In this document: one piece after another, positions 1 to 64,000 of the stretch
Numbering within the stretch: the first letter of the stretch is position 1
Layout: each line of letters opens with the position of its first letter
Assembly (NCBI GenBank): GCA_001643675.2
Contig: LSRY02000013.1
Location: 124,001 to 188,000 of the forward strand
DNA length: 64,000 nt
Source: Monocercomonoides exilis PA203
Lineage: Eukaryota > Protista > Preaxostyla
Direction of reading: 5' to 3'
Made by a program: the position numbers and the translations under genes
The notes under the pieces: model-generated
What the model saw: only the letters and a program-made list of their open reading frames with translations
Told to the model about the DNA's origin: nothing
Databases searched by the model: none

Positions 1-1979
1 ATTGGCTATGATTCGAAAAAAAATTATCAAACACTTTCAAAAAGACGAAAAACTGAAAAAGGAAAATAAACAAAAAAATTATATAAAACATGCAAATTTA
101 TTGGCTCGTCTTCTCTTCGATAACAATTCATTTTCAAAAGAACAAAGGAAATTTCAAAGCAAAATTCGTTGGATTTCGTGACAATATTATAACATAAATT
201 AATTAATTTATAAATAAAACAAAATATAATAAAATTTAAAATAATATAAAGCAAAACAGAAAGTAACCTCGCTTGTCGAATTGTTTTTTGACATCTCATT
301 AAGTTTAGAATGCTTTGAAAAAAAACTTTTGTTCCTTTTTTTGAATAATTAATATTTTAATGGTATTCATTTCATTTTAACTTGCAGAAACAAGTTTGGA
401 ATTAGAACTTTCAACCCTATTGATAAGAAAGTTTAATAATTGTCGAATTAGAACAATATTCCATCTTCCGTTTTTATGCAACAGAAAAAAACTGAATATT
501 ATTTACCCACTTTGGGAAATTTGCATATAGCGTCCAATCTGATATTTGTTATCTGGAAGAATTATCAACTCAAAATATATTTTTTGATATATGAAAAGAT
601 TCACATATTGGAGATTATTTTCGAAATCAAAATTTTATTCGGTGTTCTTATTTTTCAAATGTTTTATTTCTTCTGCGAGGAATCTTTTTTTCTAAAGTCA
701 AAATTCAAGACACTTGTTAAAAATGACGATGATTTAAAATATAGGGGAAAATACGGACTTATAAGCTTTTTTTCACAAGGCATAGAAAAATTGCTTCGAT
801 CATAACTTAATTTCGCTTTCTCAGATTACAAAATAAATTTGATTTTCATATCCGCAAACAAGCATCGTTGAAATCAAAACACAAAGTTTTCCAACATTTC
901 ACGAATGTCAAAAAATGGATCCAATTTTAATGTGTTTTTTGAATTCAAAAAGTCAATGAAAAGTGCATAATTTTTCAATGAAAATACCTGAAGTTAAATA
1001 TTTTGTCCCATACATTTATGAAAAACAATTTTTGTGAAAGGAGAAATAACTTTGCAATGTTCCTTTATTAGTTTTCTTAGTGAATTCTCAAACAGAAAAA
1101 TTTGATAGAAAATACACAAATTCAAAAAAAATCATCCATATACTTCTCATTTTTGATTATCATCTCAACTTTTCTCAGGATTAATCCAATTTCATCTTTT
1201 CACATCTCATTAAACAACGAACATGTGCGGCTAATTTGAAAATAAGATATAAATAGGAATATTATTTCTGTGAACAAAGAGGAGTTTTCAGTGATGTTTT
1301 CCTATTCACCGGTAGCTCCGCTTCAATCGCTCGCAACTTCGGTTATCATGAAATTCGGTTGCAAGAAGATCTTTGGTGAAACAGATGTGAATACGTTGAC
1401 GTCGATCCATTATTTCTTTGACCCTTCTCTGCAGATATGGTGATTGCTGCAGTCAAGGCGAATTGAAGTTAAGCTGGATGAAAAAGAAAGGAGGTGAGAG
1501 AGAGAAAGAGAGAGAGAGAGAGAGGTTGCATAGTGTAAAGAAAAGGAAATTACATGGAAGAGGCTGAAAGCTGCCTGGTTGAGGATGGAGGATATAACAA
1601 TGTCATATGAAGCGATTGAGTTGGATGTACTTGAGAAGCGAGAAGAATTGAAGAAATGGAATGACGAAGAGAAAGAGGAGAAAGAAAATGAAAACACGAA
1701 GTTTATTATTAAATAATATGAAGGAAAAAAGAAGAAAGTGAAAAAAATGCATGTAGTGGAGAAGCTGTGCATGGAAGCCGATAGTTTCATTTTGACTTAA
1801 TGAAAGAAGGGTTTTTTGAAACAGCACTGCAGTGGAATGAATAGGAAAAGATGGAAAAGAAGAAAAAGATGAAATTGAATACGCCAAATAACTCATGTAT
1901 TTTTAAGAAAGAAAAAAAAGAATAAGTGACAAATGGTCCAAATTTTGAGATCGATGTCAACAGAGATTTCACAATTCTT

Positions 1980-2870
1980 TATTCTTTTTGTTGGAGTTGT
2001 TGAATCACACTGGTTGAATGGAGTCATGTTGTCACATTTCTATTGAAAAACATATAATCACCTCTTCTATTTGAGGCTGTATGAAATGAAGAACCAGAAT
2101 GTGATGAATTACATGCTATTCATCCTATTAAAAGCAAAATGATAATAATTAACAACTCCTCCATAAGTTGAAGAAGAAAAGATTTTGTTATTAGTAAGCT
2201 GGCACTCATTAATTGAAAACTCACTTGGTTTATTTAAAGGAGGAAAATTAATTGTGAGAGAATTAGCAGAATCTCCAAATGCATTTGAAATATGATTGCA
2301 TTTCGAACACAAAAATTGAGCATTTTGTGCCATGTTATTCACATAAAAACACCAACCACTTCCATACCAGTCTGTCACTGAACAACTTTCAACTCTGTTT
2401 TCTGAGAATGAACAACCAGAATTTGATTGTGGATAATCAACAAAGCAGCTCCACCATGCAGCGCTAAACAACTTGTGAAATTGAATTCCATGATGGTTTT
2501 TTTTTAACAAATTTCCACAATTCAATGCTCCTCCATGATCTTTGGATGAACAATTGCTTAATGAACAAAAAGTGTTTTCGAGATCTTAGTTAATGCAGTT
2601 AACTTTTAGGATTCCACCAAAATAATTTCCACCATTTTAATCATTCCATTCACACCACTCGAAGCGATGGCTGTTTGCATCAAAAGAAGTCAATCTTCCA
2701 GGTCTCAATATTTGAGATTCAGCTCCCACATGAACCACTGCGTCATTTGAAGAAGAACGAGTTTGGAAGAGAAAAAATTCATTGAAGGCAGAGAAAGATG
2801 TGGATGGACTATTGGAAGAAGTGAGGAAGGAACCATCGATCGGTTTGTGGGAATGGAGGAAGAAAGAAAA
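1980..2870 (-). pseudogene. Degenerate beta-helix / polymorphic-membrane-protein-like repeat gene remnant
   Basis: Fragments with GGA[LV]/FxxN-type motifs (SSKDHGGAL, CSFSENRV, SSTYGGVV) interrupted by stops and frameshifts; ORF 2109-2525. Confidence 0.4.
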
Positions 2871-3805
2871 TTATTCAGAAAAAAGTATTGAGATTAGAGG
2901 AAGAAAAAGAAGAAGATAAGAAATACAGTTAAAAAGCGCAAAACAGCACTCATGGCACTTTTTTTTCATTTTTTGATATTTCAAACAATTAATGCATTCA
3001 ACGCATTTCTCTTTTCCTTTCACTTTTTTTATCCAAGCAAAAAATCTCATCATCTGCTATTTTTTCAAGAAAAACAAAAAAATAAAGAGAAACATGTTTT
3101 CAACTCACAAAATTTCTTTTTTTCATTTTATCAACGCTTTTTTTGATAAAATTAAGAAATAAATCACAAAAAATAAAAAAGATTAAAACCCTATTTATTA
3201 AAACTGAATTTTTTTAAATAACATTGATTAAACTCCAATTGATTTTGAAATGAAATTATGAAAGATGAAAAAATATTCGCAAAACTTTTTCATGATGAAT
3301 CTCATCGTTGATTTGAGTGAGCTTTCTTTATTTAAAACAAATCAACTTTGTCAGAAATTAACTCACATTATTTTTGAAAAATTTTGCTTATTGAATTAAT
3401 GAAGTTAATACAAATATTATTATAGGACAGATTTAATATGTGAAAAAAAGAACATTGCCAGATTTTTCACCCTAGTCGTTTCTAACACTTTCAATTATAT
3501 TTGTGTGCGTCTTTTTTTTATTTTTTCATATTTGATTTCGCATCCTCAAAGAGATATCATATTATTTTATAAATTCATTAAAGAAAGAACATTTGCACAA
3601 TGTGCTTTGAATAAATTCCGCTTTTATCATGCGAATATCAATATTTTCTTAATAGAAATTATAAATTGAAAAACAGTTCATCATTTTGGTAAAAGTCTTT
3701 ATTCTGAACCAAAAAACTCTAAATATAGGGTCACTTGAAAAAATAAAATAAGTTTAAATTTTCATTTTTATTTATTTAACCAAAGAACTTTTCCCAATTC
3801 ATTGC

Positions 3806-4696
3806 ATGCTTGGAATTTTATTATTTATATGTGTAACATTTGAAACGAAAGGATACAAATGGAAATATTCTGATGGAATAAAATCACCAAAAATAGCAAA
3901 TAGACTTGAAGAGCTTGGACTACAAGATGTTTACATTGTCGCTCCATGGAAAGGAACGAAAGAAAGAAATGAAATTATGAAGGCGCTTGAACAAAGTAGA
4001 GTTCCCTTTGAATTATTTGAAGGAGTTAACGGAAAGCTTTTATATAAATTGTGTCAAAATGATCATCCAGATTTTAGATCGATGCTAAAACTACACAAAA
4101 ACACAACATTTACCTATGAATCAGCAAAATCATTGATGGGAAACATCACACGTCCGTATGAGGAATGTGGAATTTGGCAAAGCGAATTACAAGTGAATTT
4201 TGAAATTGTGGAAAGAGCTAGGAGAACTGGTCAAGATAAACCAGTTCTTCTGATTCAGTCTCACAGTCCTAACAGACGTCGTCCAATTGATGAAATTATT
4301 TCAGAAATGAATAAGTTGCCTGAAGAGTGGGATATATTTGCTTTAGGAGGTTATCCAAATCCATGCAAAGAAAACATTGAAGGAACAAAAACATGCGAAT
4401 TTTTGCTTGCTGAAAGAACTCGAACGATGATTGTGAATGGGCAAAAAGGAGCTCAAAAACTGATTTCTGTGTATAATACGGCAACAGTACAAAATGTAGA
4501 AGTGTCAATTTCGCTTTTTATGCCATATAAAATTCGTATGTTTGGATATAAATTTACTCCAGAACCTCCAATAATTTCGGCCTCAACTTTGAATTTTAAA
4601 ATTATTTTTGGTGTAATCTTCCTTATTTTAATTTCACTTTTTGCTATTTGGAAGATGCAGCGTACAAAAAAGGATCCAAACATCCTTGCGCATTAA
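3806..4696 (+). CDS. Intronless GT25-like glycosyltransferase homologue with N-terminal signal peptide and C-terminal TM helix; catalytic motifs degenerate
   Basis: VYIV..ERNEIM..FELFEGVNG, EECGIWQSE and LPEEWDIFALG follow GT25 spacing; hydrophobic IIFGVIFLILISLFAIW followed by a basic tail. Confidence 0.6.
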   Translation: MLGILLFICVTFETKGYKWKYSDGIKSPKIANRLEELGLQDVYIVAPWKGTKERNEIMKALEQSRVPFELFEGVNGKLLYKLCQNDHPDFRSMLKLHKNTTFTYESAKSLMGNITRPYEECGIWQSELQVNFEIVERARRTGQDKPVLLIQSHSPNRRRPIDEIISEMNKLPEEWDIFALGGYPNPCKENIEGTKTCEFLLAERTRTMIVNGQKGAQKLISVYNTATVQNVEVSISLFMPYKIRMFGYKFTPEPPIISASTLNFKIIFGVIFLILISLFAIWKMQRTKKDPNILAH

Positions 4697-4982
4697 ATTA
4701 AGAGCAAGTCATCTCAACTATCTTATTATCTTATGTCGTTTCAAAGCCATTTTAACTTTTCGATTTATATTTCTGTATATTCAACACTTTGTGTATTTTT
4801 ATTTATTTCTTTTCCTCAAAAGAAATCGATTGATTTCTTCAGTTATTAGCCACTTCAGAAAACAAACAGTTATGCTATTCTCTTTTATTATTTCTCTCAC
4901 ATTAACTAAAAAGTGAAGCTTATTTTTGTGAAATGACAAATTTTAATTTATTGAAAACAAAACATTGAAATGAGTAAATGTG

Positions 4983-5661
4983 TTATATCTTCTTTATGAG
5001 AAGATATATTTCATCGTCTTGGACGATTTTCTCCAAATGAGGTGCCAATCCCTTCAAATTTTAAGAAAAATAACAAATAGTTCGTTAATAAATTCAAAAA
5101 CTTCAGATAAATAACATACAACAAGCTCCATTAAAAGACCCCCAAATGATGCATATAAAACCCTAAATTCGTCATCGGAAAGAAATTGATAATTAACAAA
5201 TACTATGAAAAAGCAAATATTTAATTATTCAAACAATTTATCTGGTTTTTCAAATTCTTCTTTAAACACTGTTCCACTCATTACATAGTCGTATGAAGGT
5301 ATAAGAGATTCATCTGTGATCGGAGAAATTGCAAGAGAAAAACTTTGGCCAAGTGGAAGATTGTAAATATCACAGTTGTAGTCAAGACGAAGCCTAAAAT
5401 CAAAAGAATCACTTTTTGCCTCTATTCTGGAAACTATTTTGAACATAACAAAATCGTTAAAATTTGAAAATATTGTTTACAAATAAAAAAAAAAAAAAAA
5501 AAGAAAAAAAACCAAAAAAAAAAACAAATAAATAACAATTGCCATCACAAAAATAAATGAAATAAATCAACAAATAAAGGAGTACCAGATTTAAATCTTT
5601 TCCCTTCTGAATCAACAGCAGTAACTAAAAAAATATCAGAAATAATAGCTCTTGTTGACAT
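4983..5661 (-). CDS. RPB8: RNA polymerase I/II/III shared subunit RPB8 (4 exons)
   Basis: Spliced product MSTRAIISDIFLVTAVDSEGKRFKSVSRIEAKS..YDYVMSG..YASFGGLLMELV..DEIYLLIKKI*; three GT-AG introns in compatible phases. Confidence 0.93.
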
Positions 5662-6286
5662 TTCTGATCTTACCCATTGCTTTTTAATTTTCTTGATGAA
5701 TTGAAAAAACACAATATTTGTCGTTTAATGAATTTTGTTCCTCGCAAAATGTTCGAAAAAATTTTCTCTTTAAAAAATTTCATAATTATTATTTTGTCTG
5801 AAAATGAATGACTTTTTTTAATTAGATGGAAAAATAAAAATTGATACAGATCTTTGTTTGAAAAACCTTTACGCAAGAATAATTCCCAATTACTTTTATA
5901 ATTAATTTTATTTCCGTTTTCAAAACGTTGATCTGCATTATCCGCAAAAAGAAGAAACGGAGCATCCATAAAAAATATTGAATTCACATTCATTTATTTT
6001 GAATAAATTCATTTCGAAGCATTGTTTATTTAATGAATATTGAAAATTGAAAAATAAATATCGACATTATTTTATTTCATTTCATTGGAGCAATAACCGT
6101 GTTCAATTCATTTTGTATTTTTTTAAGATGAAACAAAAGTGTGGTATAATCAATAAGATAATCACAGCATAAGATATGGAATATTTTGTAGTTGCATTGA
6201 TGCATTTGTAAGAAAGATCTTTGGACAATCCAATCGTTTCTGACCAAATCAGTCAATGAATCAAAATATTAAAAAAAGGAAAAAGA

Positions 6287-6545
6287 AGATGCTCCTACCT
6301 GGATTCGAACCAGGATTACAGGATTCAAAGTCCTAGGTGCTAACCATTACACTATAGGAGCTTCGTCTCGAAACTTTCCAATCTTTTTTATTTACCGATT
6401 TCTTAAATTCTCTTTAAAATTTCCCATTTTCTGTTAATCGTGAAGGTTAGAGAGTGAATGGTATCTTCAAAATTTCACTTTTGTTTTTTTTTTTCCGGAT
6501 CGGACATGTGTCGGGTTATTGATGGTTGTCTGGATTTTTTTTTCT
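6287..6545 (-). repeat. Left arm of ~260-bp inverted repeat (tRNA-Gln plus ~185-bp 5' flank)
   Basis: Reverse complement matches 10690-10949; tRNA identical, flank carries scattered substitutions. Confidence 0.9.
6290..6361 (-). tRNA. tRNA-Gln(TTG), copy 1
   Basis: 72-nt cloverleaf: GCTCCTA/TAGGAGC acceptor stem, anticodon loop CT-TTG-AA, GGTTCGAATCC T-arm. Confidence 0.96.
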
Positions 6546-6849
6546 TTGAAAGTTTGTGAAGTAAATTGAAATAAGCTTAAAATTTTCATTTTTCTAGATG
6601 TTATAATTTTGAGGAAAGTCATAAATTGTGCTACATAAAAAATTTTGTTTATTAAAAGTGAAGATTATTATCTCTTTTAAAGCTGCAATAATCTATCTTT
6701 TTCTTTTTTTCGAATGCAATACCTTTACAAATGGTTGAGGAAACGATGCATTCTTTAATAGCAGTAGCATCATTCAGTCTCCGTTTGAAAATTGTGGATC
6801 AATAACTCAAACAAAAGAGTATGGAACAAAAATACTGCTGATAACTCCG

Positions 6850-7760
6850 AGTACAAAAGATGCTCTATCTCTTCTTATCTCTCCTCATTCTTCCATTAAA
6901 ATGCTTTTCTCTCTTCCTTCACTTTTCCAAGCATTCTTCACTTTCTTCTTCTTCCTCTTCTTTCTCCTCACCTTTTCTATTTCCTTTTTTATCATCTGAA
7001 TTTTCCATTATCCACTCAATTTCATTTCCATTTATCGTATGCTCTGAATTCAGTCTTCTTTTTATTTCTCTTTTCTTTCGTTTTTCAATCAATAATCTTT
7101 TTCTTCTTTTCCTTTTCTTCTCATTTTTTCTTGTTTCTTTCCTTCAAAAATTCCCTTCTTTATTTATCTTTAATCTCTGATTCACATGCAAACAAGTTAA
7201 GTGCAACAGAATAAAAGAAGTGGATGATGATGACTACAACAAAATGGAAGTTGTGTGATGTGATGTTATTATTTTGGAATAGGAAGAAGAAGATGATAAA
7301 TAAATGGATTGAATAAGATGTTGGCGGTTGAGAGTTATCGAGGTGGATGATGACAAATATAAACCGTAAAGAAAGGCGAAATCCTTTCTTCTTGTTTTCT
7401 TCTTCCATTTTTGAGTCCTTCTGGCAAACGTTTCCTCCAAATCCTTCATACATTTAGCAAAACTCTCTCCTTCTTGCCAATAAAAAATAAGAAACATATG
7501 ACAATTCATCTTTCTGTTTCTCTCTTCTTTATTTTCCATTTTTTGTTCGCTTCTTTCACTCAAATCATCTTTCTTCTAAAAAAACTATTCTTCCCCAAAA
7601 CTCAACACAATTCATTCTAACACAGTCCGGTTCTCCTTCGGCGTGTGCGTTTTGCCCAACATTCGCTTTCCCTTTCTGACAATTCCTCGATATTTTTCTT
7701 TTCTTCCCAGATAGAATTCTTCTTCTCTCATAAAATTTATAGGTTTTTCGTTCTTTCAAC
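6850..7760 (-). pseudogene. Degenerate Glu/Lys-rich coding remnant
   Basis: Purine-rich minus strand with short broken E/K-rich ORFs (7160-7453, 7234-7563, 7565-7759); no coherent gene model. Confidence 0.25.
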
Positions 7761-8892
7761 AGCCTAAACTATTAAATTACACAACGTCAATAAAAAAATG
7801 GAAGCAGACCTTCAAAATCTGTTTTAAATCCATTTTCAACCCTAATTCTTTTGATATTGTTAATTTTCCTCAAACAAAAATTCGTTATTCCCCAATTTCC
7901 AACATCTTTGCAAGAGGATCCGATAGCCGTCCTTTTAAACATTCTTTTTTACGTCTAAGGAGTCGATTTCTGACTTAACGATGTAAAGAAAGACTTTTAT
8001 AATATTTTTCAATTCCATCGCGTATTGTCAGAATGCTAAACAGAATCCAACACCCACGAAATCCCTTTCTCTTGCACACTGGATACGGCACCAATCATCC
8101 TCACTCGAAATTCTGCCCTGAAAGGTTAAGATTGGCCTTAAAAGCAATTTGTCAGATTCTTGTAAAAAAAAGGTGAATATGGAAATATCATCATAATAAA
8201 TGGTTATAATAATAAATACAAACAAGCATATATTTTCATTTTTTAAAATTAAATTGTTGTTATTCCGTGATCATCCAAATATAAAAATCTTCAATCAAAA
8301 TTCCAAAACAAACGAATCGTTATCATTATCTCGCGCTCCCACAGGAAAAGATGTTGTTAATTTTGTTTCGCAAATATCTCATTTAACAAGGAATATGGAA
8401 CGAAATTTATTGCTTTATGAATTTTGTTTCACGTCGTTCTTTCAAACATTTTCCTCGACTTTTTGATATTTCTATATTTAATATTGCACGGTCATGTCAG
8501 AATTATTATTAATGAATTTTTGAAAAATTTTGGAACAAATCGTAAAAAAATTTCATAAATTCAAGAATTCTGTCTCATATTTTCGCTTTTTTGAAAACTA
8601 TTCGATCAAAGATTCCATTTTAACAAACAGTAATTAGTTATTCGTTTTTTATCTTTGTAATATTTTGCCAAAGATTAATAAATAGCAATGACTGTGTGAA
8701 AGCTAATATTTTTATTTCCGTTTTGAGTAATTATTTTTCATTAATTTCTTCTAATTAAACATGTGCTCATTAAATAAAAATGACAAAATATTGTTGTTTT
8801 CTGAATACAATATTCTTATTAAAAAATACAGGATATGATCGTAATAGAAAAATTCACAGGTCAACAGTTGTTGTTACATTTATATTCTTTTT

Positions 8893-10243
8893 ATGACGAT
8901 TTTTTCAATTTTTTTTGAAGAATTGTTTTCTGAACTGGAAGATTGTGATGAAATTGAACAGGAAAAGAAAATCCTTGAAATGAATGAAATGATACAGAAT
9001 ATGAATAAAGATGAATTTAAATCTGTTTTCACAAAAGAACTATTTGACAAAATCAACAACAGGATTGAAGAAAAGAAACTTTCAATTGAAAATACGATTT
9101 TATTACTGAAGAGTGTTGGATATTGCAATGATCTGAAAAGTATTTGGATTTATTGTTTCAAAGAATCTTCGTTGAACGCAAGACTTGAAGAGATGATTAT
9201 TGATGAAAATGAGAAGAAAGATGAAATAAATGAAAAATTTCTTGTTGGCCTTTGCGAATGCTATCTTTTGCTTAACGAGGAGCTTTCGTATGAAGTGCTT
9301 TCTATTTGTATTCACTGCCTTCTGAAAGCCGCATCAGACAAAGAGAAAAAGAAAGAAATTCAAAAAGACGTGGAAATAGCTTTATTAGCATTGAGTAACA
9401 TATACGAATATTATGTATGAAAATCAAAACTTCATTTATGATGATTTTGGATTTCTTTCGATTTTTTATAAGGAAGTTGAAAGAGAACTGTATTTGAATG
9501 AAATCAAAGAAATCATCAAATATCACCAAAAACATCACAACCTGACACGGCTTGCGTATCAGTCAGCGTGGCAGTTTTTGATAATCCGATTGTTCAGCAA
9601 CCGATCTTTGGAAGGTACAATTGCAAATGAGTTGCATTTTATCAGAGAAACAAGAAGAGAATTGGAAGAGCTGAAATGTTGTGTGGACTGGAAAAAGAAA
9701 GAAAAGCAAAAAAGAAGAGGAGAAAAAGAAGGGAAAGAAGAATACGTTTTAATAAGATGGCTTCAAAGTTTGGATCATTATTTTCGCTTTTGCCAATCGA
9801 AAACTGCAGAACATTCTGAGCTTATTGGAATCATCACTCAGTTATTTCGAGCAGCAACTGATAATCACAAATATATTAGCGCGCGTTGCCTTTATTTACT
9901 TAGAAGAGCAGCAGATGATGGAGCTCTGGAGGTTGAAGACATATTGAAAGGAGGAGCTATTGATGCTACTTTGGAAGGGATAAGTCAGCCCACATTTAAT
10001 AACAGAATTAAATATGAAAGCTTGGTCTTTTTTACGCATTTTTCAAGGAAATTGAAAGAAGAGGGAAAAGATGAAGTGGAAGAAGCGAAAAGAAAGTTAA
10101 TAAAGAGGAGAGTGTTCGAAAAGATGGAAGAAGAAGGATACGAAGATATCATCGCAAGCTTTCATAAAAAATTGCATTTTCTTAGCAGTAGGTTTTATTA
10201 TGGATTATCGTTGAATATTTCTGATTATTTTGTGTATGCTTGA
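8893..10243 (+). CDS. Member of a lineage-specific expanded alpha-helical protein family (~430 aa, 2 exons)
   Basis: ORFs 8893-9420 and 9413-10243 join in phase 0 via a 58-nt GTATG..TAAG intron (9415-9472): ALSNIYEYY|EVERELYLNEIKEII; motifs LCECYLLL, HNLTRLAYQSAWQFL, EKMEEEGYED recalled from a multicopy Monocercomonoides family. Confidence 0.8.
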
Positions 10244-10284
10244 GGAAATGAGGTTATTTTCATTTTGTTTCTCTGAATTTCATT

Positions 10285-10410
10285 TTTTTCTTTTCTTTTC
10301 TTTTCTTTTCTTTTCTTTTCTTTTCTTTTTCTTTTCTTTTCTTTTCTTTTCTTTTCTTTTCTTTTCTTTTCTTTTCTTTTCTTTTCTTTTCTTTTCTTTT
10401 CTTTTCTTTT
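10285..10410 (+). repeat. (TTTTC)n microsatellite
   Basis: About 25 near-perfect pentamer units just downstream of the family gene. Confidence 0.95.
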
Positions 10411-10640
10411 TGTTTTTATGTTAAGAAATCGAAGGATATCCTTTTTTCAATGCACGAAATTGTTTTTGGATCTTGAATAGAGGAAAAGTGCAAATGAAAC
10501 ATAATAGAGAAATTACCCATCGACACTGACTGATGGAGCTGCACGGTTTTCAATCATCTGTATAGTTTTATAACTTTTGAATTGCTTTTTTTTTGAAAAC
10601 CCGAATTGTGATTAAAAATATAAACAATTTCTGTTACTAT

Positions 10641-10642
<2 letters not shown>

Positions 10643-10699
<57 letters not shown>
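10643..10699 (+). repeat. Poly(A) tract, ~57 nt
   Basis: Uninterrupted A run abutting the right inverted-repeat arm. Confidence 0.95.
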
Positions 10700-10702
<3 letters not shown>

Positions 10703-10949
10703 AGCCAACCATCAATAACCCAATACATGTCCAATCCGAAAAAGAAAAAAAACAAAAGTGAAATTTTGAAGATTCCATTCACTCTCTAACCTTCACGATT
10801 TACAGAAAATGGGAATAATTTTTTAGAATTTAAAAAATCGGTAAATAAAAAAGATTGGAAAGTTTCGAGATGTAGCTCCTATAGTGTAATGGTTAGCACC
10901 TAGGACTTTGAATCCTGTAATCCTGGTTCGAATCCAGGTAGGAGCATCT
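10690..10949 (+). repeat. Right arm of the tRNA-containing inverted repeat
   Basis: Matches the reverse complement of 6287-6545. Confidence 0.9.
10875..10946 (+). tRNA. tRNA-Gln(TTG), copy 2
   Basis: Identical 72-nt sequence to copy 1; followed by T-runs (Pol III terminator). Confidence 0.96.
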
Positions 10950-11117
10950 AATTTTGTTTTTTTTCATTTTGATTAATAAACAATATTGGTGCGATTCGAT
11001 GAATTCTTTTAATATTTTTCTTATCAACACATTTGCATGACTTTCTTCTGCTGCATATCAAATACAATCTTGTATTAATTGTATTTACCGTTATTATATT
11101 TTTTCTATTTTAGTTTT

Positions 11118-13013
11118 ATGACAAATAAATTACCAGACGATTTTGGAAAGGATTTAACTACAGATGAGAGAAATAGACTTGCAGAATGCTTTAAAAAGAA
11201 AGAATTTACTGATTTATTTTTCCAATACATGAAGGAGATTTCAGAACCTGGTGCAAAGGAAGAATACGATAAAATGATTGCTATGGCAGAGGAGGAGGCA
11301 AGAAAGAAAAAAGAGGAAGAAACAATAAAACAAGTTGTCCATCAAAATCCTCCTTCAAAATCTAAAAAGAATCAACCAAAACCCAAACAGGATACGCGAA
11401 ATAAAAGACAAAAATCCGATGCGCGTGAAACCAAAGATGATAACGGTTGCGCGAGTGGCCAAGGAAAGAAAGGGGGTAAACCATCTCAGCAAAAAGTTCA
11501 AGCGAATAAACAAAAATCTGAACAAAAAGCAAATAATGTTACTTTACCGAAATACAAAATTGTCCACTCCAGCTTTTTTGACATGGGAGATTACACTGAA
11601 GTTTGTGCTAACTTATCTTCTTTATGAATTTTACAACTCCAAAAACTTTCAGTCGAAAGACACCGATCTTGTGAGACTTCCCGATCAACTTAAAGCCACA
11701 TTTGAACTTCCTCTTATTGTATGCTAAGTGTTTTCTTTTTATATTTGAATTTGCTCACGATTCATTTGTGCTTTTGGAAGAGTTCTGTTCAAGAAATAGA
11801 CGTAGATTTGGAACCAAAGCGTGTTATTTTGACTTGTCCACCAGGTTCTGATCCATTAAAAACAAAGTCTTCCAATTCTTCTTCATCCAACAATGATTTA
11901 CCTGACTGTATTTATTACGCAGATGTCGAGCTTCCACATCCTGTTATTGTTGATAGCTGCAAAGCATCATTTGATAAGTCAACACGACAGTTACTTTTGG
12001 TGTTTGGAGTTGACAAAACAGAAGAAGAAAAAAAGAAGAAGCAATTGAAAGAGCAACTTGAAAAAGAACGCAAGGAAATGGAATTGAAAAAAGACGAATC
12101 TGATGATGAAGAAGAAATATTGTCGAAAGATGAAGACGAAAAACAAAACAAGATTATTAACGAAAAACCAGCTGAACAATCAGTTTCATCAACTGACTCA
12201 TCCAATTTACAACAAAAAGAAAATGAACCTTTTTCTCTCAAAAAAACAGATCTTTCTTTGTCTATTGGCAAACAAAATACAAAAGACTTGCCCGAATCTT
12301 CAGTCGAATTCACAATCACTATCAAACCGCAGACCGGAACAATTGACACGAAAAGCGTTGAAATAAGGCCAGAGGACGATGGAAAGGCTATTCGAATTGA
12401 TTTTTTGACGGAGAATCCAAGTCAAACACATTCATACATTTTGCAGACGAATAAATCTTCCACTTCTTCACCATCAAATGAATCTTCTTCTTCTTCTTCT
12501 TCTTCAGCTGCATCTGTGCAGCCAACCCCAAGCAAAATATCTCCTTCTTTTGATGTCACTTCAATCCACCCCACAATAACTCCAATTGGTTTGTGCATTG
12601 TTGTGTCGACTGCATCGAAGGAGTCTGAGCAAATGCCAACTTCGGGCTTTCTTTCCTCTTCTGGCTCACTTCGCGAGATGCCCACCATCCATCCACCGCC
12701 TCTTTCTCCTTCTGCACAAGCTGTGTTTGACAGAGAGTCACAGAGCTCTGACGATCATTTTGGAGAAGATGTTGAGAATGGGAAAAACGAAACAAGCAAT
12801 TCAGCTAATGATAATGAACAATTGAATCAGAAAAACAAGGAGAAAACTCAAAGTGAAGAAGGGAAAATAAAAGGAAAAGGAGGAGAGGAAGAAGAAGAAA
12901 TAGAGATTGTAACAACAAAAGCAGCTGCGCTTGATGCAAAACGAGACGGACAATTTTCTTCTTTCAGACAGTCTGTGAAAAATAGTTCGCTTCTCGATTT
13001 AGATGATTTTTAG
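11118..13013 (+). CDS. DNAAF2: Kintoun/PF13-like dynein axonemal assembly factor (3 exons)
   Basis: N-terminal FKKKEFTDLFFQYMKEISEPGAKEEYDKMI, then PKYKIVHS and a CS-like domain (LPDQLKATFELPLI|SSVQEIDVD..VELPHPV..KASFDKSTRQL); introns 11601-11652 and 11719-11780. Confidence 0.75.
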
Positions 13014-13256
13014 CACAAACAACAAAAAAACAAATCATTTCACAATCTTAATTTTTTAATATTCACACACACTTTTTCTGTGAATAGATGTGCTGAATCA
13101 TCTTTCATATTTAAACACATTCTTGAGATGGCAAGAGAAGTTAATGAAATGAGAAATAACATAAAGAAATGCAAAGAGAAGAGCATCCATGAAATGTAAT
13201 AAAAGAAAACTATGAAACAATCGTCTGTCAGAAATGCTTTTGACTTCAAGAAATAT

Positions 13257-16200
13257 TTATCTGGCGTATCTTTTGTAGCAGGCATTCATATGACTTATGC
13301 AAGTGTCTTGACATGCTTTGTTTCCTCAACCACATGTGTTGAAGCTCTCTGTACACTGCTCATCGAAATAATATTCACAGACAAAAGTTGTAAGCTGTGA
13401 AAGAAATGAATGAGAAGAATGTTATGAAAAGGAATATTTTTATAAAAACCACTCAATAAAACAACAACAACAAAAAAAAAAGCACACTATTGCCGAGTTT
13501 TGTGTCTGGCACGCCTTCAGTAATTTTGAGTGTTTTGTCCAGATTTCGTCGTAGCAGCGAGGATTCTGGATGGACGAGCACTTGTTCATGAGCGTGTCCA
13601 CATACAGCCCATCTGCACGTCTCTTGAACTCTTCGGGCGAGGCAACCTCGCCATCTCCACTCGACTGCGATGCTGCTGATTGCTGGGCAGTCGGATATCT
13701 TTCTTCAAACTCCTTTCTTTCTTTTTCTTCTTCTTGCTTTTGCTGTGTTGTTTTTCTATCTCTTTCATTCTGTTCAGACAGCGAAGCATCCACCGACTGG
13801 CTTTGAAGAGGATTTGCTGGATCATCACCCCCATCGTCTTCTCTCACACACGAGTTGGCACACTGCCTGTAGTTCTTCGCACACCCAGCTGAGCAGTCCT
13901 CCTTTCTTGACGTGAGGTAGCTTCCTTCGCACAGCATCTGCTTCTCTCTGCACTCTCCAATGCACTTCGGATCGCCCCTTTCGTTCAGACAGAGCGGAAT
14001 GCACTCCACCTCACCCCGCTGGCACTGCTTCTCGCAGCTCAGCCGGCCATTGCAGCTCGCCTGGCACTTCGCCCGCTCAGCTGCACACACTCTGCTGCAC
14101 AAGTCCTTCGGCTGCGAGCAGCGAGCCTCGCAGTCGCGGGCCTGTGCCACACACTGCGACTCGCAGATGCTGTTTCCGAGACACATCTCCAGACAGGAAT
14201 GGAGCGATGCTTTGCATTGGCCCGTGCAATCCTGTGGAAATTGGTAGATTTAATGAATCATTATTTTGAGTGAATTGTTATCAACTTATTGATAAATTAA
14301 ACAAATAAAAAAACAAACCAGCTTGACTTCTTTCCCTTCCTCTTCTTTCGGTTTCGATGAGTAGTCTTCAGTGCATTGTGCCTCGCAGCGTCGTCTGCTT
14401 CCCATGCAGTCGTCGTGACAGGCTCTTCCTGCCCCGCTCCTTTCGCATTTGGCAGAACAATCATTGAATCCTGTGGAACACGACGACTGGCACAGCCGAA
14501 GCAGCGCTGTCTGTGGAAGAAGATCGCTTTCCTGACTCCATCCGCTTTCAGACGCATCGCTCTGTCCATCCACAGAAGAAGATGAAGTCAGCCCTGTGTT
14601 TCTATCACTGTTGGTGTCTTTATAAGGCCCCTTGTAAATCCTGTCGCACAATTCCAGTGAAGTCTTTCGCTTGTAGCGGCACTTGTTGTAGCAGGCATCA
14701 TATTCACCAGGAGAGTTGATGGTGCTTCCTTCGCAACTCCGAACACAATCATCGAGTGAAACACCCGTCTTGCCAGCTGAAACAGAACAGTTGGCAATAT
14801 TTATTTATTAATATTAAACAGAAATACATTGGAAGTTATTGAATGAAAAAAATATAATAAAAATTGATTGAACGAGAAAGAATTAAACAAAAACAGCACA
14901 TTGCGTTTTTTCCATCTTTCAGCATTGCTCATTGGCTCTGATGGATCTTCGCCTACAGAGCACACCTTTAGACATTTCGAGTCTTGTGCTCTGCATCCAG
15001 CATCATATCTAGTAAAACCATATCTGATGCACAAATACATACGAAAAAAGAAAATATCAATTGATGAATTTGAAATAGAGATAGTTAAAGAGAAAATAAG
15101 CATGACATAAACACACTTGCATTCACTTTGGCATCCACGTGTGAGCACATCGCAGTATTCATTGCATCCATCCAGCTGAGCTTGGAAGTCTTCTTCTGAA
15201 GAATAGTCAGCAGAACTCGGCTGATAAGAAGGAGAAGAAGGAGAAGGAGAAGGAGAAGAAGAAGCAGAAGAAAGAGAAGGCTGAGAGCACACAGCCACAT
15301 AGTGCTCGTGAGTGACGTTGCACTGCTGCTCACAGGGTGACAGGGCACTCCATCTGACTTGCACGAAAAATTCATTCCCTTTGTCGAAGCAGCGCTGGCG
15401 GCAGGAGTCGCCGGGAGTGCTGCAGAGAGAGAGACACAGCGATCATATTCAGACACACATGTCTGCTCGCCTGGCGTCAGCTGAATGGAAGAAAGAAAAG
15501 GAAGAAGGAAGGATGGAAGGAAAGAGGGAAAGATTGATTGACATGCAATAATAACGACGATAATGATAATATATTAATATTCAAATGAATAAAGAGCATA
15601 TATAAACCTTCAGCTCAGCAGGTGATTTGCACAAAGAGAAGCAGTCTTTGCGCTGTGAAGTGATTGTCTCCAAACAGAACAGATCAGCCTCACCGCATTT
15701 TTCGAGTCCTTCTTCAAAAGCAGCATGGCAGCTGAGGTCGCATTGAGACACGTCTTCATCGGGGCTGAATGGACAGCGTCTGACACAGCTGCTTCTCTCT
15801 CGCCAGCACTCGCTGTCGCATTCAGACCGCTCGTCTGCGCTGCTGAATGAGGAGTCGCATTGAGAAGAGCACTTTTGATAGCCCTCGTGGCATCTGGGTG
15901 TGCACGGGGTGGTTGGCTGTATGTGACAGAACAAAAAATGAGAAGAAATTCAAATGAAACAAAAGATTATTACAATGATAATAAATAAATCAATAAATAA
16001 GGAAATTAAACCAAAGGATTGTTCTCATCAACACATAGATGGCTGCACTCCTTCTTTTGCTCCAGGCACTGCAGTGAAAGCAGCTTGTCTCCGCGCGACG
16101 CTGCCTGGCACACTGACTCTGCTCTGCGGCACATCTCATCACACAACTCGTATGAGAACTGAGGGGAATCTTCACTTTGTTCAAGAGTGGGATATCGAGA

Positions 16201-17340
16201 TGGAGTTGAAGATGAAGCATTCTTATTGACAGAAGGCGCAACTGATTGAGTGTTTGTATTAACAGAATTCCATTCCTTAGGAGCAACTGGATCCTGTGCT
16301 GTTGACAGCAGCTGTGTTGCCCTCTCTTTCTTTTTTGGACCGCATTTGTGAAAACAGCGCTCTCTTTCAGCCATGCGTCGTGTGGCTGCCTCTTCCTTTG
16401 AGATGCCCTGGACGAAAGAGAGACAGCCCACAAACACAGACTGGCAGTCGTCAGTGCACCGCGATTGCTCACTGCGATATGCCACTTTTGACATGCACAG
16501 CTGCTCGCAAACGAAGTGCTTGTTGTCACATTTAGCAAGGCATTGAGAGTCCCCTCTGCAGGAATTGACACACTCTGCTTTCTGTGCTGAGCAATTTGCA
16601 GCACACGAGACAGTAGGATGCGCCAATATCTGCTGGATCGCTAAATCCCGCTCTGGGCGGCATTCGTCAATGCATCCGTGGCGCATGTGCCAACAACCAT
16701 CGCTACATGAATGAGATGCACATCTTCTTTGGCAGGTTTCAACTTCTTCATCACAGCGCGTTTCACAAGGAATCTGTTCAACAAAAGACCATAAAAACAT
16801 AACAGTAAAATTTCTGATATGATTGTCTAAGCTTTTTAAAACAAACCCCATTTCTGTCTGGAATAGTTGCGAACAATTCCTTTGAAGCCTGAAAAAGAAC
16901 TGCTGCAGATGCTGGAAGAGAAGGACAAGATTTCACATCCTTTTCATGCAAGCATTTATCATGAAACAAATCACATTTGTTAAAGCAAAATGTTCGTGAT
17001 GTACTGCAGTGTTCATCTGCATTTCCTTTATCCAGACAAAGTCGATAGCCAACATCACAGATATCATAATGATCATTCAGCGCAACCTGACAATAAGAAG
17101 TCGAATAATTTTTGAAATGATATAAAGAATTTTTATGAATGTTGCAAACTCTGCATGTTAGCCCAATTTCACAATCATCAACGTAGGAAGTGTTTGATTT
17201 GCGTTGTTTTTAACAGAATTCCTTCTTTTAAAAAAATATTTTTTTTTCCTTTTTTTTTTTTTCATACACATCAATAACATCACCATTGAACAAATAATCC
17301 ACACACAACAGCTGTGAATGACTGTGATGCAAAAACATTA
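13257..17340 (-). CDS. Large multi-exon Cys-rich repeat protein (CX3C-X6-CX3C units), probably secreted; contains lesions, 5' end unresolved
   Basis: ORFs 16778-16969, 16006-16851, 15581-15934, 14801-15364, 14286-14651 and 13440-14186 are linked by GT-AG introns; frameshift near 15430 and in-frame TGA at 13326. Confidence 0.7.
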
Positions 17341-17519
17341 CTGAGGTAAAATATGCAAATGTGTAAAAACATGGTAAAAGGCTGTCCCAGCACTTCTCAG
17401 CGAAAAGAAAAATCACAATAAAATAAGGGAAGGCCCGTGGAAAATATATTACATGGCCATCTTGTGTTTTGATGCGAAAAAATAATTGATCATTTGATCT
17501 ATGCCTTTATTATTTGTTT

Positions 17520-18379
17520 ATGATCCTTCTTTTTCTTTTTGTGACTTTGGAGCATGCACAGGTACAAGAAGCATGCTACACTTTGTCTAGAACTCGGGGG
17601 AAAGCTGTGGTAGAAGGTCCTAACGAGCCAGTTGCACAAAATGCACCAGATAAAAATGAATTGTTGAATGATTTAAAGCCTTTTTCTAAAGGCGTAATTG
17701 GATTTTGCATTGATATTGCAAGTAAATCCGTAACAAAATATAATTGCAGCACAAGTACTGGATATGTAAACGATAATGAAGATCCAAAAAAGCAATGCGT
17801 TTGTGCAGAAAATCAATCCGTTTCTCCTGAGGATCTTGTGAATTATCCAGGCGTTAAAAGTGCAACATGGAAATGCTCTCAAGGAGTACCTGTTCTATTT
17901 GCAACCAAATGTCGTCCAAAAGAAGAAATTGAAGTTGAATACACTTTTCGACCAAATCATGGACAATGCATTACATGTTTGTAGACTTTGAAAATTTTGG
18001 TGACAGTTGAAATGTATTGATTATTTGTTTTTTAATTTAATAGCTGGGCAAGATACAACATGGCTGGCAATTGGTATTGCAATAATTGTTATTGTTTTTG
18101 TTTGTGTTTTACTGAGTTGCCTTGAGTGGAAAGTCGCTTCAGAAACTCAAAGTATGAATTTTCTTTATAATCTTTATTATTCAAATAATTTTGTCGTTTT
18201 TCTTCTTATTTTTATATCAATTTCAAAGTTAAAAAGCTTTGATTTGTTTCATATCGCAATTTTTACTAATTTTCGTTATTAATGTGTTTATATACTCCGC
18301 ATTTCATCAAAATATTATACAAGAAAAAAATAAAAAAAGCTATATTACAAAAAATGAATACGCAAGGTTAATGAGATGA
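17520..18379 (+). CDS. Small type I membrane protein with Cys-containing ectodomain and YARL cytoplasmic motif (3 exons)
   Basis: Signal peptide MILLFLFVTLEHA; splice ..CITS|GQDTTWLAIGIAIIVIVFVCVLL (TM); last exon KKNKKSYITKNEYARLMR*; phases consistent. Confidence 0.7.
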
Positions 18380-18407
18380 GTCTACTGAAGAAGAAGAAGA
18401 AGTGCCG

Positions 18408-20082
18408 TTAGAGTTCTTTCTCTCTTTCTTTGGCGGCTTTCCTTGCCTCTTCAAGCAACCTCCTGTCTTCTTCGCGCTGTTTCAATTCTTCTCTGCGTTG
18501 AGCTTTTTTCTCAGCTCGTTCCTCTTTGTATTTTCTGCTCTTCTCTTCTTCTTCTTTCTTTTTCTTTTCCTCTTCGTCTAGTGGACGTTCTGGAAGAGGT
18601 TGTTCGTCAATAACAAGATCAGGAATGTGTCTTAAGAGAAACTTCTTAATCCGCTCAGGGTAGTTGAAAGTTTCGCATTTGATTGGATTGGACTTATTCT
18701 TTGCGGGGAACAAGAAAAGAGACGGAAACGAGCCAATTATGTATTCTGGAGGGTAGTCGTTTGCTGTAGCATCAAAGTCAGCAACTACAAAGTTTGGATT
18801 GGACGCTGTTTCGTTGGCCAAATGCTCATAGTCGAACGCCATCTTCTTGCATTTGTCGCACCAATTGGCGTGGAAGCGTATGAACACATCTTTTGTCTCA
18901 TCAAGAACGATGCTTTTGAATGTATCTCCAACAACTTTCGTCACGTTGGATTCCTGAACAGTTGGAATGGGCTCTGAACGGAGGTTCATCTGCAGCTTTC
19001 CATCCAGATATTTCTGGCAGAACTCGATAATTTCATCAGCTTCAATAGACGGACGAGGATTCTCATCATTCGGAGCATGTGCCCAGTGCGCTCTGGCCTT
19101 TCCGAAAGGAGATGGATACCAATCCTCAATGGCAAATCCAGGCATGTTCTCAACAGCAATGCCCATCGTCTCCGTTAATTTTGGATTTTCTGTGTGATCA
19201 ACAATCACAAACAGCATTTTCCCTTTGAAGTGATGCGCCACCTTTGCCACTTGGCGGTTGAGCCAATCTGGCTCCATGTAGTTCATTTTGCAAAAGTAAT
19301 ATCCAACGGGGACGTCTGGACTGCCGTATTTCTTTGTGTTACCCCACCCGAGTTGTTCAAACAGTGGCTGCTTCGCTTCTTCCACCCAGCTAGCCAATTT
19401 CTCCTTCTCAATTTCATTTTTATCATAGACATCCACAGTCTCATAGATTTTGTGGAAAATTTCAATTCGTGTTTTATTTATTGTGCTGTTTACAACTGCA
19501 GCCCAAAGATCTCCAAAGACAGGGCTGTCACCTGCAGTTATGAATGACTTGAAGTCACTGCAATTCCTTGAAGGGAAATATCCAATGATAATATGTTCGA
19601 AAAATGAAATGGCTTCATCCACTTCTTCGCGACTGTTGAAAATGCGCACTCGGCGAAGAAACTTCTCATCAACCCAATCCAAAATACCTTCCTCTGTCTT
19701 GTTTCCTTCGTAAACGGATGGAATCTTTTTTCTTGAAAATTATGAAAAGTATTTTAAACAATAAAAAGGTAATGAAGCTTGCATACAAATAAATTCTTAA
19801 CTCTGGAAGATTCTCAAGATTTGCTTTTTGGCAAATTTTTGTATTCTCAACACAATCAACTTCTCCAATTTTCATTCCGTATCTCGCTGTTTCACGCATC
19901 GCCTTTTGGAAAATCTTTCGAAAAGAGTCGCTATCTTCATCACCAGGCACATGATAAAGAATAGCCACAGGAAGCTCAGATTTAAATGACTTATAATTCT
20001 TTTTCGATAACTCATGAATTTTAGGGATGATGAGAGAAAAAGAGTTCTGGAAGAAGAGAAAAACGATGAAAACTTCGAACAT
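18408..20082 (-). CDS. Protein disulfide isomerase-like protein (2 exons)
   Basis: Signal peptide; four thioredoxin-like domains; LRSEPIP, VVGDTFK, FHANWCDKCK, DATAND; C-terminal EKEL ER-retention signal. Confidence 0.9.
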
Positions 20083-20202
20083 CATTTTTTGAAAAACAAA
20101 ATAAGGGTGAAAAAAACAAAAATATTTCGATTGATACCAAAAATAGTTTGAAAACCAACTTCTGGCAAAGATGTGAAATGAAAAGAAGTGAATGTGAAGA
20201 GA

Positions 20203-23200
20203 CTAAGCTTGAGAGAAAAGAACACCAAGATTAACTTTACCAAATGTGCAGTGAGAAATGGCTTCATTTATCAGAGAAAGAACATCTTCAAGTTGGTCTT
20301 TGTCATGATTCACATGAGGAACTAAATAAGCAGCATGAGAATAAAAAAATGTTAAGTTATTATTTTCAAATCAAAGAATAAATTACAAAAATTGATAGTT
20401 AATAACCAAACCTAAATGTCCATAGCTCGGATGTTTATAAGGTGTGGGCGTCAACACCTCTCTGAGATACAACAGTTGAATGTAGTGTGCTTCTGCATCA
20501 TGCAATTGCTTGATTTGTCCCCTGCATGATTTGTCAATGCATGTATTCGAACGAAGATTGAGAGCACCCTGGGCAGCAGTGCAAAGAGGATCATCACAGA
20601 CAATCGGAGAATTAAAGTGCTGTGCGGCAATTCGACGAAGGAACAGCTGAGCTGCCATTCGCAACTGCGGCATCTCCACCTCGCCCTCTCCGCAGTGTGG
20701 GCATCTCAGGCTGAACTCCTTCTGCTGCGCCTCTTCCGCAGACGATGCAAGCGGCGGGAGTGAAATGATGTCTTTGCACAGCATGCACCGCATCGTCAGA
20801 GGCACACAGCTGCGGAAGCGTGTCTCCATTCCGAGCAAGTCCGTGGACACAAACTGGCTCCTCCATCCAGTTGCATGTTGAGCCTCACGATATTTTGTTG
20901 TGTCCATCCCGAGGCATTCTGCTATCCTCACACCGTCCATCCCATCAACACACTCCGTCAAACGAAGAATGGCTGGGTGGATCTGCTGGGCAAAGTACCA
21001 GTCGAGATCTGGCTCATATTTGTGCTTCAAGCCTGACTGCTCTGAAGAAGAAGAAGGATCAACTTCATATTCTTCTCCTTCGATGTCCATCTGCTGCTGC
21101 AGTTTGAATGCTTCTGCTCCTGTTTGTGAAACCAGACTTGGATGATGCGCCTTAATGAAAAGGGGGAATAAAAATAAACACATTTTAAATTAAGATAATA
21201 AACAGCAATAACATACTCTCTGAGCCCAGTTTTCTGGGCCTTTGCAGATGATGTATGGAATGGCATCACCTGGCCGAACGGTCTTTTTCAAGCGCTGCAA
21301 CTCCAATGCAACAACAACATGTGGCTGTCCTTTTGGATCAGGATACTCTTCAGGCCGTTTGAAGATGCTTTTGGTGATTTCGAATTCTTTGATGTTCCAC
21401 TCGCCTGTTCGCAATCGGTTGGACAGTCTTCGCAAATAGTCGTCAATCTTTCCGCAAACAGAGTCTGCCATCTGCTCGGCCAGCTGCATTTCACTTATTT
21501 CCTCCTCCTCCTCTCCTCCCTCACCCTTTTCGCCTTCTTTTTCGTCTCTTGCATCTAACATCATCGAAGCTGGTCGTGCGCTGTTTATTCTGTGCGATTG
21601 TTGCTTGTCTCTTTGTTCGTGTCTGCTTGTTCCGTTGTCTCCCAACAGAATTCGAAGCACCTCTTTCTCTGCCTCACGGGTGATGGGGCACCAATCACGA
21701 CGCACAATTTCCAGACCTCTGTACTCCATCTCAAACCTGGCAGTCTCTGGATTTGTGATGGTCGTTTCAAGATCAGTGACCAGCTTCATTGCAGCATACT
21801 TCTTCTTTCGCAGCAGAAGCATCGCGCTGAAGATGCCATCAATGTCGATGTGCAGAAAGTGCCTGTTTTTGTTGACGAGTGCAGACAGCCTGTTTCCAAT
21901 CTCAATCACCTGCTTCACAGATGTGCTGTGTGTGTCTATCATCAGTGAATCTGTATCACCATAGATGACATGGTATCGCTCATTCGTCACCGTCTTCACA
22001 GCCTCCTGCAGTAGCAGACGACCGTTCCACGTGATCGTCTGCGCTAGACGCTTTGCGTAGAACCGCCCGCTCTCAAACCCAAGGCACCCGTACATGCTGT
22101 TTGCCACAAGCTTGAAGGCCAGCTGCATTGTATCCAGAGATGCAATCTCTGCCTTCTTCTGCAGGGCGATTTCTCTGCTGTGCTTCAGCAGCGCCATCTG
22201 CTTCCGCACTTTCTTTCTTTCTTCAATCAGATCTGCCACAATCTTCGGCAGCACCCCTTCGACTGGCCGGATGGTGATGCTCGACATGTCCTCTTCAGAG
22301 TATTGTCCACGTGGCAGTGTTGTGTGGCAGAGGTTCTTTTCTCGAATGATCGATGGATAAAGAGAGTTGAAATCAAGCACCAGAATGTAGTTGTTGTAAA
22401 AGCCCCTCTCTGCATCAAGCACAAACCCTCCTTTGTATGCTGCCTTCTTTCGTCTCGCTCTTTTGGATTCCTGTGGTTGTGCCTGCTTCTTCGCTTCAGG
22501 CTGGCTTGAAAGTGTCATCTTCCTTGTCGCATCTTCCAATGTGAGCATTCCATCGCCTCCTGTTCCATCGTCTATTTCGTCTTCGTCTCGATCGCCTATC
22601 TCATCTGCATCTGCAACATCAATTTCGTCTGCCTCTTCTTCATTTGCCCCATTTCCTCGCGACTTCTTCTGTGTAACAACTTTACGTGCCTTTGACAACT
22701 TTGACAAAATGCTTTTTCCTTTGACATTCTTCCCTCTTTCATCCATTTCGTCCGCTTCTTCTCCTTTTTGCTCGTCTCCTTCGTGTCCACGTACCCCTCC
22801 TGTCTGTTCAGACCCTGTATTTGCTGTTCTTCTTGTGTTCTTGTCTGGAAGGATGATTGTTCTGTCAGCTGCAAATCTGTGCAGAAGCAGGTTTTCCACA
22901 CGTTCAGCTCTTCCTCCGATGAGAACACGTGCCCAGAGTGTGCCTGTGATGTTTGCCAGCTGCTTTGTGAGTGAAACAACATTCAGAGCAAGCATCATTT
23001 CAAAGCCAATCTGAGAGAGACGCTCGGTGTGCTTAATCATCCGCATGACATCCATCGATGACAGACAGCTTGCTTTCACCAGCGACCCTTCGTACTCTTC
23101 CACATTCTTCGACAGAACTGTCTCGGAAAGTGTTGGAAGAGAGTAGTTCCGCTCTCTTCGGAATTCCTTCGCAGAAATCGCGACGTCGCACAGAAGTCGC

Positions 23201-25470
23201 CCTGCTGTTGCAAATTGCACAGCAAAATCGATGTTCCCACCAACAAATGGGAATTTCGCTCTCTTCAACCGCCCAAATTTCTTCATCGTCTCTTCAATCA
23301 GCTTCTCGTTCTGCATTCCGAGTGAGCCTGTCCTCGTGTTTGCTGCTCTTCTTGCAGCACTCCTTTGATGATCCAGTCGCTGGATAAACACACCGAGGAT
23401 GTCGTGGATGAGGTTGAAGCCAACCAGAACATCCGGGTCATGCTGACTGATTAGCACAGCCAGATGCGACAGAAGTGCTGTCTCGTTTGGCTCAACATAC
23501 AATTTGTAGTCTTCGAGATGCGAATCAGACACACCCACAGCCACGCCTGCTGCTTTGTATCTGGTTTGATTGCGCTCATTCTGTTCTTTGGCGCTTCTGC
23601 TGGCCACTTGTGCGATGTCGTGTGGAAGTGGTGTGTTGTCTTCACCAACAGGGCAGATGAGTGAGAAAAGAGGATACAAATGCTGCGGAGGAGGCTCTAG
23701 CAGCTCATTCGCATCCAATCCAGCAACACCCTTTCCGAGTGACACAGACGACTGGTCAGTGTGTCCATCAGGCACAACTTGGTCGTTGACGTGTGCACTC
23801 ACCACAACAACCTCCTGCTGCTTTGTGGAGCTGTTGATGGATGTCTGCACAGACAGCGTCAGTGCTCTCAACAAAGGCGGAGGAGGAATGTTCTCCTTCA
23901 GCACTTCAATGAATGCAGGATTGGGCACACGATATTGATGCGAGCAGTATGTGTTCAGCAAGTGTGTTTCCCTAATTTTTGGCCCAATGTTGGCGACTGT
24001 CAACCAACAAGGTCCCATAATCTGCTGTGCAACCAGAAAGATTTCAGTCAGCTTTCTCTCTGTTCCAAATATGTATGAATAAGTGTTTCCGCTTTTCGGC
24101 ATCTTCTCGATATCTGAGTGTGCTGGCACATTTAGTCTGAGATATCGCCCTTCCTCTGGTGCTTCATCAACACCATCGAATGGGAAGCGCCGTTGCACCC
24201 AGCGCAGCACCGACTCCTTCGCCAGGCTGCCCAATCGACTTCGAATCTCTGCCTCGACTGCTGCCTCCTCAACAGGCTCGTCCTCTCCCGTCTCCATCGA
24301 CAGTGCAGTTTGACGTGGAAGTACATACAGCTCTCTTCTGATCCCTTCAACACGAATGCTGCCTGAGACTGTTCGCTGAGTGAGCGGATCAACAACCTTC
24401 CCAAACAGAAACAGCAGCCCTTCTCTGCCTCGGACTTCTTGTGCATCCAGAAGATAGAACAGAGTCTTGTTCTCTTTTGCTCCTCTTTCGAGCACTGCAT
24501 GCGCAGAAGACGCTGAAAACGATGCAGCTTGCTGCGGTTTTGGGTTGAATATGTCTTCCTCTTCGTCTTCATCCATCATGTTTGATCCAGGCTCCATCAT
24601 CGTCTCTGCATTATCTTCAGTTGCACCACCTTGTGATGAAGTCAAAGGCATTGACGAAGACAATGAAGATTCTGATTTCACCATTGGAAGTTTTGTTTGG
24701 GTTGTGATTGTGATTCGTTTTGCAGGTGCAGCTGGTTGAATGACAGGAAGAACTTGAGCTGGCTCATCTGAATCAAAATGTTAGTCGTGCACAATTCACA
24801 ACACCACAAGCAAAAATGATCAAACCTTCAAGTGACATGGACTGTGCTAATGGATCTACTTCTTGATCCCCGGTTTTTCCTTCAATTCTGAAAGTGAAAA
24901 TGATTACGTTACAAAATTTAAAAAAAAATTCAAACCCTTGCTTCAATGTCGATGATATCTGGTCAGCAAACGCATCAAGATCCACATTGGATATTGATTT
25001 GCCTCCTTCTGAAACGGGTCCTGTTTGTTGAATATGCATTTGAAACAAGTTTGATTGTAACAAAATATTTTAAAAGAAAATATTTCCAAAGCAAACTGAG
25101 AAAATGAAGTGGAACAGCTGAAGGAGGTAATTCCTTCTTTGTTTCAGCTCTTCTACGAGGTACTATCCCATCTAAAGGATTTCCATCTTCATCAACACCC
25201 GATCCAATTCGAACAGGCCTTTCTGTATCGATCAATAAGAATTTACACTTTGCTCAATTTTAGAAAAGCAAAAATAATACCTTTCATTTCTTCTTCATAC
25301 TCTTTTCTTAAAAAGTATTTTTCTTCCGCAGATAGCTCATAATAACTAATTTCATCATCATCTTCTTCAATCTGATCCAGAGGACGAAGACGCCCTTGAA
25401 TTGTGTCCAACAATTCAGAAAGTGCTTCGTCTGTTTCTGACGTTTGCTGACGACGCCTTAGAGACGCCAT
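20203..25470 (-). CDS. POLA1: DNA polymerase alpha catalytic subunit (6 exons)
   Basis: DFNSLYPSII, KLVANSMYGCLG, YGDTDS, LLRKKKYAA, GGRAERVE, YPDPKGQPHV; C-terminal CysA/CysB (CMLC/CPHC, CDDPLC/CIDKSC); all splice phases compatible. Confidence 0.96.
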
Positions 25471-25822
25471 GGACACACAAATTTGAACTGAAAATAAATC
25501 TTAATGGTCAATGATCAAAGAAGTTTCAGAAAGAAAAATGCATCGAACATATGATTATTGAAAATTAAAATATTAATTGATTTTTTGTGAAACCAAGAAA
25601 CAATTACAATCACAATTTCGTTCTTTTCACTCAAAGTTTTTTCTTCTGTTTTTTTCATAATCCTCTCACTCTTTCAATTAAAATCAAATGAATAAAAACG
25701 AACACATTTTACGGAAGACTATTTCAATGATTTCCGAATTTTTCAATGAAAGATAAAAATAATAAATTTTTGATCTGAAAATCTTATTTAAGGTCTTTGA
25801 AACACAAGCTAAATTTCCAGAA

Positions 25823-26532
25823 ATGAGCAAGAAAGCACCCAAGCAGGAAGTTCAAGTATTTGGACGCAAGGTGTGCATTATAATTTTTATTTTTTGTGCA
25901 TATTGCAAAAATTTCATATTGTTTTTTGTATTGTTCATGAAATGTTTCTTTGGTGAACTTTTTCCTCTATTTATTTAATTGCTCAAAACTTTGCTGCATT
26001 TATATTTAACATTTCAATAATAAACAAATAACTGAAACTTATTCGTGGTTGACGTTCTTCTTATAGAAAACCGCTGTTGCTGTTGCCCGCATCACAAAAG
26101 GCAGAGGATTTGTGAAGCTCAACGGATGTCCAATTGAGTTGGTTGAACCACAAATTCTTCGCTACAAAGTTTTCGAACCATTGCTCCTTGTTGGTCGCAA
26201 GAAGTTCTGCAGGATCAACATCCGCTTGCGCTGCAATGGAGGAGGATATGTTTCACAAGTTTATGCCATTCGTCAGGCAATTGCAAAGGGACTTGTTGCA
26301 TACTATCAAAAGTGTATGTTCTTTAATTAACTATTTTTGAATTTTAATTTTAAAATATTTTTTTGAATTAACAAACAAAAATTTAGATGTCGATGAAGTT
26401 AACAAAAAACAAATCAAGGATACTTTCTTGAAATACGATCGTTCACTTCTTGTTGCTGATTCACGTCGCTGCGAAGCTAAACAATACGGTGGAAAAGGTG
26501 CACGTTCAAAGAGAGCAAAGTCTTATCGTTAA
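25823..26532 (+). CDS. RPS16: 40S ribosomal protein S16 (uS9), 3 exons
   Basis: VQVFGRK|[31 protein letters not shown]|VDE, C-terminal KSYR*. Confidence 0.97.
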
Positions 26533-26639
26533 TCGAATTATTTGTTTGGTGCTTTGGAATATGTTGTACAAACAACTTTATTTTCAAAGCGTCACAAAGA
26601 ATTGGAAAGTGTCAATGCGATATTGCTTACTTTCTTGCT

Positions 26640-27900
26640 TGGTTCATTTCAGCTTTTTAACACAATAAATGATCAAATAATTGATTTTTAAAAATAATTG
26701 TGAAATATTTGAAGATGCATTTGAAATTGAATTTTTTAAAACGTAGAAATCCAAACAGATCAATTGCACAATCAGTACTTCTGATTGATCGTGAAGCAAT
26801 TTCAATTCAGCCACCATTTCAAAATTCGCATTTTTCTGTTTCTTCAAATGAAAACACTGATCAAAATAGTTCACTCAATTCCATTTTAAAAGCATATGCA
26901 GAAACAATCTCATCTGCAAATGCTCGGAATACAAATTCCTCGAACAAAAATGATTCACTTCACAATCTTCAAAGGTCAGAATTCTTTTCGAAGCAATAGT
27001 GAGAAAGATAGATTCGAAGAAGGCACAGAAATTGAGATTTCATCTTCATCTGCATCAAATCTGAGAAACCATTGCACGTTTCCTGCTGTATTGCTGTTAA
27101 CAGATGAATTACAATCTAATTCTCCACCTTTTCTGGATGGAGAGAAAAGATATATTCTATTATTCCACAACACATATTCTGAAAGGTTAGCCTGATTGAA
27201 ATGCAATTACAAAAACTCCTCCTCATTCAATTTGATTATACAACCACTCTGTTTCAAGCTGCTGAGACATTAACGCAAATAGATTCATTCTAGGCTCATG
27301 ATAATTCCATGAGAACAATTTTCTTTTGATTGAAAGTCCGAAGAACACTATTGCAAACGTTTGTTCGAAATTGTTCTCAATAGATTCGATTCAGTATTAG
27401 AACCTTACAAAAAACTAAAATGCGATTAATATTCATTCAATCACATCTGGGAATCATTATTCTTTACTTTATTGTTGTTCTATGCTTTTTCGTGAGATTT
27501 TTTGAATTCCTGTTGAAACAATAAAATGCAAGTCGAATGTTGTTTCATTTCTTCAATTCAGTTATAAAAAGAATACCATCAAAATGAAATTGGCTAAGAT
27601 TTTGGATTGATAAATATATCTTAGAGTTGTCAAAAGAAAGTGATGATACGATGGCAGAAAGCCGATGTTCTGCAAAACTTCTAAAGAAGAAAATCATCAC
27701 AGATAACAACATTTGAAAGAAAGAAATAACAAATTATCATCAATCATTGTTTGTATTAATATTTTGTTCTTGAGCTCCATCATTTTCTTACAAATACACT
27801 CATCAAGTCAATGATCAATTATTTATCACATTTCTTATTTCATCAAAATCCGACAAATTGTGATGTGGCTCAACTCTCTTTTCTCCATTTAAAGGCTTCA
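26640..27900 (-). pseudogene. Degenerate coding remnant of unknown family
   Basis: Coding-like composition but multiple stops in all frames; only short ORFs (26976-27206, 26644-26874). Confidence 0.25.
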
Positions 27901-28114
27901 AAAAAGAGAATAACATTAATAAATTATGAATGAGAAATAGAAATATAAAAAATGTAAACATCGATTATCTCCCCTTTTTGAAATATAAAAGTTCGATTTA
28001 TTAGTAACATTTTATATTCATCATTTTTAAAGCTTAACTTCACGAATTTTCAATTTTTAGAAAAGACCAACTTGATCCAAGCCATTATAATAATATTGAA
28101 TTATTTGGGCGAAA

Positions 28115-31100
28115 ATGGAAGTAATTCCATTACGTTCAACTGATTCTATGACTATTACAAGGCCTAAACGAAGAAGAGCCAAACTTTATTTCTTGGATTG
28201 GTCAAAAATTTGGAAAGAAATTGGCATTGGATATGTTTCGATTTGCGATAATGTTTGCTTGTTTTTTGAGTTATTTAGAAAAAATTCTATTTGGCCTTTA
28301 AAATATATAACCCCATATATTTTTTTAATCTGCGAAAATATTTTATTATCAATGAAAATTTTTATAACACGAAATATTTATCATATGAAAATTTCTTCGT
28401 TTTATTTGTTTCTTGCATTAATTTCGTTTTTCTCATCACAGGAGATGATTGTGGAATTTGACGAAGAGAGCAAAACTCCAACATTCAGAGTGGAACTAGT
28501 TAATATTCGTGGATATTATAGAAAAGAAGGGGGTTTAGATATTGGATTGAATATCTTTAACATGTTGTTTTAAATTATATATTTTAACAGAATGCCTAAT
28601 TGTGTGGGAGGAGCCAACTACTTTATGCGAAGCTTCTTTAAGTTTCTTGACCACAGATGGATGCCAAGAAGTAATGCATCTTATTAACGATTCAATTGAG
28701 AAAAATGCAGAAGATGTAATTCCGGAGGTTACTCTCGAGAATCTTCAAGAAATAGAAAGCATATTTGTAAACAGTGAAACAGATTTTCAGAGGATTCCCT
28801 TCGAAGATATTCTTCAATTGAACGTTTTAGAAAAGCTGATTTCTTTACGTTCTCAACTAGATCCAAGAAATCCTGCTCATATACCTGCATTATCTTCAAT
28901 GTTTCAAATTGTTAAAACAATTTTTCTTACCGATGATTTGACATTTTTGGAGAAATTATTTGAGGAAAACATGTTTTTGGGTCTAGTCAAATGCATGGAG
29001 TTTGATCCAAGCATCCAGAAATATATACCACACTCTGATTTTTTCACAAACATCGCAAAAAGACGTGTGCCAGTTGTCGTGGACGATGCAGAAATGCTGC
29101 GGCTGCTTGACGAAAATTTCCGGATTGGATATGTGAAGGATGTTGTACTGCCTCGCATGTTGACTGTGCCAGCGTTTGGGCGTCTGGTGCAGCTTCAGAG
29201 CAGAAACGGGCAGCAAGTGTTTAGCCGATGCCTTGTCCAGCCTTCGATATTGGCACAGCTTATTGGCGGAATATCTGCAGAGGTGAGCCAATCTGAAAGA
29301 GAAGAATCGAACAAGCTGACGGAGCTGGACAGAAGTGTGGCGACGCTGCTGAGTCTCGGAGAACACAGAGCAGACACCACTGCCACAGACAAAAGTGCGA
29401 ATGAAATGGGTTCAACCAGCGTCAGCAACATCAACAGTGGCTGTGGAAGTGTAAGTGGCAGTGATTGCTCTTATCAGTTGCTGCCTTATTATTGCACATC
29501 GAACAAACTGCCATCTGCTCTGCATTCATTCGTCATGTCTGAAACATCAGCTGCTGTCCAATCAGAAGGAGTCAAAAACACACCCGGCTCATCTCGTTCG
29601 CCTCTTCTGCTTCGATACTTTTGCCTCCGATCCATTCAAGAGCTCTGCAGCTTGGCATCCTCTTCGACTCTGGCTGAGAAGATGCAGTTTTACGACCTGC
29701 TCATCAAAGCGAGGCTGAGTGAAGGTGTCAGCAAATGTCTGGGCCATCCGCACCCAGCCATCCAACTGACCATCGCGGAGATCATGGGACAGGCTCTGAA
29801 CACAGTCCCTCAGCAGATCCGGACGCTGTTCACGCGAAAGACCTCAGGAAAGAAGCTGTTTGACTCGCTGCTCAGCTCCATCAACCCGAGTGCTGACGAA
29901 GGGCTGCTTTCTCTCCTCTTCGAATTTCTCCGGTCGCTTCTGGACGCAGACACACCGCTGAGGCTCATCGGGCGCTTCTTTGCATCCTTCGCGGAGAAAC
30001 TTTTTGACCCACTTTTTTCGCTGCCGAATAAGTCCGACAATCGTGTGGCGTTACTGCTGCCGGGTCTGTCTGCTTCGAAGAAGAATTGTTCGGAGAATCA
30101 AAACAGTTCAAACTCGAATATAAATTCGAATTTAAACTCAAAAAGAAATACATCCAATTTTGGGGCATTTGAGCAGCAGAAAAGAGAAAACAGTGACAGC
30201 AACACACAAAATGGCATGGCAGCATTTCTGACAAAGTTGATGACTCGCAATTCATCTGCTTCTTCTTCTTCTCCTTCATCTTCCTCTTCTTTGCCTGACT
30301 GTGCTGCTACTTCTCATCCTGCCTCTTGTTCAACTGCATTTGTAGAGAGAGTGGTCTGCCAAACACACAACATCACTCAAAACACTCAAAATACACCCAC
30401 TTCACCTGAAATTGATTCATTTTCTGCCTCTTCTTCCTCATCTGCCTCCACATCGCCTCTTCTTCTGCAGAATCTCCTCGAATTCGCCACGTTCCTCCTC
30501 AAAACCCACACCGCCCTTGCAGTCAACTTCTTCACCGCTGACGATGCTCCCCTGAGGGCCATGCATCTCTTCCACCACAAAGACAAGTCTGTCGCCATTT
30601 CTGCAGTCAGACTCGTCCGCTGCCTGCTCTGCGTGTCTGACGCTGCCACCGAGCGGAGGATGCTCAAGGGAGGCCTTTCGAGGCACCTCTTCAGCACACT
30701 GGTGGAGCAGAGGGGGAGAGACAACCTGCTCTCGTCGGCTGTGCTGGAGTGTCTGTCGCTGCTGACTGAGGCGACACAGAAGAAGCACATCAGAAGACAC
30801 ATCGTGAGGCATTACGTGCAGAACAGAGGGAACGTCAGCAGGGAAGACGTGGAGATGATGAACGAGGTCAAAAAAGTGGACTTTGTGGCGGCTGAGCTGA
30901 AGCGGATGAAGATTGCCGCGCGGCTGGACAGACACCAGGAGGCAGTGACGATGGAGGCGCTGAGAAAGATCAAAGGCGTGTCTGAGTACATTTTGGGGAC
31001 AGACTCGTGCTTCTTCTCCGACCCAGTGGTGATTGTGCGGTCGCCTGAGTACATTCGTGTGGAGCCGATGAACGTGGCGGGGTCAGAGATTGACTCGAGC

Positions 31101-34100
31101 ATTTATGAGTTCTACAACCAGAAGACAGAAAGGCTCTCCTTCCCGTTTCGGATGGGCACGGCGCCTCAGACAGAAGGCGATGGCAGCTGTTCTGCTTCTG
31201 CTCCGTTTGGGGCATCTTTTATGTGCTCCAGTGGGATGGGAGGAGGGGATGAGGAAGAGGGAGATGAAGATGATGGTGATGATGGTGATGGAGATGAGGA
31301 AGAAGATGAGGAAGATGAGGAGGAAGAGGAAGAAGAAGACGATGATGACGACGATGATGATGATGGAGAAGAAGAAGTCAATGGCAATGATGATGGCAGT
31401 AGTGATGTGAGTGCAGGTAATGAGGACGATAAAGAAGAAGAAGACAGCGAGAATGGGAACATGTCTGATGATGAGCACGATTTTGGTGCTGAGCTTCGGA
31501 AAAAGCAGAAAAAGCTGTTGAAAGCCGAAATGAAAGGGCTGCTAAACAAAAAGACGAGATGCAGAACAACAATTGCGTCGAGGAAGCTGAAGGCGAATTA
31601 TGGGCAGTTGGAATATCTGAACGCAGGTGAGAGGAAAGAAGGAGAAGATGGGAACGAAGAAGAAGGAGGAGGAAGAGGAGGAAGAGAAAGATGTGACGGT
31701 TTGTCATTTGTGCTGAAGCCGAACAGAAATGAAAGAGAGAACGGAGGTGTGGATGGAGGTGAGGGTGGGAGTGAGGGTGTGATGGAGGAAGACGAAGGAG
31801 AAAAGGAATACAGCAACGAATATCGCATCACGAGCGAGCGGCTGGCGGAGATCAGCAAAAAGATTGAAAAAGGTGTTGGCCGCAAGGAAATTGTGAAGAT
31901 TTGCAAAAGACTCGGTGGAGGTGGCTTTTCTCTTTCGAACACGGCTTTTCGTTCGGATGGAAGACAAGGGCAAAGAAGGATGGTTCCTGACAGCTTTTTT
32001 GATGAGGACGATGAGAAAGAAGATGAAAGCGATGAAGATGATGAAGATGATGAGGAGGATGAAGATGAAGATGAAGATGAAGAGGAGGATGAAGAAGAAG
32101 AGGAGGAAGTGGGAAGGAAAGGGAAAAATGAAAATAGAGGAGAAAGAGAAAGAGAAGAGGAAAATAGTGAAGATGAGGATGAAGACGAAGAAGATGATGA
32201 GGTAGAAGATGATGGTATGGAAGATGCAAGTGATGAAAGAGAAGAAGAGGAAGATGAAAAGAATAAACATTCTGCCAACATTTGTGCACAGAAAAGGCGA
32301 ATGAAGCTGAAGAAGATTCGATCAAAGAAAGAGAAAAAAGAAAAGAAAGAAAAGCCATTTCGAATGACTGTTCAGTTGCCTAATGAAAATTGTTCGAATG
32401 AAAATTCTGAAGAGAAAAGAATAATTGTGCTGAATTATTCAGCAGCATCTGAAGCATCGAATAAACAATTGAGTGATTGGAGAATCCAAAAAATGGAAGA
32501 AAAACCAGAAGATTTGCCTGAGAAGATGACAGCTGATGAACTGAGTGGCTATTTGACTGCCAACAACACCCAGTTCATCTCATCAGGCGATGTTGGATAT
32601 GCGATGAATGAGTATTCGAATGGAAGTTGTGTGCAATTGGATGGAATGGAAAATGAGACAAAGCAGATTGGGATGGAAGCAGAACAGCAGCCACAGCTGA
32701 ATTTGGTGAGTGAATGTGCATCAGATGACAGCAACACAGAAAAGGCTGGCATTTCAATTGAAGAAGGCAAATCAGAGCTGATAGAGGAAAAAACAATAGA
32801 AATACCACATTCATTTGAAAAGAGCAGCAGAATAGAAAATGGTGCGATGGAACAAGATTGGAACAAGCATCAATTTCTGCCTGCATCTTCAGAAGTGTCA
32901 GAAGCACCGCTGCAAATGGGGTGTGGTGAATGTGCAGTTAGTCAGATGCCTTTGGCTGAGCACTCTCTGAAAGAGAACAGCCATCTTCTTTTGCCGAGTG
33001 ATGTTTTGCAGGCAGAAAGGAGTGTGCCAACAGGAACGCCAATCATCACACAGATGCACAATGCAGATGTGTCAATGCCAGCTGAGATGGCATTGATGAA
33101 TGAAGAGAGTGTGAAAGTGGGTGGAGCATCTTCAGAAGAAGAAGAAGGAGAAGGAGAAGAAGGAAAACGACAACAACAACAAATAAAGGCAGAAGGAGTC
33201 AATGAGATGTTGCATGATCCTTTCCATCAGATGACTTATGCTTCGGAATCATCCCAATCTTCTTTGGAATTTCTATCTTCCACTCCAAATGCTGCCATGT
33301 CATCGGACTCGGCTGCATTTCAAACAGAAGCTGAAAAGCAGAGTTTGGATGCATCAGCACACAGTCAGATGAACATGGAGAGTGAAGCGAATGAAAAGAG
33401 GAAGCATGGCAGAGAGAAAGGAAATCATCGGAAAGGAAGGCATTTGAATGCAGAAGCAGGAAATAGACAAGAATCACCCGAATGCAGTGACAAAACAGAC
33501 AATAAGGAAGATGACAGAGAAATAGACACTTTGATTGATCAATATGAACAAGGTGAATTGAAAGCGACAAAACACAGACGAATTCATCAGCCCAGTCATC
33601 AAAGAATGAAGAGACACAAAGCAGATAAGGAAGATAAAGAAGAGGAAGAGGAGGAAGAAGATGAGAAAGAAGAAGAAGATGCCAACAGTTCTGTTCAGAA
33701 AGGAGATATTGATGGCCATTCTGAATTTGATTGTTTTGACAATCGCCAGTTTGCTTTCAAAGCAGCAAAGTTTGATTTGCATCTGCCAAAATGCTCAGCC
33801 CAAACGAGAACAAAAGAAGAACCTTCAGCTTCCTTGGGAAATGCTGTGTTTTCTGTGAATACTTCACTTCATGAATCGCCTCTTGTTCCAATTTGTCCTC
33901 TTTCTTCTTCTTCTTCTTCTTCTTCTTCTTCTTCTTCTTCTTCTTCAAAAGCATCTTCAGATGATGCAGGCAAATATTCAGCGCCCAAGCTCGAAAACGC
34001 ATCCACTTCATCTTTTTCTTCTTTGCCAGCCAGTTCTTATTTGGACACACCCAGTTGGATGAGCAGCCACGTGGACCTCTTTTCAATGAAGCAGAGCAAA

Positions 34101-34895
34101 TTATTTACTCCTCCTTCTTCTCCCCCTCTGCATCCGCCAGGAACATCCTGCGTGTTTCTTCATTCCCAACATTTATCATCAGTTTCTCAGTCTTCCTCTT
34201 CCCCTTCCTCTCCCCATGCTTCCCCTTCTTCCCCTTCTTCTTCTTCTTCTTCAATGCCATTTCCCTCTTCCCCATCCTCTCCGAAGTCTCTTTCTCCCCG
34301 TGCCCACACCTGCCTCATCTCTCCCCCAACTTCTCCAAGCAAAACATTCTCCCATCTTCAGCTGCCTGCCCACGTCAGCACTGGCGCTGAGTCATCCACT
34401 CTGCCAATCTCCATCGTCGATGTGGGCGATGTTGGACTTCAGCGCCAGTGGACTCCTCCTCTCTCTCCTCGAGACACCACTGCCTCACCCACTTCTTCAT
34501 CTTCTTCCTCTCCTTCTGCCTCACCTTCTGCTTTTTCCTCTCCTTCTCTTGGCTTATCGCTGCGCGTTTCACCAGCCGCGCTTTCTGCTTCCTCTCTGAA
34601 CAAACACTCTCCATCGTCTCCATCGTCTCCTTCATCCTCCTCTTCTCCCCTTGCCCCTCTGCCACATGCTCATTCGGGACAGACATTTTCACTGAGTCTT
34701 CATTCGTCGGCTGCTCTTTCACCACATTCTGCCTTTCCAGTGGCAGATTCGCTGCACCCAGCTGTTGGATGCCCTTCGAAGTCCATGCCAAACATCAAAG
34801 CATTCACTTTGCCCACAATACAGCCACTCGTTCCGATGGGCTCACCGTCTTCAAACATTGCTCACCATCGCACTGTCAGCCCAACTCCAACTTAA
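28115..34895 (+). CDS. PPP4R3: PP4 regulatory subunit 3 (SMEK/Psy2) with a very long low-complexity C-terminus (3 exons)
   Basis: EVH1 N-terminus (RRRAKLY..W.EIGIGYV, LIVWEE..LSFLTTDGC); SMK-1 region (MEFDP, FRIGYVKDVVLPR, RDNLLSSAVLE); introns 28253-28441 and 28533-28590. Confidence 0.9.
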
Positions 34896-35676
34896 CACTT
34901 TCTTTTGCAGCTTCGCAATCCACGAAGAATTGATGACAAAGTGTTTCTAGTTGTTGTTTATTCATTTGATAAATGATTTTCATTTCATCGTTTCTTTTCA
35001 ATTCTATTTTATTTTATTATTTTTTTTTTATTTTAAATGATATTCGTCATATACCTTTCGTTATTTATAATTTTAAATGGAAACAAAATTTGTGTTTAAG
35101 CTTTTTGGTTTATTTGTTTTTCATTAAAATTCCTTTATTTATTTTTTTTTTTTAAATAACAGCATGAATTGTTTTGAAATGATAAGTTTTCTGTTAAAAA
35201 TTCCAGTATGAAAAGTCGTTTCAAGAAAAAAAAAAGTTATATCCATGAACAAAAAATCAGCTGAATAATAATATGTTTTTCTCTATTCTTGAAAAAGAAA
35301 TGACTGTTTTTAATTTGTAGTTGTTTTTGATTTTGTACAATTTAAAAAATAAATAAAATTAAATAAAATCTAACAAAACCATTTCATTTAATTCATTTCC
35401 TGCGATTATTATTCACAAAAAATCTCAAATTTTTCTTTTAATAAATATAATACCAAACAAAAATATAAAATAAAAAGTGCAACAAAAAAGACAAAATTTA
35501 GAAAATCAAAGAACAAAACATTTTTTAAAAAAATTGTAAAGCAAACACAGAAATAATAAACAAGCTGAAACCTTCTTTATGAACACCTGAGAAATAAAAA
35601 TGTTTAACAAACAAATAAATAAAAAGCATAATCTTTACGGTTACGATTCAAACATTGGATAATATCATAAGGATGA

Positions 35677-36270
35677 TTATTCGGATTCATCAAATGGTTC
35701 CTTAGCTGCAAGCTCTTTCATTTTGAAATCATAAGACTTATGATGGATCAAAGCCAGACGTACAAGTTCCGAGAATGCTTCATCAACTTTATCTCCTGTT
35801 TCTGCTGATGTCTCAAAATATGAACGAATTCCCTCTTTCTGGCACCAATTCTCCACTTCAAATCGATTAATATCTCTTAATTCATGCTGATCATTTTTAT
35901 TACCAATAAGGATAAACGGGTAATCATTTAAATCATCTGCAATAACGTTTTCGACTTTTTCTTTTTTATTCTTCAAGCAATCAAAAGAATCATGTGATGT
36001 CAAGTTGAATACAAAGGCGCAAGCATCCGATCCTCGAAAATATGATAAATTCTCCATTTCATATATTGCAGGAAGCCGTTCTTCCCATATAAGCACTCGA
36101 ATTTCTTTTCCTTCAACTATAACATTTTTCGCTTTAAAATCAATTCCTATTCTCGATTTATAATCGTGTGAATATCCGTCTACATATCTTTGCGTCAAAG
36201 AAGTTTTTCCTGTTCCAAATTCACCAATTAGATTCACTTTCACCCTTGATTCCTCTTCTGCTTCATTCAT
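35677..36270 (-). CDS. Divergent Rab7-like small GTPase, intronless
   Basis: GEFGTGKTS, IGIDF, YFRGSDAC, YPFILIGNKND, YFETSA; G2/G3 aberrant; no C-terminal Cys. Confidence 0.8.
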   Translation of the reverse strand: MNEAEEESRVKVNLIGEFGTGKTSLTQRYVDGYSHDYKSRIGIDFKAKNVIVEGKEIRVLIWEERLPAIYEMENLSYFRGSDACAFVFNLTSHDSFDCLKNKKEKVENVIADDLNDYPFILIGNKNDQHELRDINRFEVENWCQKEGIRSYFETSAETGDKVDEAFSELVRLALIHHKSYDFKMKELAAKEPFDESE

Positions 36271-36680
36271 CAAAGGCTTATGTTTTTTTATAATGTTTCG
36301 ATCAAATGATTATGCTTTATCGAATTTCAAGATAACTTATTAAAAAAATTTTGTTATTAATTTTGATATTGCTAAGATGCAAAAGATATAAAAATACTAG
36401 TAATATTTCTTTTTCTTTTTATTTACTGTTGAAATACTCAAAAAAAAAAAAGCAATTATCGAATTTGAGAAATATCTTTAAATAGGGTGATTTGACATTT
36501 TGTGCGAATGCTTGGTTGTGAAGAAAAATGTAATGAAATTCGGAACAGATGAACTAAAGGAAAGAGATTACGATATGGCTTGAAAATAACATCCAAACTT
36601 TTCTTCAAGAGAGAAAGAAAGACAGAAAGAAAGAGAATTCAAAATGAAATGATTGCAGCAAAAGATAAAAACAGCGTTGA

Positions 36681-38607
<1,927 letters not shown>

Positions 38608-38699
38608 TTTTCTTCAGCTAATAACGGTATGAAGGATCAAAGTGATCTCAATTATTTTTCAATTCTGTTTTCCAGCAGTACGGAGATAGCTGCATTCTG
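38608..38699. promoter_or_regulatory. 92-bp divergent intergenic region (RUVBL2 / poly(A) polymerase)
   Basis: Head-to-head start codons at 38607 and 38700. Confidence 0.55.
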
Positions 38700-42614
<3,915 letters not shown>

Positions 42615-42840
42615 AAATAAAATCACTTCACAACCAATTCACTTCAAATTATTTGTTTATTTATTTTTTAAAACCAATTCATTTTTTTTTTCGTTTTGCT
42701 ATTGGAATTTGCACTTTTTTTATGTTATTGTTTGAAATAAAAAGAAGAGAAACAAAAACTAAAAAAAGTATTTTTTGAGTGTGAATGACTTTATGAATTA
42801 AGGGGATCAGAGAAAATAAAGATCTCAAAATTGTATCGCC

Positions 42841-44475
42841 ATGAAGATGAAGAAAAAGATGCGGTCCCAGTACATCAGCCGCAGAACGGCGATGGAGAAG
42901 CTTCATGTGTCGCTTCCGCAGTTCCGTCGGCTGTGCATCTTGAATAACGTTTATCCACGTGTTCCAGGGAAATCAGTGCGAGATAAAAGCAAGATATATT
43001 ATCACTTGCGCGATATTAAATATCTGAAGCGCAACTATGTGTTGGATAGGATGAGAGAGAAAAGAGTGTTCAACAAGCGAATCATGGCAGCTTATCGAGA
43101 TGGCGATCCTGACAAAGCGAAATCTCTCGAGTCTTTGAAGCCAAAAATACCATTCGAGAGATTAATTAAAGACAGGTTAGTATCGTTTATTTTGCATATC
43201 TTTTTATTGTTCCTGCTTTTATATTTTGCTCGATTTGAATGAAATTTGCATTTTTCTGAAAGATATCCTGCTTTTGAAGATGCATTGAAAGACATGAGTG
43301 ATGCGCTGAATACTATTTATTTGGTGGCACAAATGAAGCAAGGAGGACCGTTCAAAGCTTCGGATATTACTCTGTCAAAACGATTGAGGAAAGAATGGAT
43401 GAGTTATGTTGTTTCGACTCACACACTCACGAAGGCATTCATTTCAATCAAAGGGATGTACTACCAAGCAACGGTGTATGGGCGTATTATCATATGGCTC
43501 GAGCCACATCACTTTGCAATTCCACAAGATCCTCGTGTTGATCTTCACATTATGAAATCGTTTTTTGAGGTGCATTCAGCGCTTGTGGAGCACATCCTCC
43601 TGAAGCTGTATGCGCTGGTGGGTGTTGACTATCCAGTCAAGTTCAAGTTCAACGAGGACGAGACGGTTGGTGCAGAGCTTCCGGAGATTGTGGAAATGCC
43701 GTTGCTGAAAAAGCTAATTGAAGGGAATGAAATGAGGGAGAAGCAGAAACAAGAGAAGAAAAGGCAAAAGAGGAGGGAGCGGAGAAAAAGGCTGGCAGAA
43801 GCGAAGGCGAAGGCAGAAGAGAAAGAGAGCGATGATGATGCAGAAGATGAGGAGGAAGATGAGGATGAGGAGGAAGACTCAGTTGAAGAGCCAAACAGCA
43901 TCGAAATGGATTCCAGCGAAGAAAAAGAGATGAACGAGAATGAAAGCAATGAGGAAGGAGAGGAAGAGGGAGAGGAAGGAGACAAAAGCAGCAAAGGAAT
44001 AAACGGCTTGGCTGAAGAAAAAGAAGGAAAGAAAATAAAACGGGAGCTGATTGATTTTGACACAAAAGACGGAGTGAAAGAAGAAGAAAGCAATTTGTTG
44101 GCTTCATCATCAACATCAACATCATCAACCTCATCTAATTCATCTTCTGATGACACTGCCGGTCTCTCAAAGCGGCAGGCGCTGCGGCAGATGAAGCGGC
44201 GGGGGAAGATGCCGAAGACGATTGAGCCGACGATTCCACCGTATTCGTCGTTTGATGCTCCGCTGTCTGGGCTGTTTGGCCGCTGCGTCTTCTTTCTGTC
44301 GCGGGAGACGCCGCTGCATGCGCTGACGTTTGTTGTGCTGAGCTGTGGAGGGAAGTGTGTGTGGGAAGGGAAGAAGAGGAGCCTGAAGGGGGCAGACGCC
44401 GACGACGCCAGCATCACTCACCACATCACAGACAGGCCAATGAGTGTCACCAGCAATGCCTCTCTTTCATCATCA

Positions 44476-44510
<35 letters not shown>

Positions 44511-45640
44511 TTCTTCTTCACAGTCATCGAATCCTCTTTCTCCGATGGCACTGGCACGCAAATACCCGAACAGAATCTTTGTGCAGCCGCAGTATGTTGT
44601 AGACTGTCTCAACAGCAGAGTGCTCCTTCCGCCAAAGTTGTATCTTCCTCCGCAGATGCACATCGTCGGAAAAGGTTTGTTTTTCATTCATTTTCATTCA
44701 TGTCCATATGAATATGTTATGTTTTATTTATTCTTATTCTGTTTCTTCTGTTTCTTCTGTTTCTTCTGTTTCTTCTGTTTCTTCTGTTTCTTCTGTTTCT
44801 TCTGTTTCTTCTGTTTCTTCTGTTTCTTCTGTTTCATCTTCACCAGACGAAGAAGGAAAGCCGATCATCAACACAGTCTCTCATCTGCCGCCGCACGTGT
44901 CGCCGTTCATCGAAGAGTTGAAAGAGCGATATGTGCCGCAGCAGGTGAAGTGGCTGAAGAAGATGAAGAAGATTGCAGACGGAATCATTCCAGACGACGA
45001 AGATGCCGACGCCGAAAGCGAAGAGGGCAGAGGAGACGATGAAGACGATGAAGACAGAGAAGACAGAGAAGACAGAGAAGACAGAGAAGACAGAGAAGAC
45101 AGAGAAGACAGAGAAGAAAGGGCAGAGAAGAGGAAGAGGGAGGAAATGAATGTGATGGATGTGGAGGAGAAGGTGAATATGAATGAAAAAGGAGAGGGAG
45201 AAGAGGAAGAAGAAGAAGATGATGATGATGATGAGTCATCAGCGTCTGAGACGTCTGACATGTCATCGGCGGAAGGGCAGCTGTCGTCGGATGAGAGCGA
45301 TGACTTGACAGACTACGAGAAGAGCGAAGGGGAAGGAAAAGAGGAAGAAGAAGAAGAAGGAGCGTCGGCGCTGTACCTGAAGAGGACGAAAGAGGAGGAG
45401 CTGCACCACCAGCGGATGGCGATGGACAAGAAGACGCGGTTTCTGTGGAACAAGATAGAGCACGGGAAGAGGAAGAAGGAGAGGAGCAAGGCGAGGTTCG
45501 AGAAGAAAGCAGAGATGGTGAAAGAGAAGAAGATGAAAGAAGAGAAAGAGAAAAAGAACATGATGAAGAAGATTAACAGCAAAGAACGAAAGAAGATGGA
45601 GGACGAGCTTTTTGGAGGCAAAAGAAAAGAGAAGAGATAG
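42841..45640 (+). CDS. PES1: Pescadillo/Nop7 (3 exons, BRCT domain)
   Basis: YISRRTAMEKLHVSLPQFRRLCIL, RYPAFEDALKD, FISIKGMYYQA, FFLSRETP, ITHHITDRP, QPQYVVDCLN, LPPHVSPF; intron 2 at 44675-44846. Confidence 0.95.
44737..44835 (+). repeat. (TTCTGTTTC)x11 intronic tandem repeat
   Basis: Perfect 9-mer array ending ~10 nt before the 3' splice site of PES1 intron 2. Confidence 0.92.
45050..45112 (+). repeat. (GAAGACAGA)x7 exonic tandem repeat encoding (EDR)n
   Basis: Perfect 9-mer array in PES1 exon 3. Confidence 0.92.
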
Positions 45641-45916
45641 AATAAACACTTCGCTTTACATTCATTCATTTCACGAAATAATAATATAAGAATAAATGGT
45701 GAATACTTATTTTAAGATATTCAAGAGTTGAAATTGAATAGTTTTTTCAAAAACACACGCATTATGACACAATAATTTAATAAAATAAAAATTTTGAATG
45801 CTTTTTATTTCATTTACAATTTTTTTTAACGAAAAAAATTAGTTTGTCGAGCAGTTAGATATATGTTTCACAAAATTTTGCTTAATTATATAAAAGATGG
45901 GAGGAAAGATCAATTC

Positions 45917-46890
45917 ATGTTTGCTGAATCTGAGTTTTGTCCTGAAGACGCTCCAAAAGAACTAAAACGTAAAGAATTTGAGCCATACATGGATAATCAA
46001 GGGTAAGCGTTTTGTTTAGACATTTCATTTATTATTTATCACTTTGATTGATTCCTCCGAACTTGGTTGATGGTTAAACTGTGTTTTTTTAAGTACATGC
46101 CTTGGTTTCTCTGGGAAAGACTACACAGTTATAGCCGCCGATACAAGATGCTCCGATGGGTACCTTATCATGTCTCGACATTGTCAAAAGATAGTAAAAT
46201 TGTTTGATTGCTTTCTTTCCTTTTATTTATAATAATTGCTCGAAATGTTAAATTTACAACATGTATCATGATACATTTTATTATGTGCATTTAAACATTG
46301 TGACAAAATTTTTTTATTCGTTTTTGTTTGATAATTTTCTTTTCAAAAATTTTCAAAGAACGGATAAAATCGTGCTTGCAACAGCTGGCATGCGAGCGGA
46401 ATATGCAACACTACATAAAAGCATGCTTTATGACATTGAGATGTATAAGTATAAGAATCATAAAGACATTTCACTTCCTGAATGCGCTCAATTGCTTCAG
46501 AATACATTGTACAGTCATCGATTTTTCCCAATTTATGCATTTTGCATCCTGGGAGGACTTGATGAAGCTGGAAAGCCTGCATTGTATGCTTATGATGCAA
46601 TCGGATCTTATCAAAAAACAAAAGTTTCTGCAGTTGGATCAGGAGGTCAATTGGTTGAACCTGTTCTTGATTCTCTTATTTTGCGTCATCATAGACAAAA
46701 GGTTCCAAGTGAAGGGGATCCAACTGGTGATAAGGATTGGAATCCATCAGAGGAAAAAGCCATTGAATATGCACATCAAGCATTGATTTCTGCAGCTGAA
46801 CGCGATATACATACTGGTGATTTCGCAGAAATTTATGTGATTAATAAGACAGGTGTTAAACGTATTATTAAGGAGTTGAAGTTTGATTAA
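45917..46890 (+). CDS. PSMB1: Proteasome subunit beta6 (PSMB1/Pre7), 3 exons
   Basis: FEPYMDNQG|TCLGFSGKDYTVIAADTR, LYSHRFFPIY, YDAIGSY, SAAERDIHTGD, C-terminal LKFD*. Confidence 0.93.
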
Positions 46891-47159
46891 TTGATAAAAG
46901 AATGAACTATTTCAATTTTATTTTCATTTCAACAGCTTATTTTATAAGTCAACTTATCTAAAATTAATTTTTACGTTTTTATTTACATTAATAACGATCC
47001 CAACGAGAATAATTATGAATTAACATGATTTAAAAATGATCATTATCTTTTTTTGAAAGGTACCGTTATTTAAATTTTATCATTTTTTGTTAAATTTTTA
47101 TTTTGATTCTTTGCTTTTGTACCGAAAATTTCAACACAAAAATTAGCAAAGAACACTTT

Positions 47160-50100
47160 ATGTTAAAATATAAAGAGATCAAAGATTATGTATACAGCTG
47201 TGGGACTGAATTAAAGACAGTTTTATTGATAATCTTATATTTTGAAGATACATAAACATTTTTTTTCACTTTGTTTTCAGGACCTTCATCTTACTTTGCA
47301 GTTTCTATTTGCTGGAAGTTCCAAATACCGATTTCAAAGGGAATATGACATCATACGCGATTTTTCACATGAAGCGAATAAATCAAAGACACAGTCATTT
47401 ATTTATCATGAAATAAAGGCTATAAGTTATTGCTGCTGCGCGATTCAAAAGAGGCAAGAATATGTTTCGGGGGAAAGGAGTATAAAATTTTGCTTTGAGT
47501 TCGATGAAGACAAAGAAGAAGATTTCTTCTTTTCAGAAGAAGAAATGAAAAAATTTCGAGAAATCGATGAAACAATCAAAAGCAATTTTGTGTTTGCTTT
47601 GAGCGAATGGGAATTTGCACTGAAATCTGCTTCTGATTCAAAGGGACTTTTGTGTTTTCCAAGAATAACATTCTTTTTAATGAATCGCTTCCTCATACCT
47701 TTCTTCCGAATGCAAGGAGATTTGAAGCATGAGCTTTACTGTCATTTATTTATGATGAAACATTGCTTTATCATGGCTCGTGCTTCTACTGCAGAATTCA
47801 CCTCGAAGCTTGACAATGCAAAAACATTTTCTTCTGAAGAGGAATCAATTCTTAATTTCCTGCAAAAGACAGAAGAAGGGCGAAAGCAAAGAAAAGGTTC
47901 GCTGCACGTTGATATCTATTTTATAAAGCCTTCAATATTTTTTTTGAATTTCAATTTCTTTTTGTTTAACATTTTAGCTGAGATGCCTCTTCTTGGATGG
48001 TTCTCTTCGCTGCTTCGCTTGCTTTTAGCTTATTCACAATATTCGCGTGAAGGCGAAGCAGAAGCCATTCTCTCTGTTGTTGAGCCGTGCCTTCCCTTTT
48101 TGTTCCATCCTCCTTCTGTCGGCTTGCTTCTGGAAAAGCAGAGAGAGAAAGAGCCATTCACAAACACCCTTCTCAATCAATCACATTCAAATTGCCAGAA
48201 GCAGCAGCAGCAGCAGCAGCCTCACTCAACAACACGACAACTCCTCAATCTTATTGAAGACGCCAAAGGGAAGGAGTTGATTCAGCATCTCCTCAACACA
48301 GAAAACTCCTCTCACTCACTGTTCTGGATGACTCCACCCAGCCAAAAATCATCCCTTGGCAAACACCAGTCAACTCCTTCTTCAAAGGCACTGGCTGATC
48401 ACTCTGCAAACCAGCTGCCTCCGATCCATCCATTCGTTTCCACATCGCTGCAGCACACTCTTCCCTGTCTGTCTGGCAGCGATGTTCCTTCTCTTTTCGT
48501 CGGCCTTTTGCAGCGCGCACCGCGCGAGTGGGTTCTTTCCATCTGTGTCGTGTGGGGGCTCACCCTCCTCGTCAGGGCACACCTGTGCTTTTCTCGCTGT
48601 CTGTGGGCAAATGCGCTTCTGAATGCAGAAGCAGCTGCTGTTTGCTTTGTGTTCAGCTGCCGGTTCTGCTCGCCCAAGCCGACAACTCAAAATCAGTCAC
48701 AGGGAGTGCCCAGCGAAAGAGGCAGCAGACGCGCCGAGGAAGAGAACACACCTGTTTCTTCTGCAGAAGCACAGAGAAATGCAGCCTTTGCGTGGGCATA
48801 TGCGCTTTTGCCAGACGACATCTATCTGATGGCCTGCGATGCATTTGCTGTGATGTCTTCTGTTTTACTGCGCAACAACATGTTTCTGCTATCCAAACGA
48901 ATCGAACGCCAAGTTTCGTCCATTCTGAAGTCCTGCACAGCTTCTGACACATCCTCATTTTCTGTTCCCCTCCTTCTTCCTTCCTCTCTTTCTTCTTCTG
49001 TCTGCACTCAGCTGCGGGGGATGGCCTTCCCTTCTGCCTCGTGGAGCCTCTTGTCTCATTTCTTGTCACACAAACACCGCACTGTGCAGCGCCTTGTGCT
49101 GGAAGGAGACTCAGAAGACGCCACTTACTACGATCTGAAGGTCGCTGAGACGGCAGCGCTGGTTGCAGCTGCCCCGCTTCTGTGTGTTGAAGATGTCGTC
49201 TCCTGGCGAGTGCTCAACAGCGCCCACAGACACAAAGAAAGCCATGTACTCTGCTTAGCTCGGTGGATGGGGGTGATCAACAGCACAATGAACAGACCTT
49301 CGTTTCCGTTGCTTGCTGCAGATGGAAGTTGGATAATGAACTCTCAGAAAGCAGACGTAACTTCAAATGCTATCTCCACTTCAGCTAACAATTCATCCTC
49401 CTCCTCATCATCCTCTTCTTCTTCTTCTCTTAGCACTTCCACTTCATCCACTTCAACAGCCATAGCTGATCCCACTCCATTTGTAGAACAGTTCACAAAA
49501 AGCTTTCTTGATCTGTCTTGTTTCCACCCATCGTTTGTGGAAGCCTGTTTTCAAGTGCTCAAATTGCAGTGCTTTATGCTCATCTCCCCGAAGCTGAAAG
49601 AGCCAATTCTGAGTACAATTTTAGAAGAGGGAAAACAAGCTCTGCCTGTCAATCGCTCTAAAAGGGTACCAACGATGGAAGAACTGGCATTTATGAATTG
49701 CATGACATCATCATCTTCTTCCTCTTCTTCCTCCTCTTCTTCTTCTCAAACAGACACCATTTCACCAAATAGCACTTCATCATCATCATCCACTTCATCC
49801 TCCCTCAACAAATACGCATCCAAAAAGTCTCCATACGTTGCCATGGACAAAAGCAAGACGCAGCTGTCTAATGTGCTTTTCAAAGTTTTGAGCTGTTGTG
49901 TGATGAACATCTCGTCCGTCTTCAGCCGCGTTGCCAACTCGTCCATCGGCTTTCGTCAGAATGTGCTGATTTCACTCAGCAGACTGAAGGGCAGCGATTA
50001 CATTGACATTCCACTGCTTCTCTTTCCAGACTCTTCAAAGAATAAAACCAATGAAACTTCTTCTTCTTCTTCTTCTTCTTCTCCGAAAAGCGCTTTCATT

Positions 50101-51843
50101 ATTTCTCTTCCATTTCAGTTTTCTACTTTGGTCACATCGAATTACTATTACCCTCTCACTTCATCTCCAACTGCATCAACACCCACATCATCATCATCCT
50201 CATCCTCATCCTCATCATCTTCTTCTTCATCTTCTTCAACTTCTTCCTCTTCTCCTTCTTCCTCATTTCATTCTCGCTTCTTTTCCTCCATTTCATCAAA
50301 CATTCAGCCAATCACAACATTTTCCTGGTTCTCTTCCTCAATCACTTGCGAGTTCGTTCACTTCTTCCTGTCAACTTACATTCGAAATGCAGAAAAGCAG
50401 CTGGACTTATTGAAAGAGCAGACATCACCCAAAAGCCCCTGGCAGCGCGAATCACCCGAAAAAGACCTGTTTGCCTCGCCGCTGCGGTTTGTGTGTGACA
50501 CCGTCCTGTTGAGCCTGTCTGTCCACCTGGAAAACAAGAAAAGCAACGAAAAAATACGATTTTTTGTGCCTCAGCCGCCGAGAGTGTTGTGCCATGCGTT
50601 GTATCTTGTGGCTTCATCGTTGGTTGCTAAGCAGATGCTGCATGAAAGATGGATGCAAAAATTGAACCAAGCAAAAACTGAAACAGATATGACGCCAATA
50701 AATGTCAATCCATATGAAGAACTGTGGAATATTAACAAGACAGAGGCAAAAAGCACACAAATCAAAGAAGATTGTGACAGCCTCAATAAATCTGACTCAT
50801 TTCCTTCCGAAACAGCACTCATCCGAAGGCTGCTGATGGCAAGCCACATGAACTGGTCCGTTGTCCAGGCAGATGACATCTTGTGCCACGATGTTCCAAT
50901 CCTCTGTGCGCTGCTGTGTGGAAAGGAAGATCCCAAATCGTGTGCCTTCTTCCTCTTCACAGCACTCTCGGGTCATTCACAACGAAGACTCTTTGCAGAC
51001 GCGTGGTTTGAGCTGGGAATGAGAGCAGAAAGGGCAAATGCGTCTTGCAAAGAAGAAGAGAAAGAAGAAGGAAGCAGCAGCAGCAGAAGTCGGCGTGCGC
51101 ATTGTATGTTCAGCGATGCAGATGCAAAAGACTTGTGGAAGATTGCTCGACTGACTCTGCCATTGCCAGTTGAACAGCTTCAAATTCCGAATGAGCAGCA
51201 GAAGGAAAGCGAAGTTGCATTGAATCATCCTCTTTTCGACACACTTCTATCAAACTTTTGGACAAAACTTGAAATGTATTGTTCTTCTTCATCGCTTGCT
51301 GCGTTGGGTCATGTTCCCTTCTTCCACTTCTTTTTGGTGTGTGTCATTCCACCCAGAAATTGCACAAGGAAAAACATAAAATTGAAGCTGATCCCGAAAA
51401 ACGTGCTTGTTGAGGCGCGATTCTCGTCTCCTGAAGATGAAGAGCTGAAAAAGGAATACCAGCTGATTAGAGAAAGGGTGATGGCCTTCCAAAGAGAAGC
51501 AAACATGCACATAATTCCCAGAAGCAATTCCACTCCTCCTTTTTCATCATTAACTTCTTCTTCATCTTCCTCTTCATCTTCCTCATCTTCCTCATCTTCC
51601 TCATCTTCTTCCTCTCTTCGAAGTGTTCCAAGATCCTCTTCGCCAACAACACAGCCAACAAAAAGGCGAGTTCAAATAGATTTAACTTCACAGCAAACGT
51701 TGCCTCCTTCAATTTCCTCAAATTCAACTCGTTCTCTCAGAAATCGCTCTCGTTCTGTTCCTCTTTCGCGTATTTTGGATGACGATGATGAAAACAAAGA
51801 CAAAGCCTTCCTCTCTTCAAGCAGTTCATCATCATCATCTTCT

Positions 51844-51878
<35 letters not shown>

Positions 51879-54018
51879 TTCACAAGCATTCCAGAAGTCA
51901 CCACAGGAAATGGAGACATTTGATAATGATCCACATAATGTTGTTGCTTATGGCAGAGCTAATACTCCATTGGCTATTCCAGCTGCTTGTAGCGCCTCTT
52001 CCGTTCTTGAAAACGAATTCTGTTTGGAGAAAAAGCGAAAAACAGGCAGAGAGGTCAAATTTGTTCAGAATGAGTCAACTTCCAACAAAAATGATTTAAA
52101 CGAATTTACAACCTCGTCATTTGGTTCAGAAAAAAAGCCCAACTTTTCTTCAATGAATGCAAAGAGATCTTCAGATTGCAATGAAGACAATTGCGAAGGC
52201 TGCTCTCAAAGCCAAAGCAGCAGCAGCAGATACAAGCGCCTGAAGCCAATCACCATCTGCAAGACAGTCACAGTCATAGCGAGTGACGACGACATGATTG
52301 AGTTCAACGACATCGATGTTGCACTTCCAGAGCCAAAGAAGAGACGGAGGTATATGCGTGATATAGAGCCATCGTTGAGTGCAGCAGAAGAACGAGACAA
52401 ATCAAGCTGCAATGAATTAGAAATCGACGAAACGAAAATCCCTTTTCCGCTTCAACATTCAAAATCTCTTCCTCTCAAAAAGGAGTTCGTTTCGATGGAT
52501 TCATTGGATGCATATGGAAGTACACACAACAAATCTTCTTCTTCTGCTGCTGCTTCTGCTTCTTCTCTAAATCAACAGCAGCAGCACCAATCGCAGCTGG
52601 AATTGCAATCGAAAATGAACATATTGAAAATCAATCCAAATCAGACAACAACAACACCAAAAGAAGACAGTCGATTTGGTTGGAGCTCAAAGAATGCCAT
52701 TCTTCCTGTGGATGTGCCGTCGAGTGGGTGGATCGGCGTGTGCCAGTCAGAAATGCAGCGCATCCTGTCTGAAAGCCACGTGACACTGTCAAAAACAGAG
52801 CAGATGACCAATCGCGAGTGGTGGCTGCATCGTGAGGAGTTGGATAGAGATGTGGAGCTGCTGGCTGTTCTTCTATCAAGATGCCTCATACGTGGGGGAG
52901 TGGGAACAGGGTTGTTTGAAAGAGGAGAAACAAGCAGAGAAGAGAATAAAATGATTTATGATGAAAGTGAGGAACGAGAAAATAGAAAGGGCAAAACAGA
53001 TAAATGCAATAAAAAAAGCAAAATATATGAAGAAGAAGAAGAAGAAGACAAAGAAGAAGAGCTGAATTACACAAAAATTGACAATAATTCAGATCCTTTA
53101 GTGTTTCTATTCCTCTCACCAGATATGGAGAAGCTGCCGTGGGAGAGCACAAAGCAATTCTGCGACTGTTCTGTGATGCGAATGACAAGCATTGGCTTTT
53201 TATTCCTTCGAGAAGAAGAGAGAAAAGCATCAAGCTTATTGAAAGGCACAGAAACGGAAAGTGAGATAAATAAAGATAAATGCAGCGAAATTGATATTTG
53301 TGATTGCAAAAAAAGAACAATCGCTCAAACACCTATTTGCATTCTTGATGATGAAAGCTCCAATGAAATGATTAGCAAACATTTATCATCATCTTCTCTG
53401 TCTTCACCTTCGATCGAACATTCTTTGTTTTCTTCTCTTTCATCAGCTCCTCTTCGAGATGGTGTGGATGCTTCTTCAGTCTTCTTCTTGATCAATCCAG
53501 ATTGCACTTTGAGTCGTTTTGAGACCGAAATGTCTGAAATCATCCACAAACACACACAGTGGGAGAGTCTTGTTGGGCAGCCTCCTTCGAAAGACCTGGT
53601 GAAGCAAGAGCTGCTGGGGAAAGAGGTCTTTGTGTACTGTGGCCACGGAGCAGGAGAAGGTTACTATCCGTTCTCGCGCATTGTCAAACATTGCCGCACG
53701 CCGGCTGTGCTGCTGATGGGATGCAGCAGCGGGAAGCGGGACATTGACGGAGAGTGCTTTCCGAAGGGGGTGGTTGATGCATACCTTCACTCAGGCTGCC
53801 CAGCGGTTGTGTCTAACCTGTGGGACGTGACTGTGGCAGACGAGGCGAAGTTGGCATCGACCATTCTCAATCAATGGCTGCTGGGTGAGTCTGATGACAC
53901 TCACTCTGCAAATCTGCCTCTCCCTTTCGCAAAGGCAAGAGAGTCGCTGACGTTTCCTTATTTGAATGGAGCTGCTCTTGTGACGTATGGCGTGCCAATA
54001 CATTCAAAAAGGAAATGA
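47160..54018 (+). CDS. ESP1: Separase (peptidase C50); 5' end uncertain
   Basis: EWWLHREELD, LPWES, FLINPDCTL, YCGHGAG (catalytic His), LLMGCSSG (catalytic Cys), NLWDVT, YLNGAALVTYGVP; probable introns 47220-47280 and 47897-47977. Confidence 0.92.
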
Positions 54019-54312
54019 CAAACAAGATTTGAAATGAATTGTTAAATATTTTCTGTGTTATCATTCAGCTTTTTTATATTTTTATTTTTATTTTTATTTT
54101 TTTTCAATTATTTTTAAATCCAATTCGATTAACTTACAAATCACAAATAAAGTGAGAACTTTATTTTCTAATTTACTTCTGCCTGTTCTTTTTTCCCCTT
54201 TTATAAACACAAACTATCAACAAAAATAAACACTATCAACACAAAATTTGAATAAAAAATAACAAAAAAAGAAACACAAGTCTTAGACATTAAAGAAGTC
54301 AATTATGGCTTC

Positions 54313-57300
54313 TCAACGAATGCTGCTCTTCTCTGCATTGTTCGGCTCCAGTGCGAGAGAGATCGCCATAAACCGTTTTGTGGGGTGGGGATTCCAGTGG
54401 CGCATGATGAACGACTGAATTGGCCTGCTGAACGAATAATACGAAAAGTAGGAAGAGGAAGTCTGCGAAGTGCTGGCGGAGGAGGAGTTGGAAGAGGAAG
54501 GGATCGAATAGGGACTCTGATACTGCAAGAAGTCAGTGGCGATGTCGTACACACGCCGCAGGAAGTCTACGTTGATCATTCCATCAATTTTGGTGTCGTT
54601 CTCAAAAATGAGTGACATCTGCTGAAGATACGCAGCTGAAAGAGAAGAAATCGAAAAATTACACAAAACAAAATACAGAAATCGTTCGTCAATTTGAAAA
54701 ATATTGAAATTGCCAAAGAAAAGAAAGAGAACTGTTAAAATATGTGAAAGCAATTGAGCATACGGCTATTGATGTTTGAAAGCACATATGCATTTGAAAA
54801 AGAAATGTTGTAAAGCAATTTATTAACAGAATTATTTATCAATAATTGAAGCAAACAATGGAGGCACTATTGGAGGCTTGACTTGCTTGAGTCTGGCTTT
54901 TGCTACTTTGAAGTTGCCTGTTGGATTGACATAGCGACGATACTCATTGTACAGCTGAATGCAACAAATCATAAAAAAAACAGTCAGAGGAATGATAAAA
55001 GCGCGAAATATGAGCAACAAAGAATTGTAAGTTTCACAGAAATCATCAGAAAATTGAAAAGTCATTCCATTCTTTCAAAAGAGAACAAACTGCTGTCACT
55101 TTTTTCCCTATTCCTCCCCACGTGAACTTCAGCCTGGTGATTGGTGTGTCGCTAAGTGCACTGACAATCGCAAACAAGCCGTCGAAGTTGTTGAGCTCAA
55201 ACAGACACTGAATCACTTGAAGGAGATATCCAATCACCTATTAAAATATTCATATGAATAAAATGTTTTCAATAATTGCATTAATTTCACATAGAAAATG
55301 GAAACATCCAACAAAGTTAATAAAAAACGAATGAATAATCGCTATCACTCAATTTGAACGAGAGATAATCATACTGCTCGTCTGCTCTTCACAGTTGAGT
55401 TCTCATCGAGCACCATGTTCATCACAAGATTTGTCAGTCTTTTTGATGACAGATTGATTGCCCAGCGAGCATTCCGCGAGATGCTCTGCCCTTTCGGACT
55501 CTCAAACGCGTTGTGGAACAGCTCAAAGCGGTCGATTTTGCAGTATGCTTCGTACTGGAGCAGGGTGATCTGGATGGCGAGGTCTGACGGGGTGATGTCG
55601 AGCAGCGTGAGAGGAGCAGACGGAGAAGAAGAAGAAGAAGATGATGATGATGATGATGAAGATGTTGCGGCTGAAGTGATGGTGGAAGAGGCAGCAGGAA
55701 TAGGGGGATAAAGTGATGAGTGTGTGGTTGTTCTGGCTATCGAAGTGGGAGTTTGTGTCAATGAAAGTGCAGTGTTCATTGTAAACTCACCAGAACGAAT
55801 AAGCTAAAAATAAAAACAGCAGAGTAATATGATAAGGAGAAAAAATGTTACAAAAATGCCCAATAATATCATTTATGCCTCAAAAGAAGAAGAAGAAGAA
55901 GAAGGAAAGCACACAGTTGAAGGCAGAGTTACTGCTGTATCGTCGCGTGTCTTTGTCTGAAGACGCGAGTGATAAATGCGACGTGTTAGCGAAAAATTGG
56001 ACTGTGCAGCGGAAGAAGAGCTGCTGGAGCGAGAATAGTCGGAGAAGAAAGGCTGATAGGGATCTTCCCTCTCCAAAAGCGACAGACTGACAAGGCCAGC
56101 CGACTGCTTCGAAGTGATCTGTTTTGAAAAGAAAAAGAAAAAGAAAAGAAAAAAGAAAAAAGATATTGAAGCAGATTGATTCATTAATCGCAAATGGAAG
56201 TATTCAAAAGAGCAAACATTGGAGTCAACAATGGAGCGAATGTTAGCCGAAAGTGTTCGGTGGTTGAGTGACAGCTGTGTGTCGCAGAATTCGATCAGCT
56301 CTTCTACCAGATGACAATCAAGGAAATCTGAATAGGTAAATGAATGAATGAATGAATGAATGAATGCGCATTATGTTTAATGAAGACATAATACAACATC
56401 GCCAGAAATGCATTCACAGTGCAGCAATTCACAGACAAATAACTTTAATCGTCATAAAACAGAAAGCTTCCACACCTTTGAAATATCTACTCACCCAGTC
56501 TTTCAGCACATTCCCAACTTTTGTCTGCACCTTCGAGACAGAGTCAGCCGTCTGCTGCCCCATCGGCGCCCGAAAGCGGTCCATTAGTTTGTGCAGAAGC
56601 ACTTCTGGGGTTGTCACCGTGCGATACACAAACAGAAAGAACTTGGTGAATTGCATCTGCGAGGCGTCTGAGCGGTCTGGATTTGTCAGCTTTTCAATCA
56701 GTTTGTTCAACGTTGCCAGACGAATCTTCATAGGATCGTCTGAGGAAGGATCTTCGTACTGGAAAATGTTGAACAAAGAAAAACAATAAATTTAATAAAA
56801 ATTTTAAATATCATACTACAATATTCGTCGGACGATCAGGTCCTTCATTCCAAATTGAATCAGATATTTCTATTTTTTTTTTTTTTTTAATTTTAATTAG
56901 TCACATAAAACTAAAGCATGTTTTCATATTATAATTTTTCAGCAAACCGTCGTCAAGTTTAATCAATCCTATCTTAAGGAGATGTTCTTTGACCCTTTCA
57001 ATATCAACCTCACCCTTGGGAGTTATCATTGTATGAATTGATGAAGTTTGACCCAGTGCCCCCCCAACAATAACAGTTAGCAAAGGAACTGCATCGTCAT
57101 TGGTCCCGCTTGTTGAATTTCGATCATCGTTTGAAAATCCTGGTTGTTCAATAAATTTCAATCTATTACTCCCAAAAAAACTTCCGCCAGAAGAGGTAGA
57201 ATTAGAAGCCTGAGCAGAAAAAGGCGATGCCCCTGGGATTGTCCAACTCTCTAGTGCGGATTGTCGTTGTAAGAGTGAAAGTTCCTCGCTGTTTTCTTCG

Positions 57301-57575
57301 TGTTCTTTTTCTGGAAATGATACTTGTGCTTCTTGTTCAAAGACTTGCAAAGTTGACGAATATCCTTCCAAATTTAAATATTGCATAATTAAATAAATCA
57401 TCAATTGTTTTGGAGGCTGTTGAACAGTAGCAGAAAATTGTTTATAAAACAATTTCGTGCGATAAACAGGCGAAACAAGTTGGTGAGACGAAAATAATTC
57501 TGGATGTCGTTGATAAGCCCTAAAAATCCAATCCGTTCGGTCTGGATGCTGTTCTAAGCTTTGCTGTTGAAACAT
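54313..57575 (-). CDS. LisH-REM-CDC25 Ras guanine-nucleotide exchange factor (10 exons, including a 2-nt microexon)
   Basis: LisH (LIMQYLNLEGYSSTLQVFEQEA), REM (ATLNKLIEKLT, FLFVYRTVTTPEVLLHKLMDRF), CDC25 (LAIQITL, ELNNFDGLFAIVSALSDTPITRLKFTW, PTGNFK, GMINVD). Confidence 0.9.
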
Positions 57576-58689
57576 TCAAAGTTTAAAAAAGCAAAAAATA
57601 ATTAAATTGTTTTGGAATATTTGATCAAGTATTTTTTGTTAATTTGAATTGGAAAGTTTTCACATATGAAAAGAAAAGGAAATGAGGTGAAGCGAATGAA
57701 TATGAAAAAACGGAAAATAAAAAATAAAATACAATTTTTTCTGAATAAAGACTCCATCTTTTTCTTTCATCCATTACATCGTTGATTCTGAGAATATTTC
57801 AATGAGTGACTATAAATCTATTTCTTTCCTTTTCTTTACCCTTCAAAATCAATGTTGAAGATCAATGAAATTCCAAAATTACAGAATTTGAAAGACTTGT
57901 TTCAATAAATCTTTTTCATTCTTTGATTCCACAAACAACGATATTTTATATCCTTCTCCTCTTCAATCCCTTTTCAATTTATAAAAATTGCCTTCATTGT
58001 GATTTTTTCCCCTCCTCTTTTTTCCATTTCAATCTCTTACTCCAAAAAAAATTCTCCCTGTGAACAGAATCTATCAGACATTTCTCGTTCAAATTTAATA
58101 ACCCAAATATAATCTTGGACAAAACCCGGAAATTTCTAACAAAAGTCGAAAAAAAGAAAAAGAAAATTATCAAATTTGATATTAGTAATCACATGCATAT
58201 TTCAATTGTTTAGCAATAATTCAATAAAAATATGATTAAAAAACAGAATTTGATTTATATATTTCTCTTTTACACAAGGATCAATAAACCATAACATATC
58301 CAGTTTTCTTTAATATGTCTTCTTTTCCTTCTTCAACAGCTCTTTCCAAAATTTTTGCAATAGATGAGAATCGAAGACTAGATTTAAAAGTTGAAAAAAT
58401 AAACTTTCTTCTATCAAAAGAAGAAATTTCGCACAAAAGCATTGTTTGTTCAGGGTCAGTTTCTTCTTCGGCTTTATATCGACATATCTCTTCTTAAAAG
58501 CAGGGAAGAGATCCTCAACACAATGGTAGACTGAATATGTTCACAAAGAAGAACAAGAAGAAATTGAAGGATGTGCAAAAACACTTTTGCTTTCGATGAA
58601 CAAAATAACATTTAAAGATGTCGTCAGTATTGTTTCGTATATTTGAGAATATTTTTTTTTGACTCAATTAAATTTATATTTTGAAGCCA

Positions 58690-59938
58690 AGAATGTTTCG
58701 AAGAGAAGAAAACGAAATGAAGACGACGAATGCGAAATGAAAGAAATTAATGAAAAATGGGCTTGAAGATTTATAAGAAAAAGCAACGCATTGCAAATGG
58801 TCAAACCACAAAATTTAGATATAAAACTGCTTTTAGCATTTTTTCCTGCAAACGTTTCTTTATAATTTTCATTATTAAAGGAAATAATAAAAACAAACAA
58901 AATTAGTCAGGTTCTGATTTAAATATTGATGAAACTGGAATTAGTTTATGCAAATCAGATAATAACAACATCATCACATATTCAGATCAAAAGCAGCCAG
59001 TATCACACTCACAACAGAATAATCCCAACGTGACATCAATTTTCAGAGTTTATGTTAACGGATCTTCTTTGAATCCATTGACGTTGTGGCCTTCGAGAAC
59101 CGTTCCGAAAGATCTTCTTCCTTTGAAGTTTCGAAATGTTGAAATTATTGCCAATGGAAGTGGGTGGACTGCAAAAAGTAACTACGAAGAAATTATGCTG
59201 AAAAACATTTTCACTGCAATAGACAAGAAAAGAGAAGAACTACATGGAAATGAAGCAACTGGTCTCATTATCATGGATGGACATTCGTCAAGGCTTTGTT
59301 GGTCAGTAATATCCGGGTGTCGCACGCATGCAATTGAAATTGCAATTCTTCCATCTCAAACCCCTCATTAAACACAACCCCTTGATAGATACGTGATTGC
59401 CCAGTTCAAAAAAAGGTTGCATTCTTCTTTCGAACCTCCCACCGAAAGTGGAGTATTTGCCTTCAGAAAAGCTCTTGTTCCAGCTTTGGCAGATGCGGTG
59501 TGTACTGCGATGGACCCCAGAACAATTATTAAATCGTTCTATGCATGCGGAATTGAGCCCTGCGATCCTTCCGTTGTTTTGGATCGATCGCACAATCAGT
59601 TGTCAGTCTCAGAAATTTATTCATCAACTTTTTCTTCAAACACTTCTTCAGGAATAATGAACAAAAAGGTTATCACAAGTGATGAATTTGTTGAAATGAA
59701 CACACCACGTGAAAAAGGTTTGAATAATACAAACGTTATTATGAATGTTTATTTCTTTGAAAAATGCTTTTTTATCATTGGAAAATGTGTGTCGAACAAA
59801 TACAGCGTCGTCCAATCCAAGTTGATATCAGTGAGTCAACCAGATGATCAACAGAACAAAAGCAGTGATAAACAAAATTCTGGGCAAAATTTAGAAGCAG
59901 AAATCGAGGAGAATGTTTTGTTTGTGGCTGAAAAATAA
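58690..59938 (+). mobile_element. Decayed pogo/Fot1-like DDE_1 transposase
   Basis: KWA*RF, NIDETG, SGW, IMDGHSSR, LPSQTPH*TQPLD in the expected order; in-frame stops; no TIRs found. Confidence 0.85.
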
Positions 59939-60822
59939 AAAAGAAAGAAGGTTTCAGAATCTGCTTGGGGAAGACAGTTTGACATTAACTAAGTTGCATT
60001 TCTATTTTCGAGGAACAAAACCTTTAAATAACCGATTTATATATTTTCGTTTTTGATTCATAAATAACAAATGCCAAACGCTTCAGTAAATGAATCTATT
60101 CACACCATAGTGATAAAAATAGAAAAGAATTCAATCATTAACCACTTCAATAGAAATTGTTTTTCCTTTTTTGTTTTTTTTTTTTTTTTCTTATGGACGT
60201 GAATAACAAATTCAACAAACAAACAAAAAATCGAATTTGAAGAAATCGAAAACTGCGGGCTATGCTTCCGTGCTTTGTCCTTTTCCAGGGTTTTGTCCAT
60301 GACCATATTATAAAACAAGTCCATCCAATCTTTCAAAAAGGATAAAACATCTAACTTTTTTGCCCACAATCTGCATGAACACAATTTCCATTCTGTTTCA
60401 ATTGGCTAGCCAAAAATTTCTCGAATAACTCATTCATTGACATTGAAAAAATAAATACGCATTTAGATCTGTAGGCTCTTTCTTTATAATTAGAAAAACA
60501 ATATTAAAACTTCGTACAATTTGTTCAAATCTTTATTCAATAAAACAAGAATTTCATAAAAAACAAGGATCGTTTAGTGTGAGTTTGATAATCTGAAAAA
60601 TATTGTGAAACAGATGAAAAAACGCAAAGCATTTAACAAAAATAACACGACGCCACATGTGGAAGGTTGCAGAAAAAATTCAAAAGAAAGATAAAAATAA
60701 CAGATTAAAAAGCATTTTGACGTGCGAGAAGGAATTATGAAATGATATGATGATGTAATGCTCCGCAAAAAATGTTCTCGATTTTTAATTTAGACAATAA
60801 ACACAACATTAAGTCAATATTT

Positions 60823-61980
60823 TTATCCTTCTTTCTTTTTTTCTTCGTTTTTGCCACTTGTTTTTTCGTCATCTTTACCCATTTCTTCCTTCTTTCTTCT
60901 CATCCATTCTTCATATTGATCAATATTTCTTTTAAGAATATCTTCAATAGGCCCTAACAGACGTTGAAATGCACTCTTTTCAAGAGTTAGGAATTTACAT
61001 TTGCAGAGAGCAATTACAGTCGCTGTGCGAGTCATTTCATCTGAAAGCAACGCAACCTCGCCAAAGAATTCTCCTGATCCCAATTCTCCAACTTTTGTTG
61101 GACCTGCAGATGGATCCACCGTACGTAACACTTCGACTTTTCCACTTTCAATTATGTAAAATCGAGTTCCAATATCACCTTCAGCAATGACCACAACCCC
61201 TTGTTCACATTCTTGAGGTTGAAGTGCATCGCAAAGAGTCTGCCGTTCATATTTGTCAAGTGAATCGAAAAACCTAACTTTCGAGATAAAATCTTGATAT
61301 TTCATTCGCTTTTCCATGACTGTCTTCATCATAACATGCCTATATGTTGCTTGATCAATTGCCCAAAGCACGCAGTCTGTTGTAGCTTGTATTGTTGCAG
61401 CACGTGGACAGTTGTGCATCAATGCAAGCTCGCCGAAAGATTCTCCTGCGCTCAGATGAGACACCTTCACTGGCTCCGATGTCTTGTCTTGAGCTATTAA
61501 AACATCTACTTCACCAGAATCAATAACATAAAAATAGTCCCCTTTATCGAATTGTCTTATAATAATATCATTCGCTTTTTTCTTCATCTCGAACATTGCG
61601 TCTAAAAGTCAATTTTTTGAAAAATATAAAGATAATTGCATTTTTTGTCAAATCTTATAAAAGGAAAATCATAACAACATACCAACAATCATTTCTTTTT
61701 GTTCTTCATCAAGAGCAAAAAATAGAAAGTTTGTTTTCGTAATTTCTCGTATTTTCGCTTTAGATTGTTCAGTTTTTTCAACAACTGATATTGTTTTTGT
61801 TTCATCATATTTAACGGTTGGAGGAGCGATAATTGCATGCCGCCGCCCGCTACGATAAGCTCCAGAAGTTGTTGAAGGTCGTGGAGCCTCTGTTCCTTCT
61901 TCAAGCTCATCTGGAATCGCTGTTCGTTCTAGAATTGGAGATTTAGATGAAGAAGGAGAGGACATTTCAGGAGTTGCCAT
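60823..61980 (-). CDS. PKAR: cAMP-dependent protein kinase regulatory subunit (2 exons)
   Basis: RRHAI inhibitor site; two cNMP-binding domains (FGELALMHNCPRAAT, FGEVALLSDEMTRTAT); FQRLLGP; intron 61602-61682. Confidence 0.95.
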
Positions 61981-62204
61981 CAAAATAATTTCAAGAAAAT
62001 AATATAAAAAAAAATCAATATAGATCTCTTCCCATATAATATTAATAAAGAAGATTTGTTCTTTTTGTTTAAACAAAAAAGATATATAAAATTTATTTGT
62101 CAAAAAGTTTCTGTTAAAATTTAAAATTTGAATATTTTTGAATAAACATTTAATAAAAAAAATTTTTTTAAATATTATTTTCTAAAAAAAACATAAAAAG
62201 AAAT

Positions 62205-64000
62205 TCAAGTGTCTTTCAAAGCTTGAGCTGCTCGATATTTCACATCTGCATCCGAATCGCTGGAAGCCATTCTCTCGAGAGTAGCGATGGCCTCCTTCTT
62301 CCAAGCGGTCCTTGTCATAATCCTAATTAAAATTCCCAGAGTGTCTGCCGCGTTGAGCCTGACGTTCGGTACGACATCCCTGCTCAGTCCAGAGACAGCC
62401 GGGAGTGCCTGTGTGAAGAGGTACTCTTCAGAGCACACAGCAGCAAAAGTGCCCAAACAGGCGAGCCCTGTCTGCCTCTCCTTGTGCGTGTTCCCGCGGC
62501 AGAGGGTGCAGCAGAAGGGCATCAGGTTCTTCCCCACCCACTCTGGCCCAAACACTTTGCCCACCTCACACAGACACGCCATCCCTGCCTTCCGCACTGC
62601 CACGACGCCGTCGCACACCCAGTCGAGGCACATCGGCAGGAGCTTCTCTTTGAAGGCTGCCTCGTGCATCTCAGTGGCGACAAGGGGGATGGACGACATC
62701 ACACTCACACGCACACGCCAGGGTATGTCATCAGAAGTGAGGGACTCAATCGCAGGGACGAGACGGGCGCTGATCTGGTTGAGATCAAGCACCTGGGAAT
62801 GAGAGAGAGAAATGGAGGAAAGAAGAAGAGAGAAGAAGAAAGAAAATTGATAAGTTAAGAGAAAAGGAAGATGATAAAAGAAGAAAAAAAGAGTATTTTA
62901 TTGTGTAAAGGAATGAACATTTAACAGATGATTCAGAGAGAAAGAGAAAGAGAAAGATAAAAAATAATAATCATCAAATAAACAAGTCAGACTTTTGTGA
63001 TAGAAGAAAGATTGGCAAGGACTGTCTGTCTGACTTCGATTGATTCTCTGTCTGAGAGAAAGTCCAGCAGAAGAGGGAGGACTTCTCTGTTGAATTCGCT
63101 TTTTGTGAGAAGAGAAGACACAGCCATCACTCCAACAACAAGCGTCTCTGTGAAGAAGAAGAAGAAGAAGAAGAAGAAGAAGAAAAAATGAGAATAAAAG
63201 AATGATTTTTAAAAGATATTGAAGAATTATTAAAAACAAAAACGAAAACAAAAAAAAAAAATAGCATTGAAAGAAGTTCAAAGAAACAATATTTTTTAAA
63301 CCAATTATTAGAAAATGAAAAAAGAAATATTTCATAAAAAATCCATATAAACATTATCATTCACCTTTGAAAGTGCATCCATCGTCTTTTGCTATTTCCT
63401 TGATGGGTGGCAATATCTGCTTCACAATCACTTCAGCTGGAAGTCTCTCACACACAGAAGCCAATCTGGCTGATGCTTCTGTCTTCACAACTGGCTCAGA
63501 ATCCTTTTGAGTCAAAGAGGAAAGGAAAGAAAGATTGGAAATAGAAACAATAAGAAGAAGAAATATTTCATTCCATTAAAATTTTGAGATTTTCAGACAA
63601 ATGGAAATCACTCACCATATTTTAGTGATAAATCAAAATTAATGAAAATTCAACAATTGATAAAAAATAAACATAAAAATCCCTTTTTGACACAATTTCT
63701 TTTCTTTTCTTTTCTTTTCTTTTTCATCCCATTTGCACACCCCCAGCAACTCCAAATAAATCGGAATGATTTCCTGTCTCACTTCATTCACCGACGGCGA
63801 CGCACACAGCCCGTCGATAAGCTCTGCTGCTTTGTATCTCACCCTCCACGAATTGTCCTTTGCGAGGCAACGGGCAATGGGGAGGATGACAGCACACGTC
63901 TCTTCGCTCGTCAGCTGCTTCGCTGCTGCCACAACAGCACCCATCATCCACAGCCGGATGGCGTCGTGTGTGTCTTGCGAGAGCCTCCCCATCATCTCTG
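62205..64000 (-). CDS. PPP2R1: PP2A scaffold (A) subunit, HEAT repeats, 5'-partial (4 exons visible)
   Basis: DNSWRVRY, LLG|DSEPVVK, LVPAIESL..WRVR, VFGPEW, DVVPNVRLNAA, DSDADVKYRA. Confidence 0.92.

Follow-up and report, generated by a model that had tools for sequence, protein, structure and literature searches.

How does a gene hold its reading frame when two neighboring coding exons do not fit together? The question arises near the 3' end of a LisH / RasGEF_N / RasGEF gene on the minus strand of the Monocercomonoides exilis DNA given above (coordinates are those of the window, the whole stretch of 64,000 nucleotides that was analyzed). The upstream exon of the pair ends in CCT CCA TT at 54857, where it adjoins GTTTGC, and the last exon begins at 54635 with CT GCG TAT, preceded by TTTCAG. 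Each of the flanking exons contributes 2 nt of the split codon, which is a phase conflict, and when 54857 is joined directly to 54635 the codons spell F C V S S A D V T H F ahead of a stop, hence 11 wrong codons. A preliminary description of this DNA had put forward the phase mismatch, the flanking splice letters and the frameshifted direct join, and all three proved as claimed when checked on the minus strand.

The interval of 221 nt that separates the two exons is AT-rich (27% G+C) and contains a single CC and a single AG-NN-GT, which lie together at 54765-54764 as CAATAG-CC-GTATGC. The same description had placed CC between an acceptor and a donor so that the 221 nt fall into introns of 91 and 128 nt, and this was borne out by the sequence. 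We conclude that CC is very probably a true internal coding exon of 2 nt. The features of the interval are as follows.

54766..54856, minus strand: upstream intron, GTTTGC...CAATAG, 91 nt; its donor edge (54857/54856) is fixed by an RNA joint and its acceptor is placed by the position of CC.
54764..54765, minus strand: the 2-nt microexon CC, flanked by AG and GTATGC; found in RNA contigs of four runs, as GG on the plus strand.
54636..54763, minus strand: downstream intron, GTATGC...TTTCAG, 128 nt; its acceptor edge (54636/54635) is fixed by an RNA joint and its donor is placed by the position of CC.

The first of the two nucleotides completes a phenylalanine codon (TT+C) and the second opens a proline codon (C+CT), such that the mature mRNA carries CCA TT-C C-CT GCG and encodes P F P A.

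RNA joints and open reading frames together gave a gene model of 10 exons running from 57575 to 54313 on the minus strand, which corresponds to 178313-181575 of the contig, and comprising 758 codons with the stop. The phases are open exon by exon, and the total length of 2277 nt is a multiple of three only when the 2 nt are counted. The exons other than the microexon are listed below.

56948..57575, minus strand: exon 1, which carries a weak LisH motif and whose putative start ATG lies at 57575; RNA covers 56948-57414.
56869-56817, minus strand: exon 2, from RNA joints and matching RNA pieces.
56758-56476, minus strand: exon 3, carrying the RasGEF N-terminal (REM) motif, from RNA joints and pieces.
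56327-56218, minus strand: exon 4, from RNA joints and pieces.
56118-55915, minus strand: exon 5, from RNA joints and pieces.
55375..55803, minus strand: exon 6, 429 nt, with a poly-serine tract and the start of the RasGEF domain; RNA pieces cover 55373-55610 and 55674-55803.
55091..55237, minus strand: exon 7, 147 nt, the core of the RasGEF (CDC25) domain, from RNA joints and the Pfam match.
54857..54954, minus strand: exon 8, 98 nt, entered in phase 0 and left in phase 2, ending in K P P I V P P plus TT; both edges are RNA joints in four runs.
54313..54635, minus strand: last coding exon with the stop codon, 323 nt, entered in phase 1 and beginning with CT followed by A Y L Q Q M S L I F E; RNA pieces cover 54153-54635.

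As the first 160 nt of exon 1, including the start codon, lie outside the contig coverage, the start codon was taken from the open frame. At the other end of the gene the 3' UTR extends to at least 54153. The poly-serine tract of exon 6 (about 14 serines, 55611-55673, minus strand) lies just ahead of the RasGEF domain and is a repeat that was skipped in the RNA comparison.

Pfam was searched exon by exon. LisH (PF08513) scored 18.6 bits in exon 1, below its cut-off of 21.6. RasGEF_N (PF00618) scored 61.8 bits on 56477-56758, and hence the REM motif upstream of the RasGEF domain is present. The RasGEF domain itself (PF00617, cut-off 23.1) was matched by exon 6 with 28.7 bits (profile positions 1-66) and by exon 7 with 45.8 bits (positions 69-114). 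Exon 8 and the last exon, each searched alone, gave no Pfam RasGEF match, and thus the C-terminal third of the domain (profile positions of about 120-181) has no Pfam match by single exons; the head of the last exon aligns instead to the domain end of a paralogue, as described below.

The RNA used to examine the junction came from four runs of one study, a 2024 metatranscriptome of a 'synthetic metagenome', in the form of assembled contigs that were compared over 54000-57700. The four runs contained roughly half of the words sampled from the gene region, as expected for spliced mRNA. In each of the four runs one contig joins 54635 to 54857 and skips the 221 nt, the ends of which read CT..AC on the plus strand. 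At this joint all four contigs contain exactly two extra letters, GG on the plus strand and therefore CC on the gene strand. The contigs have a depth of 7-8 at the joint, the shorter side of the match is 80-98 letters long and the placement of the cut has zero ambiguity. Mature RNA thus holds junction letters that neither flanking exon supplies. No contig of the four runs contained the direct join or used other splice sites between 54857 and 54635, although contigs drop rare isoforms. Intron-retaining contigs were likewise not seen in the four runs, the low depth in intron bins being what exon edges that fall inside the bins would give. Over more than 2 kb of exon sequence the DNA and the RNA contigs showed no gaps and no differing letters. 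The RNA junction with the extra CC that had been predicted from the DNA was therefore present in contigs of all four runs with no direct join, and the indel in a flanking exon that had been named as an outcome that would overturn the reading was absent: as the flanking exons match the RNA without gaps or mismatches, no indel within them repairs the phase.

The letters seen in the RNA are present in the DNA of the interval, with a canonical acceptor before them and a canonical donor after them. We assign the source of CC to 54765-54764 because this is the sole CC and the sole AG-NN-GT of the interval and its donor matches the other donors of the gene. Those donors, eight in number and defined by RNA, are GTTTGC (three times), GTTTGT, GTGTGC, GTGTGG and GTATGA (twice); the microexon donor GTATGC fits the resulting pattern GT[A/G/T]TG and the microexon acceptor is YAG like all the others. 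The introns of the gene are 58-148 nt long, a range that includes both 91 and 128 nt, and an unsplit intron of 221 nt would be the longest of the gene. The mean intron length reported for M. exilis is 119 bp (PMC8767320). Exon positions that border the splice sites have no consensus in this gene and the branch-site motif YTRAY gave no consistent pattern in its introns. The splice-site information of the gene seems to be wholly intronic. Two introns on the minus strand, 56870-56947 and 56328-56475, have simple repeats just before the acceptor, one of them a run of 16 A residues before TAG and the other (ATTC)n of about 7 units.

How often would such a site occur by chance? The pattern AG-NN-GT[A/G/T]TG[C/T] was found 17 times in the 128 kb of strand made up by both strands of the window, versus 8.7 expected from shuffled sequences, and several of the 17 sites are ordinary exon ends. 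This corresponds to a density of about 0.03 per 221 nt of one strand, and restricting NN to CC gives about 1 in 1000. When the window was screened for further AG-N(1-6)-GT sites flanked by AT-rich sequence, two came up, both in non-coding AT-rich DNA, and were taken as chance. The G+C cut-off of this screen missed the true microexon, and the screen is not usable as a detector. Two YAG-N(5-6)-GTTTGA sites flanked by AT-rich sequence are present at 5850-5855 (plus strand) and 60578-60582 (plus strand); they have no coding context and are most likely due to chance.

Given the junction, we proceeded to ask what the two nucleotides do for the protein. CC sets the frame of the last 106 codons, among them the P-x-[IV]-P...Y-L...E motif region and the third conserved block of the CDC25 domain. 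The preliminary claim that CC is required for the catalytic domain holds to this extent, that is, as dependence of the C-terminal frame on the 2 nt. An intronless RasGEF paralogue of the same genome, L001 (182.9 bits), was used to judge the spacing. As BLASTP of the exon pieces against L001 was swamped by low-complexity proline and serine matches, ungapped scoring was used. The last exon aligns through its first 34 residues, with no gap, to the extreme end of the L001 domain with a score of 41 (shuffled sequences gave a mean of 7.6 and a maximum of 26), and the exon 8 tail K P P I V P P can be placed on K P P F L P F of L001. Exactly two L001 residues, F S, separate the two placements; the microexon model supplies F P at this spot and the F is common to both. 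Frame closure together with the two-residue gap in L001 indicates that the 2 nt bring the P-x-[IV]-P...Y-L...E block back into frame and give it the right spacing, as had been proposed for the CDC25 motif; the match to the conserved motif at the junction comes from this one paralogue alignment.

Searches of the organism's own genome with DNA and protein queries returned only the locus itself, which is therefore single copy, and gave no close paralogue of the gene. Two protein-database searches with the last exon as query found no proteins. A six-frame search located RasGEF domains at nine other places in the genome, one of which (contig 36) is in two pieces (L009 and L010). These nine places have long open frames of 686 to 2535 amino acids with no stop inside the match. 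Only the gene described here has its RasGEF matches in short open frames (63 and 144 amino acids) that run through a stop.

Several other explanations of the junction can be set against a 2-nt exon. The only serious one is an assembly error in which the true genome reads CCATTCC-GT at the end of exon 8, or cag-CCCTGCG at the start of the last exon, and the Nanopore-based assembly lost the CC, leaving a single intron of 221 nt. Such a genome would yield the identical mRNA and by RNA alone would be indistinguishable from one with a microexon, and the M. exilis assembly paper admits that residual indels persisted after Nanopolish and Pilon (PMC8767320). However, the deletion would have to be of 2 nt and to fall exactly at a splice junction, and an unrelated but perfect AG-CC-GTATGC would have to be present around the only CC of the intron, a coincidence that by itself is about 1 in 1000. 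Moreover, DNA and RNA agree with neither gap nor mismatch over more than 2 kb of exons, the residual errors reported are mainly in homopolymers and multi-copy regions (PMC8767320) whereas this locus is single copy, and the intron so produced would be the longest of the gene. We therefore regard an assembly error as very unlikely. Still less likely is an origin of CC in RNA editing or insertion, splice-site slippage, another non-canonical splice or an artifact of contig assembly. The RNA is indeed known as contigs assembled from k-mers, but nothing more specific speaks for these possibilities, and the identical two letters appear in four separately assembled runs. As the letters beside the two exon edges are GT and AG, shifting the cuts cannot give CC. 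A templated CC with canonical sites is present 91 nt away, and the gene has no other RNA-DNA differences.

Splicing of the interval as one intron was examined by enumerating the GT-AG, GC-AG and AT-AC pairs. There were 57 pairs that preserve the frame; each of these costs the motif at least four residues or brings in intron-like sequence, and none is used in the RNA. A stwintron, in which an intron is nested within a splice site, would leave nothing in the mRNA and was rejected for this reason. The interval also differs from a recursive splicing site (a zero-nt exon) in that 2 nt are kept in the mRNA and the interval is short. A different matter is whether a real microexon might be regulated, with skipping serving as an off-switch that gives a truncated protein lacking a working exchange domain. 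Very small exons have a general tendency to be skipped. In this gene skipping would shift the frame and bring a stop after 11 codons, and the proneness of such exons to skipping has been discussed in the literature (PMC4674806). The direct join was found in none of the four runs, an observation that carries little weight either way, as contigs drop rare variants and the runs are from one study. We think regulation of this kind unlikely; the microexon looks constitutive in the four runs seen.

How might an exon of 2 nt be recognized? Given that the splice-site information seems intronic and that the introns are short, the natural reading is intron definition, in which each of the two short introns would be recognized separately. 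As a spliceosome cannot occupy an acceptor and a donor 2 nt apart at the same time, the introns would go one after the other. The two introns are thus likely removed sequentially, and the second removal would draw its exon context from the first ligation. A broader possibility is that exons of 6 nt or less form a whole constitutive class in M. exilis that the published annotation missed. If the splice sites of oxymonads are defined wholly within the intron, almost nothing would constrain the length of an exon. We put this forward tentatively and consider it rather doubtful.

Exons of such length have precedents. RT-PCR has demonstrated single-nucleotide exons in APC11 of Arabidopsis and, across land plants, in APC11 and VPS55 (PMC4674806, PMC8831610), a 1-nt exon of Fusarium CYP621A was confirmed in public RNA-seq data (PMC12940212), and exons of 2-5 bp in Arabidopsis, Drosophila and humans are cited in the latter paper from Volfovsky et al. 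2003. In the literature searched we found no report of microexons in Monocercomonoides, genome papers included. The ultra-short exon is therefore a known phenomenon, and the oxymonad RasGEF example is from a lineage without an earlier description.

The RasGEF exon resembles those of plant APC11 and VPS55 in being an ultra-short internal coding exon that lies between short canonical GT-AG introns and is needed for the frame, and the plant papers report that annotation misses such exons (PMC4674806, PMC8831610). The authors of the Arabidopsis APC11 work proposed intron definition with successive intron removal, the same model as that given here (PMC4674806). Unlike the plant 1-nt exons, the RasGEF exon has 2 nt, a metamonad host and a donor of the form GT[A/G/T]TG rather than the GTRAGT of plants. 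The plant exons are backed by conservation and by RT-PCR or reporter assays, whereas the RasGEF exon is known from RNA contigs and sequence. With Fusarium CYP621A it shares discovery through a phase mismatch in a conserved motif, a combined intron of more than usual length, confirmation in public RNA-seq data and a contribution to the coding of a motif residue; 20 orthologues conserve the Fusarium exon (PMC12940212) and the RasGEF exon is known from one genome.

There is also a likeness to recursive splicing as PMC4674806 outlines it for Drosophila Ubx and long vertebrate genes, in that acceptor and donor are nearly back to back, the reactions are sequential and the splicing context is regenerated. 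In that outline recursive splicing retains nothing and serves the stepwise removal of very long introns, whereas the RasGEF interval measures only 221 nt and leaves 2 nt in the mRNA. The neural microexons of animals (3-27 nt, dependent on SRRM4/PRP-40) are similarly tiny exons that challenge exon definition (PMC8378409). However, those exons are mostly multiples of three, alternative and dependent on tissue-specific enhancer proteins (PMC8378409), whereas the RasGEF exon shifts the frame if skipped and looks constitutive.

The finding means that an exon of 2 nt is within the capability of the spliceosome in a deeply divergent eukaryote, a metamonad that lacks mitochondria. It adds this lineage to the plants, fungi and animals in which the phenomenon is documented and introduces no new kind of mechanism. 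Gene models of this genome that ignore such exons become frameshifted or truncated, and in this case the end of the catalytic domain of a signaling enzyme would be lost. A phase mismatch across an unusually long intron is a usable signal for finding further exons of this type. Should exons of 6 nt or less prove to be a whole class in M. exilis, this unicellular and culturable organism would be a simple natural system for the exon-independent and strictly ordered removal of neighboring introns.
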